DNA of 64,000 nt from assembly GCA_964603585.1 (NCBI GenBank), contig CAZRVK010000001.1, positions 5,327 through 69,326 of the forward strand, written 5' to 3'. The notes beneath the pieces were generated by a model, which was not told the DNA's origin, did no database searches, and worked only from the letters and a program-made list of their open reading frames with translations. How positions within the stretch are numbered: position 1 is the stretch's first letter; each line of letters begins with the position of its first letter. Both the position numbers and the translations under genes were made by a program. This document shows, piece by piece, positions 1-64,000 of the stretch. This stretch comes from an uncultured Planctomycetales bacterium (GTDB lineage Bacteria > Omnitrophota > Gorgyraeia > Gygaellales > Profunditerraquicolaceae).

Positions 1-974
1 AAGGCAATACCCCTTTGATCTATGCCCCGGCATTAAGCCGTATAGCAGGCGGTAATATCGAAGTTTACCTAAAATATGAAGGCCTCAATCCTACCGGTTC
101 CTTTAAGGACCGAGGAATGACCATGGCAATCTCTAAAGCCTGCGAAGAGGGCTCTAAAGCCGTGATCTGCGCTTCAACCGGAAATACTTCAGCTTCGGCC
201 GCGGCATACGCCGCCAAGGCCGGATTGAAATGTGTAGTGCTTATTCCCAATGGCGCAATCGCGTTAGGTAAATTAAGCCAGGCGCTTATACATGGAGCAG
301 TGGTTTTAGCTATCGACGGCAATTTCGATAAAGCCCTTGAGCTGGTCAAAGAAATCTCCAGACAATATCCGATAACCATGGTTAATTCCTTAAACCCTTA
401 CCGGATTGAAGGACAAAAAACCGCCAGTTTTGAGATCTGCGAATCCTTGAATGCTGCCCCAGACTTTCAACTAATGCCGGTTGGCAACGCCGGGAATATT
501 ACCGCATACTGGAAAGGTTATAAGCAGTATAAAGCCCTCGGGAAAATAAATGCCCTGCCCCAAATGCTGGGTTTTCAGGCACAGGGTTCAGCACCTATAG
601 TAAAAGGGTACCCAATCAAACATCCGAAAACAATCGCAACGGCAATTAAGATCGGTAATCCAGCCAGTTGGAAACAAGCCGAAACTGCCCGCGATGAATC
701 AAACGGCTTAATTGAAGCGGTTTCCGATTCCCAAATCCTTAACGCATACAGGATCTTAGCAAAAAAAGAAGGGGTATTCGTTGAGCCAGCATCTGCCGCA
801 TCAATCGCCGGGCTTTTAAAGTTGTCAGCCGCCGGGTATTTCCCGAAAAAAGCCAGGATAGTCTGTATACTTACCGGGCACGGGCTCAAAGACCCTGATC
901 GGGCGATAAAAAGCGTAAAACCGCCAAAACTTCTGAAACCGGAGTTAAAGGCAATCTTGAAAGCAATTCAATAG
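1..974 (+). CDS. thrC: threonine synthase, 5'-truncated by window edge
   Basis: PLP-fold motif [20 protein letters not shown] and overall ThrC-like C-terminal region. The ORF runs off the window start. Confidence 0.85.
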
Positions 975-1019
975 CAATAAACTTAAGATCAATCTTTGGC
1001 TAAACAGATTTAGCAAACG

Positions 1020-1658
1020 ATGAGCAGTTTATATAACAAAAGGATATTGATCACTGCCGGTCCAACCTGGATCGCGATCGACAGCGTACGTGTGATCAGC
1101 AATATCGCAACAGGAGTTACCGGGATACTGCTTGCGCATCTGGCGCATAAAAATGGGGCAAATGTAACCTTATTGTTAGGGGCAGTGCCGTATCCCGAAA
1201 AACTGGACAGGGCCGTTAAAATACAGCGTTTTCAGTATTTCGATGAATTAAAACGCGCATTACTTATTGAGTTGCGCCGCAAAAATTACGATTGGGTAAT
1301 CCATTCTGCGGCGGTATCAGATTACAAGACAGCTGTGCCATCTAAGAACAAGATCAGTTCCCGGCTGAATCGTTTAACCTTAAAACTTGTGCCAACGGAA
1401 AAATTACTGGATCTTATCAAAAAGGCCGATCCCAGAATAAAGGTTGCCGCTTTTAAATTCGAAACCGGCACCGGCAAGCAAGAATTGATCCAAAAGGCAA
1501 GGTCTCTTCTTAGACGCACCCGGTCAGATATCGTAGTTGCCAATACGGCCTGCCGCGGTAAATATACCGCTTATATCCTAGAGGATGATAAGGTTACCAC
1601 ACCTATATTCTCGAAAAATAAAATGGTTTCTGCCTTACTTAAAAGAATAGGAGCCTGA
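1020..1658 (+). CDS. coaB: phosphopantothenate--cysteine ligase (stand-alone CoaB domain)
   Basis: N-terminal ILITAGPTWIAIDSVRVISNIATGVTG matches the CoaB/DFP C-terminal-domain signature. 212 aa with no CoaC flavoprotein part. Confidence 0.7.
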   Translation: MSSLYNKRILITAGPTWIAIDSVRVISNIATGVTGILLAHLAHKNGANVTLLLGAVPYPEKLDRAVKIQRFQYFDELKRALLIELRRKNYDWVIHSAAVSDYKTAVPSKNKISSRLNRLTLKLVPTEKLLDLIKKADPRIKVAAFKFETGTGKQELIQKARSLLRRTRSDIVVANTACRGKYTAYILEDDKVTTPIFSKNKMVSALLKRIGA

Positions 1659-1661
1659 ACC

Positions 1662-2393
1662 ATGGAAATCATGACCTTAAACGAAAAGAACCGGAAATTA
1701 TTAAAAGATTTCCTCACAGGACTTAAGAACACCTACTCCACTGACCTGATCTCAGTGATCATTTACGGCAGTGCTGCAGACGGAGAATTCATTGAATCAT
1801 TTTCAAACCTTGACCTTCTCATAGTGCTTAAGAACACGGATTTGCACAATCTAAGGAAGGCATACCCTCTTTTGCATAAATTGCCATTTAGAAAAATAAA
1901 CCCGATATTTATGACCGAGATAGAAATAAAAAACTCTCTGGATGTGTTCCCCATCGAGTTCCTCGACATGCAGTCAAACCACATCTGTTTGGACGGTAAA
2001 GATGTTTTAGAGGGGCTTGAAATCAACCTGAAAAACCTGCGTTTTCAATGCGAGCAAGAGCTTAAATCGAAATTGATCAATCTCAAACAGCAATATCTGC
2101 GTATCGGACAAGCCGATAAAACCGGATTAAGCACCTTGCTTTTTAAGAATTTCACCTCGGTCATGCATATCTTGCACAACATTATCCGGTTAAAAGGCAA
2201 AAATGTTTCTAACCGGCGGCAGGATATCCTCCGGGATGCGGCATTGGAATTACAGGTAAGTGTTACTACCTTTATCCGATTACTCGACATGAAAAAAGAC
2301 TATGCCACCTTGAACAGGCCCGAGCTGGAGAAACTTTTGTTCGATTATGTTTACGAACTGGAAAAAATAGTTGCGGCAATAGACCGATTATAA
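1662..2393 (+). CDS. nucleotidyltransferase-domain protein (Pol-beta superfamily) with helical C-terminal domain
   Basis: GS-x9-D-x-D type motif IIYGSAADGEF...SNLDLLIV. 243 aa and ATG-coupled to the coaB stop. Confidence 0.55.
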   Translation: MEIMTLNEKNRKLLKDFLTGLKNTYSTDLISVIIYGSAADGEFIESFSNLDLLIVLKNTDLHNLRKAYPLLHKLPFRKINPIFMTEIEIKNSLDVFPIEFLDMQSNHICLDGKDVLEGLEINLKNLRFQCEQELKSKLINLKQQYLRIGQADKTGLSTLLFKNFTSVMHILHNIIRLKGKNVSNRRQDILRDAALELQVSVTTFIRLLDMKKDYATLNRPELEKLLFDYVYELEKIVAAIDRL

Positions 2394-3271
2394 TGCCTAA
2401 ATTGATACTTTTATTGTTTTCATTCATCTGGATGGGATTAGCGCATGCCCAGGGCCTTCCTGCGCCGCAGGGTTGGGTAAATGATTTTGCCGAAGTATTA
2501 GACAATGAACAAAAGGCAAAGATTAGCGCGATAATCAATGAGATCGAAAATAAAACCTCTGCGGAAATAATCGTGGTAACCAGGGAATCCATTGCTCCAT
2601 TCGATGAGATTGAATATGCCCGAAAGCTATTTGACACATGGAAACCGGGGAAAAAAGGCAAGGATAACGGAATATTGTTGCTCCTGGCCGTAAAAGAAAG
2701 ACGCTGGCGTATCGAGACCGGTTATGGGATGGAAGGGATCTTACCCGACGGCCTTTGCGGCGAAATCGGGCGCAAATATATGGTGCCATATTTCAAGAAT
2801 CAGGAATACAGCCAAGGGTTATACTACGGGGTCACAGCTATTGCACAGGTGATCGCAAAAAATGCGAACATAAACTTAACCTATGCCGAAAACATCGGCG
2901 ACCCGGCAAAAAGTTCCGAACCCCCAGTTTTTCTTTATTTGTTTGCTTTCTTTTTCTTTTTCATCTGGAATCTTCCTTGGCCGGTATTCATCGGACTGCC
3001 ATTCACGCTCATATTCGCACTGGCATTCCTGAAAACATCATTATTGGCTTCGGCTCTTACAATGCTTGGATATATATGCTCAATGCTCTTTCGCTATCTT
3101 TATTGGAGCAAACTCCCCATTGAAGAAAGAAAGAGCCTTTGGAATACGCAAACCTACGGTGGATACGGAGGATACCGCGGGAGAGGATTCGGTTCGCAAG
3201 GATTCAGCCGGACTGGGGGAGGTTTTGGCGGTGGCTCTTCAGGTGGCGGCGGTGCCGGAGGCGGGTTTTAA
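2393..3271 (+). CDS. TPM (YgcG-like) domain membrane protein with Gly/Tyr/Arg-rich C-terminal tail
   Basis: Signal peptide, TPM-phosphatase-like core (GWVNDFA...ILLLLAVKERRWRIETGYG), TM segments, and a YGGYGGYRGRGFG...GGGAGGGF tail. Confidence 0.65.
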   Translation: MPKLILLLFSFIWMGLAHAQGLPAPQGWVNDFAEVLDNEQKAKISAIINEIENKTSAEIIVVTRESIAPFDEIEYARKLFDTWKPGKKGKDNGILLLLAVKERRWRIETGYGMEGILPDGLCGEIGRKYMVPYFKNQEYSQGLYYGVTAIAQVIAKNANINLTYAENIGDPAKSSEPPVFLYLFAFFFFFIWNLPWPVFIGLPFTLIFALAFLKTSLLASALTMLGYICSMLFRYLYWSKLPIEERKSLWNTQTYGGYGGYRGRGFGSQGFSRTGGGFGGGSSGGGGAGGGF

Positions 3272-3287
3272 AACAGGAGGCGATGAA

Positions 3288-3854
3288 ATGAAAAGTATTT
3301 TTACGGCAATAGGGATTATTTTATTTCTAATCGTAATTGTTATCGCAGGCGCAATTTCGGTTTACAACAATATCGTTACCCAGCATGAAACAATCACCGC
3401 AAAATGGGCCCAAGTGGAAAACCAGTTGCAAAGGCGAAATGACTTGATCCCAAACCTTGTGAATTCCGTTAAAGGTTACACAGCACATGAAAAAGATGTT
3501 TATGATAAAATAACTGCCGCCAGATCCAGCTGGTCAAAAGCCGGCACTTTGAGTGAAAAGGTAGCGGCTGCTCAAGCAACTGACAGCGCCCTATCCCGAT
3601 TGTTGGCGATAGCCGAAAGCAACCCCGAGCTAAAAGCAAACCAGAATTTTATGAAGTTGCAGGACGAACTAGCCGGAAGCGAAAACAGGATTGCTGTTGA
3701 ACGCATGCGCTATAACGAAGCGGTAAAAAATTATAATATTACGATACGCACCTTCCCGGGCAATATCCTTGCAGGAATGTTTGGATATGCAAGCGTTTCA
3801 GAATACTTCAAATCCCAGGAAGAGGCCAAATCAGTCCCAGAAGTCAAATTCTAA
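3288..3854 (+). CDS. lemA: LemA family protein
   Basis: N-terminal TM helix followed by the conserved LemA region (QVENQLQRRNDLIPNLV...RMRYNEAVKNYN). RBS AGGAGG at 3275-3280. I chose the ATG at 3288 inside the longer track ORF 3066-3854. Confidence 0.8.
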   Translation: MKSIFTAIGIILFLIVIVIAGAISVYNNIVTQHETITAKWAQVENQLQRRNDLIPNLVNSVKGYTAHEKDVYDKITAARSSWSKAGTLSEKVAAAQATDSALSRLLAIAESNPELKANQNFMKLQDELAGSENRIAVERMRYNEAVKNYNITIRTFPGNILAGMFGYASVSEYFKSQEEAKSVPEVKF

Positions 3855-3874
3855 GACATAAGCGGAAAGAGAAT

Positions 3875-5077
3875 ATGAAATACATAGTATTGGTCTGCGA
3901 TGGAATGGCGGATTATCCAGTAAAAGAGCTGGATGGACGTACTCCATTAGAAGCCGCAAAAACCCCTAATTTCGACCTTATTGCCAAATCTGGAGAATTA
4001 GGCAGAGTAAAGACAATCCCGGATAAAATGAGCCCTGCCTCGGATGTCGCCAATATTTCCATCTTAGGCTATGATCCCGCCGTCTATTACAGTGGACGCG
4101 GCCCGCTTGAAGCGGCCAATCTTGGGGTAAAATTAGAGGAGGGAGATGTTGCCTTTCGCTGTAATTTAATAACCGCTGGCCAGGATAAGATCATCGATTA
4201 CAGTGCCGGACATATCAGTTCCAATGAGGCCAAGATGCTGATCGAATCCCTTGATTCCAAAATAGGCAATGACACATTGAAATTTTATCCCGGGGTAAGC
4301 TACCGCCATTTACTGCTTTATAAGAATGGCGTACAAAAAAAACTGGAACAAATCTCCTGCCGGCCCCCGCACGACATTACCGGACAAAGTATATCGGAAA
4401 ACTTACCGAAAGGAGAAAATTCGCAGATTCTAATAGACCTGATGCAAGAATCCCGAAAAATACTCCAGGATCATGAAATAAACCACGTGCGCATAGACTT
4501 AAACGAAAATCCCGCGAACATGATCTGGCTCTGGGGCCAGGGCAAAAGCCCAAGCATGCCTTCATTTCTCGATAAATACGGGCTTAAAGGGAGCGTTATT
4601 TCCGCAGTTGACCTGATAAAGGGGCTGGGCAGGATAATAGGACTTAATGTGATAAACGTTATCGGGGCGACCGGATATTATGATACAAATTATGCCGGAA
4701 AGGCCCAGGCGGCATTGAAATCACTGGAGAAAAATGATTTTGTCTTTATACATGTCGAAGCCCCGGACGAAGCCGGCCACAATGGCGACCTGCGTGAGAA
4801 AATAACCGCTATTGAAAGATGCGATCAAATGATCCTTGAACCGGTATTAAAAGCATTCAAACATAAGCCTAACTTTAGGGTCATGGTATTACCGGATCAT
4901 GCCACTCCGGTTTCCTTAAGAACTCATACTTCCGATACAGTTTGTTTCGGAATATATGGAAAAGGCATTGTCAGCAAGGGGTTTGCCAATTTTAGCGAAA
5001 GAGAAGCCGCAAACTCCCAGCTTTATTTCGACCAAGGCCATAAATTAATGGGGTATTTTATAAATCAGTCAAACTAA
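3875..5077 (+). CDS. ApgM-type (archaeal cofactor-independent phosphoglycerate mutase family) protein, putative non-orthologous homoserine kinase
   Basis: MKYIVLVCDGMADYP N-terminus and metalloenzyme-superfamily layout typical of ApgM. It sits between thrC and lysC, where ApgM homologs have been shown to act as homoserine kinase. Confidence 0.7.
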   Translation: MKYIVLVCDGMADYPVKELDGRTPLEAAKTPNFDLIAKSGELGRVKTIPDKMSPASDVANISILGYDPAVYYSGRGPLEAANLGVKLEEGDVAFRCNLITAGQDKIIDYSAGHISSNEAKMLIESLDSKIGNDTLKFYPGVSYRHLLLYKNGVQKKLEQISCRPPHDITGQSISENLPKGENSQILIDLMQESRKILQDHEINHVRIDLNENPANMIWLWGQGKSPSMPSFLDKYGLKGSVISAVDLIKGLGRIIGLNVINVIGATGYYDTNYAGKAQAALKSLEKNDFVFIHVEAPDEAGHNGDLREKITAIERCDQMILEPVLKAFKHKPNFRVMVLPDHATPVSLRTHTSDTVCFGIYGKGIVSKGFANFSEREAANSQLYFDQGHKLMGYFINQSN

Positions 5078-5121
5078 AACCAGCAATCAATCGCAGTTGA
5101 ACAGACCTTAGGAGTTATTAA

Positions 5122-6342
5122 ATGGAAAAAAAACTGATCGTACAAAAATACGGAGGGTCTTCGGTCGCAAACGTCGAACGCATCCAGAATGTCGCGCATC
5201 GGGTGGCTGAATACAAGAAGAATAATAACCATCTTGTGGTTGTAGTTTCTGCTTTAGGAGACACTACCGACGAATTGATCGAGCTGGCGGCCCAAATAAA
5301 CACCGAGCCTTCCGACCGGGAAATGGACATGCTTCTATCGACCGGAGAGCAAATTTCCGTGGCGCTTTTAGCCATGGCACTGCATAAATTAGGATATGAG
5401 GCAATCTCCTTTACCGGCGCGCAAGTCGGTATTATTACGGATACCCATCATACCAAAGCAAGAATCATCAAAATAAATGCCGATAAGATACGCGATGAGC
5501 TAAAAAAGGGAAAAATCGTCATTGTCGCTGGTTTTCAGGGTGTTACCCTCACCCAGGACATCACCACCTTAGGCCGCGGGGGATCGGATCTTACCGCGGT
5601 AGCACTCGCCAAGGAACTCAAGGCTGACGCATGTGAAATCTATACTGATGTCGAAGGCATTTATACAACCGACCCGCGGATCGAGCCAAAAGCAAAGAAG
5701 ATAAGCGCAATAACTTATGATGAAATGCTGGAGATGGCCTCTTTAGGCGCACAGGTAATGCAGGCGCGTTCAATTGAAGTCGCAAAGAAATTCAATGTTC
5801 CAATACATGTCCGTTCTTCGCTGTCCAAAAATCCAGGAACCATGATCATACAGGAGGTTAAACAAATGGAAGAAGTAGTGGTTAATGCGGTAACCGTAAA
5901 TAAGAATGAATCCAAGATCACCATCTGCAACGTTCCCGATCATCCTGGGGCAGCGGCTGTAATATTTACAGAACTGGCCCGCTCCGGTATCAGTGTCGAT
6001 ATGATCGTACAAAACGTCAGTCATTTGCGCCAAACCGACATTTCATTCACCGTGGCAAAAGCCGATGCGCCAAAGACCATTAAACTCGCTAAAAAAATCG
6101 CCATGGAGATAAAGGCCGGGGATGTCCTGCAAGATGATGACGTTGCGCGCGTTTCAATAGTCGGAGTGGGAATGAAATCACACCCCGGAGTAGCCGCCAC
6201 CATGTTTGAGGCACTGGCAAAACAAAAGATAAATATCGAAATGATCTCTACTTCCGATATTAGCATCTCTTGTATCTTTAAAAAGAAATTTGCCGATGCG
6301 GCCGTCCGTTCGCTGCATGAAAAATTTGCCTTAGGCAAATAA
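5122..6342 (+). CDS. lysC: aspartate kinase
   Basis: KYGGSSVANVERIQNVAHRV N-terminus, the amino-acid kinase fold, and two C-terminal ACT-like regions. Confidence 0.9.
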   Translation: MEKKLIVQKYGGSSVANVERIQNVAHRVAEYKKNNNHLVVVVSALGDTTDELIELAAQINTEPSDREMDMLLSTGEQISVALLAMALHKLGYEAISFTGAQVGIITDTHHTKARIIKINADKIRDELKKGKIVIVAGFQGVTLTQDITTLGRGGSDLTAVALAKELKADACEIYTDVEGIYTTDPRIEPKAKKISAITYDEMLEMASLGAQVMQARSIEVAKKFNVPIHVRSSLSKNPGTMIIQEVKQMEEVVVNAVTVNKNESKITICNVPDHPGAAAVIFTELARSGISVDMIVQNVSHLRQTDISFTVAKADAPKTIKLAKKIAMEIKAGDVLQDDDVARVSIVGVGMKSHPGVAATMFEALAKQKINIEMISTSDISISCIFKKKFADAAVRSLHEKFALGK

Positions 6343-6351
6343 GGAGCATAT

Positions 6352-7920
6352 ATGCCGGAAATCAAATTATACGATACCACCTTACGTGACGGCTCGCAAG
6401 CCGAAGGAATATCTTACTCGGTAACCGATAAAATAAACATCGCCTTAGCCTTGGATAAATTAGGCATCCATTATATCGAAGGGGGCTGGCCGGGATCAAA
6501 CCCAAAGGATATGGAATTCTTTCTTTCCATTTCAAATAAACACCTAAAGAATTCCCAAATTGTTGCCTTTAGTATGACCAGACGACCCAATACCAGCACA
6601 GAACAGGATGCAAGCCTGAAGGCATTGCTTAAATCAAAAGCTCAAATCGCCACGATCGTAGGCAAAACCTGGGACCTGCATATCCGAGATGTCTTAAAAA
6701 CATCACTTGAGGAAAATCTCAAGATGATCGAAGACACTATTTCTTTTTTATCGGCAAAAGGCCTCGATGTTTTTTATGATGCTGAACATTTTTTCGATGC
6801 CTACCAGGAAAATAAGGAATATTCTTTAAAATGCCTGCATAAGGCCGCCGAGTGCGGGGCAAAGTATATTTGCCTTTGCGATACCAACGGAGGGGCACTT
6901 CCTTCACAGATCATAAAAGTAGTTACCGAGCTAAAAAAAACAATAAAAACCCCGCTGGGGATCCACTGCCATAATGATGCTGGGCTTGCTGTTGCAAATT
7001 CCATCTCTGCCGTAGAATATGGCTGCTCCATGGTCCAAGGGACGATAAACGGTTATGGTGAACGCTGCGGTAACGCGGATCTTGTGCCAATAATTGCCAA
7101 TTTATCCCTTAAACTCGGAATAAAATGCATATCTCCAGAGAATCTCAAGGAGCTAACGCATGTTTCTCATTTTATCAGTGAGGTCAGTAATATGCGCCTT
7201 AAGAATGAACAGCCTTATACCGGTGAATCAGCTTTTGCGCACAAAGGGGGAATGCACATAAATGCAGTTATGAAAAACCCGAGGACTTATGAACATATCG
7301 ACCCTGCTTTAGTAGGAAACCACCGCCGGATGTTAATATCAGAACTTGGCGGCAAAACCGGGATACTGCTTAGGGCAAAAAGCCTCGAACTCGATCTAAG
7401 CAAAAATGACCCAAAAACACAAAAGATCCTGGCGCTGGTCCAAAAACTGGAACATGAAGGGTATCACTTTGAAGCCGCTGAAGCATCCTTTGAATTATTG
7501 ATGAAAAAAGCTTTAAAGAAATACAAAAAGTTCTTCGTCCTAGAAGGATTTAAAGTGGTGATCGAAAAACAATCGAATAAAAAGATCACGTCTGAAGCGA
7601 TCATTAAAGTTAACGTTCTTGGATCACGGCAACACACCGCAGCCGAAGGTGACGGCCCGGTAAACGCCCTGGATAACGCACTGCGAAAAGCCCTGCTTGA
7701 GTTCTACCCATTATTGTCAAAAATGCACCTGACCGACTTCAAGGTGCGCGTACTGGATGAAAAAGCCGGCACCGGGGCTAAAGTCCGGGTACTCATCCAG
7801 TCTCAAGATGGAACAGACTCCTGGAACACGATCGGCGTATCCGAAAATATCATTGAGGCCAGCTGGCAGGCTTTAGTCGACAGTGTAGAATATAAGCTCT
7901 TAAAGGATAAAACTGTTTAG
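6352..7920 (+). CDS. cimA: (R)-citramalate synthase / 2-isopropylmalate synthase family
   Basis: N-terminal [14 protein letters not shown] (HMGL-like TIM barrel) and a C-terminal LeuA-dimer regulatory domain. 522 aa fits CimA. Confidence 0.7.
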
Positions 7921-8125
7921 CTCAAATAATAGCAAGAATGGATTTTAAACCGGCATCCCCAAAAAAGCCTAATCCCTATATCGAGATTTACATTGATGAA
8001 GAGGGGACGATATTGTTTACCCCGGTCACCAATTCTACAATCAACGTGCTGAAAACAATAATAGACCAACCAGAAGCCCTGCCGGTAACCTATTGCGGAT
8101 AGGCAAATCTTAAGGAGACAAATCC

Positions 8126-9673
8126 ATGGAAACCCGTTCAGACAAGGAAATTGATCTTTTAGTTAGATCACGCTATCCCTTGATCTATATCGTAAGCTGG
8201 GAAGAATCCCGGGTGCTCGAAAAGATCAAAACCATGTCCGAGCGCCACCAAAAGAAACTTTTAGTCTGGTCTACAACAAGAGGGATATTTACCCCTGAAG
8301 ACGGGCCTGAAAAAATAAACGAGGCGACCCGAGACCCTCTGAATGCGTTGAATCACATAGAGAAGTTCCCGGATCCGGCAATTTTTGTTTTCCTGGACTT
8401 CCATCCGTTTTTAGGCGACCAAACCGTGATCAGAAAACTGCGGGACCTGGTTTCAAACCTCAAGGGAACATATGAAACACTGATGATCCTTTCGCCGGTA
8501 TTAACCGTGCCGGTTGAATTGGAAAAAGACCTGTCGATTATTGATTATGACCTTCCGGATTATACCGAGATAAATGAATTGCTGGAGGCAATCCTACAGG
8601 TCGTCTCCAAGAATGAACAAATACAGATTGAACTGAATCCGCAAGACAGGGAAAAACTGGTAAAGGCATCACTTGGGCTAACCCGTTCAGAAGCAGAAAA
8701 TGCCTTTGCCAGAGTTATTGTAGAAGACAAAAGGTTGACCGTAAATGACGTGGAAAAGGTATTAGAGGAGAAAAAACAGGCGATCCGCAAAAGTAAACTG
8801 CTCGAATATTATGAATCAAAAGAGGAATTTGCTAACGTCGGAGGCCTTGATATCCTAAAGGATTGGCTTTTTACGCGAAGCTCTGCTTTTACCCAGCGCG
8901 CCCAGTCTTTCGGGCTACCCCAGCCAAAAGGGATAATGCTCCTGGGCGTACAGGGCTGCGGTAAAAGCCTGACGGCAAAAGCTGTTGCCAGTCTTTGGAA
9001 ACTACCTTTATTACGCCTGGATATTGGCGCGGTTTTCAGCGGGATCGTAGGCTCTTCCGAAGAAAACATGCGCAAAGCCATAAAAACCGCCGAAAACCTT
9101 GCCCCAATCATCCTCTGGATAGATGAGATCGAAAAAGGTTTATCCGGAGTGCAAAGTTCTTCATTTTCCGATGCCGGAACAGCTTCCAGAGTATTTAGCA
9201 CATTCTTAACCTGGCTTCAGGAAAAAACTGCCCCGGTATTCGTAATTGCTACCGCCAATAATATCCAGCAGCTCCCCCCTGAACTGCTGCGCAAAGGCAG
9301 ATTTGACGAGATTTTCTTTGTTGACCTGCCTTCATTAGAAGAACGCAAGGAAATATTCTCTATTCATATCAAAAAGAAAAAAAGGAGCCCGGAGCAATTC
9401 GACCTGCAAGCTCTGGCGGCGCAAAGCGATGGTTTCAGCGGAGCGGAAATTGAGCAAGCAATCGTCTCTTCACTATACGATGCCTTTATCAATAACCTTG
9501 ACATTACAACTGCCGGCATTCAGAAAAGTCTGAAAGAGGCCGTGCCCTTATCAACAACCATGAAGGAACAAATAGACCAGACCCGCGAATGGGCAAAATA
9601 CCGGGCACGCCCTACAAGCAGTGCAGGCGCAAAGAATATATCATTAAATAGCGGGCTAAAACTGGAATTTTAA
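8126..9673 (+). CDS. AAA+ ATPase, Ycf46-like (N-terminal alpha/beta domain plus classic AAA module)
   Basis: Walker [16 protein letters not shown], Walker [11 protein letters not shown], and second-region-of-homology-like [21 protein letters not shown]. The N-terminal region starting [12 protein letters not shown] is typical of Ycf46. Confidence 0.75.
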
Positions 9674-10374
9674 TGCTGAAGAAGATCCGTAAACGTTTTG
9701 AGAAAATTGAAAGTTCAGCAATCTATTTCAGAAATGATAGCGCAGAGCTGAAAAAATCAAAACGTTTTGAATGCCTGGAGATCGGCACGCGCAAGATAGA
9801 AATTGCCATTACCGATAAGATCTCTGCTATAGAAACCGCGCCGGATGAAATAAATTACTACGTTTTCTGCCCGTACTGTGGGAAAGAGAACCTGGCAATC
9901 TCAAAAACCTGCACCGGATGCAAACACTCTTTGGAAAGCAAATTGGCGGATAAATTCAATCGTACAACATCCCTGTTAAGAAAATGCACAGTTTGCCAGG
10001 CCATGAACACGAAGGGGCGGGAATTTTGTTGGGTTTGCGGGAAGAATTTACTTCACGATGCCCAACTAAATCCAGAAACAAAAAGTGATAATGTCATAAT
10101 CCTGAATCTTGATGGGGCTGAATACAGATCAACCGATACAAACCTGCCACTTGATGTAAAGGAGTTAATGGAGCAAATACGCCACCAAGGATATAAAAAA
10201 GAACTGATCGATGCCTGGATTTCAAATAAAGGCGGCAAAAATGATGATAAACTGGAGGGATTAAAACAGCAAATCGACCGGACGCAAACAGAATTCACAA
10301 GACGGCTTGTCGGGCTGATTATCGGAGGCGCAATCTTATTGATCTATATTATCTTAAGAATAAGCGGTTGTTAA
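9673..10374 (+). CDS. double zinc-ribbon protein with C-terminal TM anchor
   Basis: Two CxxC-x(n)-CxxC clusters (CPYCGKEN...CTGCKH and CTVCQAMN...CWVCGKN) and a hydrophobic C-terminus LVGLIIGGAILLIYIIL. The start overlaps the AAA stop (ATGA). Confidence 0.55.
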   Translation: MLKKIRKRFEKIESSAIYFRNDSAELKKSKRFECLEIGTRKIEIAITDKISAIETAPDEINYYVFCPYCGKENLAISKTCTGCKHSLESKLADKFNRTTSLLRKCTVCQAMNTKGREFCWVCGKNLLHDAQLNPETKSDNVIILNLDGAEYRSTDTNLPLDVKELMEQIRHQGYKKELIDAWISNKGGKNDDKLEGLKQQIDRTQTEFTRRLVGLIIGGAILLIYIILRISGC

Positions 10375-10386
10375 AAAGGAGATGCT

Positions 10387-10776
10387 ATGTCTTCAGGGGC
10401 GCATATAATCACTACCATAATGGAACTGATCGAGTTAAAGAACACACTTAACCAGTTAAAGGCCCAATATGAGGAAGTAAAAACCATGACTACCTGCGAT
10501 GGGATAAAACATAATGTCGAGATTATCATCAAAGACCCGAACGGGCGCAATATCGGCGTACAAAAATCCAAATCCGGCGAATACCAGTTCATCACCGATA
10601 CTACCGGACTAAAACCTAAAGATTTAAAAGCGCAAAATAAATTTGTTAATGCAATAAAACAGAAATATGCATATAATAAAGTGATCGCAGAGTTAAAACG
10701 GCAGGGTTATCAGATCGCGCAAGAGCAAAAAGTTGAGAACGATACTATAAAGCTGGTAGCCAGAAGGTGGAAGTAA
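10387..10776 (+). CDS. DUF1257 (Ycf35-like) protein
   Basis: C-terminal YAYNKVIAELKRQGYQIAQEQKVENDTIKLVARRW matches the DUF1257 consensus as I remember it. RBS AAGGAG lies upstream. Confidence 0.6.
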   Translation: MSSGAHIITTIMELIELKNTLNQLKAQYEEVKTMTTCDGIKHNVEIIIKDPNGRNIGVQKSKSGEYQFITDTTGLKPKDLKAQNKFVNAIKQKYAYNKVIAELKRQGYQIAQEQKVENDTIKLVARRWK

Positions 10777-10788
10777 AGGAGATCGATC

Positions 10789-10995
10789 ATGGCGGATAAG
10801 CAAGAAATAGAACTGTTTATTTCCGAGGAAGGTGAATTAAAACTTCATATTAAAGGTATTCCGGGGCCGGCATGTTTAAAAACATTAGACGATATAGTAC
10901 ATGCCGTAGGCATAGAAAAAGAGCGTAAATTGACCGATGAGTATTATCAAACCAAAATCAAACAAACGAATTTAAACCGGCAAAAAAACAAATAA
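10789..10995 (+). CDS. DUF2997 family small protein
   Basis: IELFISEEGELKLHIKGIPGPACL...TDEYY pattern typical of DUF2997. RBS AAGGAG at 10777-10782. Confidence 0.55.
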   Translation: MADKQEIELFISEEGELKLHIKGIPGPACLKTLDDIVHAVGIEKERKLTDEYYQTKIKQTNLNRQKNK

Positions 10996-10996
10996 A

Positions 10997-13777
10997 ATGA
11001 CCGAACTTACCACAAAATACAATCCTAAGGAAACAGAAGATAAATGGTATAAATTCTGGGAGGAGAACGGTTTATTTTGCGCAAAGGCTGATCCGGAGAA
11101 AAAACCTTTTTGCATCGTGATCCCTCCCCCAAATGTAACCGGTATTTTACATATGGGCCATGCCTTGAATAATACCATTCAAGATATCTTGATCCGCTAT
11201 CACCGAATGAAAAATGACTCTGCACTCTGGATGCCGGGCACTGACCATGCCGGTATTGCAACCCAAAACGTCGTAGAAAAAAAGATCGCTAAGGAAAACC
11301 TAAAACGTCAGGACCTGGGCAGGGATAAATTCATCGAGCAAGTATGGCTCTGGAAAGAGGAATACGGCTCAACCATTATCCGCCAGTTAAAGAAGTTAGG
11401 GGCTTCCTGTGATTGGAACCGGCTGCGTTTTACTATGGATGAGGAGTATTCCAAAGCGGTAGTCGAGGCCTTTGTCCGGCTTTATCAAAAAGGGTTGATT
11501 TATCAGGGGGATTATATCATTAACTGGTGCCCCAGATGCCAGACCGCGCTTTCCGATGAAGAAGCTCCTCATCATGACATTGCCGGAAACCTTTATTATT
11601 TAAGATACCCGGTAAGAATGAATGAGCAAGACAACGCCAGCACTCCAAAAACCGGTAATTCCAGGAAAAAAGCCAAGATCCCGGAATATATCGTAGTGGC
11701 AACTACCCGACCTGAAACCATGTTAGGGGATACCGCCGTTGCCGTAAATCCCAAAGACAAGCGTTACAGCCACCTGGTAGGCCATAACGTGATCGTTCCA
11801 TTAATAAACCGCCAGGTTAAAATCATCGCCGACCATATGGTCGATATGAAATTCGGCACCGGGGCGGTAAAAATAACCCCGGCCCATGACCCAAATGATT
11901 ACTTAAGCGGGAGGCGCCATGGACTGGAGTTCATCAATGTAATGTATCCTGACGGCAAAATGAACCAAAATGCCGCAGATTATAAGGATATGGACAGATT
12001 CGAAGCCCGGGAAGTGATCATACAGGACTTAAAGGAAAAGGGTCTTCTGGAAAAGATCACGCCTCATTCTTTATCCGCAGGACATTGTTACCGCTGCCAC
12101 ACGATCATCGAGCCGTATCTATCCAAGCAATGGTTTGTCAAGACCAAACCACTTGCCGCGCCGGCAATAGAAGCAGTCAAGAAAGGCAAGATCAAATTCC
12201 ACCCTAAACGCTGGACCAAAGTCTATTTGAACTGGATGGAGAACATACAGGACTGGTGTATCTCCCGCCAAATCTGGTGGGGACACCGTTTACCGGTTTA
12301 TTATTGCCAAAATTGCGTGAAATCGGTAAGCGAGTTAACAGTTCACAGTTCACAGTTAACAGAAAGTACCAAGAAGGGAATAATTGTTTCCCGGATAAAA
12401 CCGGAAAAATGCCCGGACTGCGGATCAACACGGATTATTCAGGATGAAGATGTCTTAGACACCTGGTTTTCCAGCTGGCTGTGGCCATTTGCTACTTTTT
12501 ACTGGCCGGACCATGATTTAAAGGATATTCATAAACAGGAGCTAAAATACTTTTATCCGACATCGGTATTGAGCACCGCTCCAGACATAATTTTCTTTTG
12601 GGTAGCACGCATGATCATGTCCGGAATAGAATTCATGAACGATATCCCTTTTAAAGATATATACATTCATGGCACCGTCCGTGACTCTGATGGAAGAAAA
12701 ATGTCGAAATCACTGGGTAACAGCATTGACCCTTTAGAGATAATCAACGAATACGGCACGGATGCCTTGCGCTTCAGTCTCATCTCTATTACCGCACAAG
12801 GACAGGATATCTTTCTATCTAAGGAAAGGTTCGAGTCTGGCAGGAATTTCGCCAATAAGATCTGGAATGCCTCAAGATTCATAATGATGAACCTTGAAGG
12901 CCAAAACCAGCAAAAAGACCTGTGTGCTTTCTTTAAAACTGAACAGTTAAGTCTGACTAACCGCTGGATCTTAAGCCGCTTTTATTCAGTCCTTAAAGAA
13001 ATCAATGCCAACCTTGATAATTTCAAGTTCAATGAATCCGCTAATATCTTATATGCCTTTTTCTGGCATGAGTTCTGCGATTGGTACCTGGAGGCGGTAA
13101 AGCCACAAATTAAGGACCCTGCGAACCAAATAGTAATCTTCAAGATCCTGGAAAAATCCTTAAGGATAATGCATCCTTTTATGCCCTTCATCACGGAAGA
13201 GATCTTCCAAACACTCGAAAGCCGGGCCGATGAAAACAAACGCCCGACAAGCATTATGGTAAGGTCCTGGCCGCACCTGCAGGAAGAGATGATCGATAAG
13301 AAATCCGAAAAACAAATGCAAAGCATCTTCAGCCTGATCGCAACAATAAGGAACATGCGCTCGAATATGGAGATAAAACCGGAACAGAAAGTAAAAATAG
13401 ATATCTTTGCGCATAATGCGGCCAAAGCAAAGCTGATCCTTGCAAATTCCGCATTGATCATAAATCTGGCGAAATTGGAAAACCTGGAAATCCTTGCCAA
13501 AAACAACCGGGCGGCGGCTACGCTTAGCGCCGTTTCCGATGATGCTGATATTTACATGCATCTAAGCGGGATACTGGATATCCCGAATGAGGTGAAAAAA
13601 ACCAAAGACAAGATCTCTAACCTGAAAGTTTCCATTAAATCAAAAGACGGCCGACTCAAAAATAAGGAATTCACCACCAAGGCCCCCCAAGAGATCGTGG
13701 AAAAGGAAATTGAAAGCAAGGCAAAATTGGAAGATGAACTGAAACGACTGGAGAAAATGCTCAATGACCTATCCTGA
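10997..13777 (+). CDS. valS: valine--tRNA ligase
   Basis: HMGH (ILHMGHALNN) and KMSKS motifs, an editing domain, and a C-terminal coiled coil. 926 aa. Confidence 0.95.
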   Translation: MTELTTKYNPKETEDKWYKFWEENGLFCAKADPEKKPFCIVIPPPNVTGILHMGHALNNTIQDILIRYHRMKNDSALWMPGTDHAGIATQNVVEKKIAKENLKRQDLGRDKFIEQVWLWKEEYGSTIIRQLKKLGASCDWNRLRFTMDEEYSKAVVEAFVRLYQKGLIYQGDYIINWCPRCQTALSDEEAPHHDIAGNLYYLRYPVRMNEQDNASTPKTGNSRKKAKIPEYIVVATTRPETMLGDTAVAVNPKDKRYSHLVGHNVIVPLINRQVKIIADHMVDMKFGTGAVKITPAHDPNDYLSGRRHGLEFINVMYPDGKMNQNAADYKDMDRFEAREVIIQDLKEKGLLEKITPHSLSAGHCYRCHTIIEPYLSKQWFVKTKPLAAPAIEAVKKGKIKFHPKRWTKVYLNWMENIQDWCISRQIWWGHRLPVYYCQNCVKSVSELTVHSSQLTESTKKGIIVSRIKPEKCPDCGSTRIIQDEDVLDTWFSSWLWPFATFYWPDHDLKDIHKQELKYFYPTSVLSTAPDIIFFWVARMIMSGIEFMNDIPFKDIYIHGTVRDSDGRKMSKSLGNSIDPLEIINEYGTDALRFSLISITAQGQDIFLSKERFESGRNFANKIWNASRFIMMNLEGQNQQKDLCAFFKTEQLSLTNRWILSRFYSVLKEINANLDNFKFNESANILYAFFWHEFCDWYLEAVKPQIKDPANQIVIFKILEKSLRIMHPFMPFITEEIFQTLESRADENKRPTSIMVRSWPHLQEEMIDKKSEKQMQSIFSLIATIRNMRSNMEIKPEQKVKIDIFAHNAAKAKLILANSALIINLAKLENLEILAKNNRAAATLSAVSDDADIYMHLSGILDIPNEVKKTKDKISNLKVSIKSKDGRLKNKEFTTKAPQEIVEKEIESKAKLEDELKRLEKMLNDLS

Positions 13778-14600
13778 TACCTCTGGAATAAAAAAACTCC
13801 TGATACAGGCATTAAAAGAAGATATCGCAGGCGGGGATATTACCAGTATTAATCTAATCCCAAAGGGGAAAAATATAAAAGCGGTGATTTTAGCTAAACA
13901 GGAATGCATGATCTCTGGCCTTAAGGTCGCCGCGATGGTATTTAAGCTGGTCAACCGGACAATAAAGTTCGATCCCCGTATCCGGGATGGCGACATAGTT
14001 AAAAAAGGGGCACTTATTGCTGATATTTCCGGAAATGCCAGAGGTATATTAGCCGGGGAGCGGGTGGCATTGAATTTCTTGAGCCTCTTAAGCGGGATTT
14101 CCACAAAGACTCTGGCTTATGTAAACGCGGTCAAACCTTTTAAGACCAGGATCCTTGATACCCGTAAAACAATTCCCGGACTAAGGCGTTTAGAAAAATA
14201 TGCGGTCATGACGGCCGGCGGATATAATCACCGGATGAGTTTAGATGAAATGATCATGGTAAAAGACAACCATCTTAAGCTCATCCCAGGGCTGGATAGA
14301 TTGGCTGGATTACCCGCTAAATACAAGGTTGAGATAGAAGTAGAGAATTTAGCGCACTTCCTATTGGCCTTAAAATCGCACCCGGATATAATCATGCTTG
14401 ATAATATGCCTGTTAAGGATATAAGAAAGGCCGTGGAGATAAGAAATCGTTTGCTCCACAGACGTCCTCAACTGGAAGCCTCCGGGGGGATAACCCTGAA
14501 AAATGTAAGAAAAATAGCATCCACTGGCGTTGATGCTATCTCTATCGGAGAACTTACCCATTCAGTCGATTCGGTTGATTTAAGCCTGGAAGTAATTTAA
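13764..14600 (+). CDS. nadC: nicotinate-nucleotide diphosphorylase (carboxylating)
   Basis: QPRTase fold (GERVALNFLSLLSGI, DNHLK...MLDNM). 278 aa; overlaps the valS stop. Confidence 0.85.
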   Translation: MTYPDTSGIKKLLIQALKEDIAGGDITSINLIPKGKNIKAVILAKQECMISGLKVAAMVFKLVNRTIKFDPRIRDGDIVKKGALIADISGNARGILAGERVALNFLSLLSGISTKTLAYVNAVKPFKTRILDTRKTIPGLRRLEKYAVMTAGGYNHRMSLDEMIMVKDNHLKLIPGLDRLAGLPAKYKVEIEVENLAHFLLALKSHPDIIMLDNMPVKDIRKAVEIRNRLLHRRPQLEASGGITLKNVRKIASTGVDAISIGELTHSVDSVDLSLEVI

Positions 14601-14604
14601 GTAA

Positions 14605-16575
14605 ATGGAAAAGTTCAAATTGGTTTCGAGTTATACCCCCTGCGGGGACCAGCCGCAAGCAATCAAACAATTAACCGAATCCATCTTATCCGGCAAGCGT
14701 TATCTCACATTACTGGGAGTTACCGGAAGCGGCAAAACCTTCACCCTGGCAAATGTAATCTCCAAGGTCAATCTTCCTACATTGGTCATCTCGCATAATA
14801 AAACACTGGCCGCGCAGTTATACGCCGAATTCAAGGAGTTTTTTCCGCATAATGCAGTCGAGTATTTCGTGAGCTACTACGATTATTACCAGCCCGAGGC
14901 CTATATACCTTCCACGGATACATATATCGAGAAGGATTCTTCCATAAATGACCGCCTGGACAGATTACGCCTAAGCAGCACAACATCATTAATGAGCCGC
15001 AGGGACGTGATCGTTGTTGCCTCGGTATCCTGCATCTATAACCTCGGTTCACCCCAGGATTATCAGAATATGCTGGTTATGTTGAAAAAGAATGATACAA
15101 TCACCCGTGATGAATTGATCTGGCGTTTCATCCAGATCCAATACGAGCGTAACGATTATGAATTCATCCGGGGTAAGATCCGCGTAAGAGGGGACTGCGT
15201 AGAGATTTTCCCCTCATACCAGGAAAAGGCATTGCGCATAGAATTATCCGCAGATATAATTGAGAGGATCTCGGAAATAAACCCAGTCACCGGGGAAGTC
15301 TTAAGCTGCCTGGAACAAACTGCTGTTTATCCTGCCAAGCATTTTATCGCCTCTGAAGAAAAGGTCTCCATCTCGATACAATTAATCCTGTCGGAATTGG
15401 AAACCCAGCTTAAGCTCCTTCGCAAGCAAAACAAGCTCCTGGAAGCCCAAAGGCTGGAATCCCGGACTAAATACGATATGGAGATGCTCAAGGAATCCGG
15501 ATATTGCCACGGAATCGAGAATTACTCCCGGCATTTATCACAACGACCGGCCGGATCACGCCCATATTCACTGCTCGATTATTTCCCCGGCAGTTTCCTG
15601 ACGATTATCGATGAATCCCATGCAAGCATCCCTCAAATAAGAGGAATGTACGAAGGCGACCGTGCCAGAAAAAAAACTCTGGTCGAATACGGATTCCGGC
15701 TTCCTTCATGCCTGGATAACCGCCCGCTCAAATTCGATGAATTCAATGAACTCACTAAACAGGTGGTTTTTGTCTCTGCTACCCCTGATGATTACGAGCT
15801 CAAGAAAAGCCAGGGGGCAAAGATAGAACAAATAATCCGCCCCACAGGACTGGTTGATCCGGAAGTAATTATTAAAAAAAGCGCCGGACAAATCGAAGAC
15901 CTTGTAAAAGAAATAAAGGAACGTGCTAAAAAGAACGAGCGCGTGCTCGTAACAACCCTGACGAAAAGGATGTCAGAAGAGCTAACAAATTATTTACAAG
16001 AACAGGGATTAAAGGTAAAATACCTGCATTCGGAGATAAAAACCATAGAGCGCACATTAATCATCAAAGAGCTGCGCCAGAAGAAATTTGATTGCCTGGT
16101 AGGAATAAATTTATTGCGTGAAGGCCTTGACCTACCCGAGGTATCGCTGGTTGCTATCTTAGACGCGGATAAGGAAGGGTTTTTACGTTCCGCGACCAGC
16201 CTGATCCAGACATCAGGCAGGGCAGCACGTAATATAAACGGAACAGTGATCATGTATGCCGATAATATCACCGGCTCGATGAAAAAAGCGATCTCCGAAA
16301 GCCTCCGCAGGCGAAAAAGACAGCTAAACTTCAACAAAGCGAATAAAATCACACCCCGTTCCATTGAAAAGGCGATCAAGGAGGGAATAGCTGAACTTAC
16401 CGAGGCCGAAGAATTCCTGCAAACACTGACCGGGCAGAACAAGGAAAAGTATGCCTTGAATCAATTTATATCCGAACTGGAGTATGAAATGGAGCTTGCC
16501 GGACGTAATTTACAATTTGAAAAAGCAGCTCTGATCCGGGATAAGATCAAAGAACTGGGTGGTTTTAAACATTAA
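14605..16575 (+). CDS. uvrB: excinuclease ABC subunit B
   Basis: GVTGSGKTFTLANVI Walker A, helicase motifs, and a C-terminal UVR domain (ELAGRNLQFEKAALIRDKI). Confidence 0.95.
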   Translation: MEKFKLVSSYTPCGDQPQAIKQLTESILSGKRYLTLLGVTGSGKTFTLANVISKVNLPTLVISHNKTLAAQLYAEFKEFFPHNAVEYFVSYYDYYQPEAYIPSTDTYIEKDSSINDRLDRLRLSSTTSLMSRRDVIVVASVSCIYNLGSPQDYQNMLVMLKKNDTITRDELIWRFIQIQYERNDYEFIRGKIRVRGDCVEIFPSYQEKALRIELSADIIERISEINPVTGEVLSCLEQTAVYPAKHFIASEEKVSISIQLILSELETQLKLLRKQNKLLEAQRLESRTKYDMEMLKESGYCHGIENYSRHLSQRPAGSRPYSLLDYFPGSFLTIIDESHASIPQIRGMYEGDRARKKTLVEYGFRLPSCLDNRPLKFDEFNELTKQVVFVSATPDDYELKKSQGAKIEQIIRPTGLVDPEVIIKKSAGQIEDLVKEIKERAKKNERVLVTTLTKRMSEELTNYLQEQGLKVKYLHSEIKTIERTLIIKELRQKKFDCLVGINLLREGLDLPEVSLVAILDADKEGFLRSATSLIQTSGRAARNINGTVIMYADNITGSMKKAISESLRRRKRQLNFNKANKITPRSIEKAIKEGIAELTEAEEFLQTLTGQNKEKYALNQFISELEYEMELAGRNLQFEKAALIRDKIKELGGFKH

Positions 16576-16587
16576 CCGGGAATTCAA

Positions 16588-17352
16588 GTGTCAGTTAACC
16601 TTAAAAACCATATGCGCTTAACCGTTGATATCGGCAACACCAACATTACTACCGCGGTTTTCAAGAACAGACGAATAATAAAAAAATTTGATATTGCCAC
16701 ACGCTCTTATTCACTGGAGAATTTCAAGCGTCATCTTGGGGCCGCCAAGTTCGATGACGCAATAATAGCAGGCGTTGTACCTTCGGTTTTAAGAACTCTG
16801 TCCCGGGATTTAAAACACCTTACCAAAAAGAGCCCCTGGATCGCAGGAAAGAATATCTTTGTCCCGATCAAGAATTGCTATCATAATCCCCAGCAGGCAG
16901 GAATTGACCGCTTATTGAACGCCTATGCCGCGGTAAAGCTTTATGGCGCCCCATCAATTATCATTGATTGCGGCACCGCAATCACCTTTGATATCGTAGC
17001 AAAAGATAAAAGATACCTGGGGGGGATGATAATCCCTGGAATGCAGGCCTCTTTGACTGCCCTGGCTCAAAATACCGCATTATTACCACAGCTTAAATTA
17101 TCCGGACCCAGGCAATTCATCGGCCGAGATACAAAAACCAGCATTTTAAGCGGGATCGTTTACGGTTTCGCCTGCCTTACCGAAGGTTTTATCGGTAAAA
17201 TAAAGAGAAGGACCGGAGAAAATACTTTAGTTATCGGAACTGGAGGCAATATTAAATTAACCGCTAAATATTGCCCAGCGTTTGATATAATCGAACCGGA
17301 ATTAACCTTAAAAGGATTGAATTTACTTTTGCAGGATCAAAAACGTGCCTAA
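16588..17352 (+). CDS. coaX: type III pantothenate kinase
   Basis: LTVDIGNTNITTAVF and the ASKHA fold (IIDCGTAITFD). GTG start. Confidence 0.85.
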   Translation: MSVNLKNHMRLTVDIGNTNITTAVFKNRRIIKKFDIATRSYSLENFKRHLGAAKFDDAIIAGVVPSVLRTLSRDLKHLTKKSPWIAGKNIFVPIKNCYHNPQQAGIDRLLNAYAAVKLYGAPSIIIDCGTAITFDIVAKDKRYLGGMIIPGMQASLTALAQNTALLPQLKLSGPRQFIGRDTKTSILSGIVYGFACLTEGFIGKIKRRTGENTLVIGTGGNIKLTAKYCPAFDIIEPELTLKGLNLLLQDQKRA

Positions 17353-18217
17353 AACAACTACTGTAATTCCTGCTTTGCTTTTGTTCATCATTCTGCCGTT
17401 TACGCCGCTTTTGGGCGGAGTAAATGACGAATTCAGAGAAAAGGCGTTTGATTTAAAGTGGATAGCCTATGCCCCAACTAATTTTAATCCGGAGCAAGAT
17501 ATTTACCCTTCGGAAAAATCGATCAGGGATGACTTGAAAATACTTTATGATTTCGGATTCAGGGGAATAGTCACTTACAGCGCGTATAAAAACCTGGCGT
17601 TAATCCCGCAAATTGCATATGAAACAGGGTTCAGAGGGATAATCATGGGGGTTTGGGATATACAGAATAAGGATGAGATCATGAACGCTGTACTTTCCCG
17701 GGAATATGTCGATGGATATTGCCTTGGCAATGAAGGACTGAATTCCCGTTATGAACTGGATGATTTAAAGGATGTTATTTCCTCCTTGAAAAGCTCAACT
17801 GGAAAACCATGCACTACAACCGAACAGGTATCGGATTATTCCAATCCTTCAGTCAACTCTATTGGGGACTGGATATTCCCTAACATCCATCCATTCCTCT
17901 GTGAGGTAAAAGACCCGCAAAAAGCCGCTTTGTGGATCCAAAAGTATTACCGGATACTTAAAAAACACTGCCCGGATGATAAAATCGTATTCTTCAAGGA
18001 AGTCGGCTACCCTACACGGGGAATGCATAAAGCAACGGAATCGAACCAGAAGAAATTCTTTATTAATATGAAAAAATCACAATTGCCTTTTGTTTATTTC
18101 GAAGCCTTCGACCAGCCATGGAAGAACAGCATTAGCGTAGAGCCTTATTGGGGGCTGTTTAATTCCCGGAGAAAACCTAAGAAATTTATTTCTGAATTCA
18201 AGGATATTGCCGATTAA
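17345..18217 (+). CDS. secreted GH17-like glycoside hydrolase (beta-1,3-glucanase/transglycosylase family)
   Basis: Signal peptide, a LGNE-type motif (YCLGNEGL), and a second catalytic-region motif KEVGYPTRG resembling GH17 E..GWPS.G. Confidence 0.5.
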   Translation: MPKTTTVIPALLLFIILPFTPLLGGVNDEFREKAFDLKWIAYAPTNFNPEQDIYPSEKSIRDDLKILYDFGFRGIVTYSAYKNLALIPQIAYETGFRGIIMGVWDIQNKDEIMNAVLSREYVDGYCLGNEGLNSRYELDDLKDVISSLKSSTGKPCTTTEQVSDYSNPSVNSIGDWIFPNIHPFLCEVKDPQKAALWIQKYYRILKKHCPDDKIVFFKEVGYPTRGMHKATESNQKKFFINMKKSQLPFVYFEAFDQPWKNSISVEPYWGLFNSRRKPKKFISEFKDIAD

Positions 18218-18222
18218 AACAC

Positions 18223-18669
18223 ATGGAAGACCCCATTAAGAAGACTTTACTTAAGCAGATAATGAAATATCCGGCAATCACATTGGATATAGACAGCCAT
18301 TTCAGCAAAGTAGAAGAATTTTTCCGCCTCTACCATATCCGACACCTTCCTATTGTGGATAAGAATAATTGCTTGCTTGGGATCATCACGCAGAGGGATC
18401 TTTACCGCCTTTACAGCCCGCATAAAACCATGGAAGGAGATATGGTTTTCGACAAAAACGAAATGGACCGTTTGATCCTTAAATATGTGATGACCCCAAA
18501 TCCCCTTGCACTCAAAATCGAAGATACGGTTGCCCGGGCAATACAGGTAATGGCCACGCATAAATATGGTTGTATCCCGATAGTGGATAACGCCAATAAA
18601 GTACTGGGTGTAGTAACCCAGATAGACATACTGCGTTTTTTTTACAATCAATATATAGCAACTGATTAA
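18223..18669 (+). CDS. CBS-pair domain protein
   Basis: Two CBS motifs (HIRHLPIVDKNNCLLGIITQRDL and GCIPIVDNANKVLGVVTQIDIL). Confidence 0.7.
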   Translation: MEDPIKKTLLKQIMKYPAITLDIDSHFSKVEEFFRLYHIRHLPIVDKNNCLLGIITQRDLYRLYSPHKTMEGDMVFDKNEMDRLILKYVMTPNPLALKIEDTVARAIQVMATHKYGCIPIVDNANKVLGVVTQIDILRFFYNQYIATD

Positions 18670-18698
18670 ATTCTTCTGACTCTAATGGATAACCGGGC

Positions 18699-18727
18699 AG
18701 GGGGTGAGCGCAACCATCCCCTACAAT
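18699..18727. promoter_or_regulatory. half-palindrome/-10-like motif GGGGGTGAGCGCAACCATCCCCTACAAT, shared with the element at 49782-49811
   Basis: Shares ACCATCCCCTACAAT with the perfect 28-bp palindrome at 49782-49809. It lies just upstream of a secreted-protease gene. Confidence 0.35.
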
Positions 18728-18743
18728 AACATCAATTCTCTAA

Positions 18744-19484
18744 ATGAAAATTTCTGCAGTAATCCTAAATACCTTGTTTTTAGGCTTTTTTATCCCGGTC
18801 TTGCCTGCCCAGGCCGCAGAATCAATTATCGAAACCATCCAAACCATTCGCCCAGCATTAGTAATTATTAAAGCCGAAAATGCCGAGGTCTATAAAGGCC
18901 CGGATACCTATATTAAGGATGGCGCAAGCTTAATGGTAGTCAACCCGGTAAGAGTCGCACAATACTCGCGCCATGGTGGAGGAGTAATCCTTGACCCCAG
19001 CGGGATTATCGTAACCAATTCTCATACAATAAAACAAGCCGGAAGGATAAAAGTATTCCTTCATGATAATACCGAATATACCGCAACGGTAATATCTATC
19101 TCTGAAAATGATGACCTGGCATATTTAAAGATCACCCCAAAAACCGGGCTTATCTCCATGGAACTGGCGCCTGCGGATTCAGCCCGGATTGGCGATTCAA
19201 TTTATACGGTAGGCAGTTCTGAAACCCTAAAAGGAGTAATTAGTGGAGGAAGACTGATCGCTTTCGGCACAAAAAACGATGGCCCGGGAAATAAAACCAT
19301 CCGGGCATTATTAAGGGTAACCTTTGACATATATCAAGGTGACAGCGGAGGCCCGGTAATCGATAGTAAAGGCAAACTGATCGGCTTGATTTCGGCAGGA
19401 ACAACTTCCGGCAACCCCACAAGCCTGGCAATTGCGGCGGAAAAAATACGCCAGCTATACATAAATCTTCCTAAATCACCCTAA
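18744..19484 (+). CDS. secreted trypsin-like serine protease (S1 family)
   Basis: Signal peptide, a His region (IVTNSHTI), and the Ser active site GDSGGPVID. Confidence 0.75.
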   Translation: MKISAVILNTLFLGFFIPVLPAQAAESIIETIQTIRPALVIIKAENAEVYKGPDTYIKDGASLMVVNPVRVAQYSRHGGGVILDPSGIIVTNSHTIKQAGRIKVFLHDNTEYTATVISISENDDLAYLKITPKTGLISMELAPADSARIGDSIYTVGSSETLKGVISGGRLIAFGTKNDGPGNKTIRALLRVTFDIYQGDSGGPVIDSKGKLIGLISAGTTSGNPTSLAIAAEKIRQLYINLPKSP

Positions 19485-19554
19485 ACCCGTATCTCAACCG
19501 CTATCTGCGATGTTTAAACAGCCAAAATCGGGCAAAATTAGCCAATATTTCCCT

Positions 19555-19581
19555 TGACGCAACTGCTTTTAGAGGTATAAT
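19555..19581 (+). promoter_or_regulatory. sigma-70-like promoter (TTGACG ... TATAAT)
   Basis: TTGACG at 19555-19560 and TATAAT at 19576-19581. The spacer is short (15 nt), so confidence is low. Confidence 0.35.
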
Positions 19582-19626
19582 TTCCCAAATAGGAGTTTTT
19601 TTTATTAACCAGGATTTAAGTAATTT

Positions 19627-20178
19627 TTGGAGCAAGAAATGGAAAAGGCAGCAAAAGGAGTGGTAATTTTAGCAATATTGGCAGTGGCAATAATCTTAGG
19701 CGTGGTTTTAGGCAAGGAATATTGGAGCACTAAACAAAAATTCTCCCAATTAGAAGCCATGCTCGAACAAGAGAAAAGAGAAAATGCCGAACTTAAAACC
19801 ATGTTTGATCAGGTGAGCAAGAACCTCGAAGAAAACCGCTCCCAATTGAACATGTTAACCGATAAACTCGGAACAATGGAAAGGCACAATTCGGAACTGA
19901 AGAAATCAAAAGAGAACCTTGAACAGATCGTAGCCTCTCTGGAAAAGGAGAAAATGGCAATTGAAGCCAAATTGCATTCCTTAGATGAACTGCGAAAATC
20001 CATTAAGGCAGTAAAATTAGAATTACGCGAAAAAAGAGTTCAGGAATACCAGGAAAAAAAGAAATTACAGGCAAAACTCGACGCCCAAGCGCTGGAAAAT
20101 GGCAACCGCGGGTTTTTAGTTAAAGAGGGAGTATCTTTCTTCAAATCAAAAGTAAAGATCGAAGTAAACCCCTGGTAA
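19627..20178 (+). CDS. membrane-anchored coiled-coil protein
   Basis: N-terminal TM helix (VVILAILAVAIILGVVL) followed by about 150 aa of heptad-rich Glu/Lys sequence. Confidence 0.4.
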   Translation: MEQEMEKAAKGVVILAILAVAIILGVVLGKEYWSTKQKFSQLEAMLEQEKRENAELKTMFDQVSKNLEENRSQLNMLTDKLGTMERHNSELKKSKENLEQIVASLEKEKMAIEAKLHSLDELRKSIKAVKLELREKRVQEYQEKKKLQAKLDAQALENGNRGFLVKEGVSFFKSKVKIEVNPW

Positions 20179-20232
20179 GAAACAATCCCAAACTTGTAGT
20201 TTCCCTCGTAAGAAAAAAGTGAAAAAAAATTC

Positions 20233-20286
20233 TTGACAAAAAAAGTTTTTTGTTTATAATTAGCACTCTGGAAAGCAGAGTGCTAA
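20233..20286 (+). promoter_or_regulatory. groESL promoter (TTGACA-16-TATAAT) overlapping a perfect CIRCE/HrcA operator TTAGCACTC-N9-GAGTGCTAA
   Basis: TTGACA 20233-20238, TATAAT 20255-20260, and the CIRCE inverted repeat 20260-20286, which matches the consensus exactly. Confidence 0.9.
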
Positions 20287-20317
20287 TCTTTTAAAAACCA
20301 AAAGGGAGGTGTAGCAA

Positions 20318-20605
20318 ATGGAGATCAAACCATTAGGAGACAGGGTCGTAATCCAGCCTTTAGCGGCAGAGAACAAAACCAAGGGCGGAATCCTACTGCC
20401 TGACACAGCGAAAGAAAAACCCCAAGAGGGAAAAGTTGTTGCAGTCGGTAAGGGTAAAATGCTCGACAGCGGAAGCGTCCAGCCCATGGAGGTAAAAGTT
20501 GGAGACAAGGTTTTATACGGCAAGTATTCCGGCAATGAGATCACTAAAGACGGTGAAGAACTCTTGATCATGCGCGAAGAAGATATTTTAGCAATCATCA
20601 AATAA
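20318..20605 (+). CDS. groES: co-chaperonin GroES
   Basis: 95 aa. The mobile loop and the [10 protein letters not shown] signature. Confidence 0.95.
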
Positions 20606-20626
20606 TAAAACAGGAGGAAATACGTT

Positions 20627-22270
20627 ATGGCAAAGCAATTACTATACAGTGATGAGGCGCGCCGAAAGATATTAAGCGGTGTCGAACAGTTAGCCGCCGC
20701 AGTCAAGGTAACCCTGGGCCCAAAAGGGCGCAACGTAGTTATCGACAAGAAATTCGGCTCACCCACCATCACTAAAGACGGTGTAACAGTAGCAAAAGAA
20801 GTTGAACTTGAGGACCCATTTGAAAATATGGGCGCACAGATGGTAAAGGAAGTAGCGGAAAAAACCTCGGATATTGCCGGTGACGGAACCACCACCGCTA
20901 CTGTATTGGCGGAAGCGATCTACCGTGAAGGCTTGAAGAATGTGACCGCCGGAGCCAATCCCATGGCCTTAAAGCGTGGGATCGAAAAGGCCGTAGCCAA
21001 AATAGTCGAGGAATTGGAAAAGTTGTCCACCCCGATAAAGGATAAAAAAGAGATTGCCCAGGTTGCATCGATTGCGGCAAACTCTGACACCACGATCGGA
21101 GAACTGATCGCCGAAGCAATGGATAAAGTCGGCAAGGATGGCGTTATCACCGTTGAAGAAGCAAAATCAACCGCTACCACCTTGGACGTTGTCGAGGGTA
21201 TGCAGTTTGACCAGGGATACCTTTCTCCTTACTTTGTCACGGATGCCGAAAGGATGGAAGTGCTCTTGGAAGATCCTTATATACTGATTTATGAGAAAAA
21301 GATCTCATCGATCAAGGATATTCTGCCGCTTTTGGAGAAAATCGCCCGCGCCAGCAAACCGCTACTCATCATCGCAGAAGAGGTTGAAGGCGAGGCATTA
21401 GCAACATTGGTCGTAAACAAGATCCGCGGGACATTTGTTGCCTGTGCGGTCAAAGCTCCCGGATACGGTGACAGGCGCAAAGCTATGTTAGAGGATATTG
21501 CGATCCTGACTGGCGGCAAGGCCATTACCGAAGATCTCGGGATTAAACTGGAAAATATCGACATCGAGGATCTTGGACGCGCTAAAAAAGTAAAGATCGA
21601 TAAAGAAAATACCACGATCGTAGAAGGCGCTGGAAAATCTGCTGGGATCAATGCGCGTATCGCACAGATCAAAAAGCAGATCGAAGGCACCGACTCTGAT
21701 TATGATAAAGAAAAACTTCAGGAGCGTTTAGCCAAGCTTGCCGGTGGAGTCGCCGTAATTAACGTTGGCGCCGCTACTGAAACCGAAATGAAGGAAAAGA
21801 AAGCCAGGGTCGAAGACGCACTGCATGCAACCCGCGCTGCTTCGCAGGAAGGGATCGTTCCTGGAGGCGGAGTGGCTTTGGTCCGTTCTATTCCTGCACT
21901 CGACAAAGTAAAAGTCGATGGCGATGAAAAGATCGGTGTGGCGATCGTGCGCCGCGCCATTGAAGAGCCTTTAAGGAAGATCGCGGAAAATGCCGGTCTT
22001 GAAGGATCAGTGGTCGTACAAAAGATCAAACAGGAAAAAACCAATATCGGTTATGACGTTTCACAGGATGCCTATGTAGATATGATCGAGGCTGGTGTCA
22101 TCGATCCTACTAAGGTAACCCGTTCAGCTTTACAGAACGCATCCAGTATCGCAGCATTACTGCTGACTACCGAAACAGTCATTGCTGACAAACCCTCTAA
22201 AGAGGAAAAAATGCCGGCAATGCCACCAGGAGGCATGGGTGGAATGGGCGGAATGGGTGGAATGTATTAA
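20627..22270 (+). CDS. groEL: chaperonin GroEL
   Basis: [25 protein letters not shown], and a C-terminal GGM repeat. Confidence 0.97.
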
Positions 22271-22295
22271 ACTGCAGTTGAAATACGTGATAAAA

Positions 22296-22329
22296 AGAGG
22301 CGAAGGCGAAAACCTTCGCCTCTTTTATT
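22296..22329 (+). terminator. rho-independent terminator after groEL
   Basis: 11-bp perfect stem AGAGGCGAAGG/CCTTCGCCTCT with a 6-nt loop, followed by TTTATT. Confidence 0.8.
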
Positions 22330-22357
22330 GAGTATACTACCGATATAATTATTCAGC

Positions 22358-22386
22358 TTGACAAATTTATGATCTTAGTGTATAAT
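22358..22386 (+). promoter_or_regulatory. sigma-70 promoter TTGACA-17-TATAAT upstream of guaB-like/guaA
   Basis: Exact consensus hexamers with a 17-nt spacer. Confidence 0.7.
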
Positions 22387-22473
22387 TTTCTTTTCTAGAG
22401 GCCTTGTTAATTAGCCATAATTTATTGAAAATACAGGATTTACATATAACGCATATCACAAGGAGACCTAAAG

Positions 22474-23634
22474 ATGGCAGAGTGGATAGGTATTGGCAGG
22501 CGCGCACGCAGATGCTACGGATTCGATGAGATCGCACTTGTTCCCGGAGCAGAAACCATAAATCCGAACGAAGTAAATACCAGTTTTGAGATCGGCGGAA
22601 TGAAATTCGATGTCCCGATCATGGCCGCGGCTATGGACGGGGTAGTCGATGTAAAATTCGCCATTGAAATGTCCAAATTAGGGGGGATTGCCGTATTAAA
22701 CCTTGACGGCATCCAGACCCGTTATGAAAAGCCTGACCTGGTTTTAGAGAAAATCGCCCATGCCTCGCCAGAAGAAGCCACCGCTTTAATGCAGTCTCTA
22801 TATACCGCTCCGATCAAAGAAAAACTGATCGCGCAAAGGATACGCGAGATCAAACAGAAAAAAGGCACCGCGGTCGTCAGCTGTATCCCAGCGCATGCGG
22901 AGAAATTCTCCAAGATCGCTCTTGCCGCCAAAGCCGATATGTTCGTCGTCCAATCCACAGTGACCACAACAAAGCATATCGCCAAAGAATATAAAACTCT
23001 GGATCTGGCTAAATTCTGCAAATCCTCAAAGCTCCCGGTCATACTCGGAAACTGCGTCACTTATGAGATAACCCTGGAGCTCATGGAAGCCGGGGCTTCC
23101 GGATTACTAATCGGGGTCGGGCCGGGAGCAGCTTGTACGACCCGCGGGGTATTGGGGATAGGCGTACCTCAAGTTACTGCCACCGTTGATGCTGCAGCCG
23201 CAAGAGATTTTTATTTTAAGCGTTCCGGCAGATATATACCGATTATTACCGATGGCGGGATGAATAGAGGAGGAGATATCTGCAAGGCCTTTGCTTCCGG
23301 GGCAGATGCCGTAATGATCGGATCAAGCTTTGCCCATGCCAAAGAAGCGCCCGGCAGAGGGTATCACTGGGGAATGGCTACTTCACACGTAAATCTGCCT
23401 CGAGGAACTCGAATTTATGTCGGGACAACCGGGACTTTAAAAGAAATACTTTTCGGGCCGGCACGTGTAGATAACGGCTCACAAAATTTAATGGGAGCAC
23501 TGAAGACTTCCATGGGTTCTTTAGGAGCAGCTGACCTTAAGAAAATGCATGATGTCGAGATCATCATTGCGCCTTCCATTCAGACCGAAGGCAAGATCTT
23601 TCAGGTCGGACAACGTGTAGGGATGGGCAAATGA
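22474..23634 (+). CDS. guaB: IMP dehydrogenase family protein lacking the CBS subdomain
   Basis: IMPDH TIM barrel with the catalytic-loop Cys ([11 protein letters not shown]). Only 386 aa with no CBS pair. It sits immediately upstream of guaA. Confidence 0.7.
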
Positions 23635-25172
23635 CCAGACAAACAATTTTTATTTTGGACTTTGGATCACAATACACTCAACTGATCGCGCGCCGTGTAA
23701 GAGAAAACAAGGTTTTTTCCCGCATTATCCCCTACAATACCCCGGCTAAGGAGATCGCCGCGCTTTCTCCCAAAGGATTAATACTTTCCGGAGGACCGGC
23801 TTCCGTGACCGAAAAGAAAAGCCCCTACCCTGATAAAGCAATATTCAAATTAGGTGTGCCTATTTTAGGTATCTGTTACGGCATGCAGGTGATCGCCGAG
23901 ATGTTATCCGGACGGGTAAAACATACCCGGCGACGTGAATTCGGAAAGGTCGAGCTTTTTATAGATGATAACCGCGATCTATTCAGCCATCTTCCAGGTA
24001 ACTTTACCTGCTGGGCAAGCCATGGGGATTTCGTTACAAAAATGCCTGCGGGATTCCATACCAGCGCCCATACCTTAAATACTCCAATCACCGCGATCTC
24101 AAATCATCAGAAAAAGATCTACGGAGTCCAATTCCATCCCGAGGTAACACATACAGAAAAAGGCTCGCAGATCATCAGTAATTTTTTATTCAAGATCTGC
24201 GGGTGCCTAAGCCGCTGGACAATGCAGTCATTTATTAAAGAATGCATCGAAAATACAAAGAAGAATGTCGGCCGCGACAAGGTCGTGCTGGGCTTAAGCG
24301 GAGGAGTGGATTCATCAGTTGCCGCGATCCTGGTACACCGGGCGATCGGCAGAAACTTACGCTGTATCTTTATCGACAATGGATTATTGCGCAATGAAGA
24401 AGCTGCGCAAATAAAGAATGTCTTCCGGGACATGTACCACCTGAACCTTGATTATGTCGACCGTAGTAAACGTTTCTTAACCCGCCTCAAAGGGATCACT
24501 GACCCAGAGGAAAAGAGGAAGATAATCGGAGATGAATTTGTAAAGGTTTTTGAAGAAGAAGCCGATAAAGTCAAAGGAGTGAAGTTTTTGGGACAAGGGA
24601 CTCTTTATCCTGATGTAATCGAGTCTATTTCCCCCACTGGCGCTCCCTCTGCTAAGATAAAAAGCCATCACAATGTGGGCGGACTGCCAGCGCACATGAA
24701 ATTAAAATTGATCGAGCCTTTACGCGACCTTTTTAAGGATGAGGTACGCCTTATCGGTAAAGAGTTGAATTTACCTGACCATATAGTTTTCCGCCAGCCA
24801 TTTCCCGGCCCAGGCCTGGCAATCCGCATCATTGGCGAGGTTACCAAGGAGCGCTTGGATATTTTAAGAGAGGTTGACCAAAAGGTGATTGAAGAAATAA
24901 AAAAGGCCGGCCTTTACGAGCAAATCTGGCAATCATTTGCAATACTGCTTCCCATTAAAAGCGTTGGTGTCATGGGCGATGAACGCACTTATGAAAATAC
25001 GGTAGCTATTCGCTGCGTAACCAGCCTTGACGGAATGACTGCCGATTGGGCAAAAATTCCCTATGAGATCTTAGAAAGAATGTCCAACCGCATTATAAAC
25101 GAAGTAAAAGGCGTAAACCGGGTTGTTTACGATATAAGCTCAAAACCACCCGCAACTATCGAGTGGGAATAA
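23631..25172 (+). CDS. guaA: GMP synthase (glutamine-hydrolysing)
   Basis: GATase1 domain (ILGICYGMQ), ATP-PPase SGGVDSSV P-loop, and a C-terminal dimerisation domain. Confidence 0.95.
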
Positions 25173-25190
25173 GCGGCTTAAAGTAAACAA

Positions 25191-25356
25191 CGGTGGCTCA
25201 TTGCTGATGGCTCATGGTAAAAACAAAATGCTTGTAAACAATCGGCGCTATCGAGTAGAAGAATCAAACTATAAACCATTAGCGAAAGCTATAGAAGAAA
25301 TTGGCTTATAACTTATGTGCTTGCTTTTACCATGAGCTATGAGCCATGAGCCAACG
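25191..25356. repeat. ATGAGCC/GGCTCAT heptamer hairpin repeat element, copy A (long form with about 100 nt central region)
   Basis: Left arm TGGCTCATTGCTGATGGCTCATGGTAAAA and right arm TTTTACCATGAGCTATGAGCCATGAGCCAAC are inverted repeats; the right flank is CAACGACCCAAGGCTATAAAC. Confidence 0.8.
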
Positions 25357-25377
25357 ACCCAAGGCTATAAACTTCCC

Positions 25378-28300
25378 ATGCCCCATTCTGACTTTATCCA
25401 CCTGCATCTGCACACCCAGTATTCACTTTTAGACGGCGCCTGCCGGATCAATGAGCTGTTGGCCCTGGCTAATCAGTACAAAATGGACTCCCTGGCAATC
25501 ACTGATCACGGCAACATGTTTGGCGCAATTGATTTTTATACCTCGGCCCAAAAAGCCGGGATCAAACCGATCATCGGCTGTGAGGTTTATATCGCTCCCA
25601 AAAGCCGCCTGGAAAAGAGTATCCAGGGGGTCGAAGACTCTTCATATCACTTGATCCTTTTAGCCAGGAATGAGGCAGGATACCACAACCTAATGAAATT
25701 GGTTTCTATTTCTTATCTTGAAGGATTTTATTATAAGCCCAGGATCGATAAAGATATACTTGAAGAATACAAAGACGGATTGATCGCCCTTAGCGCCTGT
25801 CTGAAAGGAGAGATTCCTTCTTTATTACGGCAAAAACGTTTCAATGACGCCTTAAAATCTGCCGAAGAATTCCTTCGGATATTCACAAAGGAGAATTTCT
25901 ACCTGGAACTGCAGGAAAATGGTATACCGGAACAAAAAGAAGTGAATCTTGGCCTGGTAAGGATATCGAAAGAACTGCATATCCCGCTGGTAGCCACAAA
26001 TGATGTCCATTACTTGAACCGTAACCATGCCAAAAGCCATGAAGCGCTTTTATGCATACAAACTCAAACCACGCTTAACGATCCTAAGCGAATGAAACTG
26101 CAAACCGATGAATTTTATTTTAAATCCCCGCAGGAAATGAAACAATTGTTTAGCGAGTATCCAGAGGCGATCGCCAACACCCTTGAGATCGCCAGCCGCT
26201 GTAATCTGGAACTGGATTTTTCATCATATCATTTGCCGAAATACCTGCCTCCGGAAGGAAAGACCAAAGAAGAGTTCCTGCGCCAATTATGCGAAACCGG
26301 GATAATACAGCGTTTTGGACAGAAATCTACCGAGATCGCTGAACGCCTGGAGTATGAACTAAAAATGATCAAGAATATGGGATTTACCAGCTATTTCCTG
26401 ATCGTATGGGATTTCATCCATTACGCTAAAAGTCAGGATATCCCGGTAGGCCCGGGAAGAGGAAGCGCAGCAGGAAGCATCGTCAGTTACCTTTTAGGGA
26501 TCACCGATATTAACCCGTTAAAATACGGACTGATCTTTGAAAGGTTCCTTAATCCCGAGCGCTTGAGCATGCCAGATATCGATATCGACTTTTGTTACGA
26601 AAGAAGGCCGGAAGTAATAGATTATGTAACAAAAAAATACGGCAGGGAGAATGTGGCCCAGATCATCACTTTCGGAACAATGCAGGCAAAGCTGGTGGTC
26701 CGTGACGTAGGCAGGGTCATGGGTATTCCTTACGCCGATGTTGACCGGATCGCCAAAATGATCCCTACTGACCCCGGGACCACCTTAAAAAAAGCCCTGG
26801 AAACCGAAATGGAATTAAATACCCTGTATAAAACCGATTCACAGATCACCGAACTCTTAAACATCGCGATGTCATTGGAAGGGCTTAACCGGCACGCCTC
26901 TATGCATGCCGCCGGTGTCGTAATCAGCGATAAGCCTTTGAATAATTACAGCCCGTTGTTTAAAACCCAGGATGACCAGATCTCCACCGGATTTACCATG
27001 GAAGCCCTGGAGAAGATCGGGCTTTTAAAAATGGATTTTTTGGGGTTACGCACCCTGACCGTAATTGACCAAACGATCAAAATAATAGAAAAAACACAGG
27101 GCAAAAGAATAAAAGTCGATGAAATACCGCTCAATGACCAAGAAACTTACGGACTTCTTAGTTCCTCACAAACTATCGGCATATTTCAGGTCGAAAGTTC
27201 CGGGATGCGCGACCTTTTACGAAAGCTTGAACCCGAAACATTCGAAGACCTGATCGCTTTAGTTGCCTTATACCGCCCTGGGCCTATCGGATCCGGGATG
27301 CTCGATGATTTTATCAAGCGCAAACACAAGCTTATCCCGATCAAATATGAACATCCTTTACTTGAACCCATACTTAAGGAAACCTACGGGATCATGGTTT
27401 ACCAGGAACAGATCATGCAGATCGCATCAAGCCTGGCTGGGTTCAGTCTTGCCCAAGCCGATATTTTACGCAAAGCCATGGGCAAAAAGATCCCGGAGGT
27501 AATGGAAAAACAGCGTATAAATTTCATTTCCGGATGCATTAAGAACGGGGTAAAAGAATCCACCGCCGCAAAGATCTTCGATCTGATCGAATATTTTTCC
27601 GGATACGGATTCAACAAGTCGCACAGCGCGGCATATGCACTTATTTCTTATCGTACGGCCTATTTAAAAGCGAATTATCCGGTTGAATTCATGACCGCCC
27701 TGCTTACTTCCGAGCGTAACAACACGGATAAAATCGTAGAATACGTCAACGAGGCAAACCGCATGGGTTTAAAAATATTGCCGCCGGATATCAATCAAAG
27801 CGATGCCTTTTTTAAAGTGATCGATCACGAAACCATCCGGTTTGCCCTCTTAGCAATAAAAAACGTGGGGTCCGGCGCTGCAGAATCCATCGTAGCCGCC
27901 CGTGCTAAAGGAGAATTCACCTCCTTAGATAAGTTTTGCCAGCGTATAGATCTTCGATTAGCAAACAAGAAAGTCTTAGAGAGCCTGATCAAATGCGGAG
28001 CCATGGATTGTTTTAACCTGCCGCGTGCACAAATGACAGCATCCTTAGATAAAATAATCGAGGCGGCCGCCAGAAGCCAAAAAGAGATATCCACCGGACA
28101 ACTTTCTTTCTTTGATTCCCCGGTTTCCGGACAAAAAGGATTCAAAGAAAATACTGCCAATATCCCATATGTCAAGGAGTGGCCGGAACCGCAGATACTG
28201 GCTTTCGAAAAAGAAATGCTGGGCTTCTACATCAGCGGGCATCCGCTGGCGCGTTATGCCAGACAATTAAAAAGATTTGCGTCCACCTCAATTGCCAATT

Positions 28301-28818
28301 TAGGAAATCATAAACATGATGATGAAATAAAGATAGTATGCCTTTTAGCCAAAATAAAACAGACCGTAACCAGGGCAAAACAGGAAAAAATGGCGATCTT
28401 AAAGCTGGAAGATCTCGAAGGAGTTGCCGAAGCTTTGGTTTTTCCGCAATCTTTCCAGAAAATATCCCGTTATTTATTGCCGAATACCGTGGTATTGATC
28501 AAAGGACGTTTAAGCATAGTAGAGGATGAAGCTCCTAAAATACTGGTCAATGAACTCCTCCCGATGGATGCGGTATATAAATTGATCAGCTCGATCAATA
28601 TAAATCTTTCCGGTTTACAGGAAAACCTGTTTATATCCCTTAAAACACTGCTTGCCAGCCACAATGGCTCAACACCAGTATTTTTGCATATAGATACCCC
28701 TGCCAAATCCGTAGTCCAGCTTGTAGTCGGAGAAAACCTATATGTCTCTCCCAATGAGAAATTAATACAAGAGATAATCGACCTTATAGGAGAAGATAAA
28801 TTATCCCTTGTTTTATAA
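25378..28818 (+). CDS. dnaE: DNA polymerase III subunit alpha
   Basis: PHP domain (HLHLHTQYSLLDGA), polymerase core, OB fold. I chose the ATG at 25378 rather than the track start 25339, which lies inside the repeat element. Confidence 0.9.
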   Translation: MPHSDFIHLHLHTQYSLLDGACRINELLALANQYKMDSLAITDHGNMFGAIDFYTSAQKAGIKPIIGCEVYIAPKSRLEKSIQGVEDSSYHLILLARNEAGYHNLMKLVSISYLEGFYYKPRIDKDILEEYKDGLIALSACLKGEIPSLLRQKRFNDALKSAEEFLRIFTKENFYLELQENGIPEQKEVNLGLVRISKELHIPLVATNDVHYLNRNHAKSHEALLCIQTQTTLNDPKRMKLQTDEFYFKSPQEMKQLFSEYPEAIANTLEIASRCNLELDFSSYHLPKYLPPEGKTKEEFLRQLCETGIIQRFGQKSTEIAERLEYELKMIKNMGFTSYFLIVWDFIHYAKSQDIPVGPGRGSAAGSIVSYLLGITDINPLKYGLIFERFLNPERLSMPDIDIDFCYERRPEVIDYVTKKYGRENVAQIITFGTMQAKLVVRDVGRVMGIPYADVDRIAKMIPTDPGTTLKKALETEMELNTLYKTDSQITELLNIAMSLEGLNRHASMHAAGVVISDKPLNNYSPLFKTQDDQISTGFTMEALEKIGLLKMDFLGLRTLTVIDQTIKIIEKTQGKRIKVDEIPLNDQETYGLLSSSQTIGIFQVESSGMRDLLRKLEPETFEDLIALVALYRPGPIGSGMLDDFIKRKHKLIPIKYEHPLLEPILKETYGIMVYQEQIMQIASSLAGFSLAQADILRKAMGKKIPEVMEKQRINFISGCIKNGVKESTAAKIFDLIEYFSGYGFNKSHSAAYALISYRTAYLKANYPVEFMTALLTSERNNTDKIVEYVNEANRMGLKILPPDINQSDAFFKVIDHETIRFALLAIKNVGSGAAESIVAARAKGEFTSLDKFCQRIDLRLANKKVLESLIKCGAMDCFNLPRAQMTASLDKIIEAAARSQKEISTGQLSFFDSPVSGQKGFKENTANIPYVKEWPEPQILAFEKEMLGFYISGHPLARYARQLKRFASTSIANLGNHKHDDEIKIVCLLAKIKQTVTRAKQEKMAILKLEDLEGVAEALVFPQSFQKISRYLLPNTVVLIKGRLSIVEDEAPKILVNELLPMDAVYKLISSININLSGLQENLFISLKTLLASHNGSTPVFLHIDTPAKSVVQLVVGENLYVSPNEKLIQEIIDLIGEDKLSLVL

Positions 28819-28871
28819 GCGTTTATTTTATACTTCAATTATCGGTTTATAGCGAGTTAGCAAAAAAACTG

Positions 28872-28900
28872 TTGACATCGTAAGCTTTTGTTTGTATTAT
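28872..28900 (+). promoter_or_regulatory. sigma-70 promoter TTGACA-17-TATTAT upstream of the HU gene
   Basis: Hexamers at 28872-28877 and 28895-28900. Confidence 0.65.
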
Positions 28901-28937
28901 ACTTACGAATAATAAGATATTTAAAAAGGGGGCAAAA

Positions 28938-29210
28938 ATGACCAAAAAAGATATTATCCTGAAAGTTTCCGATGAAACAAAATTAAAGCAAATAGATGTA
29001 AAACAGGTAGTACAAAAAACCTTTGACTGCATAACTGAGGCACTGGTAAGAGGAGAAAAGATCGAGTTGCGCAATTTCGGGGTTTTCAAAGTAAAACAGC
29101 GGAAAAGCCGCACCGGAAGGAATCCACGCACCGGTCAAGTAGTCCCAGTCCCCCCCAGAAAAGTGGTTATCTTTAAGCCCGGCTTAGAGATGAAGCATGA
29201 AATAAAATAA
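28938..29210 (+). CDS. HU/IHF family DNA-binding protein
   Basis: 90 aa, with the arm motif GVFKVKQRKSRTGRNPRTGQVVPVPPRKVVIFKPG. RBS AAAGGGGG lies upstream. Confidence 0.85.
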   Translation: MTKKDIILKVSDETKLKQIDVKQVVQKTFDCITEALVRGEKIELRNFGVFKVKQRKSRTGRNPRTGQVVPVPPRKVVIFKPGLEMKHEIK

Positions 29211-29238
29211 CTCTATAACCTCACCTTTATAAAAAACG

Positions 29239-30504
29239 ATGTTTAACCGAATTCCCGGAACAAAAGATATCCTTCCGGATGAAATATATTTATGGCAGAC
29301 AATAGAAAATATCTCCCGGGATATTTTCGCGCTTTATGATTTTAAGGAGATCCGTCCGCCGGTAATCGAGGATGCCTCTTTATTCAACCGTTCTTTGGGG
29401 GAATTTACCGAGATCGTCCAAAAACAGATGTTTTTGATAGCTCATCAGGACGACCTTTATGCACTGCGACCGGAAGGGACAGCCTCGGTTGTGCGCGCAT
29501 ATATCGAAAATCACCTTGATAAAACATTGGGGGCCGCCAAATTATATTATATCGGGCCGATGTTCCGTTTAGAACGGCCGCAAAAAGGAAGACTGCGGCA
29601 ATTTCATCATATTGGGGCCGAAGTCATCGGTTCATCATCTTGCGATGTTGACATTGAGATCATTTCACTGGCAAACCGCCTTTTAAGGGAATATAAAATC
29701 GATGACTATGAGATACTCATCAACAGCCTCGGATGTCATAAGGATAAACAGGGGTTTATCGGAATACTCCGTGAAAAATTAAAAGATAAACTCAATGATC
29801 TATGTCCTGACTGCAATGACCGCTTTCACCGTAATGTGTTGCGCATTTTGGACTGTAAAAATGAATCCTGCAAAGCAGTCGTTAATAATATGCACCTGGA
29901 TAACCAACATCTTTGCCAGGATTGCCGTGAACATTTTTCAAAAGTAGAATCCGGCTTAAAAACTTTAGGCATCAGGTTCACGGTTTCCCCGCTGCTTGTC
30001 CGTGGCCTCGACTATTATACCCGTACGGTTTTTGAAATAAAACATGCCGGTTTAGGCGCCCAGGATGCGATTGGAGCAGGAGGGCGCTATGACAACCTGG
30101 TAAAAGATTTAGGCGGCCCGGATCTATGCGCAGTAGGTTTTGCCTTTGGGGTCGAAAGAGTATTGCTGGCCGCCAAAGATATTCCTAAAGAACAAAAACA
30201 GAAAAAACTGGCTTTTGTTTTTCCTTTGGGAGATAAGGCACAATCCAGTATTCTTGAACTTGCGGATAACTTAAGGCTTGCAGGTATCCCAACCGCACAA
30301 TGTTTTTCTTTTGAGGAAAAATCCCTAAAAGGCGCTATGCGGCAGGCTAACAACATCAAGGCAAGCCACTTTTTGATCATTGGCGATAATGAGTTGAAAA
30401 ATGGCGTGGTCTCCTGTAAAGATATGTCTACCGGAGAGCAAAAGGAATATAAAAAAGACGAAATTATTAACAAACTCAAAGATAATAAACCAAGGATAGA
30501 CTAA
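29239..30504 (+). CDS. hisS: histidine--tRNA ligase
   Basis: Class II motifs and HisRS-specific regions (RPEGTASVVRAY, GGRYDNL). Confidence 0.9.
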   Translation: MFNRIPGTKDILPDEIYLWQTIENISRDIFALYDFKEIRPPVIEDASLFNRSLGEFTEIVQKQMFLIAHQDDLYALRPEGTASVVRAYIENHLDKTLGAAKLYYIGPMFRLERPQKGRLRQFHHIGAEVIGSSSCDVDIEIISLANRLLREYKIDDYEILINSLGCHKDKQGFIGILREKLKDKLNDLCPDCNDRFHRNVLRILDCKNESCKAVVNNMHLDNQHLCQDCREHFSKVESGLKTLGIRFTVSPLLVRGLDYYTRTVFEIKHAGLGAQDAIGAGGRYDNLVKDLGGPDLCAVGFAFGVERVLLAAKDIPKEQKQKKLAFVFPLGDKAQSSILELADNLRLAGIPTAQCFSFEEKSLKGAMRQANNIKASHFLIIGDNELKNGVVSCKDMSTGEQKEYKKDEIINKLKDNKPRID

Positions 30505-30505
30505 C

Positions 30506-31888
30506 ATGTTACGGACACACACCTGTGGAGGCTTAAATGCCAAGGATGCACAAAAAACCGTTAATCTTTGCGGATGGGTCGCAACACGCCGGGATCACGG
30601 TAAATTAATTTTTATTGATATCCGCGACCGCTACGGGATCACTCAAGTCACCTTTATCCCTAAAGAAGCCGGGGATTCCTATAAAATAGCCCAGGAACTA
30701 AGAGCAGAGTATGTCATCCGTGTAACCGGGGTGGTCAACTTAAGGCCGGCAAACAACATTAATCCGAACTTGCCTACAGGTGAGATCGAGATTCTGGCAA
30801 AGAACGTGGAAATCCTCAATCCCAGTTTAACCCCGCCGTTCGAGATCCTAGATACGCTTGAAGTTGCCGAAGATATACGGCTTAAATACCGCTATCTGGA
30901 TCTGCGCCGTAAAAAGGCTTTCGATAATTTCGCCTTACGGCATATAGTCTATCAAACCACCCGGGCATTCCTGAATCAACAGGGGTTCATCGAGGCAGAA
31001 ACCCCTATACTTACAAAATCCACTCCGGAAGGGGCACGAGATTATTTAGTCCCTTCCCGCATATCCGAAGGGGAATTCTTTGCTCTGCCCCAATCACCAC
31101 AGCTGTTTAAACAGCTGTTGATGGTGGCTGGGATAGATAAATATTATCAGATCGCTAAATGTTTCCGTGATGAAGACCTGCGTGCAGACCGCCAGCCTGA
31201 ATTTACACAACTGGATATGGAAATATCATTTCCTTCGGAAGAAGAGATATTCTCCATCATTGAACAACTGATGCAATTGATCTTTAAAACGGCTAAAAAC
31301 ATCCAGATCGAGATCCCTTTCCCGAGGATGACCTACCAGGAAGCGCAAAGCAAATACGGCTGTGATAAACCTGATATCAGAAAGGAAACAAAACTGGATT
31401 TCGCTTTTATCTGGGTCACCGATTTTCCCTTATTCAAATTCAACCAGGAAGAAAAACGCTGGGAAAGCGAGCACCATCCATTTACCAGCCCAAATGACCA
31501 GGACCTGGATATATTGGAAAGCACCCCCGATAAAGTAAAATCACGAGCGTATGACCTGGTCTTAAACGGCATGGAGATAGGTTCCGGCTCAATCAGGATA
31601 CACAACCCCAAGCTGCAGGAAAGGATATTTAAGATCATCGGCATCGATGATGAACAGGCAAGAAAAAGGTTTGGGTTCCTGCTGGAGGCATTTCAATATG
31701 GTGCGCCTCCGCATGGGGGATTTGCCTTTGGTATGGACAGATTGTTAGCTACTTTGGCGAATGAGGATAGTATCAGAGAAATGATCGCATTCCCAAAGAC
31801 CGCTAAAGGATTCTGCCCTTTGACCAATGCCCCGTCTGAAGTAGAGGAAAAGCAGTTAAAAGAACTACATTTAAGCATCAGGAAGTAA
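30506..31888 (+). CDS. aspS: aspartate--tRNA ligase, short bacterial-type form lacking the GAD insertion domain
   Basis: N-terminal OB fold, FRDEDLRADRQPEFTQLDME, YGCDKPDIR followed directly by FIWVTDFPLF, HHPFTSP, GGFAFGMDRL. 460 aa. Confidence 0.85.
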   Translation: MLRTHTCGGLNAKDAQKTVNLCGWVATRRDHGKLIFIDIRDRYGITQVTFIPKEAGDSYKIAQELRAEYVIRVTGVVNLRPANNINPNLPTGEIEILAKNVEILNPSLTPPFEILDTLEVAEDIRLKYRYLDLRRKKAFDNFALRHIVYQTTRAFLNQQGFIEAETPILTKSTPEGARDYLVPSRISEGEFFALPQSPQLFKQLLMVAGIDKYYQIAKCFRDEDLRADRQPEFTQLDMEISFPSEEEIFSIIEQLMQLIFKTAKNIQIEIPFPRMTYQEAQSKYGCDKPDIRKETKLDFAFIWVTDFPLFKFNQEEKRWESEHHPFTSPNDQDLDILESTPDKVKSRAYDLVLNGMEIGSGSIRIHNPKLQERIFKIIGIDDEQARKRFGFLLEAFQYGAPPHGGFAFGMDRLLATLANEDSIREMIAFPKTAKGFCPLTNAPSEVEEKQLKELHLSIRK

Positions 31889-31936
31889 CACGGTAGAAGA
31901 TAAATCTTAAAAGTGCAAACAAAAAGGGGGGAACAG

Positions 31937-32488
31937 ATGCAAATGGAAAGCAGATTAAAGATACTATTACTGGCCACAGTTTTCTTATTGTCGGGTTGTG
32001 TCGTAAGGACTTATCAATCGACGCGTGACAGGGTCGATCAGGACCTGGCCGGTAACCGCGGATATTTAAAAGGCCAAATACCCGCTGGCAGCGAGTTAAA
32101 AGAAAGGCCGACTACCAGGTCAACCCAGGTAGTAGAAATCGAACTCCACCCGCTGATCAAATTCGAAAAGAAAAATAAACCCAAAGTGTCTGACCCCGTT
32201 ATCGAACCACCGGTTACCCAGGAACAAAATAAAGGGATAATTTATGAAAATATCCCGGCTATGGATGATGCTAAAGCGGCAATGAACTTTGAAAAATATA
32301 CCGTCCAAAAAGGGGATACCCTTCAGAAGATCTCCGATAAATTTTACGGCACGACTAAAAAATGGCCGAAGATATTTGATGCAAATAAGGATATAGTCAA
32401 AGGACCGAATAAGCTCTACCCCGGGCAGGTGATCAATATCCCGCAAGAAGTAAATGCCTTGCAGGAACCGGCAGAAAACCTTAAGTAA
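31937..32488 (+). CDS. LysM-domain lipoprotein
   Basis: Signal peptide with lipobox LLSGC and a C-terminal LysM (YTVQKGDTLQKISDKFYG). RBS AAAAGGGGGG precedes the ATG at 31937. Confidence 0.6.
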   Translation: MQMESRLKILLLATVFLLSGCVVRTYQSTRDRVDQDLAGNRGYLKGQIPAGSELKERPTTRSTQVVEIELHPLIKFEKKNKPKVSDPVIEPPVTQEQNKGIIYENIPAMDDAKAAMNFEKYTVQKGDTLQKISDKFYGTTKKWPKIFDANKDIVKGPNKLYPGQVINIPQEVNALQEPAENLK

Positions 32489-32510
32489 CCTTTCAAAAAG
32501 GCACCTGGTT

Positions 32511-33467
32511 ATGAACAGCTTGATAAGTATTGAATCCCGGCAGGAAGTACAAGATCTTTTTGGAGCCCAAGATGAGAATCTGAAATTGATCGAAAAAGAG
32601 CTCCGTGTCAAGATCACCCTGCGAAACGAAGAAATAAAGATAAGCGGAACTGCCACCAACATCAAAAAAGCCACCCGGCTGTTAGAATACCTGTTGGCCG
32701 GTATCCGAACAAATTCCGCGACTGTAGAGATAAATGACCTGAACTATTTGATCAAGAACCTTATCCAGAACAAACCGCTCGTAACAGTTCCAAAAAATCT
32801 TTCATCAGGCGTAAAATCATCCAAGGAAAAAACCATTAAACCCAGGTCATTCGGCCAAAACGAATACAGCCTGGCAATAAGTAAATACGACATAGTCTTC
32901 GGTATCGGCCCGGCTGGCACCGGAAAAACCTACCTTGCCATGGCCGCAGCTGTAGAGGCGCTGAATAAAAAAGAGGTGCGCCGGATCATCCTGACCCGCC
33001 CGGCGATCGAGGCAGGGGAATCGCTCGGATTTTTACCGGGGGATATGTATGAAAAAATATCCCCTTACTTACGCCCGCTCTATGACGCCCTTTATGATAT
33101 GATGGATGCCGACCGGATCGAAAAATACCTGGAAACCGGCATAGTCGAGGTTGCGCCGCTGGCATATATGCGGGGCAGGACATTAAATGACGCCTTTATC
33201 ATCCTGGATGAAGCCCAAAATTGTACCGCCGAACAAATGAAAATGTTCCTAACCAGGCTTGGGTTTGATTCTAAGGCAGTGATAACCGGGGACATGACCC
33301 AGAGTGACCTGCCTAACGGCAAGCCTATCGGGCTTTTTCAGGCCAAAGACCTGTTAAGCGGTATCGAAGGCATAAAGTTCATCGAATTGACCGGCGCCGA
33401 TATAGTCAGACATGCTTTGGTACAAAAAATCATTGAGGCATATGATAACGCAAATTCTAAAAAATAA
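32511..33467 (+). CDS. ybeZ: PhoH-like ATPase (PhoH/YbeZ) with N-terminal KH-like region
   Basis: Walker A GPAGTGKTYLA, Walker B IILDEAQN, and a PhoH C-terminal region. Confidence 0.85.
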   Translation: MNSLISIESRQEVQDLFGAQDENLKLIEKELRVKITLRNEEIKISGTATNIKKATRLLEYLLAGIRTNSATVEINDLNYLIKNLIQNKPLVTVPKNLSSGVKSSKEKTIKPRSFGQNEYSLAISKYDIVFGIGPAGTGKTYLAMAAAVEALNKKEVRRIILTRPAIEAGESLGFLPGDMYEKISPYLRPLYDALYDMMDADRIEKYLETGIVEVAPLAYMRGRTLNDAFIILDEAQNCTAEQMKMFLTRLGFDSKAVITGDMTQSDLPNGKPIGLFQAKDLLSGIEGIKFIELTGADIVRHALVQKIIEAYDNANSKK

Positions 33468-34767
33468 AGTAAAACTGATCTTCGGCGCAATACTGCTCTT
33501 TGGCATAAGCTATATCCTTGCGCTTAACCCGATAATACCGCTGTTTTTACTATTGATCAGCATCTATATCCTGGTAACTTATCCGAATCTAAAATCCCAG
33601 CCGTATAATTTCCTTAATTTAACCTTACTGTTTGTGATCTCGTTTACCTTAAGCTACTTTATCCTTAAGCAGGGCTGGCCCTTATTTTACCTGCCTTTTG
33701 GATTGATCCCCATGCTTTCAATCATACTTTTCGATATGCCGGTTATCTCATTATTAATCACCCTTGCATCATCGATCAGCATTGCAGCAATAAACGGAAG
33801 CATCTCCATAGGCATGTTATTCCTGGTCAGCGGGATAGTATCGATCCTTGTCAGCCGTGACTCCCGAAGAAGAGCAGTAATAATAAAGGCCGGGTGTATA
33901 ATCGGATTAATGCAAATGCTGGCGCTTTTATCGATCAACCATTTTAAATTCCAAAACACAAGCAATTATTTGATGTTCCTCGCTAACGGGATAATTTACA
34001 GCATTATTGTCGTCGGGATACTGCCCGTATTCGAATACCTGTTCAAAACTATCACCAATGTCAGCCTTCTGGAGCTTGCGGATTTCAATATCCCTTTGAT
34101 GCAGCGGATGACTATGGAAGCCCCCGGGACCTATCACCACAGCCTGATCGTAGGCAATTTATCCGACGCCGCATGTAAAGCGATCGGGGCGCATGCACTA
34201 TTAGCAAGGATAGGGGCGTATTATCACGACATCGGCAAACTCGCTAAACCGGATTATTTCAGTGAGAACCAGGGGATGGATATAAGTAAACACTCTACCC
34301 TGACGCCGGCAATGAGCAAAATGGTGATCATGAACCATGTAAAGGAAGGGCTGGACCTTGCAAAAAAATATAAACTCAACCCCCGTTTAATTGATTTCAT
34401 ACAACAGCATCATGGCTCAAGCCTGGTTTACTATTTTTACCGACGGGCATTGGAAACACAGGAAAACAACCAGGAAGTAGCCGAAGAAGGCTTCCGCTAC
34501 CCTGGCCCAAAACCCAATACAAAGGAAACTGCCGTAGTCCTTCTGGCGGATTCAGTTGAGGCCGCGGCCCGCACATTAAAAGAGCCTTCACCGGCAAAGA
34601 TAGAAGAATTAGTGCATAAAATAATCAATAATAAATTCATCGACGGACAGCTTGATGAATGTGACCTTACCCTCAAGGACTTAGAGAGAATCGCAGAAGT
34701 ATTCATCCGAATACTTACCGGGATCTACCATGGACGCATCAGTTATCCTGAAACCGAACAACATTAA
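33442..34767 (+). CDS. 7TM receptor with intracellular HD hydrolase domain (YqfF-like, HDIG)
   Basis: Seven predicted TM helices then an HD domain (HSLIVGNL...YYHDIGK). Typical phoH-yqfF-ybeY gene order. The start may instead be 33412. Confidence 0.7.
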   Translation: MITQILKNKVKLIFGAILLFGISYILALNPIIPLFLLLISIYILVTYPNLKSQPYNFLNLTLLFVISFTLSYFILKQGWPLFYLPFGLIPMLSIILFDMPVISLLITLASSISIAAINGSISIGMLFLVSGIVSILVSRDSRRRAVIIKAGCIIGLMQMLALLSINHFKFQNTSNYLMFLANGIIYSIIVVGILPVFEYLFKTITNVSLLELADFNIPLMQRMTMEAPGTYHHSLIVGNLSDAACKAIGAHALLARIGAYYHDIGKLAKPDYFSENQGMDISKHSTLTPAMSKMVIMNHVKEGLDLAKKYKLNPRLIDFIQQHHGSSLVYYFYRRALETQENNQEVAEEGFRYPGPKPNTKETAVVLLADSVEAAARTLKEPSPAKIEELVHKIINNKFIDGQLDECDLTLKDLERIAEVFIRILTGIYHGRISYPETEQH

Positions 34768-35207
34768 TGAAGGTTCTTATTCAAAACCTGCAAAAAAAAT
34801 TTCGATTGACCCCGGTTTTTAAGGTATTGCTTGAGAAAACAGCAATTTCTGCCTTAACTGGAAAAAAAAAGGATCCGCGCAGCCAGATAACGATCTTAAT
34901 TACAAATGACGCTCAAATAAAAGAATTTAATCTGTTATATCATGCAAACCCTGAAGCAACCGATGTACTTACATTCGATCTTTCAGAAAACAAAAGAATG
35001 CTTTCCGCCGATATTATTATCTCTGCCGAGACTGCAAAAAATAATGCCAAGGCATATAAAACTACCACGGATTTTGAAATAATGCTTTATGCCGCGCATG
35101 GTATTTTACACCTTTTAGGACATAATGACGATACAGCCAGGAAACGCCAAAGGATGAACCAGGAAGCAGAGGAGATAGTACAGAAAATACTTTTAGCTCA
35201 TAGCTGA
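34767..35207 (+). CDS. ybeY: rRNA maturation RNase YbeY
   Basis: Zinc-binding motif HGILHLLGHND. The final four codons and the stop lie inside repeat copy B. Confidence 0.85.
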   Translation: MKVLIQNLQKKFRLTPVFKVLLEKTAISALTGKKKDPRSQITILITNDAQIKEFNLLYHANPEATDVLTFDLSENKRMLSADIIISAETAKNNAKAYKTTTDFEIMLYAAHGILHLLGHNDDTARKRQRMNQEAEEIVQKILLAHS

Positions 35208-35277
35208 TAGCTCATGGTAAAAACTACGAACAATATCCAATGAGCCATGAGCAATGAGCCAAGAGCCATGAGCCAAC
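35194..35277. repeat. ATGAGCC/GGCTCAT heptamer hairpin repeat element, copy B (short form)
   Basis: TAGCTCATAGCTGATAGCTCATGGTAAAAAC ... ATGAGCCATGAGCAATGAGCCAAGAGCCATGAGCCAAC. It abuts the recO start codon. Confidence 0.8.
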
Positions 35278-36051
35278 ATGCCTATACATAAAACTGAAGC
35301 CATCGTATTAAATAAGCGCGATTTCCGTGAAACATCATTGATCGTAAATTTCTACACCCGGGATTTCGGTAAACTGACCGGGTTGCTAAAAGGAATCCGC
35401 AAGGACCCCAGGAAATTCGCCAGCACCCTGGAGCCATTTTCACATAACGAAATAGTTTTCTATCAAAGCCGGCATTCCACACTGCACCTTGTTTCACAAT
35501 GCGATATAAAGAATAATTTCAATAATGCCCGCGCAGAAATTTCTAAAGTAGGCGCCGGAAGCCTCGTTGCGGAACTGCTGCATTCACTTATGCCGGCAGA
35601 GGACAAAAATGAGGAAATCTTCAATCTAGCCCTTACGGCACTAAAGGAACTGGAAATAAATTATAACCCGGACAAAATAACGACGATTTTTAAGATTAAA
35701 ATGCTGGCACTTTCCGGATTCAAGCCTAATTTTGATTCCTGTGTATCCTGCGGATCACGGCTTTTAGGGCAATCTAAATTCTCCCTTTCCCTGGGAGGCC
35801 TGCTTTGTTCCGCCTGCCATGAGAAAGATTTTAAGGCCCGGGCGATCTTTCGCGGGACAACCGCGTCGATCTTACATATTCAAAAAAATGATTTTAAGAA
35901 TACCCTGAATTTGGGGATGAACCCGGTAATCAAAAGGGAAATGGAGCTGTTACTGAACGCTTTTCTTAACTTTCATATGGAAAGAGAATTAAAGTCGCAA
36001 AAGGTGATCAATAAACTTAATGCTGCCTTCGTAACAGAAGGGAGGGGGTAA
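35278..36051 (+). CDS. recO: DNA repair protein RecO
   Basis: N-terminal OB fold (AIVLNKRDFRETSLIVNFYT) and a C-terminal zinc-finger C..C...C..C. Confidence 0.8.
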   Translation: MPIHKTEAIVLNKRDFRETSLIVNFYTRDFGKLTGLLKGIRKDPRKFASTLEPFSHNEIVFYQSRHSTLHLVSQCDIKNNFNNARAEISKVGAGSLVAELLHSLMPAEDKNEEIFNLALTALKELEINYNPDKITTIFKIKMLALSGFKPNFDSCVSCGSRLLGQSKFSLSLGGLLCSACHEKDFKARAIFRGTTASILHIQKNDFKNTLNLGMNPVIKREMELLLNAFLNFHMERELKSQKVINKLNAAFVTEGRG

Positions 36052-37011
36052 ATGAAAATAGTGATCGTCGGGCCCGGAGCAATGGGATGCCTGCTTGGTG
36101 CGGCTATTTCCAGGTCCCTGACTCCTGGAAAACAGGATAAGGATGAAGTTTGGCTTTTAGATAAGAACAAACCCCGTGCAGAAAAGATAACCCGTAACGG
36201 GATCAGTGTTGAAACCGGATCCGGCAAATGGCTTGCAAAGGTTAATGCCACAACCGCGCCAAAAGAGATCGGACAAGCCGATCTGCTGATAATTACAACT
36301 AAATCATATGATACAAAATCCGCTATTTCGCTGGCTAATCCGGTGATTACCGATGAAACTTATGTGTTAACCCTGCAAAATGGCATCGGCAACATCGAGA
36401 TTATCTCCGAGGTCACCGGAAATGACAGGGTGATCGCAGGCACTACCAGTATCGGCGTTACCCTCTTAGATACCGCCTGCATCAGGTATGCCGGACAAGG
36501 AGAGACGATAATCGGGAAATTAGACGGGACAACCCCGGTAATCTTGCGTTCGATCCGCGAGATATTCAACCGGGCAAAACTGGAAACAAAGATCTCCCGC
36601 GATATCAAAAGTATTTTGTGGAGCAAACTGATCATCAATTGCGGAATCAACGCACTTTCTGCTGTCACAAGGCTAAAAAACGGGCATTTGATCGAATTCG
36701 AAGGCACACGCCGGCTTTTACGCCAGGCAGTCACCGAAGCTATCAAGGTCGCGAAAAGAAAAAGGATAAAATTGATCTATGACGACCCTTTAGCTAAAGT
36801 AGAATCGGTATGCGAAGCTACCGCATCCAATGTATCCTCGATGCTCCAGGATACCCTGCGTAAAAAACGCACGGAAATAGATTTCATTAACGGCGTGATC
36901 CTGCGCCACGGTCAGGAGCTGGGGATACCCGTTTTGGTAAACAGTATGCTGGTGGACCTGGTAAAAACCATTGAAGCCAGCTATGATTTAACGGCACAAA
37001 CGATAAATTAA
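36052..37011 (+). CDS. panE: 2-dehydropantoate 2-reductase
   Basis: Rossmann motif IVIVGPGAMG and an ApbA C-terminal domain. Confidence 0.75.
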   Translation: MKIVIVGPGAMGCLLGAAISRSLTPGKQDKDEVWLLDKNKPRAEKITRNGISVETGSGKWLAKVNATTAPKEIGQADLLIITTKSYDTKSAISLANPVITDETYVLTLQNGIGNIEIISEVTGNDRVIAGTTSIGVTLLDTACIRYAGQGETIIGKLDGTTPVILRSIREIFNRAKLETKISRDIKSILWSKLIINCGINALSAVTRLKNGHLIEFEGTRRLLRQAVTEAIKVAKRKRIKLIYDDPLAKVESVCEATASNVSSMLQDTLRKKRTEIDFINGVILRHGQELGIPVLVNSMLVDLVKTIEASYDLTAQTIN

Positions 37012-37880
37012 TGCTGTCCACCAGATCAAAACAAATCATATCCCTGATTTGTATTACCGCAGGAATAACCGCCTTGACCGCTTTTTTTGTACCTGCGCAA
37101 TATAACCCTTTTAGATTCTTCCTGCAAAATCCTGTGGCAAAAGCCATATTCCACCATAGGGCAAGCCAGCAAAATACTGCCGATGGAATAAATGAAGCGT
37201 TTATGCAACTGAAAAAACGTAAAGACAATGACGCGTTAAAGATATTCGAACGGATCCTCTCCAAACATCCGGATAACCTTGATGCCCTCTGGGGCAAAGC
37301 AGAGGTCTTAAGGAGAAATTACGATTTAGAAGGAGCGAAATCCGTCCTTGAGAATATCCTGAAAAATAATCCCGGGCATATTCCTTCCCGGATATCATTA
37401 AGCTACTTAGTCTATAATGACAATGACCTGGAGCTTGCACAAAGGATAATCGACGCGGTACTGAAAGAAAAAGATATCGACCGACAAAACCAGGCCTTGG
37501 CTTATATCATGCTGGGTATGATCAGCAGTAAACGCGCATCTGGAAGGTGGCTGCTGGAAAAGATCAAGTCCGGGATACAAATAAGGAATTATTTCTTAAT
37601 GGCCAACGACCTTGCCCCGGACCTGCCGGAGGCACACCTGGGACTCGGGACATTCTATTTATTAGCCCCTCCAGTCTTGGGAGGAAACAATAAAAAAGCC
37701 ATCGAAGAACTGGAATTAACCGTAACCCTTGCCCCGGAATTCGCCAGCGCCAATATCCGCTTGGCTCAAGCATACAAAAAATCAGGGGCGAATGAAAAAT
37801 ATAATTTCTATATTGCCCGGGCACGGGAAATAGATCCAAATAACGAGTTCCTGAAAGACCTGGGAAATATCAAATATTGA
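37011..37880 (+). CDS. TPR-repeat protein with N-terminal signal/TM
   Basis: Several TPR-like 34-aa repeats (ALKIFERILSKHPDNLDALWGKAEVL etc.). Confidence 0.6.
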   Translation: MLSTRSKQIISLICITAGITALTAFFVPAQYNPFRFFLQNPVAKAIFHHRASQQNTADGINEAFMQLKKRKDNDALKIFERILSKHPDNLDALWGKAEVLRRNYDLEGAKSVLENILKNNPGHIPSRISLSYLVYNDNDLELAQRIIDAVLKEKDIDRQNQALAYIMLGMISSKRASGRWLLEKIKSGIQIRNYFLMANDLAPDLPEAHLGLGTFYLLAPPVLGGNNKKAIEELELTVTLAPEFASANIRLAQAYKKSGANEKYNFYIARAREIDPNNEFLKDLGNIKY

Positions 37881-37920
37881 GATCTATCCTGTTTTTTAAG
37901 CAAAAACTAAACCTCGCCGA

Positions 37921-38907
37921 ATGTATAAAATCTTAGCTATTACCTCTAAATTGTTTATCCTCTGCCTGCTCTTGGCAGGATGCCACAACAACCGCCTCTA
38001 CCGGGACACCCAACTACTGATGGGTACTTTTGTCGAAGTGATCTCCCCCGAAGAGGCTGCCAGTCAAATCGTATTCTTTGAAATGAAACGGATAGAGCAG
38101 ATCCTAAGCAAATATATCCCGGATAGCGAAATATCACGATTAAATCAAACAGGAAAGCTTCAGGTAAGTGCGGACACATATTATATTATCAAAAAAGCTA
38201 AGGAGTTTTCAGCCGCCAGTTTTGGGGCATTCGACATTACAGTTGCGCCTTTAGTGGACCTTTGGGGTTTTACCAAAAAAGAGTATTCCCTGCCCGCCGC
38301 AAACCTTATCAATAAAGCAAAGATGCTGGTAGGTTATGATAAAATTGTTTTGAATGACAACAATAATATGGTAGAATTTATAATTCCAGGAATGCATTTG
38401 GATCTGGGCGCAATCGCTAAAGGTTATGCCATTGATCTGGCGATAAGAAAGCTTCAGGAATCGGGAATAAAAAATTGTCTGATAAACGCCGGAGGGCAAA
38501 TCTATTCCCTGGGTGATAAATTCGGCAAACCATGGGAAATAGCGCTTCGCAACCCGCGCGACAAAAAAATATTCCGCCATCTAAGGCTTAAAAACCAATC
38601 GGCCTCTACAAGCGGTGATTATGAGCAGTATTTTACCGCCGGAAATAAACGCTATTCTCATATTATCGATCCCAGAACCGGCCGTCCGGCGCACTCCGGC
38701 ATTATTTCTGTGACGGTAATTGCCCAGGAAGGTTTGACCGCGGATGCGCTTTCAACTGCGATATTCGTATTGGGAAAGGATGAGGGAAAACGCCTCCTAA
38801 AACAGTTCCCGGGGACACGTGCAATTATAATTGAAGAGGATAAAATAAACCCTGAAAAACCGTTATTGATCGAGTATATAACTGAAAGGCCTTTCCAGGC
38901 CGAATAA
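37921..38907 (+). CDS. apbE: FAD:protein FMN transferase (ApbE family lipoprotein)
   Basis: Lipobox LLAGC and ApbE motifs (GAFDITVAPL, DLGAIAKGYA, SGDYEQ). Confidence 0.8.
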   Translation: MYKILAITSKLFILCLLLAGCHNNRLYRDTQLLMGTFVEVISPEEAASQIVFFEMKRIEQILSKYIPDSEISRLNQTGKLQVSADTYYIIKKAKEFSAASFGAFDITVAPLVDLWGFTKKEYSLPAANLINKAKMLVGYDKIVLNDNNNMVEFIIPGMHLDLGAIAKGYAIDLAIRKLQESGIKNCLINAGGQIYSLGDKFGKPWEIALRNPRDKKIFRHLRLKNQSASTSGDYEQYFTAGNKRYSHIIDPRTGRPAHSGIISVTVIAQEGLTADALSTAIFVLGKDEGKRLLKQFPGTRAIIIEEDKINPEKPLLIEYITERPFQAE

Positions 38908-38912
38908 CACCA

Positions 38913-40235
38913 ATGGTTACCTTAAATAAAACTACCCCGATATTCATTTATTTTTCTCAACTCATGGATAAACCGGTCGTTGACAAAAATAATTCCCTCC
39001 TGGGAGAGGTTTATGATATTATCGTTAGGCCTGGCGAAGTCTATCCCAGGTCTTCGCATCTGATCCTCCGCAAAGGTTTTATAAACCGCAAATATGCGAT
39101 GATCCCATGGAAGGATATTGCCGAGATCGAGGAAAAAGAGATCCAGTTAAACCTCGATAAACAATCCCTTAACTTCGAGCAGAAACATGATAAGAAGGAA
39201 GAGCTTACCTTAAGGCGCGATATCTTAGACCAGCAGGTAGTAGATATCCAGGACCATAAAGTGATCCGGATAAATGATATTCATCTGCTTTTCGTAGACA
39301 ATGCGCTGATGATCGCCCATGTCGATATCAGTTCCCGGGGGCTTCTGCGCCGGTTAGGTTTCGAGGATGCGGTCCTTTGGGCGATCAGGCTGGTGAATAA
39401 AAACACGCGTTACCTGAAAAAAGAACACCTGATCAGCTGGAAGCACATCCAGCCGCTTTCAATAAATCCTGCCAGCATGACGATAAAAATAGATGTCCCG
39501 CAGAAGCAGCTAACTAACATACCTGCCGCTGACCTGGGGGAGATATTCCTTGACCTGGATATCCAGCATAAAATAGCCTTATTCAAATCGCTTGACCTTG
39601 TATCAAAAGCCAGGATATTCGTTAACATAGATTTCAAGAGCCAAAAATCGTTGATCGAAGAACTGCATTCAAAGGACATTTCCGATATTTTAAGCGCTAT
39701 CCCTCCGGATGAAGCAACCGACTTCCTGGAAAAGCTTCCTAAGGATATGATCCATAAACTCTTGAGCCTTATTGAGAACAAAAAATCGAAGAAATTGTCC
39801 CAGCTACTCGGATACGCCAGTGATACCGCAGGAGGACTGATGACCACAGAATTCCTTTCTTTTACAAAAGACACCTCGGTTGAATCGGCTCTATCCCAAA
39901 TAAAAGAGAGGGCCTTTAAGGTTGAACCCGTACAATTGGTATACCTGGTAGATGAGACTAACCATCTTGTCGGCGCAACCAGCTTCCGCATGCTTTTGAT
40001 CGCTAACCCGGCAGAACCAATCCAAAAAGCAGCGTTGCCAAAAACCTATTTTGTTCATTTAAACAGTTCAGTAAAGGAAGTTGCCTATTTAATGGAAAAA
40101 TACAAATATTACGCCATTCCGGTAGTAGATGATAACCATATCCTGCAAGGGATCATTACTGTGGACGATATCCTTAGTCAGGTGATCGCTATTGCCTGGC
40201 GACGCCTTACAAAAATCAAAGTACAGCCTAAATAA
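38913..40235 (+). CDS. soluble PRC-barrel / MgtE N-terminal domain / CBS-pair protein (no transmembrane region)
   Basis: Two PRC-barrel-like segments, a MgtE_N-like helical region (DISDILSAIPPDEATDFLEKLPKDMIHKLLSL), then two CBS motifs. Confidence 0.6.
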   Translation: MVTLNKTTPIFIYFSQLMDKPVVDKNNSLLGEVYDIIVRPGEVYPRSSHLILRKGFINRKYAMIPWKDIAEIEEKEIQLNLDKQSLNFEQKHDKKEELTLRRDILDQQVVDIQDHKVIRINDIHLLFVDNALMIAHVDISSRGLLRRLGFEDAVLWAIRLVNKNTRYLKKEHLISWKHIQPLSINPASMTIKIDVPQKQLTNIPAADLGEIFLDLDIQHKIALFKSLDLVSKARIFVNIDFKSQKSLIEELHSKDISDILSAIPPDEATDFLEKLPKDMIHKLLSLIENKKSKKLSQLLGYASDTAGGLMTTEFLSFTKDTSVESALSQIKERAFKVEPVQLVYLVDETNHLVGATSFRMLLIANPAEPIQKAALPKTYFVHLNSSVKEVAYLMEKYKYYAIPVVDDNHILQGIITVDDILSQVIAIAWRRLTKIKVQPK

Positions 40236-40238
40236 AAA

Positions 40239-41474
40239 ATGAGACTTAAGAATTTCTGGACAAAGATCATTATTTTCCTTTCCATCATGGGGCCGGGGAT
40301 CATTACAGCTAATGTTGATAACGATGCCGGAGGGATTACCACCTATTCGGTCGCCGGGGCACACTTCGGATACTCATTGATCTGGACCTTTATCCCGATC
40401 ATCATCGCCCTGGTGATCATTCAGGAAATGTGCAGTCGCATGGCTGTCGTCACCGGCAAAGGCCTGGCGGACCTGATAAGAGAGGAGTTCGGGGTAAAGG
40501 TTACCTTTTATGCCATGGTAACTCTGGTGTTCTCGAATATATTTAATACCATTTCTGAATTTGCCGGGATTGCCGCCAGCGCAGAATTGTTCGGAATAAG
40601 CAAATACATTTTAGTCCCGGTATGCGCTTTTTTTGTCTGGTGGCTTATTGTTAAAGGTACGTATAAATCGGTAGAGAAAATCTTTATGTTTGCCTGCCTT
40701 TTTTATGTTTCCTATATTATTTCCGGATTTATTTCAAAGCCGGACTGGGAGGAAGTCGCCTCAAGCTCAATCAATCCGACGTTTCACTTGGATAAAACAT
40801 ATATTTTCATGTTAATCGGCGTGATCGGGACAACCATTGCTCCCTGGATGCAATTTTACCAGCAATCCTCCGTGGTAGAAAAAGGCATAAAACTACGGGA
40901 TTATAAATACAGCCGCCTGGATGTGATAATCGGAGCGTTTGTGGTAAACATTGTAGCTATCTTTATTATAATCGTATGCGCAAACACCTTGTTTAAGAAC
41001 GGGATAAGGATAGAATCCGCCAAAGACGCGGCCCTGGCGCTAAAACCTCTGGCCGGCCAGAATTGCTTTTATCTTTTTGCCTTCGGGCTCTTGAATGCCT
41101 CGGTATTTTCTGCCTGCATCCTGCCGCTATCAACCGCATATTCGGTTTGTGAAGGAATGGGGTGGGAAGTCGGAGTAAACCGCAGGTTCCGGGAAGCACC
41201 CCAGTTTTATTCGCTCTATACGGCAATCATCGTGATCGGCGCGGCAATAATACTCCTGCCGAACGTACAATTGGTTCCGATCATGCTGGTTTCCCAGGCC
41301 ACAAACGGTATTTTATTGCCCTTCGTGCTTATTTTTATGCTCTTGTTGGTAAATAACAAACGCCTGATGGGAGAACACACAAATTCAAGGTTTTATAATA
41401 TCATTACTATACTGATAGTAGCAATAATGATCGTGCTTTCAATCACCCTGATATTCACCACTTTTATGACATAG
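40239..41474 (+). CDS. mntH: NRAMP family divalent metal cation transporter
   Basis: GPGIITANVDNDAGGITTYSVAGAHFGYSLIW and about 11 TM helices. Confidence 0.8.
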   Translation: MRLKNFWTKIIIFLSIMGPGIITANVDNDAGGITTYSVAGAHFGYSLIWTFIPIIIALVIIQEMCSRMAVVTGKGLADLIREEFGVKVTFYAMVTLVFSNIFNTISEFAGIAASAELFGISKYILVPVCAFFVWWLIVKGTYKSVEKIFMFACLFYVSYIISGFISKPDWEEVASSSINPTFHLDKTYIFMLIGVIGTTIAPWMQFYQQSSVVEKGIKLRDYKYSRLDVIIGAFVVNIVAIFIIIVCANTLFKNGIRIESAKDAALALKPLAGQNCFYLFAFGLLNASVFSACILPLSTAYSVCEGMGWEVGVNRRFREAPQFYSLYTAIIVIGAAIILLPNVQLVPIMLVSQATNGILLPFVLIFMLLLVNNKRLMGEHTNSRFYNIITILIVAIMIVLSITLIFTTFMT

Positions 41475-42329
41475 ATGGAAAATACACGATTGACAGTCTC
41501 TGAAATCATAACGCTCAAGCACGCGCGTAAACTTACCATGCTTACTGCCTATGATTACCCGCTCGCAAAACTGATAGACAATGCAGGGATTGATATCATT
41601 TTAATCGGGGATTCCCTGGCGAATGTGGTTTTAGGTCTGGAATCGACCAAAGATGTCGGAATGAGCGAAATGATCCATCATGCCAAAGCAGTCGCTCGAG
41701 CAGTCAAACATGCCCTGCTGATAGCCGATATGCCTTATAATGCTTATCAAACCAACCCCCATGAGGCTCTGAATAATGCCCAGCGTTTTATAAAGGAAGC
41801 GGATTGTAACGCGGTAAAATTAGAGTGGTTTGACCAATGCATAGAGGTCAGCCGGCAGATTATCAGTGCCGGGATCCCGGTGATGGGGCATATCGGGCTT
41901 ACTCCGCAAACCGCGGATAAAATCGGCGGGTTCAAAGTACAGGGCAAAAGCGCAAAGGATGCAAAACGCCTGATCGAACAGGCAAGATCCCTTGAGCAGA
42001 TAGGATGTTTTTCTATTTTGCTGGAGTGTGTTCCAGACAAGATCGCCGAAATGATCACCCTGCAATCAAAAATACCTGTTATCGGCATAGGCGCGGGCAG
42101 TTACTGCAACGGGCAAGTTTTAGTGATCCATGACGTACTGGGCCTTTTTGACCGCTATAAACCAAAGTTTGTAAAACAATATATCAATCTTTCGGAAATA
42201 ATACACAATGCCGTTTGCCAATATAAGCACGAGGTTATTTCCGGGACATTCCCGGATAAAGAGCACAGTTTTACAATAAAGGATGAGGAACTGGATAAAT
42301 TACGAAATGAAGAAAAAGGCGATCATTAA
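41475..42329 (+). CDS. panB: 3-methyl-2-oxobutanoate hydroxymethyltransferase
   Basis: KLTMLTAYDYPLAKL, GDSLANVVLG, KLEWF..., GHIGLTPQ. Confidence 0.9.
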   Translation: MENTRLTVSEIITLKHARKLTMLTAYDYPLAKLIDNAGIDIILIGDSLANVVLGLESTKDVGMSEMIHHAKAVARAVKHALLIADMPYNAYQTNPHEALNNAQRFIKEADCNAVKLEWFDQCIEVSRQIISAGIPVMGHIGLTPQTADKIGGFKVQGKSAKDAKRLIEQARSLEQIGCFSILLECVPDKIAEMITLQSKIPVIGIGAGSYCNGQVLVIHDVLGLFDRYKPKFVKQYINLSEIIHNAVCQYKHEVISGTFPDKEHSFTIKDEELDKLRNEEKGDH

Positions 42330-43080
42330 ATTCCTTCTTAGTTCATTAGTATTCCTTGCGGCCGTAGCCTATGTAATAAAATTCGGCACTCCTCAACTGT
42401 TAAGAATGTATGTAGAAACAGGTATGGGCAACTGCCAAAACCAGCCGATTTTCTGCACCATCCCGCAAGGTGAGATTAATAATCCAGATATTGACGCCGA
42501 CTATATCAAAGGCTTAACACGTTATATGCTCCCGGAGATCGAAATCGATGTCCCAAAAAATTTTACCGTGGTCAAGCAATCTATTACCAAGGTTTATTAT
42601 AAGAAACGCCGCCAGCTTGATAAAAAGCCGACAATATACCTGCTTTATCAAAAACCGGGGTTTTTCATCAATTTATTCCCGCAGCTGCAAAGGCAGGGGG
42701 TAGAAGATGACTACACGTTCATGCAAATGACCTTAAACGCCAAGACCAAAGATATCAAGAATATTACCGATGCATTCTTCTCCATTACCAAATCGATCTT
42801 TACCCCTAATTTAGGAGATCAGAAAAACTTAAAGATCGTCCGGTTCGTAGTGAAAAATAAACGCGGGTTCATTACTTACAACCTTATGCCGAAAGAAAAC
42901 TATTTCGACTGTAATTTATTCGATACCGATAAGAATTATTTCAAGCTGTATATCAAGGATATCGGCGCAACTTTAGACCTTGAGAAAGTCATCGCCATCA
43001 TTTCAACAATAAAAAAAGGCGATATCCCCGCAATAAGCGATAAATTGCCAGGATTGGAACAATCTGTCAAGATAAAATAA
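42307..43080 (+). CDS. hypothetical membrane-anchored protein
   Basis: N-terminal signal anchor (AIIKFLLSSLVFLAAVAYVI). No recognisable domain. The start is uncertain (the track ORF starts at 42283). Confidence 0.4.
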   Translation: MKKKAIIKFLLSSLVFLAAVAYVIKFGTPQLLRMYVETGMGNCQNQPIFCTIPQGEINNPDIDADYIKGLTRYMLPEIEIDVPKNFTVVKQSITKVYYKKRRQLDKKPTIYLLYQKPGFFINLFPQLQRQGVEDDYTFMQMTLNAKTKDIKNITDAFFSITKSIFTPNLGDQKNLKIVRFVVKNKRGFITYNLMPKENYFDCNLFDTDKNYFKLYIKDIGATLDLEKVIAIISTIKKGDIPAISDKLPGLEQSVKIK

Positions 43081-43167
43081 AGTTTGCCTTGACTTTTAGC
43101 TGGTTTTGAGCTAAAAATAAAGGGTTGTTAATCAATAGAAAGGTTTCAGGCCGTGAATCTCGAATCA

Positions 43168-44460
43168 ATGGATAAAATAGTCTCGCTTTGCAAACGCAGA
43201 GGGTTTATTTTCCAATCCTCGGATATTTACGGCGGCCTTTCCAATACCTGGGACTACGGGCCTTACGGAGTAGAACTTAAAAATAACGTCAAACGCGCCT
43301 GGTGGAAAACAGTAGTTTACCAGCGTAACGATATATTCGGTATGGATGCGGCGATTTTAATGCACCCCAAAGTCTGGGAGGCTTCCGGGCATGTGGAAAA
43401 CTTCTATGACCTGAAAAGCGACTGCAAATCATGCAAAAAACGCTTTAAAACCGCTGACCTTAAAGACCCGAAGAAGTGCCCGGAATGTTCCGGAGAATTG
43501 ACCGAAGGCAGGCCATTTAACCTTATGTTCAAAACACATCAAGGACCGGTAGCAGATGATGCCAGCCTTATTTATATGCGCCCGGAAACCGCACAGGGAA
43601 TGTTCGTAAATTTCCTGAATATCATGGATTCAAAACACCCGAAACTGCCTTTTGGCATGGCACAGATCGGCAAGGCATTCCGCAATGAGATCACTCCCGG
43701 GAATTTTATTTTCCGCACCAGGGAATTCGAGCAGATGGAGATCGAATATTTTGTCCGGCCGGCAGAGGCCGATAACGCCTTCGATTATTGGGTCAATGAA
43801 AGATTCAACTGGTATCTGGGGCTGGGAATAAAAAAAGAGAAACTGCGACAGCGCCGGCATGAACAGGATGAACTGGCGCATTATGCCCGCGCCTGTACCG
43901 ATGTAGAGTATAATTTCCCGATCGGATGGAGCGAACTGGAAGGGGTGGCAAACCGCACTGACTTCGACCTGCGCATGCATGCCGAAAAAAGCGGCCGGGA
44001 TTTCAACTACTTCGATGATGCCTCAAAAGAAAAGTTCATCCCTTTTATTATAGAGCCTTCGGGCGGGGTAGACCGCAGTATACTGGCATTCTTAACCGAT
44101 GCCTATCATGAAGAAAAGGTTAAAGACGATATACGCGTGGTCCTAAAGCTTCACAAAGATCTTTCTCCGGTAAAAGTCGCCGTCCTGCCCCTTTTAAAGA
44201 ACCGGCCTCAAATTACGGAACTGGCAAAAAGAATTGCTCAAGACCTAAAGAAAAGCATCCCTGCAGTCTATGATGACACAGCGGCTATCGGTAAACTTTA
44301 CCGGCGGCAGGATGAAGTCGGAACGCTTTATTGCGTAACCATAGATGTGCAGTCTTTAGAAGACAATCAAGTCACCGTTCGCGATCGAGATACTATGTTA
44401 CAGGAAAGAATCGCTATTGACAGGTTAAAAAGTTATATTTTAGATAAACTTAACAATTAG
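43168..44460 (+). CDS. glyQS: glycine--tRNA ligase (alpha2 dimeric type)
   Basis: SLCKRRGFIFQSSDIYGGLSNTWDYGPYGVELKNNVKRAWW and class II motifs. The ORF could start at the GTG at 43153. Confidence 0.85.
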   Translation: MDKIVSLCKRRGFIFQSSDIYGGLSNTWDYGPYGVELKNNVKRAWWKTVVYQRNDIFGMDAAILMHPKVWEASGHVENFYDLKSDCKSCKKRFKTADLKDPKKCPECSGELTEGRPFNLMFKTHQGPVADDASLIYMRPETAQGMFVNFLNIMDSKHPKLPFGMAQIGKAFRNEITPGNFIFRTREFEQMEIEYFVRPAEADNAFDYWVNERFNWYLGLGIKKEKLRQRRHEQDELAHYARACTDVEYNFPIGWSELEGVANRTDFDLRMHAEKSGRDFNYFDDASKEKFIPFIIEPSGGVDRSILAFLTDAYHEEKVKDDIRVVLKLHKDLSPVKVAVLPLLKNRPQITELAKRIAQDLKKSIPAVYDDTAAIGKLYRRQDEVGTLYCVTIDVQSLEDNQVTVRDRDTMLQERIAIDRLKSYILDKLNN

Positions 44461-44464
44461 CACG

Positions 44465-44561
44465 TAGTCCATTGAGTTTTGGTTCTTGGCTCTTGGCCTA
44501 TGGCTCATCTGTTTTACTATGAGCCATGAGCTATAAGCCAAAAGCCACATGCTATGGACTA
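44465..44561. repeat. ATGAGCC/GGCTCAT heptamer hairpin repeat element, copy C (with outer 8-bp IR TAGTCCAT/ATGGACTA)
   Basis: TTGGCTCTTGGCCTATGGCTCAT-loop-ATGAGCCATGAGCTATAAGCCAAAAGCCA; the right terminus is GCTATGGACTAAA. Confidence 0.8.
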
Positions 44562-44582
44562 AAAAGGAGGGTTTTAAAAGCA

Positions 44583-47321
44583 ATGGCAAAGAAATATGTT
44601 TATTCGTTTGGCGGTGGAAAGGCTGATGGCAATGAAAGCATGAAAAATCTTCTGGGTGGCAAAGGCGCTAACCTGGCGGAAATGGCCGGACATAAAAACC
44701 TAAAACTTCCGGTACCTCCGGGATTTACCCTAACCACGGAAGTTTGTACTTACTATTATGACCATAAAAAATCTTATCCCAAGGGATTAAGAGAAGATGT
44801 TGATAAGGCGATGGCAAAGATCGAATCCTTAATGGACAGGGGTTTCGGCGATGCCGATAATCCGTTATTAGTTTCCGTTCGCTCCGGCGCGCGTAAATCC
44901 ATGCCCGGGATGATGGAGACTGTTTTAAATGTAGGATTGACCGAAAAAACTATCCCCGGCCTCGTCAAACAATCTAACGGCAATGCCCGTTTCGTTTATG
45001 ATGCTTACCGCAGGCTGATCATGATGTATTCCGATGTAGTCATGGAAAAGGCCGCCGGTATCGAACCAAAAGATGAAGAAGGCATCCGCAAACAGTTAGA
45101 ACGCATCATGGCCCAAATGAAGAAGGAAAAAGGCTACACCAGCGATACCGACCTTACCGTAGAAGACTTGAAGAAACTGACGGCTATGTTCAAAGAAAAG
45201 GTAAAAGAAGTCTTAGGCAAAGATTTCCCCGATGATCCCAAACAACAGTTATGGGGAGGGATTGGCGCAGTATTCTCATCATGGAACGGTAAACGTGCTA
45301 TCAGCTACCGCCGTATCGAGAATATCCCTGATGAATGGGGTACTGCCGTAAACGTGCAAACAATGGTATTCGGAAATATGGGCAATGATTCCGCAACAGG
45401 AGTAGCCTTTAGCCGTAATCCCGGAAATGGAGAAAACGGTTTTTACGGAGAATACCTGATCAACGCACAGGGTGAAGATGTCGTGGCCGGGATACGTACA
45501 CCGGCACCGATCAACGAATACTCAAAATCCGACCATAATAAGGATTTATTGACATTGGAAAAAGCAATGCCCGCGATCTATAAAGAGCTGTCCGGTTTCC
45601 GCGCACGCCTGGAAAAACATTACCGTGATATGCAGGATATCGAGTTTACCATCGAAAAGGGCAGGCTTTTCATGCTTCAGTGCCGCGTAGGAAAGCGTAA
45701 TGGTCCGGCTGCGGTGCGTATCGCAGTTGACATGCTTAAGGAAAAGGCAATCAAAAAAGAAGAAGCCGTAATGCGTGTCAGCCCAGCACAACTTGATGAA
45801 TTGCTTCATCCGATCATCAATCCAAAAGATGAACTCGCAAATAAGCCTCTGGCCAAAGGCCTTCCGGCAGGCCCGGGTGGCGCTTCGGGACAGATAGTTT
45901 TCAGCGCCGCTGATGCAGTGGAGTGGAAAAAACAGGGTAAAAAATTGATCCTTGTCCGGGAAGAAACCAATCCCGAGGATGTTGACGGAATGCGTGCGGC
46001 CGAAGCAATCCTTACCGCCCGCGGAGGAATGACCTCACATGCTGCATTAGTCGCCCGCGGCTGGGGCAAATGCTGTATTGTCGGCTGTTCCGACTTGCAC
46101 ATCGATTATGCTAAAAAAGAACTGCATGTGGCTGGAAAGATATTAAAGGAAGGGGAGTGGCTGACGTTAAACGGGACCAAAGGAACGGTTTATGCCGGAA
46201 AACTTCCCATGATGGATGCGACCGAAGAAAATGTTCTTTTGACCCAGTTCCTTAACCTGTGCGGCTCGATCAAGAAATTAGGGATCCGCACCAACGCGGA
46301 AACCCCGGAAGACGCAGCAAAGGCAAGGCAGTTCGGCGCTGAAGGAATTGGTTTATTCAGGACCGAGCATATGTTTTACGGTAAAGGTTCTGATGAACCT
46401 CTTTTTATCTTACGTAAAATGATCGTTTCTAAAACAGAAGCAGAAAGGCAAAAAGCGGCAGATGAACTTTTCCCATATGTCAAAAAAGACATGAAAGCAA
46501 CTCTTGAAGCAATGAACGGATTCCCGGTCGTTATCCGCCTACTGGACCCGCCGCTGCATGAATTTGTGCCCAGAGAAACGGAAAAATTACAGGAATTAGC
46601 CAAAGAGTTGAATATCTCAATGGAAGAGCTCACGAAGCGCGCCGAAGGCCTGCATGAATCAAATCCGATGATGGGCCACCGCGGAGTGCGTTTAGGAGTG
46701 ACTTATCCGGAGATCAGCGCTATGCAAATCAAGGCTATCTTCGAAGCCGCGGCCGAGTTGCTTAAAGAAGGCAAAAAACCGTACCCGGAGATCATGATCC
46801 CGGTAGTTTGCGACGTAAAAGAACTGGATGACCAGCTTGTGATCGCCAAAAATATATATAAGGAAGTGCTTAAGAAATACGGGTTAAAAACCATAAAGCA
46901 TATGTTTGGCACAATGATCGAGATCCCTCGCGCAGCGCTTGTGGCCGGTGAACTGGCAACTGTCGCGCAGTTCTTCTCCTACGGAACAAACGACATGACC
47001 CAGATGGGATTCGGATTTTCCCGTGACGATATCGGAGGGTTCCTGCCGGAATATGTCAAAAAGGGCATTTTACCGGAAGACCCCTTCCAGACCATTGACC
47101 AGAAAGGGATCGGAGAACTGATTAAGATCGGTATTGAACGCGGCCGTAAAACCCGTCGTGACCTGGAAGTCGGTATTTGCGGGGAACACGGAGGAGACCC
47201 GCGCACAGTTGAATTCTGCCATAAGGTCGGCATGAATTATGTAAGCTGTTCGCCTTTCCGCGTGCCGATCGCAAAGCTGTCAGCAGCACAGGCGGTGTTA
47301 AAAGAGAAGTCAAAGAAATAA
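44583..47321 (+). CDS. ppdK: pyruvate, phosphate dikinase
   Basis: PEP-utilising enzyme domains, a phosphohistidine region (GGMTSHAALVARGWG), and a C-terminal TIM barrel. RBS AAAAGGAGGG precedes the ATG at 44583. The track start 44526 is inside the repeat. Confidence 0.9.
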   Translation: MAKKYVYSFGGGKADGNESMKNLLGGKGANLAEMAGHKNLKLPVPPGFTLTTEVCTYYYDHKKSYPKGLREDVDKAMAKIESLMDRGFGDADNPLLVSVRSGARKSMPGMMETVLNVGLTEKTIPGLVKQSNGNARFVYDAYRRLIMMYSDVVMEKAAGIEPKDEEGIRKQLERIMAQMKKEKGYTSDTDLTVEDLKKLTAMFKEKVKEVLGKDFPDDPKQQLWGGIGAVFSSWNGKRAISYRRIENIPDEWGTAVNVQTMVFGNMGNDSATGVAFSRNPGNGENGFYGEYLINAQGEDVVAGIRTPAPINEYSKSDHNKDLLTLEKAMPAIYKELSGFRARLEKHYRDMQDIEFTIEKGRLFMLQCRVGKRNGPAAVRIAVDMLKEKAIKKEEAVMRVSPAQLDELLHPIINPKDELANKPLAKGLPAGPGGASGQIVFSAADAVEWKKQGKKLILVREETNPEDVDGMRAAEAILTARGGMTSHAALVARGWGKCCIVGCSDLHIDYAKKELHVAGKILKEGEWLTLNGTKGTVYAGKLPMMDATEENVLLTQFLNLCGSIKKLGIRTNAETPEDAAKARQFGAEGIGLFRTEHMFYGKGSDEPLFILRKMIVSKTEAERQKAADELFPYVKKDMKATLEAMNGFPVVIRLLDPPLHEFVPRETEKLQELAKELNISMEELTKRAEGLHESNPMMGHRGVRLGVTYPEISAMQIKAIFEAAAELLKEGKKPYPEIMIPVVCDVKELDDQLVIAKNIYKEVLKKYGLKTIKHMFGTMIEIPRAALVAGELATVAQFFSYGTNDMTQMGFGFSRDDIGGFLPEYVKKGILPEDPFQTIDQKGIGELIKIGIERGRKTRRDLEVGICGEHGGDPRTVEFCHKVGMNYVSCSPFRVPIAKLSAAQAVLKEKSKK

Positions 47322-47405
47322 GGTAGCTCATGGCTCATAGCTCATGGCTCATTATAAAAAATGAGCTCTGAGCTATGAGCCAACTACCCAACGCTATGGA
47401 CTAAA
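47322..47405. repeat. ATGAGCC/GGCTCAT heptamer hairpin repeat element, copy D
   Basis: TAGCTCATGGCTCATAGCTCATGGCTCAT-TATAAAAA-ATGAGCTCTGAGCTATGAGCCAACTACCCAACGCTATGGACTAAA. Confidence 0.8.
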
Positions 47406-47407
47406 CT

Positions 47408-48223
47408 ATGGAAGCCCTAAAAACATACCTCAAAGAAATACGCACCATTGCCTTATTAAAACCGGAAGAAGAGATATCCTTAAGTACCAAGGTACAAAAA
47501 GGGGATGAACATGCCAGGAAGGCAATGATCCGCGCAAATCTTAGGCTTGTAATCAACATCGCCAAGAAATACATGTATCTGGGAATTCCACTCCTGGATC
47601 TGATTGAAGAGGGGAATTTAGGCCTGATGCGGGCGGTAGATAAGTTCGATCCGAAACGAGGATTCCGTTTCTCAACCTATGCGGCCTGGTGGATCAAACA
47701 AAGCATATCCCGATCCATTGTCGAGCATGGGAAAATGATCCGTATCCCGGTTTACATGAACGAACTGATCACTAAATGGAAAAAAACCAAAGAACAGCTG
47801 GCGCATAAACTAAACCAGCTGCCGACAGATGAGGAAATAGCAAAAAAACTTAAACTGTCCGTGGATAAAGTAGAACAAATAAATTTCTGGCTTTCAACCA
47901 GTACCTCTTCATTAGAGGCCCCGATCGGAGAAGAAGGGGAAAGCCATATTTCGGACCTGGTAGAGGATAAAACTTCAATTTCTCCTGACGCAGAGATCGA
48001 GCATATGATGGATAAAGAACGCGTCGCCAACCTTTTAGCCGGGATGCTGGACCGGGAAAGAAAAGTGCTGGATATGCGCTTTGGCCTAGCGGACGGCAAA
48101 GCCCATACCTTAGCGGAAGTTTCTAAGAAACTTGGGGTTTCCCGTGAAAGGGTAAGGCAAATCGAAGAAGAGGCCTTGCGCAAAATACGTAAAGTTGTAG
48201 ATCAACAAGATGGAGAATTATAA
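47408..48223 (+). CDS. RNA polymerase sigma factor, sigma-70 family (regions 1.2/2/3/4, no region 1.1)
   Basis: Region 2 DLIEEGNLGLMRAVDKFDPKRGFRFSTYAAWWIKQSI and region 4.2 TLAEVSKKLGVSRERVRQIEEEALRKIR. 271 aa. Confidence 0.8.
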   Translation: MEALKTYLKEIRTIALLKPEEEISLSTKVQKGDEHARKAMIRANLRLVINIAKKYMYLGIPLLDLIEEGNLGLMRAVDKFDPKRGFRFSTYAAWWIKQSISRSIVEHGKMIRIPVYMNELITKWKKTKEQLAHKLNQLPTDEEIAKKLKLSVDKVEQINFWLSTSTSSLEAPIGEEGESHISDLVEDKTSISPDAEIEHMMDKERVANLLAGMLDRERKVLDMRFGLADGKAHTLAEVSKKLGVSRERVRQIEEEALRKIRKVVDQQDGEL

Positions 48224-48247
48224 GCCTGTTAAAAAGGAGCCGTAGAG

Positions 48248-48772
48248 ATGAAGGCAAAGATTGATTTAAAAGAGCATATCCGGAATATACCGGATTTCCC
48301 CAAAAAAGGGATATTGTTCCGGGATATTACCACCCTTTTAAAAGATAAACAGGCATTTAAAAGCGCTATAGATACTATAGTAAAAAAATATAAAAGCAAG
48401 AAAATCGATAAAGTAGTCGCGGTTGAGGCACGCGGGTTCATTCTGGGTGGGGCGATCGCGCATTGTTTGGGGGCAGGATTTGTACCGGTGCGTAAAAAAG
48501 GCAAACTGCCATGGAAAACCAATAGTATCACCTATGACTTGGAATATGGCACCGACACTCTGGATATGCATGATGATGCCATCAAACCCAATAACCGCGT
48601 ATTAATAATTGATGACCTCTTAGCTACCGGAGGGACGATCAAGGCAGTTATTGACCTGGTCAAACAATCCCAGGGCAAGATCATCGGTATCGGTTTTTTA
48701 ATCGAGCTCACCGGCTTAAAAGGCGCACAAAAGCTAAAAGACTATCCGCTGTATTCGGTGATAAAATATTAA
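48248..48772 (+). CDS. apt: adenine phosphoribosyltransferase
   Basis: IRNIPDFPKKGILFRDITTLL and the PRPP motif VLIIDDLLATGGT. Confidence 0.9.
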   Translation: MKAKIDLKEHIRNIPDFPKKGILFRDITTLLKDKQAFKSAIDTIVKKYKSKKIDKVVAVEARGFILGGAIAHCLGAGFVPVRKKGKLPWKTNSITYDLEYGTDTLDMHDDAIKPNNRVLIIDDLLATGGTIKAVIDLVKQSQGKIIGIGFLIELTGLKGAQKLKDYPLYSVIKY

Positions 48773-48781
48773 AGTCGCCAT

Positions 48782-48866
48782 GGGTCACAAGGTCACAAAG
48801 TAATGTTTGAATCCTTAGTATATAGCAACAAAAAAGCTTTTACTTGTGACGTTGTGACATTGTAAC
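48782..48866. repeat. imperfect inverted repeat built from GTCACAA units between apt and tRNA-Arg
   Basis: GTCACAAGGTCACAAAGT ... about 36 nt ... ACTTGTGACGTTGTGAC, with 2 mismatches in 18. Confidence 0.5.
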
Positions 48867-48895
48867 TTTGAAACCCATAGCTATCGACTTAAATA

Positions 48896-48969
48896 GCCCC
48901 TGTAGCTCATAAGGATAGAGCAGCAGTTTCCTAAACTGCGTGCGGCAGGTTCGATTCCTGCCAGGGGCA
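48896..48969 (+). tRNA. tRNA-Arg (anticodon CCT)
   Basis: Cloverleaf folded by hand: acceptor GCCCCTG/CAGGGGC, D arm GCTC-ATAAGGATA-GAGC, anticodon stem GCAGT/ACTGC with loop TTCCTAA, T arm GCAGG-TTCGATT-CCTGC, discriminator A. Confidence 0.85.
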
Positions 48970-48984
48970 TTTTACTAAATAGCT

Positions 48985-49062
48985 TTGGGTAGATGGCTCA
49001 TAGATCATGGTTCATAGCTTATATATGTAATATGAGCCATCAGCCATGAGCTATGAACAAAA
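48985..49062. repeat. ATGAGCC/GGCTCAT heptamer hairpin repeat element, copy E
   Basis: GATGGCTCATAGATCATGGTTCATAGCTTATAT ... ATATGAGCCATCAGCCATGAGCTATGAACA. Confidence 0.75.
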
Positions 49063-49082
49063 TTCCTATTTTCGTATAAAGT

Positions 49083-49727
49083 ATGTATAACCTACACTGC
49101 CACTCCTTACTAAGTGATGGAGTTTTGCTTCCCGCAGAAGTTGCTGTGCGATACATGGAGGCCGGATACAAGGCGCTTGCCATTACTGACCATGTCGATT
49201 ACAGCAATATCGAATCAGTAGTAAAATCTATTTTAAAGTTCACCCGCACCTGGCCTAAAAACTCACCAATCAGAATTCTTAGCGGGATCGAATTAACCCA
49301 TCTGCCGCTAAACCAATTCAAGCCTTTAGTTAAATATGCCCGGAAATCCGGGATACAGGTGATCGTTGGCCACGGAGAAAGCCCGGTAGAACCGGTGATC
49401 GCTGGCACAAATCGCGCGGCATTAGAAGCAGGCGTCGATATCCTTGCGCATCCGGGACTGATCAACGATGAGGAGATAAAGCTGGCAGTTAAAAAAGGTG
49501 TGTTCCTGGAAATTACCGCGCGATCCGGGCACAACCGTACTAACCAGCATGTGGCAAAACAAGCGCTGAAATCCGGGGCAAAGTTCGTCATCGACACCGA
49601 CGGGCATACTCCCGAGGATATCATCAGCCCGGAAAAATTGAAAAAAGTCGGGATCGACGCCGGAATAGCGCCTGAAGCAATCGATAAAATGTACCTGCAA
49701 ATAAGGGATTTTGTCCGGCGAATATAA
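49083..49727 (+). CDS. PHP (polymerase/histidinol-phosphatase) domain metal-dependent phosphoesterase
   Basis: HCHSLLSDG...ITDHVD...VGHGESP...DTDGH metal-ligand pattern. Confidence 0.7.
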   Translation: MYNLHCHSLLSDGVLLPAEVAVRYMEAGYKALAITDHVDYSNIESVVKSILKFTRTWPKNSPIRILSGIELTHLPLNQFKPLVKYARKSGIQVIVGHGESPVEPVIAGTNRAALEAGVDILAHPGLINDEEIKLAVKKGVFLEITARSGHNRTNQHVAKQALKSGAKFVIDTDGHTPEDIISPEKLKKVGIDAGIAPEAIDKMYLQIRDFVRRI

Positions 49728-49731
49728 TCCT

Positions 49732-49809
49732 TAATTCAACCACGTAGGGGATACGACGGATATAGTCCATAATTCAACCATGTAGGGGATGGTCGCGACC
49801 ATCCCCTAC
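49732..49809. repeat. tandem 21-mer (TAATTCAACCAYGTAGGGGAT x2) ending in a perfect 28-bp palindrome GTAGGGGATGGTCGCGACCATCCCCTAC
   Basis: Direct repeats at 49732-49752 and 49770-49790; palindrome at 49782-49809, followed by TACAAT. Confidence 0.8.
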
Positions 49810-49876
49810 AATGAAAATAAATAATTATAACGGCAAAAACAATATGATCCTCCTCCGATGCAAGAGGGATCAGGAG

Positions 49877-50347
49877 ATGTCAAAGATGAAGTTAAAGTTT
49901 TCATTTATATTAATAACATTCTTTTTTATGTGCTTAGCCTGCGGATGCGCCTCAACCGGCAGTAAAGGCCCCGATATAAACACCCCGGGGCCAATACAAC
50001 CCCAGGCCATCTTGAAGTTTGGCGATATCCCCATGCCCAGCGGGTTTAAGGAAATACCCGGAGAATCATACTCATTCCAAAGCTCCGGGATACGCGTAGG
50101 GCTTTTGAAATATCAGGGCAAAGCCGATATCGAACAGATCATCAGCTTTTATAAAGAGCAGATGCCGATGTACAACTGGAACCTCTTAAATGTCGTAGAA
50201 TACGGCCAACGCATGCTCAATTTTGACCGCCAGGAAGAAACCTGCATCATCAGCCTTACCCCTAAAGGCAAGAACGTAATTATGATTATTTCCGTAGGCC
50301 CAAAATCGACTGGAGCCAAGAAAATTCCAGCCAAACCACTGAAATAG
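49877..50347 (+). CDS. hypothetical lipoprotein
   Basis: Signal peptide with lipobox CLACGCAS. RBS GGAG before the ATG at 49877. The track ORF starts at 49811. Confidence 0.5.
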   Translation: MSKMKLKFSFILITFFFMCLACGCASTGSKGPDINTPGPIQPQAILKFGDIPMPSGFKEIPGESYSFQSSGIRVGLLKYQGKADIEQIISFYKEQMPMYNWNLLNVVEYGQRMLNFDRQEETCIISLTPKGKNVIMIISVGPKSTGAKKIPAKPLK

Positions 50348-50389
50348 TTTAATTTTATTAAAAAAATCCCCTATTCGAGTAAAAAATGC

Positions 50390-50419
50390 TTGACAATCAA
50401 CGGGTTATATGATAAAAAT
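50390..50419 (+). promoter_or_regulatory. candidate promoter (TTGACA-18-TAAAAT) giving about 190 nt 5' UTR for the OMP gene
   Basis: TTGACA at 50390-50395; an AT-rich -10 region follows. Confidence 0.35.
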
Positions 50420-50611
50420 ACAATGAACTTGATTATACCACTGGAAATGGCTTAAATGTACGACGTAAAGGAGGTGGTTAAATTAAACTGTCTAAAGCCA
50501 TGACAAAACCAGTGATATAAAAATAGATGGTAACTCTCTAGGAGTAAATATAAAAACCTAGTTAATATAATATTCATAATCCAATAAGTATCTTACAGGA
50601 GGTTTTAAAAA

Positions 50612-52153
50612 ATGAGTAAACGCTTAATATTATCGCTGGCAATTGCCATGCTGCTGGTAACTTCAGCCGCATACGCAGAAGTCCAGAATGTAAAAGTTAG
50701 CGGAGATATCACCATTGGTGGCGTCTTCCGTAACAACTTTGATTTAGCAAAAAGCCCCAGCAACAGCGAACCCACAACGATCAATAGCCTTACATATCGC
50801 GATGAAGAAAAAGATATGTTCTCGATCACCAGGGTACGCGTGGATGCTGATCTTACCGATAATGTCGCCGTAGCAGTCCGTTTATTGAACGAAAGAAACT
50901 GGAATGGCGAATCAGCTGAAGGCACTGGCGAAAACAATAGAAACATCGGCTTAAATGCAGCAAATGCTGTTGATGAGCAGGATGTGGATATTGATTTAGC
51001 CTATGTAACGTTAAAGGAATTCTTATATTCACCTTTAACTTTAACTGTTGGCCGTCAGGAACTGCATTTCGGTAATGATTGGATCATCGGAGATCCGGAC
51101 ACCAATGGTTTTGCATTAAGGTCAGCTTTAGCCGAAGGCGATTTAAGCTCACGCAAAGCCTTTGATGCTGTACGCGCCACATTTGATTATAATCCTTTAG
51201 TTTTGGATATAATCTATGCAAAATTGGGTGAGAACAACACCGTATTCAATGATGACACAACTTTGTACGGTCTTAATGCTGCATATGAACTGAACAAAAA
51301 CAACACAATCGAAGGTTTCTTCTTCTCCAAGATAAAAGGCACAAACGCTGCAGCTGCCACGAATATCGATGGAGCAACCTTAACAACGTTAGGTGAAGTA
51401 GTCAAAGATAAGGGCGATATCGTCCACACTGTCGGTGCCCGCGTTGTCAATAAGTCAGTAAAGAACCTTACTATTGACGCACAAGGTGCATTCCAGTTTG
51501 GTACATACAACCCGAAATTCGATCCTAATGCAAGATATGATAACGCCGGTGTAGAAACTGATTTAACTACTGCAAAAGTCGGTAATCGTCGCGCATGGGG
51601 ATTAGAAGTACTCGCAGCATATGACCTCAAGGATGTCTCAAAGATCGCTAAATATAACCCGATGGTCAGCGCCGGTTATATTTATCTTTCTGGCGAAAAC
51701 AGAGACAGGGTCGGTGGTGGAACTTACCATGGCTGGGATCCAATGTTCGAGAATCAAACATTCGGACACATCATCAATGCCATCTTTGGTTTCTCTAATG
51801 TAACCGGTTATATTTTAACCGCACAGGCGAAACCCATGAATGACATCTCGATGAAGCTTGATTATGTCCGTCTGTGGTTCAACAAACAGTATCCTGCAGT
51901 TACAAACGCTGTCTTATCAGGAGTTTCCACTGCAAGACAGTTCACCATGGGTAAAACCAACTACTTAGGGCAGGAGTTTGATTTAACTACAACCTACGAT
52001 TATACCGAAGATGTTCAGTTCTCGCTTTTAGGCGGTATATTCCTTCCTGGAAAGTCAATCAACAAGACTTCCACTCAAGGTTTAGTAGCTAATGAGAACC
52101 CAATGAGAGCCGTTGCCACTGAAGTTGTCGGTTCTATGAAAGTAACATTCTAA
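50612..52153 (+). CDS. outer-membrane beta-barrel protein (porin-like)
   Basis: Signal peptide MSKRLILSLAIAMLLVTSAAYA, alternating amphipathic beta-strand pattern, C-terminal Phe (MKVTF). Strong RBS AGGAGG. Confidence 0.6.
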   Translation: MSKRLILSLAIAMLLVTSAAYAEVQNVKVSGDITIGGVFRNNFDLAKSPSNSEPTTINSLTYRDEEKDMFSITRVRVDADLTDNVAVAVRLLNERNWNGESAEGTGENNRNIGLNAANAVDEQDVDIDLAYVTLKEFLYSPLTLTVGRQELHFGNDWIIGDPDTNGFALRSALAEGDLSSRKAFDAVRATFDYNPLVLDIIYAKLGENNTVFNDDTTLYGLNAAYELNKNNTIEGFFFSKIKGTNAAAATNIDGATLTTLGEVVKDKGDIVHTVGARVVNKSVKNLTIDAQGAFQFGTYNPKFDPNARYDNAGVETDLTTAKVGNRRAWGLEVLAAYDLKDVSKIAKYNPMVSAGYIYLSGENRDRVGGGTYHGWDPMFENQTFGHIINAIFGFSNVTGYILTAQAKPMNDISMKLDYVRLWFNKQYPAVTNAVLSGVSTARQFTMGKTNYLGQEFDLTTTYDYTEDVQFSLLGGIFLPGKSINKTSTQGLVANENPMRAVATEVVGSMKVTF

Positions 52154-52177
52154 TAGTACGTATGTATTCACCAAAAG

Positions 52178-52213
52178 CCCTCGAGGGAGCAATCCCTCGG
52201 GGGTTTTTGTTTT
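52178..52213 (+). terminator. rho-independent terminator after the OMP gene
   Basis: CCCTCGAGGGA-GCAA-TCCCTCGGGGG stem-loop followed by TTTTTGTTTT. Confidence 0.8.
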
Positions 52214-52245
52214 AGGTGGTAGGTGTTAGGTAATAGGTGTTAGGG
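52214..52245. repeat. left inverted repeat (GGTGTTAGG units) flanking the four-helix-bundle gene
   Basis: AGGTGGTAGGTGTTAGGTAATAGGTGTTAGGG is the reverse complement of the CACCTAACACC run at 52613-52651. Confidence 0.7.
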
Positions 52246-52248
52246 AAA

Positions 52249-52623
52249 ATGCAAGATAAAATAAATAGCTTTGAAGATTTAAAGGTATATCAGAAATTAT
52301 GTAAGTTGCATATTGAAATACACTATTTAACCCTAACCTCCCCTGATATCGAAAAGTTTGAATTAGCTTCCCAATTAAGACGATCAACAAATTCTGCCCC
52401 AGCAAACCTCGCAGAAGGCTGGAATAACAAAAACTTAAATATATATTTAGAAGGGATTAACCGCAGCCAAGGAGAAATCAGAGAAACAAAACATCATTTA
52501 TCTATGGCATATCATAAAAAATATATTGCTGAAAATAAATTTAAATATTTTACACAGGAATATGATGATTGTGGTAAAATGTTAACCGGCCTAAGAAATT
52601 CATTGGAAAAACACAACACCTAA
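52249..52623 (+). CDS. four-helix-bundle protein (23S rRNA intervening-sequence protein family)
   Basis: FEDLKVYQKLCKLHIEIHYLT...ELASQLRRSTNSAPANLAEGW...RSQGEIRETKHHL matches the family. About 125 aa. The stop codon lies inside the right-hand IR. Confidence 0.7.
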   Translation: MQDKINSFEDLKVYQKLCKLHIEIHYLTLTSPDIEKFELASQLRRSTNSAPANLAEGWNNKNLNIYLEGINRSQGEIRETKHHLSMAYHKKYIAENKFKYFTQEYDDCGKMLTGLRNSLEKHNT

Positions 52624-52651
52624 CACCAGACACCTAACACCAAACACCTAA
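52613..52651. repeat. right inverted repeat (CACCTAACACC units) flanking the four-helix-bundle gene
   Basis: ACAACACCTAACACCAGACACCTAACACCAAACACCTAAG. Confidence 0.7.
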
Positions 52652-52654
52652 GCT

Positions 52655-54202
52655 ATGCTAAACCTCGCCTTTATTTTCCACATGCACCAGCCGTATTACA
52701 AGAACCTGCTCACTAACGAGACTGAACTCCCCTGGGTACGCCTGCACGGGGTCAAGGATTACATCGATATGGCTTTAGTGCTGAACAAATTCCCGGATAT
52801 CCATCAGACGTTCAATTTCGTGCCATCGCTTCTGGAACAGGCCGAAGATTATACTGACCGCTCGGTCAAGGATAAATTCCTTGAGCTTTCCTATAAACAT
52901 GCCGATGAATTGACAGCTCATGAAAAAGAGTTCATTATTAATAATTTCTTTATGATTGACCGCGACCATGTAATCGCCATGCATCCGCGTTATTATGAAC
53001 TCTATTATAAAAAAGAGGAGAACCGCCATTTCAGCCTGCAGGATATCCTTGACCTCCAGGTATGGTTCAATCTTGCCTGGATAGACCCTTATTTCAGGGA
53101 AACTATTCCCGAATTAAAGAAAATAACGGCTAAAGCCAGGTTTTTCACGGAAGAAGAGAAACATATTGTCTTAGATAAGCAAATATTCATTATAGAAGAC
53201 CTCTTTGAAACCTATAAAGACTTTATCGCAAAAAAACAGGTAGAGGTAAGTATAACCCCATATTACCATCCCATTCTGCCCCTTTTATGCAATACGAACA
53301 TTGCCAAAGAAGCAAATTTAAAAACCATTCTACCGAAGATCGGTTTTTCTTACCCAGAAGACGCCAAACAACAGATTAATGATGCGGTAAGTTACTTTAA
53401 AGCGAAATTCGGCAGTGCGCCGCTTGGCATGTGGCCATCAGAAGAGGGGGTAAGCGAACATATCCTGCCGTTTATAATAGATTCGGGTATAAAATGGATA
53501 GTAGCCGATGAAGCCATCCTCTTTAAATCAATGAAATCAAAGAAAAGGGACACTAAACTCCTGTATCAGCCGCATCTTTTAAGCCGGGCCAACGGAGACT
53601 TGAATATCGTTTTCCGTGACCGTAACCTGTCGGATCTTATTGGCTTTAATTATCACAAGTGGGAAACTAAAGCCGCCGTAGATGACTTTATGCACCATTT
53701 AAAGAACACTGCCGATGCCTTCGGCGGCAAAGACATACTCCTTACCATCGCTATGGATGGAGAAAATGCCTGGGAATACTACCATAATGACGGGCATGAT
53801 TTCCTGGAATTGTTATATACAAAACTATCCGAAGCTAAATTCGTAAAGACCACGACTGTAAGCGAATATTTAAAGCGTCACCCCGCTACTCATAAGATCA
53901 AGCACTTGTCCGCCGGATCATGGATTTACGGTGAGTTCGGTAAATGGATCGGCAATCCCCATAAGGTCCGGGCTTGGGAGATATTGGCGATGGCACGCAA
54001 CGAACTTCAGGATATGATAGATAAAAAAGAGCATATTCCACCGCTGGCTTGGAAACAAATGCATATCTGTGAAGGAAGCGATTGGTTTTGGTGGTATGGC
54101 GAGGGACATACCGAATTCGACAAACTTTTCCGGCTGCATCTAAGTAATTTCTACACTATGCTTGGCAAGGAGATACCTCAACACCTTAAGAATCCCATAT
54201 AG
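52655..54202 (+). CDS. GH57 family alpha-glucan-active enzyme (branching enzyme / amylase-type)
   Basis: N-terminal LAFIFHMHQPYY, WIVADEAIL, AMDGENAWEY, and a C-terminal helical domain. 515 aa. Confidence 0.85.
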   Translation: MLNLAFIFHMHQPYYKNLLTNETELPWVRLHGVKDYIDMALVLNKFPDIHQTFNFVPSLLEQAEDYTDRSVKDKFLELSYKHADELTAHEKEFIINNFFMIDRDHVIAMHPRYYELYYKKEENRHFSLQDILDLQVWFNLAWIDPYFRETIPELKKITAKARFFTEEEKHIVLDKQIFIIEDLFETYKDFIAKKQVEVSITPYYHPILPLLCNTNIAKEANLKTILPKIGFSYPEDAKQQINDAVSYFKAKFGSAPLGMWPSEEGVSEHILPFIIDSGIKWIVADEAILFKSMKSKKRDTKLLYQPHLLSRANGDLNIVFRDRNLSDLIGFNYHKWETKAAVDDFMHHLKNTADAFGGKDILLTIAMDGENAWEYYHNDGHDFLELLYTKLSEAKFVKTTTVSEYLKRHPATHKIKHLSAGSWIYGEFGKWIGNPHKVRAWEILAMARNELQDMIDKKEHIPPLAWKQMHICEGSDWFWWYGEGHTEFDKLFRLHLSNFYTMLGKEIPQHLKNPI

Positions 54203-54267
54203 AAGTAAATAATCACCTGTCCGGCAACCCGATAAAGAAAATGGTTTTTATCGACTGAAACAAAAGG

Positions 54268-54296
54268 TTGACAGACAATCTATTTTATGTTATAAA
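54268..54296 (+). promoter_or_regulatory. sigma-70 promoter TTGACA-17-TATAAA
   Basis: Hexamers at 54268-54273 and 54291-54296, upstream of the 54308 gene. Confidence 0.6.
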
Positions 54297-54307
54297 ATAT
54301 CATTAAT

Positions 54308-54874
54308 TTGCAAATGGACAAAAAAGATATTTACGAACATCTTGCCAAAATATACCTTGACGCCTCTGATAAAAAGAATAAAAAAGGAAAACGGATACCA
54401 AACCGTAAGAATATTTTTGTCTTTGGTATCATCCTGGTGGCAGGAGTCAGCGTATTCCTATTTTCTGCTCTTAATAAAAATCGCCCGGCCGGCAGTGAAA
54501 CTGCTTTATACCTGGTGCCGGATATTGCTAAGATCAATTTTAATTTTGACCCGGCCAAACAGGAAAGCTATTCCCTTGACCTGAAGAAACTCGACCTGGG
54601 CCGGTATAAGACTCTTAGTTTTTCCGTAAAAAAGAGCAGCCAGTCGGATACAATCGCTTTAAAGCTTGAATTTACAAGCTCCTTTAAGGAGCATGCTTCG
54701 ATTTATCTTAAGGATATTCCGGTAAATTGGCGAGAATATAAAATATCCTTAAGCGATTTTAAGAATATAACCGACTGGTCGAACATGTCAAAGGTTTCAT
54801 TCATTATCGAGGAATGGAACACCAGAGTTAACAACGGGATCGTCTATCTTGAAAATATAAGATTTTTACGATAA
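54308..54874 (+). CDS. hypothetical single-pass membrane protein with beta-rich extracytoplasmic domain
   Basis: Basic N-terminus, a TM helix (IFVFGIILVAGVSVFLFSAL), and about 130 aa of unassigned domain. Confidence 0.45.
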   Translation: MQMDKKDIYEHLAKIYLDASDKKNKKGKRIPNRKNIFVFGIILVAGVSVFLFSALNKNRPAGSETALYLVPDIAKINFNFDPAKQESYSLDLKKLDLGRYKTLSFSVKKSSQSDTIALKLEFTSSFKEHASIYLKDIPVNWREYKISLSDFKNITDWSNMSKVSFIIEEWNTRVNNGIVYLENIRFLR

Positions 54875-54887
54875 GGAGGGGGCACGA

Positions 54888-55994
54888 ATGCGCATAATTG
54901 CGATCACTAACCAAAAAGGCGGATGCGGCAAGACCACAACCTCAATCAATCTTTCAGCTACCTTAGCCGCAAACGGCCGGCGCGTGCTGCTTATCGATTT
55001 AGATCCCCAGGCTCATGCTACTTTAGGCTTAAACCTGGCACCAGAATTCAGTATTTATAACGTACTTTCCAAACTTACTAACAAAAAAGTCCGCCTGGCG
55101 GATATCATACTCAACGTTTCCGGCAATTTCGATATTGCGCCCTCCAGTATTGTCTTAAGCACCCTGGAACAGGAGTTAGCCGGAGAGATCAGCCGGGAAT
55201 CCCGCCTTTGGGAGATATTAACCAATTTTGAGGGTAAATATGACTATATCCTTATCGATTGCCCTCCTAACCTGGGTATTTTGACCATTAACGCCATCCG
55301 GGCAGCAGGGGAGATCATCATCCCGGTCGAAGCCAGCCGTTTTTCACTCGAAGGATTATCACAGCTGATCGATATCATAACCCTGATCCAGGACCGCCTC
55401 AAACATATGGTCAATTACCGTGTTTTAGTTACTAACTTTGATTCTCGGTTAAGGCATTCCTTCAAAATACTTGATTATATTAAAGCCACGTTCAAAAACA
55501 GCTTATTCAGCAACATCATCCATGTAAATGTCAAGTTAAAAGAAGCCCAGAGCCAGGGGACCCACGTGCTTAATTACGATAAATACTGCCGTGGAGCAAA
55601 GGATTACTTCAGCTTAGCCAGAGAGATCATAACCCAGGAGAACAGCTTAACGCCCGCTAAAGAAGAAAAAGATAAAGCTATTTCCCTTTCTGATAAAATG
55701 AAAAAAGCGATCAAAGAAAACCTGCCAAAATTAAACGAGCTTGTATTTTCCATAACTGCTCCGGAAGCAAAAGAAGTTCACCTCGTAGGAGACTTTAATA
55801 ACTGGCAATTGGGTGAAGAAAGCAACATGTCCCGAGATAACGGTGCTTGGACAAAAAGATTGCCGCTTAATCCCGGAAAATACCACTACCGTTTTGTCGT
55901 AGATGGCACCTGGATCGAAGACCCGGCTAATCCAAGAACCGCTAAAAACCCTTTTGGCCAGATGAATTCCTTGATCGAAATTGAGAATAAATAG
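54888..55994 (+). CDS. ParA/MinD-family ATPase fused to a C-terminal CBM48/AMPK-beta-like glycogen-binding domain
   Basis: Deviant Walker A ITNQKGGCGKTTTSINL and the ParA core to about residue 255. The C-terminal 85 aa VFSITAPEAKEVHLVGDFNNWQ...GKYHYRFVVDGTWIEDPANP is the CBM48/E-set glycogen-binding signature. RBS AAGGAGGG. Confidence 0.8.
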   Translation: MRIIAITNQKGGCGKTTTSINLSATLAANGRRVLLIDLDPQAHATLGLNLAPEFSIYNVLSKLTNKKVRLADIILNVSGNFDIAPSSIVLSTLEQELAGEISRESRLWEILTNFEGKYDYILIDCPPNLGILTINAIRAAGEIIIPVEASRFSLEGLSQLIDIITLIQDRLKHMVNYRVLVTNFDSRLRHSFKILDYIKATFKNSLFSNIIHVNVKLKEAQSQGTHVLNYDKYCRGAKDYFSLAREIITQENSLTPAKEEKDKAISLSDKMKKAIKENLPKLNELVFSITAPEAKEVHLVGDFNNWQLGEESNMSRDNGAWTKRLPLNPGKYHYRFVVDGTWIEDPANPRTAKNPFGQMNSLIEIENK

Positions 55995-56013
55995 TGATTT
56001 AAGTGTGCCAAAG

Positions 56014-56361
56014 ATGACCGATAACACCACACCTAAAACCGCATTACCAGAGGCAAAAGAGATCCATGAAGGAAAATTCTTAGCTTCTGTGGCATATTGG
56101 ATGATCTTATGCATCCTGCCGCTGTTACTGATGAAACACAACAAATTTGCCGTCTATCATGGAAAACAGGGTCTGGTCTTATTTATTATCTTTATCGTAG
56201 CCTTTATTTTAGGAACGATCCCTTTTTTAGGCTGGATCATTTTCCGCATCGTGTGCCTGACCTATATTTTATTGGCCCTTTGGGGCACATTCCAGGCTTT
56301 ATCCGGCAAATATAGCCGTATACCGTTTATCTCCAGGATCGCGGACAAAATAATACTTTAA
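56014..56361 (+). CDS. DUF4870-family small membrane protein
   Basis: FLASVAYWMILCILPLLL...FAVYHGKQGLVLFII...IPFLGWI pattern with 3 TM helices. Confidence 0.55.
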   Translation: MTDNTTPKTALPEAKEIHEGKFLASVAYWMILCILPLLLMKHNKFAVYHGKQGLVLFIIFIVAFILGTIPFLGWIIFRIVCLTYILLALWGTFQALSGKYSRIPFISRIADKIIL

Positions 56362-56373
56362 CAAAGGTTACCG

Positions 56374-56739
56374 ATGTCTGTTAAGAAGATGAAGAAAAAA
56401 ACAAAAAAATCCCAACTAAAGAAAAACAAACGTAAGTCCACTCTAAAGAAAACACCCGCCAAAAGGAAAAAACCGGTATCCAAAATAAAAAAACCGGCAG
56501 TTGTAGGGATAATTACGCATTACTTTCCCAAGGTAAGGGCTGCGGTAATAAAATTAAAGATCCCTCTAAAGATAAATGACAGAATAAAAATTAAAGGGCA
56601 TACCACCGATTTTTGCCAGAATGTCACTTCAATGCAGGTAGATAAGCAAATACTCACACAGGCTAGAAAAGGCCAAATCATCGGGCTTTTAGTAGATTCC
56701 CGGGTACGCCATCATGATATCATCTATAAGGAATCGTAA
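56374..56739 (+). CDS. lysine-rich (histone H1-like tail) protein with C-terminal EF-Tu-domain-2-like beta-barrel
   Basis: The first 45 aa are more than 50% Lys/Arg (KKMKKKTKKSQLKKNKRKSTLKKTPAKRKKPVSKIKKP). The C-terminus VVGIITHYFPKVRAAVIKLK...GQIIGLLV resembles the EFTu_D2 barrel. Confidence 0.5.
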   Translation: MSVKKMKKKTKKSQLKKNKRKSTLKKTPAKRKKPVSKIKKPAVVGIITHYFPKVRAAVIKLKIPLKINDRIKIKGHTTDFCQNVTSMQVDKQILTQARKGQIIGLLVDSRVRHHDIIYKES

Positions 56740-57462
56740 ATGACCTTAGCCATCAGCATCATCACTAAAAATGGAATCGCCTTTGCCGCAGACAGCCGGG
56801 TCACAAGCGGCGACCCCAGAGGCCCGACTACGGTAAACGATACCGTTAAAAAGATATTCGAGCTTGGAAACTCCTGCGGGCTGACAATCGCCGGGGACGG
56901 CGGATTGGGAGCAAGTATTATAGACCTTATATATTATGAGCTGCACAAAAATCCCGAATACCTGTATTTAAGCGTCGATGAAATGCTTGCGGTCTGCCGG
57001 GAAAGCGCGATAAAAAGATACAATGAGTGGTTTGGCGGGGTAAATTTCGAAGATCGACCTACATTACATATCATATTAAGCGGTTATCGTAAGGATATCT
57101 CGACGGCACGATTCATCGATGCCCCAGAAATATTTACCTTGCACAGCGAACGCAATTTTGCTCCGCACCGCTGGACATTATTGGGATTCATGGCAATCGG
57201 GATTACGCCACTGGCGACATATCTGTTAAACACTCTTTATTCAAGAGAAATCAGCTTAAAACACGGGCTGGAGCTTGCGGCATTGGCGATCCTTGAGACC
57301 GCATCCCAGGATGGTAAAGTCGGCAAGGATATTCAACTGGCTTCATGCTCATTGGAACAAAAATTCAATATCTATTCCCAAGATGAAACCTATGAATATA
57401 TCTATCAAGCGCAACGTCATAAGGAAAACCTGAAAAAAGCGTTCTATAACAAAGAAAACTAA
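56740..57462 (+). CDS. proteasome beta-subunit homolog (Ntn hydrolase, Anbu/BPH-like), orphan
   Basis: Thr immediately after the initiator Met (MTLAISIITKNGIAFAADSRVTSG), a conserved Lys about 35 residues later (TVKKIFEL), and GLTIAGDGGLGASII. 240 aa. Start ATG overlaps the upstream stop (TAAATG). Confidence 0.65.
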   Translation: MTLAISIITKNGIAFAADSRVTSGDPRGPTTVNDTVKKIFELGNSCGLTIAGDGGLGASIIDLIYYELHKNPEYLYLSVDEMLAVCRESAIKRYNEWFGGVNFEDRPTLHIILSGYRKDISTARFIDAPEIFTLHSERNFAPHRWTLLGFMAIGITPLATYLLNTLYSREISLKHGLELAALAILETASQDGKVGKDIQLASCSLEQKFNIYSQDETYEYIYQAQRHKENLKKAFYNKEN

Positions 57463-57474
57463 AAAGGAGAAGAA

Positions 57475-57657
57475 ATGAGACTTTCAGAAGTCGAGAAAAA
57501 AGCACGTGACCTGGGGATCAAGAATACCTGGAAGTATTCAAAAAAAGACCTCATAAAAACCATTCAAGCTAAAGAAGGCAATATCGCCTGTTTTGCCACG
57601 GCAAAAGGATCCTGCACGCAAACACTTTGCTGTTGGAAAGAAGATTGCCTGCATTAA
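57475..57657 (+). CDS. small protein with Rho_N-like N-terminus and C-terminal Cys cluster
   Basis: Good RBS AAGGAGAAG. EVEKKARDLGIKNTWKYSKKDLIKTIQ resembles the Rho_N/SAP-like motif; then CFATAKGSCTQTLCCWKEDC. Confidence 0.35.
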   Translation: MRLSEVEKKARDLGIKNTWKYSKKDLIKTIQAKEGNIACFATAKGSCTQTLCCWKEDCLH

Positions 57658-57710
57658 TAACAATATAAGCCCAGCATTACGAACAATCACAAACAAAAGG
57701 ACAACCAACA

Positions 57711-57896
57711 ATGAAATATCGCTGCCAGATTTGTGACCGGGATATCGACGATTTCGCCAGTTTAACCCATATCAAAAGCGAAGAATACCTCCTAAAACTG
57801 ATCCAGAAGGACCACCCGGAGTGGACAGACGAAGAAAAAACCTGCCATCAGTGTATAGAGTATTACCGCAAGATGGTAAAAAGCGCTGAAATTTAA
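57711..57896 (+). CDS. small zinc-ribbon protein
   Basis: CQICDR ... CHQC (CxxC x2). 61 aa. Confidence 0.35.
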   Translation: MKYRCQICDRDIDDFASLTHIKSEEYLLKLIQKDHPEWTDEEKTCHQCIEYYRKMVKSAEI

Positions 57897-57952
57897 TAAA
57901 AACCCGATTCCCGGAGATTGATCATCGACGAGAGTATTTTCTTCAAATCCAA

Positions 57953-57978
57953 TTATTATGAGTACTTACTCATAATAA
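57953..57978. promoter_or_regulatory. perfect 12-bp inverted repeat TTATTATGAGTA-CT-TACTCATAATAA, candidate operator
   Basis: Seen directly in the sequence, about 70 bp upstream of the DUF134 gene start. Confidence 0.5.
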
Positions 57979-58045
57979 CCCGGGCGTTAAAAACAAGTAA
58001 GAATAAGTAAACCTGCGTATTTGCAGAATAAAATACAGGTAAATA

Positions 58046-58390
58046 ATGGAACCTCGCGGCAGGCCGAAAAAATACCGGATTGTCAGGCTGGACCCTAAAA
58101 TCAGCCAATTCAGCCCCAGAGGCCGTGCAGGCAGGCCGGATGAAACCGACCTGAACATGGATGAATTCGAAGCTATCAGGCTGGCAGATTTCCTGGGAGT
58201 AAAGCAAAAAGAAGCCGCAGAATCAATGCACATATCCCAACAAACCTTTAGCCGCATACTTAAAAAAGCCCACCGCAGAATTGCCGATTGCCTGGTTAAC
58301 GGCAAGATCATCAAGATCCAGGGCGGTTATTATGTAATCAGCTCAAAGATAGAGCACACTAGCCAGTCAAACACCCACAATAATTACTAA
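58046..58390 (+). CDS. DUF134 (UPF0251) family putative DNA-binding regulator
   Basis: RGRPKKYRIV...PRGR...EFEAIRLADFLGVKQKEAAESMHISQQTFSRILKKAHRRIADCLVNGKIIKI is the sigma-70 region-4-like HTH typical of DUF134. Confidence 0.65.
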   Translation: MEPRGRPKKYRIVRLDPKISQFSPRGRAGRPDETDLNMDEFEAIRLADFLGVKQKEAAESMHISQQTFSRILKKAHRRIADCLVNGKIIKIQGGYYVISSKIEHTSQSNTHNNY

Positions 58391-58610
58391 TCAGTAACCA
58401 TTAAAAGGAACTGCAAGCAAAGCGAAGCAGTGGCAAAACAATCTATTCAGGTATCAAATACCATTAATTAACCCCTCATCGGATGCCCTGACAACTTCCT
58501 ATAATATATCTTATGTTAACTACACATAAGCAGAATTCCTTTCTTAAGGTGTTGTGCTAAGGTGTGTTAGTAATAGGCGGGGTTTTGGCTTAAGAAACGG
58601 AATTAGTGGA

Positions 58611-59084
58611 CTATTTAGATTTAATGCTTCCGGCGGCTTCAGGAACCCCCATAACATCACTTACTTCAGTGTCAGGGCTTTGCAGAACATACTCCGGGCT
58701 CATTAGAGGCTTATCATAAGGAGGAAAAGGAAATGTCACCATATCATACAAACCGGTAGCTAAACGAAAGAGCGAAACCACTACTCCCTGGCCCATACCA
58801 ACTGTTGCCCCTGCCGCGATATCCTTATCTTTACTAACCCTTAAGAATGACGCAGGAACTTCCATAAAGAATAACGGCACATTGATCAGTCCGCGGCCAA
58901 GTTTATTCAGGGGGCTTTTAGGGGTTTGGATTTTGCTGGATTCAAGCGCCGGAGTTGTTTTATATTTTTCCATTTGGAGGTCATAATCGCTCTTTAATTC
59001 GAAAGCCACGGCCGACATTGGAATGGATACCGCCAAAATAATGAAAAATAAAATTTCTTTTTTCACTTTTTTCTCCTCCAGCAT
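58611..59084 (-). CDS. hypothetical secreted protein
   Basis: Signal peptide ILFFIILAVSIPMSAVA. No known domain. Confidence 0.45.
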   Translation of the reverse strand: MLEEKKVKKEILFFIILAVSIPMSAVAFELKSDYDLQMEKYKTTPALESSKIQTPKSPLNKLGRGLINVPLFFMEVPASFLRVSKDKDIAAGATVGMGQGVVVSLFRLATGLYDMVTFPFPPYDKPLMSPEYVLQSPDTEVSDVMGVPEAAGSIKSK

Positions 59085-59170
59085 ATTAGCGTTTGATTGA
59101 TTGTTTGTTATACTGAATATATCTTATTACATATTACGAAGAAATACAATATCTTTTTTGTATTACTCTT

Positions 59171-59668
59171 TTAGATTACCCTGGTTTTTCTCCAACGCCG
59201 GTATAATAATAAAATAATTAAAGCACCTGCATAAGTAATCAGCGCAAGGAAAAAAGCGATAAAAAGATACCCCAAAACAACCGGAAGGATAACCTTATAT
59301 GCCGATAATTGGAACAAGGAGTAAAAACTAAAATCCTTTAAAAGTGACTTCCAGGCCAGGTGCAGATCAACCCAATCCAACCCCAGTAATTTAGCCCCTG
59401 TCTTAACTGAAAAAACGGCAATTAAAATACTAAACCATGTGTTCGTAAGCAGGCTTCCCAATAAGGCACTGGCGCGATTCGCGCGTAGCGCCATTGCCAG
59501 GAATAACGCCGCAATCGGCCCGGTACCGGGCATAATCCCGGAGAAAACACCTAATCCTAAACCAAAAGCTACCCTTTGAGGAGAATCATTAATGCGAAAG
59601 AGCTTAAGATAAACCCAGCGCATCAGGCGTTTAAAACCGAGTAATTTGGGCTTTAGAAGATTAGGCAT
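59171..59668 (-). CDS. DUF2062 family membrane protein
   Basis: QRVAFGLGLGVFSGIMPGTGPIAALFLAMAL, typical of DUF2062. Confidence 0.55.
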   Translation of the reverse strand: MPNLLKPKLLGFKRLMRWVYLKLFRINDSPQRVAFGLGLGVFSGIMPGTGPIAALFLAMALRANRASALLGSLLTNTWFSILIAVFSVKTGAKLLGLDWVDLHLAWKSLLKDFSFYSLFQLSAYKVILPVVLGYLFIAFFLALITYAGALIILLLYRRWRKTRVI

Positions 59669-59683
59669 AGGCTTATCGAATAC

Positions 59684-60640
59684 TTAGATGTTTGGTTTGA
59701 TATTACTCCCGGCAAATTTTTCCAGCCCATGCGAATCCTGGATCCATCCGTTAAATAACCCAAATCCGTACATCGTTTTCTCCGCTAAGGCATACTCTTC
59801 CAGGCTTATACGCCGAGACAAAGCTTTTATCTTAAGCGCCTTATAACATGGCAGGTACTGGCTCATCAAACTAACATATGTACCAGTCGATACCTCTTCG
59901 GCAATAAACTGCATGATCGATCCGGTACCGGATATCCCCTCCGGCAAAACAAGATGCCTGATGATCAATCCCTTTTGGATCAATCCTTCAGAATCGAACT
60001 GCCCCCCCCCTGCCTGCGAGTGCATCTGTTTTACCGCGGCCCGGTTATATTCCGGATAATCACCCGCGGCGGAATACTTTAATGCCTCTTCTTTACCCGC
60101 ATAACGCATATCTGCAAGATATACATCGATTATCCCGTCTAAGAGACAGATCATTTCCGGCAGCTCATAACCTCCGGTATTATAAATTAAAGGTATCCTA
60201 AGCCCTTTGGGAACAGCCAGGCAAAGCGCCTTTAATATCTGCGGCATGACATGCGTTGGGCTGACAAGATTAATATTGTGGCAGCCGGCAGCTTGCAATT
60301 GCAGCATAAAGCCTGCTAATTCTTCAAAACTTACTTCGCGGCCATTGCCCAGCTGGCTAAACTCATAATTCTGGCAATAAACACAACTCATGTTGCAATG
60401 AGAGAAAAATATCGTCCCCGAGCCATGACTTCCGGAAACCGGAGGTTCTTCCCCATGATGAGGGAACTGGCTATAGACTACCGGTAAAAGCGCTGTTTTA
60501 CAAAACCCCCTATCCCCTTTCAGGCGGTTAACCCGGCACTTACGCGGGCAAATCGCACACGACTCCAGCATTTTTAAGGCAATATCTGCCGTCCTGGCTA
60601 ATGACCCGTTTTCATAACTCCTTAAATACGAAGGGTTCAT
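59684..60640 (-). CDS. radical SAM protein, PflX-like (pyruvate formate-lyase activase-related, COG1313-type)
   Basis: N-terminal Cys cluster CAICPRKCRVNRLKGDRGFC, then GEEPPVSGSHGSGTIFFSHCNMSCVYCQN (CxxxCxxC). Confidence 0.7.
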   Translation of the reverse strand: MNPSYLRSYENGSLARTADIALKMLESCAICPRKCRVNRLKGDRGFCKTALLPVVYSQFPHHGEEPPVSGSHGSGTIFFSHCNMSCVYCQNYEFSQLGNGREVSFEELAGFMLQLQAAGCHNINLVSPTHVMPQILKALCLAVPKGLRIPLIYNTGGYELPEMICLLDGIIDVYLADMRYAGKEEALKYSAAGDYPEYNRAAVKQMHSQAGGGQFDSEGLIQKGLIIRHLVLPEGISGTGSIMQFIAEEVSTGTYVSLMSQYLPCYKALKIKALSRRISLEEYALAEKTMYGFGLFNGWIQDSHGLEKFAGSNIKPNI

Positions 60641-60642
60641 TT

Positions 60643-61398
60643 TTAATGATAGTTCCGGATTTCTTTTTCTACGTTCTTTATGCGTTCATCTATCGCCGGA
60701 TGAGAACTCAAAAAAACAAGTGGCGCCTGGCGCCCGCTTCTGTCGGCATCCTTCTTTAGTTTCTGAAAGAAGGTCACCATCCCATACGGGCTGAACCCGC
60801 TCCTGCGGGCATAACGCACAGCTAATTTATCCGCAAGTTCCTCATCCTTACGGCCGTAGCCTAAACTGGCTAAATTAAAAACTATATCGACCGCCTGAAG
60901 CATTGATTGTTGAGTATTGACGCCAGAGGCGATCCCCATCAAAATACTGTATCCCATCGCGGTTTGCATTTTCTTCACCGTATGCCTGGCAGCCACATGC
61001 CCGATTTCATGAGCCAGAACACAGGCCAGTTCATCGTCATTTGCACGCTCCATTAAGCCGCTATTAACATAAATAAAACCCCCGGGAGTCGTAAAGGCGT
61101 TCAACTCCTTATTCTCAATCACCTTAAAATGATACTCCAGATCCTGGCGGTCAGAGGCTGCCGCGACTTTCTCACCTATCCTCTGCAGCCTTTCATCCAT
61201 AAACAGGTCATTTGAGAATTTCATCTGCCTTTTAAGCTCTATATCCATATCCCTGCCAATACTCACCTCGCTTTTTGTATCGATCAATAACGATTCATGG
61301 CGACCGGTTGCCGGATTATATACCGTGACACATCCTCCTAAGAATAATACCAGCACAACCGCAATTATTAGGTTAAATATCCTGGATTTGCCTTGCAT
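60643..61398 (-). CDS. M48 family zinc metalloprotease lipoprotein (LoiP/YcaL-like)
   Basis: Lipobox LGGC and HEIGHVAARH (HExxH). 251 aa. Confidence 0.8.
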   Translation of the reverse strand: MQGKSRIFNLIIAVVLVLFLGGCVTVYNPATGRHESLLIDTKSEVSIGRDMDIELKRQMKFSNDLFMDERLQRIGEKVAAASDRQDLEYHFKVIENKELNAFTTPGGFIYVNSGLMERANDDELACVLAHEIGHVAARHTVKKMQTAMGYSILMGIASGVNTQQSMLQAVDIVFNLASLGYGRKDEELADKLAVRYARRSGFSPYGMVTFFQKLKKDADRSGRQAPLVFLSSHPAIDERIKNVEKEIRNYH

Positions 61399-61900
61399 AA
61401 ATACTCCTTATTTCTTTAAAAATAGCATTATATTCAGATGTACGGTAATCCCGATAAGTCCACTCCAAAGGCCGGAATTCCCCTTTTTGAAAGCACAAAG
61501 TCAGCTCGGCGAAAATCCCTTTATTCAAATAAATACGATGGTAATAATCTTTGGTGGATGCAAGCACCAGGCGTGCAAGATTAAGGTATCCCGGATCGAT
61601 ATTAATTGTCCGTGCCCCGGAACAAGAAAGCTTATCTTCCAGCTTATTAGTAATGATTTTCGCCTTGTAAAGCCCGGACGGATCGATTAAACGTTTTGCA
61701 CTGCAAAACTTTTTCTTAAGCCCAAAACCAAGCTCTTTTTGATAATAATCCGTATAGGAAAAATCCAGGATTTGGCTTTGGAAATCCATTTTGCCAAAAC
61801 TCCGTTCAAGAGAAGGCAACGCCTTATTAAAGGCGGATTCTTCTTTAAAGATAAAGCCAAAAATTAGTTTAACTGGCAGGGCCTTATGACTTACGCCCAT
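61373..61900 (-). CDS. DUF4416-like hypothetical protein
   Basis: 175 aa. Overlaps the start of the M48 gene by 26 nt, so it appears to be in an operon. Confidence 0.45.
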   Translation of the reverse strand: MGVSHKALPVKLIFGFIFKEESAFNKALPSLERSFGKMDFQSQILDFSYTDYYQKELGFGLKKKFCSAKRLIDPSGLYKAKIITNKLEDKLSCSGARTINIDPGYLNLARLVLASTKDYYHRIYLNKGIFAELTLCFQKGEFRPLEWTYRDYRTSEYNAIFKEIRSIYARQIQDI

Positions 61901-62286
61901 TATAAGCTTTGTACGAGCGAGGATTTAGACTGTTTTGGGATAAATTGCGCGACGTACTTGGAGATTATCTTGCGTTGATTATCCTTAATGCGGTTAAAGA
62001 ATATAGCGATATTAAATCCTTTTTGTGTATCATCCTGGGAACGCACTACAACACCGTTACATTCGACACTGTAATCCTTTCTTCCGGAGCGTGTAGCAAC
62101 AGGCAGGTCCAGACGGATGGCAACCCGGGTAAAAGGAGGTATATATTTCTCAATATGGCAAAATGCCCCCAGACAGCTGATATTCTGCGTGGTTGTGGAA
62201 AAATCATAGCCATTTGCCGCAATCCTTACCGGCAAAGACTGATTAAGCCTCGGATGAAGCCTTCTTTCACTTAAGCGCTTAGCCAT
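61900..62286 (-). CDS. PilZ domain protein
   Basis: RLHPR...(RxxxR) and NISCLGAF (D/NxSxGG). 128 aa. Confidence 0.6.
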   Translation of the reverse strand: MAKRLSERRLHPRLNQSLPVRIAANGYDFSTTTQNISCLGAFCHIEKYIPPFTRVAIRLDLPVATRSGRKDYSVECNGVVVRSQDDTQKGFNIAIFFNRIKDNQRKIISKYVAQFIPKQSKSSLVQSL

Positions 62287-62468
62287 TACTTCTTCTCTTC
62301 CTCTTTAGGCTTTAATGACTTCTTCCAACATCGTTTAGTGCAATAAAATTTCCCGTTACGATAAAATCTGGTCAATCTCTTGATCGGTTTATTACAAACT
62401 ATGCAATTAGTTTGTTTTTCTGCTTCCGGTTTAGCTGCCTCCGGTGAATTTACTGCATCTGGAGCCAT
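62286..62468 (-). CDS. small zinc-ribbon protein
   Basis: CIVCNK...CTKRC. Its stop overlaps the start of the downstream PilZ gene. Confidence 0.4.
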   Translation of the reverse strand: MAPDAVNSPEAAKPEAEKQTNCIVCNKPIKRLTRFYRNGKFYCTKRCWKKSLKPKEEEKK

Positions 62469-62516
62469 ATCTTATTCCTTTCTTGAATACGTGATATATT
62501 CTAAGTTATAATTGAT

Positions 62517-62861
62517 TTACAACCTTCCGCTTTGCATATCGATATAATCGCTTAAATACTTTTTATCTTCGCTGTCCATTTCTAAGAACTCCACGCCATA
62601 TTTATACCTGTCGGTATGCGCAACAGAATTAGCCCATCGCACCTTGGCTACAGGCTTGAGCACCCGGGATAAAACATTCACCTCCAGCATGAGCAGTGTA
62701 TCGGGAGCCAAAAAACGGCCATTCGAGAAAGACATGCCGCCACAACTTATATTATCGGAAATGGTGTGGCTATAAACAGGCTTCCCCCGGATCTGGTAGC
62801 GCACCTCATCTTGAAGCTTAACACGCGGAGTCTGCCGGTATTCCTCTATCCTGTTGATCAT
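62517..62861 (-). CDS. PilZ domain protein
   Basis: RQTPRVKL (RxxxR) and NISCGGMSF (NxSxGG). 114 aa. Confidence 0.6.
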   Translation of the reverse strand: MINRIEEYRQTPRVKLQDEVRYQIRGKPVYSHTISDNISCGGMSFSNGRFLAPDTLLMLEVNVLSRVLKPVAKVRWANSVAHTDRYKYGVEFLEMDSEDKKYLSDYIDMQSGRL

Positions 62862-62976
62862 TTCTTCCCTTATTTTAGAAAAAACCTTTTCCAGGATTGC
62901 CTGTTTAATTTTATGATAAAGACTATAGCATAAATCTTCTTCAGTGTCAACTACGCTTTTCTAAGGCAGAATAGGA

Positions 62977-63861
62977 TTATTTTACCCCTTGTAGGATACT
63001 ATCAACCTCGTGGTCGACATAACGGTGTAATCCGTTTTTCTGTATGTATAAAAGATCATCCAGTTTTTTCTCCGCTGCGGCAACTTTTTGCTGCGCATTT
63101 TCCAAAGCATTCTTCTGGGTCAAGTTACCCATACTAATGATCCGTGCTGATTCATTAGCGTTTTTTAATTCCGTCTCGGCAATAACAAGAGATTCATCCA
63201 GTAATTCCTTTGAATAGTGTTCGGCATAAAACGGCTGAAGGATCTTATATAAGGCATCTTTAGCTGCCTGGCGGGAAATACGGCCCTGGGTCAACTCACG
63301 GATGATCTTGTTCTTTTCCAACTGCATTTGTTCCGTCCGGCCAAGCCAGCCTGCTATACCAGGCTTACTGTCCTTAAGCCCTTTTGCCCTGTCCATCCTT
63401 ATTTTATTAAAATCAAGTACCTTCCAATAATGCTCCTCATTATTTTTTTTAAGCCTGGCCATTTCGGCTGTAGAACCAGGAGAATCTTTCTCCATAAAAC
63501 CAAGGATCTCGGTTTCCTGGACGGCTAAGGCAGGTTTTTGATTGTTCAAATCACCCCCGCTTCCCGAAGAGACATTTTCCCCTGCCTTTTGATCATCAGG
63601 CATATTTTCAAATTGAGACTTAAGAGAATAAATGTTCTCCCAATAACTCGCAGGATTGGTAGACTTTAGTTTTTGTAACGCCTCATACATTGGCACAGAC
63701 TTGTTCTTGAGTAAAGTAAGGACCTCTTTTTCATCACTATAAGAAATCAAATTCTTTTCCTGGGCATAAACGGACAAGGACAAAGATACGGTGATACCTA
63801 AAAGCAGGCACGCTCCTTGAAAATAACGGGAGGGAAAAACTCGTTTAAGCTTAATCATCAT
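62977..63861 (-). CDS. hypothetical secreted coiled-coil protein
   Basis: Signal peptide LLLGITVSLSLSVYA and long helical Gln/Lys/Glu-rich regions. Confidence 0.45.
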   Translation of the reverse strand: MMIKLKRVFPSRYFQGACLLLGITVSLSLSVYAQEKNLISYSDEKEVLTLLKNKSVPMYEALQKLKSTNPASYWENIYSLKSQFENMPDDQKAGENVSSGSGGDLNNQKPALAVQETEILGFMEKDSPGSTAEMARLKKNNEEHYWKVLDFNKIRMDRAKGLKDSKPGIAGWLGRTEQMQLEKNKIIRELTQGRISRQAAKDALYKILQPFYAEHYSKELLDESLVIAETELKNANESARIISMGNLTQKNALENAQQKVAAAEKKLDDLLYIQKNGLHRYVDHEVDSILQGVK

Positions 63862-64000
63862 GCAGGATTAATCTAATAATTGGATCTTTAGACTTAGCGT
63901 CTTGGAGGCAAAGAAAAAGAAATACTTACAGCCGTCTCTTTTTCTAAAGAGCCCTGGATAGATATCTGGCATACGATATTATCAGCTTTATTCTTTGCTT

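Follow-up and report, generated by a model that had tools for sequence, protein, structure and literature searches.

Twenty-two families of proteasome homologs were catalogued by Fuchs, Alva, and Lupas in 2021 (Bioinformatics 37:4694; PMC8665760), and the authors stated that all of those homologs lack a co-occurring AAA+ partner as well as an informative gene context. One family, the "Widespread Proteasome Homolog" (WPH; representative WP_040339656.1), is recorded in Table 1 of that paper from Proteobacteria, Actinobacteria, PVC bacteria, other bacteria, Euryarchaeota, Crenarchaeota, and other archaea, with none listed in Firmicutes, Bacteroidetes, or Cyanobacteria (PMC8665760). No experimental study of the 22 families, WPH included, was found in the searchable literature, and a search for Omnitrophota together with proteasomes likewise returned nothing relevant. 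The gene described here lies in a 64-kb stretch of Omnitrophota DNA, the whole of which was analyzed and is called the window below. A first-pass annotation of that DNA had taken the orphan status of the gene as a sign of something distinct and uncharacterized. That novelty did not hold up: an orphan proteasome homolog is a kind already catalogued in 2021, and the window gene is a further example. It is, in our judgment, probable that the gene product is a threonine peptidase with an N-terminal nucleophile, a stand-alone member of the proteasome superfamily, that it belongs to an uncharacterized family, so far found almost exclusively in uncultured organisms, whose best match is WPH, and that the gene is an accessory one in Omnitrophota.

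The gene lies as follows.

56740..57462, + strand: 240-aa stand-alone proteasome-like (T1 Ntn-hydrolase) gene, best match the WPH family

The encoded protein begins MTLAISIITKNGIAFAADSRVTSG. The open reading frame is intact, at the position and length first given for it, and its composition is typical of the host genome (GC z = 0.31; GC3 z = 0.48). A Pfam profile search gave PF00227 at 42.4 bits (E 8e-11), above the gathering score of 22.4, which bears out the original recognition of proteasome-type Ntn hydrolase hallmarks, and a PF00227 match was precomputed for every homolog among the matches listed, save one truncated fragment. Sixty close homologs, with 73 to 93% identity, are full length. 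The protein has the alpha-beta-beta-alpha Ntn sandwich with helices H1 to H4, and its AF2 model reached a pLDDT of 89.1.

Alignment with the M. jannaschii beta subunit and within the family located the following residues.

56743..56745, + strand: codon of Thr2, the predicted N-terminal nucleophile (Thr1) after Met removal; aligns with M. jannaschii beta Thr1
56791..56799, + strand: Asp18-Ser19-Arg20, the equivalents of Asp17 and Arg19; D18 and R20 invariant in alignment A1
56851..56853, + strand: codon of Lys38, the Lys33 equivalent and triad general base/acid; aligns with the second K of M. jannaschii beta "AKKLY"
56893..56895, + strand: codon of Gly52, the Gly47 equivalent of the oxyanion hole; aligns with the G of "TIAGS"
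57199..57204, + strand: Gly154-Ile155, at the proteasomal Gly128-Ser129 position; Ser replaced by Ile/Val across the family
57295..57324, + strand: block ETASQDGKVG, residues 186 to 195; Asp191 is the Asp166 equivalent and Val194 replaces Ser169

In the M. jannaschii alignment T2, D18, K38, and G52 (the last within "LTIAGDG") thus coincide with Thr1, Asp17, Lys33, and Gly47, and the offset between K38 and Lys33 comes from a four-residue, family-specific insertion that precedes the lysine. The conservation of the Thr, Lys, and Gly positions among orthologs had been left as a point to be checked, and these residues proved near-invariant in the 273 family members, which comprise 84 closer relatives and 189 distant ones. 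Asp stands at the Asp17 position in 269 of 270 aligned members, Lys at the Lys33 position in all 271, and Gly at the Gly47 position in 271 of 272; the position after Met is Thr or Ser with only two exceptions among the sequences aligned there. Of 118 full-length matches, 115 have Thr or Ser right after the start codon, two close homologs have Ile or Met in place of Thr at position 2, and all 44 loci with an intact N terminus have ATG, GTG, or TTG followed at once by Thr or Ser. Judged from its sequence, the window gene is a real, proteasome-family Ntn hydrolase with the Thr1/Asp17/Lys33/Gly47 set intact and no propeptide. The triad and the oxyanion Gly do not vary in relatives from two domains of life, even where identity drops to about 30%, which points to purifying selection on catalysis.

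The Ser129/Asp166/Ser169 network, by which 20S beta subunits keep the Thr1 amine in place, is conserved only in its Asp166 equivalent, D191. At the Ser129 position, all 84 closer relatives and 145 of the 189 distant ones have Ile or Val, and just 7 distant members have Ser; at the Ser169 position, Val is found family-wide. In alignment A1, residues E186, T187, A188, Q190, D191, K193, and V194 are invariant. This network is typical of active 20S beta subunits but is no requirement for membership in the superfamily. Since the Ser129 and Ser169 equivalents are not conserved, the chemistry may differ or the activity may be weak. Anbu and BPH, too, have reportedly resisted standard peptidase assays.

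Two structural elements of the protein lie outside the catalytic set.

56803..56847, + strand: conserved family-specific loop TSGDPRGPTTVNDTV, residues 22 to 36, from the alignments, alignment A1, and the AF2 model
57379..57447, + strand: long C-terminal helix H5, residues 214 to 236, Anbu-like, from DSSP on the AF2 model

In the M. jannaschii beta alignments the loop is 4 residues longer than its archaeal 20S beta counterpart. Four of its residues (T22, P26, T30, and N33) do not vary, and conservation reaches at least 90% at G24, D25, R27, and D34. No other segment of the AF2 model falls below a pLDDT of 50, and the loop is predicted to be flexible and to adjoin the substrate channel; this GDPRGxTxxND loop near the active site is likely a specificity element. 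Helix H5 is predicted from the model to make an inter-subunit or coiled-coil contact. There is no long pore-loop insertion, only about 10 residues separating H2 from the next strand. Structure comparison gave the highest TM-score and the longest alignments with Anbu, yet at only 18 to 19% identity, and the best Foldseek E-values were to alpha5-type subunits. The C-terminal third of the protein also scored better against archaeal alpha-subunit models.

These alpha-like signals, together with the loss of the Ser129 and Ser169 equivalents, would fit a catalytically inert structural or scaffold subunit, or else a decaying remnant kept by chance in some Omnitrophota, and so would the frequent absence of the gene from an otherwise conserved gene array that is described below. 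We consider such an inert protein highly improbable. The alpha-type N-terminal extension is absent, with Thr or Ser directly after the start codon in every lineage, and neither the invariance of the catalytic residues nor an intact, host-typical reading frame with 60 full-length close homologs is what inertness or decay predicts.

An active threonine peptidase being the preferred reading, its place among known relatives was considered. The window protein best fits WPH, compared by description and not by sequence. The two have in common the proteasome fold with Thr1/Ser1, Asp17, Lys33, and Gly47 and no propeptide, a resemblance to both alpha and beta 20S subunits, a long C-terminal helix H5 as in Anbu, and, unlike PHI, no long pore-loop insertion. 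Neither has an AAA+ partner or an informative operon, and both are patchily spread over Proteobacteria, Actinobacteria, PVC bacteria, other bacteria, and three groups of archaea. Among the 40 GTDB genomes that matched the window family are an alphaproteobacterium, Actinomycetota, Omnitrophota, Sedimentisphaerales (PVC), Acidobacteriota, Chloroflexota, Thermoplasmata, Bathyarchaeota (counted here for the TACK/Crenarchaeota column), and Iainarchaeum (DPANN), and none of the 40 belongs to Firmicutes, Bacteroidetes, or Cyanobacteria. In two homolog searches, the second seeded with an actinobacterial clade-B member, the named matches were all MAG derived or metagenomic, and the family is so far almost confined to uncultured organisms. 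Here the two differ, as WPH is represented by a RefSeq WP_ entry whereas the organism-named matches of the window family all come from MAGs. The 2021 paper gives no phage members or gene context for WPH, whereas the window family shows phage-borne members, an integrase association, and clade-specific small partner genes.

The family could also be a separate, uncatalogued lineage that is not WPH, one known almost solely from uncultured bacteria and archaea and from their phages. Its members would then be processing proteases or ligases for clade-specific small partners (a 55- to 104-aa downstream ORF, a GIY-YIG-like protein, or the Omnitrophota flanking proteins), would be spread by integrative elements and phages, and would have a re-wired active site, with Ser129 changed to Ile/Val, Ser169 changed to Val, and the conserved GDPRGxTxxND loop as a lid. 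We think this decidedly unlikely.

By sequence, the closest relatives of the window protein are the archaeal 20S subunits PsmB and PsmA. The family profile matched archaeal beta (M. jannaschii) at E 2.4e-12 and alpha5 subunits at about 1e-8. Anbu, HslV, and BPH were absent from the best 60 profile matches, all of them 20S subunits at E ≤3e-6, and a phmmer search of the PDB returned none of their chains at E ≤10. The initial label of BPH-like is wrong, and the protein is closer in sequence to archaeal 20S alpha and beta than to Anbu. A canonical 20S beta subunit (PsmB/PrcB) was also rejected, since the equivalog scores are far too low and no alpha partner occurs in the window or the related loci. 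Against the NCBIfam equivalog cutoffs the protein reached 39 of 224 bits for archaeal beta and 27 of 219 bits for archaeal alpha (TIGR03634, 39.3 versus 224 bits needed; TIGR03690, 13.7 versus 191.9). It further differs from the archaeal 20S subunits in having neither a propeptide nor an alpha-type N-terminal extension, in having no alpha/beta gene pair or PAN/Mpa-type ATPase nearby, and in its hydrophobic Ser129/Ser169 equivalents, 4-residue-longer S2-S3 loop, and long H5.

Anbu, the ancestral beta subunit, was reportedly described by Valas and Bourne in 2008 and by Fuchs et al. in 2017, and its structures are in PDB entries 5NYW, 5LOX, and 5LOY. The window protein is like Anbu in its length of about 240 aa, its Met-Thr start, its long C-terminal helix, and its lack of a propeptide and of an ATPase partner, but the ATP-grasp, alpha-E, and transglutaminase genes of the Anbu operon are missing in the window and at 44 related loci. 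Anbu was rejected because, while the fold with its extended C-terminal helix fits, the operon and the sequence clustering do not. HslV and BPH share with the window protein the Met-Thr start, the absence of a propeptide, and the same core fold and triad, and BPH has no known ATPase either. Both are compact (about 175 to 195 aa), without the S12/H5 elements, and these group I families are far more beta- than alpha-like, whereas the window protein resembles both. HslV was excluded by the absence of an adjacent hslU and by a window protein that has H5 and is not a compact one of about 175 aa; BPH was excluded because the protein is not compact at about 190 aa, is not beta-like only, and has H5. 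Connectase was set aside as well, its two-helix insertion between S3 and S4 and its H1/H2 loss not being seen in the window protein.

The gene had been said to have no alpha subunit, HslU, or Anbu-operon gene beside it, and none was found adjacent at the window locus or at the 44 related loci. Across those 44 loci no AAA, alpha-subunit, ATP-grasp, or transglutaminase gene recurred. A search of all six frames of the 64-kb window with the family HMM found no second proteasome-family gene, and ATP-grasp, alpha-E, and transglutaminase genes were absent among its identifiable ORFs, a few ORFs having no Pfam match. The further statement that the 64 kb hold no ATPase is not strictly true. A classical AAA family ATPase (PF00004, 101 bits) is encoded at 8126..9673, although at about 47 kb from the proteasome homolog it is no neighbor. 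It was rejected as a docking unfoldase on account of that distance and of a C terminus that reads ...LEF and not HbYX. This ATPase gene has conserved-looking neighbors of its own, encoding a double zinc ribbon and DUF1257, and its product may be Ycf46-like. The window enzyme probably works without the usual partner proteins.

Three small genes flank the proteasome homolog.

56374..56739, + strand: 121-aa protein, Lys-rich in its N-terminal tail and with a C-terminal domain like a small beta barrel (weak GTP_EFTU_D2, E 0.3)
57475..57657, + strand: 60-aa protein, Rho_N/SAP-like, with the Cys motif C..CCW..DC at its C terminus, second array gene (Rho_N, E 2.3e-4)
57711..57896, + strand: 61-aa CxxC...CxxC zinc-ribbon protein, third array gene (weak zinc-ribbon matches)

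The stop codon of the Lys-rich ORF abuts the ATG of the proteasome homolog in the sequence TAAATG at 56737..56742. This junction, read at first as translational coupling within a distinct module, is indeed present, but the module with the Lys-rich protein is not upheld. The Lys-rich protein has more than 541 metagenomic relatives, and the proteasome homolog is present at only 11 of 57 testable Lys-rich loci, in the same slot each time. Of the 46 loci without it, 42 have the Rho_N/Cys gene next after the Lys-rich gene, at +9 to +180 nt, and 35 have the zinc-ribbon gene about 200 to 260 nt past the Lys-rich gene. The barrel-gene tree mixes loci that have the homolog with loci that lack it, and synteny is kept across Omnitrophota genomes at 74 to 81% identity. 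Omnitrophota MAGs with the homolog include GCA_025453395.1, JBAZKL01, and JBAZTA01. Because so few loci have it between the array genes, the proteasome homolog is best viewed as an optional insert in a three-gene array, from which it has probably often been lost. The Lys-rich gene is the first gene of that conserved array, and its link to the proteasome homolog appears incidental. As a dedicated partner the Lys-rich protein was rejected, being missing in the diverged clades as well as lacking the homolog at 46 of 57 of its own loci. None of the four diverged clades with a readable upstream gene (L003, L049, L011, and L005) has it, and the closest diverged clades carry an unrelated GIY-YIG-like protein in its slot.

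The window copy is surrounded by housekeeping genes. A recent horizontal insertion was considered and rejected, the composition being host-like and no integrase-like ORF standing out in the window. A promoter and terminator scan of 52 to 59 kb gave 52172..52209 as the sole convincing + strand terminator, so the gene lies in a long co-directional cluster, an arrangement that says nothing specific on function.

Outside Omnitrophota, other small genes accompany the homolog. An ORF of 55 to 104 aa lies directly downstream in 24 distant loci, either overlapping the end of the homolog or separated from it by up to about 120 nt; an HMM of the clade-B small ORF matched nothing in the window or elsewhere in Omnitrophota. 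In L003 and L049, a GIY-YIG-like protein of 112 to 121 aa overlaps the start of the homolog or ends no more than 5 nt upstream, in L011 a copy of it stands upstream but is broken by an in-frame stop, and in the P0073 locus a 121-aa gene, known by its length alone, occupies the same slot. That every clade has its own tightly coupled small neighbor raises the idea of a sequence-specific processing protease or transpeptidase, similar to connectase, with the adjacent small proteins as its substrates or regulators. The candidates would be the Lys-rich or Rho_N/Cys proteins in Omnitrophota, the GIY-YIG-like protein in the sister clades, and the small downstream ORF in the distant clade. The unusually conserved flexible loop beside the active site is consistent with such specificity, the loss of Ser129 and Ser169 suggests an altered chemistry, and connectase itself is a precedent for a proteasome homolog that is a specific ligase. 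However, the small partners are unrelated between clades, so there is no common substrate, and the Omnitrophota array persists without the proteasome homolog at 46 of 57 loci, so the small genes there do not depend on it. We regard a dedicated processing enzyme as unlikely.

Several family members are phage-borne or lie near an integrase. Three contigs are genuine tailed phages, bearing terminase, portal, head, and tail genes, and encode a member of the family, and a tyrosine integrase occurs within 7 kb at 10 of 44 loci; at two of these ten the integrase abuts tRNA-Pro and the proteasome homolog is just inside. The family tree clashes with taxonomy, placing, for example, Spirochaetota within Chloroflexota and Bathyarchaeota beside a phage copy, and in L003, L049, and L046 the homolog adjoins DNA methyltransferases and a GIY-YIG-like nuclease domain. 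All of this could indicate mobile-element cargo that acts in phage-host or inter-element conflict, for instance by activating or destroying a toxin or nuclease or as a phage counter-defense, the Omnitrophota copy having been domesticated or stranded. Against such a role, PADLOC defense models matched neither the window protein nor its three small neighbors nor the clade-B small ORF, and tblastn of the window protein found nothing in 50,697 GenBank phage records or 72,556 PLSDB plasmids. PHROGs gave marginal N-terminal matches only, including an HslV-family phrog at E 0.012, and the BFVD viral structures gave nothing but distant phage proteins of the HslV, PPH, or AAH-like kinds at a TM-score of ≤0.59, outside the window family. 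The window copy itself, with its housekeeping neighbors, host-like composition, conserved Omnitrophota synteny, and no integrase near, does not resemble cargo, and we hold a conflict role to be quite improbable.

For the stand-alone peptidase that we favor, a mechanism can be proposed from the invariant residues and the fold. The protein would be translated without a propeptide, and methionine aminopeptidase would strip Met1 to leave Thr as residue 1. The Thr1 O-gamma would attack the peptide bond, aided by K38 (Lys33) and D18 (Asp17), with the backbone NH of G52 (Gly47) forming the oxyanion hole. Activity would probably need self-assembly into a ring, a double ring, or an Anbu-like helical oligomer, in which the long C-terminal helix (residues 214 to 236) may bridge subunits. 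Peptides, unfolded proteins, or small proteins would be the substrates, with no dedicated ATPase. In the Omnitrophota lineage the gene would be an accessory, an optional insert inside the array of Lys-rich barrel, Rho_N/Cys, and Zn-ribbon genes.

What the analysis brings for the window gene is mainly correction. The gene is real, but it represents no new type of system, and the neighbor that looked like an operon partner appears to be there incidentally. The gene does provide a clean, full-length Omnitrophota example, and because the triad is intact while the residues around the Thr1 amine are altered, the protein is a reasonable candidate for expression and structure determination. The more useful leads are outside the window, in the small partner genes and the mobile-element and phage link, which were unreported in the original survey and which provide concrete hypotheses of function. 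More broadly, ATPase-less proteasome-like proteases bear on the origin of self-compartmentalizing proteolysis and on the roles that such particles have without unfoldases.

The first-pass annotation had placed an orphan proteasome beta-subunit homolog directly behind a lysine-rich gene, and both the ORF (56740..57462, plus strand, 240 aa, beginning MTLAISIITKNGIAFAADSRVTSG) and the abutment hold. The TAA of the 121-aa lysine-rich ORF stands directly against the ATG of the window gene, whose putative ribosome-binding site, AAGGA, falls inside the lysine-rich ORF, at its 3' end. The following features of the window are discussed.

Features of the window
8126..9673, classical AAA ATPase, 515 aa (PF00004, 101 bits; Walker A at residue 274)
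9673..10374, double zinc-ribbon protein, next after the AAA ATPase
10387..10776, DUF1257 protein, after the double zinc-ribbon gene
52237..52623, 23S_rRNA_IVP-family protein, 128 aa (PF05635, 85 bits)
52655..54202, GH57 glycoside hydrolase, followed by a 188-aa protein without a Pfam match
54888..55994, fusion of a ParA/MinD-type ATPase with a C-terminal glycogen-binding module (AMPK1_CBM/CBM48), after the 188-aa gene
56374..56739, plus strand, array gene 1, 121 aa, lysine-rich tail and small beta-barrel (weakly EF-Tu domain 2-like)
56740..57462, plus strand, proteasome homolog, 240 aa
57475..57657, plus strand, array gene 2, Rho_N/SAP-like 60-mer with terminal motif C..CCW..DC
57711..57896, plus strand, array gene 3, CxxC...CxxC zinc-ribbon 61-mer
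58046..58390, DUF134 regulator, next after the array

The proteasome-type identity claimed for the window protein was upheld by concordant evidence. The Pfam profile PF00227 matched at 42.4 bits (gathering score, 22.4), and a family profile of 22 members matched PDB entries for archaeal 20S beta subunits with an E value of 2.4e-12 over the full length; for alpha5 and alpha3 subunits, the E value was about 1e-8. The AlphaFold2 model (pLDDT 89.1, pTM 0.87) has the strand and helix order, H1 to H5, expected for a proteasome fold. The top Foldseek TM-score was to native Anbu (0.72/0.74), probably because a long C-terminal helix is common to both. The designation "Anbu/BPH-like" is no more than half right: in fold the protein resembles Anbu, but in sequence it is nearer to 20S subunits.

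Alignments to the Methanocaldococcus jannaschii beta subunit equate T2 with Thr1, D18 with Asp17, R20 with Arg19, K38 with Lys33 (shifted by a 4-residue family-specific insertion), G52 with Gly47, and D191 with Asp166. These positions are essentially invariant among 273 family members, and Thr or Ser follows the initiator in all aligned sequences but two. A start codon (ATG, GTG, or TTG) directly precedes that residue in 44 of 44 loci with an intact N terminus, so no family member has a propeptide. The homologs P0009 and P0064, close and otherwise full-length, have Ile or Met at position 2 (MILAIS... and MMLAIG...), each one nucleotide away from a codon for Thr; these may be inactive proteins or artifacts of sequencing. 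The family differs from active 20S beta subunits in having Ile or Val at the equivalent of Ser129 and Val at that of Ser169. A loop at residues 22 to 36, TSGDPRGPTTVNDTV, is strongly conserved, is modeled with low confidence, and adjoins the substrate channel. The flexible loop and the hydrophobic replacements suggest a specificity or chemistry unlike that of 20S beta.

With moderate confidence, we favor a stand-alone Ntn threonine peptidase. Met1 would be removed to expose the Thr, since Thr and Ser at position 2 are permissive for methionine aminopeptidase. Invariance and fold point to a putative triad of Thr1, Lys33, and Asp17, with Gly47 as the likely oxyanion hole. By analogy with Anbu, H5 may bridge subunits, and homo-oligomerization would gate activity; the scheme would include no dedicated unfoldase. 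That a protein with these residues serves as an inert scaffold strikes us as highly improbable.

Fuchs, Alva, and Lupas computationally catalogued 22 new proteasome-like families (2021; PMC8665760). Their Widespread Proteasome Homolog (WPH) has tight links to alpha and beta subunits alike, is without a propeptide, resembles Anbu in a C-terminal helix H5 with a predicted coiled coil, and ranges over Proteobacteria, Actinobacteria, PVC, other bacteria, Euryarchaeota, Crenarchaeota, and other archaea (PMC8665760). Compared by description only, the window-gene family fits all of these descriptors; it is likewise similar to both alpha and beta, and H5 occupies residues 214 to 236 of the AlphaFold2 model. 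A long pore-loop insertion is missing from that model, a point against PHI, another new family of the same paper. The window-gene family is thus probably, though not provenly, WPH, matched by description and not by sequence. The orphan class had already been catalogued in 2021, probably with this very family included (PMC8665760), and no later WPH paper was found in the literature searched.

Family members occur in 40 GTDB genomes: in the PVC group (Omnitrophota and Sedimentisphaerales); in one alphaproteobacterium, Actinomycetota, Acidobacteriota, Chloroflexota, Aminicenantes, Spirochaetota, Saccharibacteria, Dormiibacterota, Vulcanimicrobiota, and Gemmatimonadales; and, among archaea, in Thermoplasmata, Bathyarchaeota, and one DPANN archaeon. 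Firmicutes, Bacteroidetes, and Cyanobacteria are absent from those 40. The named homologs all come from MAGs, and the remainder are anonymous metagenome sequences. In an exhaustive profile search, 1.84 billion cluster representatives yielded 106 clusters (50% identity) at an E value of ≤1e-30 and 506 at ≤1e-10. The family is modest in size but real, and its source apparently almost entirely uncultured organisms. A neighbor-joining tree has two clades. Clade A (motif SRAT/SRVT) includes the window gene and holds Omnitrophota, GIY-YIG-associated groups, an Acidobacteriota group in which the nucleophile is Ser, and an alphaproteobacterium; two of the phage contigs fall here as well. Clade B (motif SRGT) spans many bacterial phyla and archaea, with a branching order that contradicts taxonomy.

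The orphan claim was likewise sustained. With the family HMM, no frame of the window gave a second proteasome-family ORF, and neither an AAA+ ATPase nor an alpha subunit nor an Anbu-operon gene is a recurring feature of 44 loci of 14 to 20 kb. In agreement with this, Fuchs et al. report neither a co-occurring AAA+ interactor nor an informative context for any of their new homologs (PMC8665760). The window gene is a genuine orphan encoding a predicted proteasome-like peptidase. The 64 kb had also been said to contain no ATPase, a statement in need of correction: the AAA ATPase at 8126..9673 lies about 47 kb from the window gene and ends in ...LEF, not in an HbYX docking motif. Nothing that we saw marks it as a partner, yet it is the obvious candidate. 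It is the sole classical AAA (PF00004) gene found in the window, its N-terminal region may be Ycf46-like, and with the next two genes (8126..10776) it resembles a small conserved cluster.

The two-gene module proposed with the lysine-rich protein was not borne out; the homolog is optional, and sister clades have different neighbors. The lysine-rich protein precedes the homolog only in close, fully syntenic Omnitrophota loci (74 to 81% identity). In the next clades out (about 50% and 40% identity), an unrelated GIY-YIG-like protein of 112 to 121 aa fills the upstream slot; at the other locus of homolog P0073, the slot holds a 121-aa gene known by length alone. The barrel domain has more than 541 relatives in a metagenome scan. 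Among 57 fetched lysine-rich-gene loci with enough downstream sequence, 11 carry the homolog. In 42 of the 46 without it, the Rho_N/Cys 60-mer follows the lysine-rich gene by 9 to 180 nt, usually with the zinc-ribbon 61-mer next, and the conserved unit is therefore lysine-rich barrel, Rho_N/Cys, zinc ribbon. The proteasome homolog is an optional insert between array genes 1 and 2. Its position is constant across the loci carrying it, its GC content is host-typical (z = 0.31; GC3 z = 0.48), and on the barrel-gene tree (77 residues, low resolution) loci that have it intermingle with loci that lack it. The simplest history is a single old gain with repeated losses thereafter. The array of tiny proteins is itself widespread and conserved in metagenomes.

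Farther upstream, the gene order of 52655..55994 is syntenic in other Omnitrophota (loci L001 and L051), and this cluster may serve to position glycogen granules in a ParA-like manner. The 23S_rRNA_IVP gene, just past the region's only strong terminator (52172..52209), has a strikingly low GC content of 31% (window mean, 44%); at locus L003, the homolog is preceded, at a distance of about 0.9 kb, by a gene of that family.

Other small neighbors are specific to clades. In 24 clade-B loci from many phyla and archaea (L015 to L045), a same-strand ORF of 55 to 104 aa lies directly downstream, overlapping the end of the homolog or at most about 120 nt away (e.g., L032:7368-7625, L038:4556-4762, and L030:4360-4608). 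Its core, GP...IYxVTLxSGxIVTSPxxF (v.GP....g.IiYqVTL.sG.IVTsP..F), precedes a variable tail. This ORF had no Pfam, PADLOC, or PHROG match and does not occur in the window or in Omnitrophota. No conserved context was reported for the new homologs in 2021 (PMC8665760). Among the clades closest to Omnitrophota, the GIY-YIG-like protein (GVYRLSYKS.DG..YVFYVG.AED...RL) abuts the homolog upstream or overlaps it; its copies share 45 to 65% identity and score 21.6 to 22.0 bits with the GIY-YIG Pfam model, under the cutoff of 22.6, and the L011 copy has an in-frame stop. Such neighbors bear on a rival reading, a connectase-like specific protease or ligase that would target the neighboring small proteins, which we consider unlikely relative to the stand-alone peptidase.

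Features of loci outside the window
L003:7630-7995, L049:5666-6004, and L011:~220-592, GIY-YIG-like proteins, 112 to 121 aa, beside the homolog
L046:10001-10708, L047:~9980-10786, and L048:10001-10738, phage-contig family members, 33 to 37% identical to the window protein

A tyrosine integrase lies within 7 kb of the homolog in 10 of 44 loci. At L029 and L030, it abuts tRNA-Pro with the homolog just inside, suggesting carriage by an integrative element. The three phage contigs, from IMG/VR, have terminase, portal, major head, and tail genes; GenBank phages and PLSDB plasmids gave no match. N6_N4 DNA methyltransferases occur near the homolog in L003, L049, and phage contig L046. A function in mobile-element conflict appears improbable to us. 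The taxonomy-defying tree, small ORF, integrases, and phage contigs of the wider family suggest that clade B at least moves on integrative elements and phages. Clade-specific partners and mobility, neither reported for WPH in the 2021 survey (PMC8665760), are the most worthwhile leads from this analysis.
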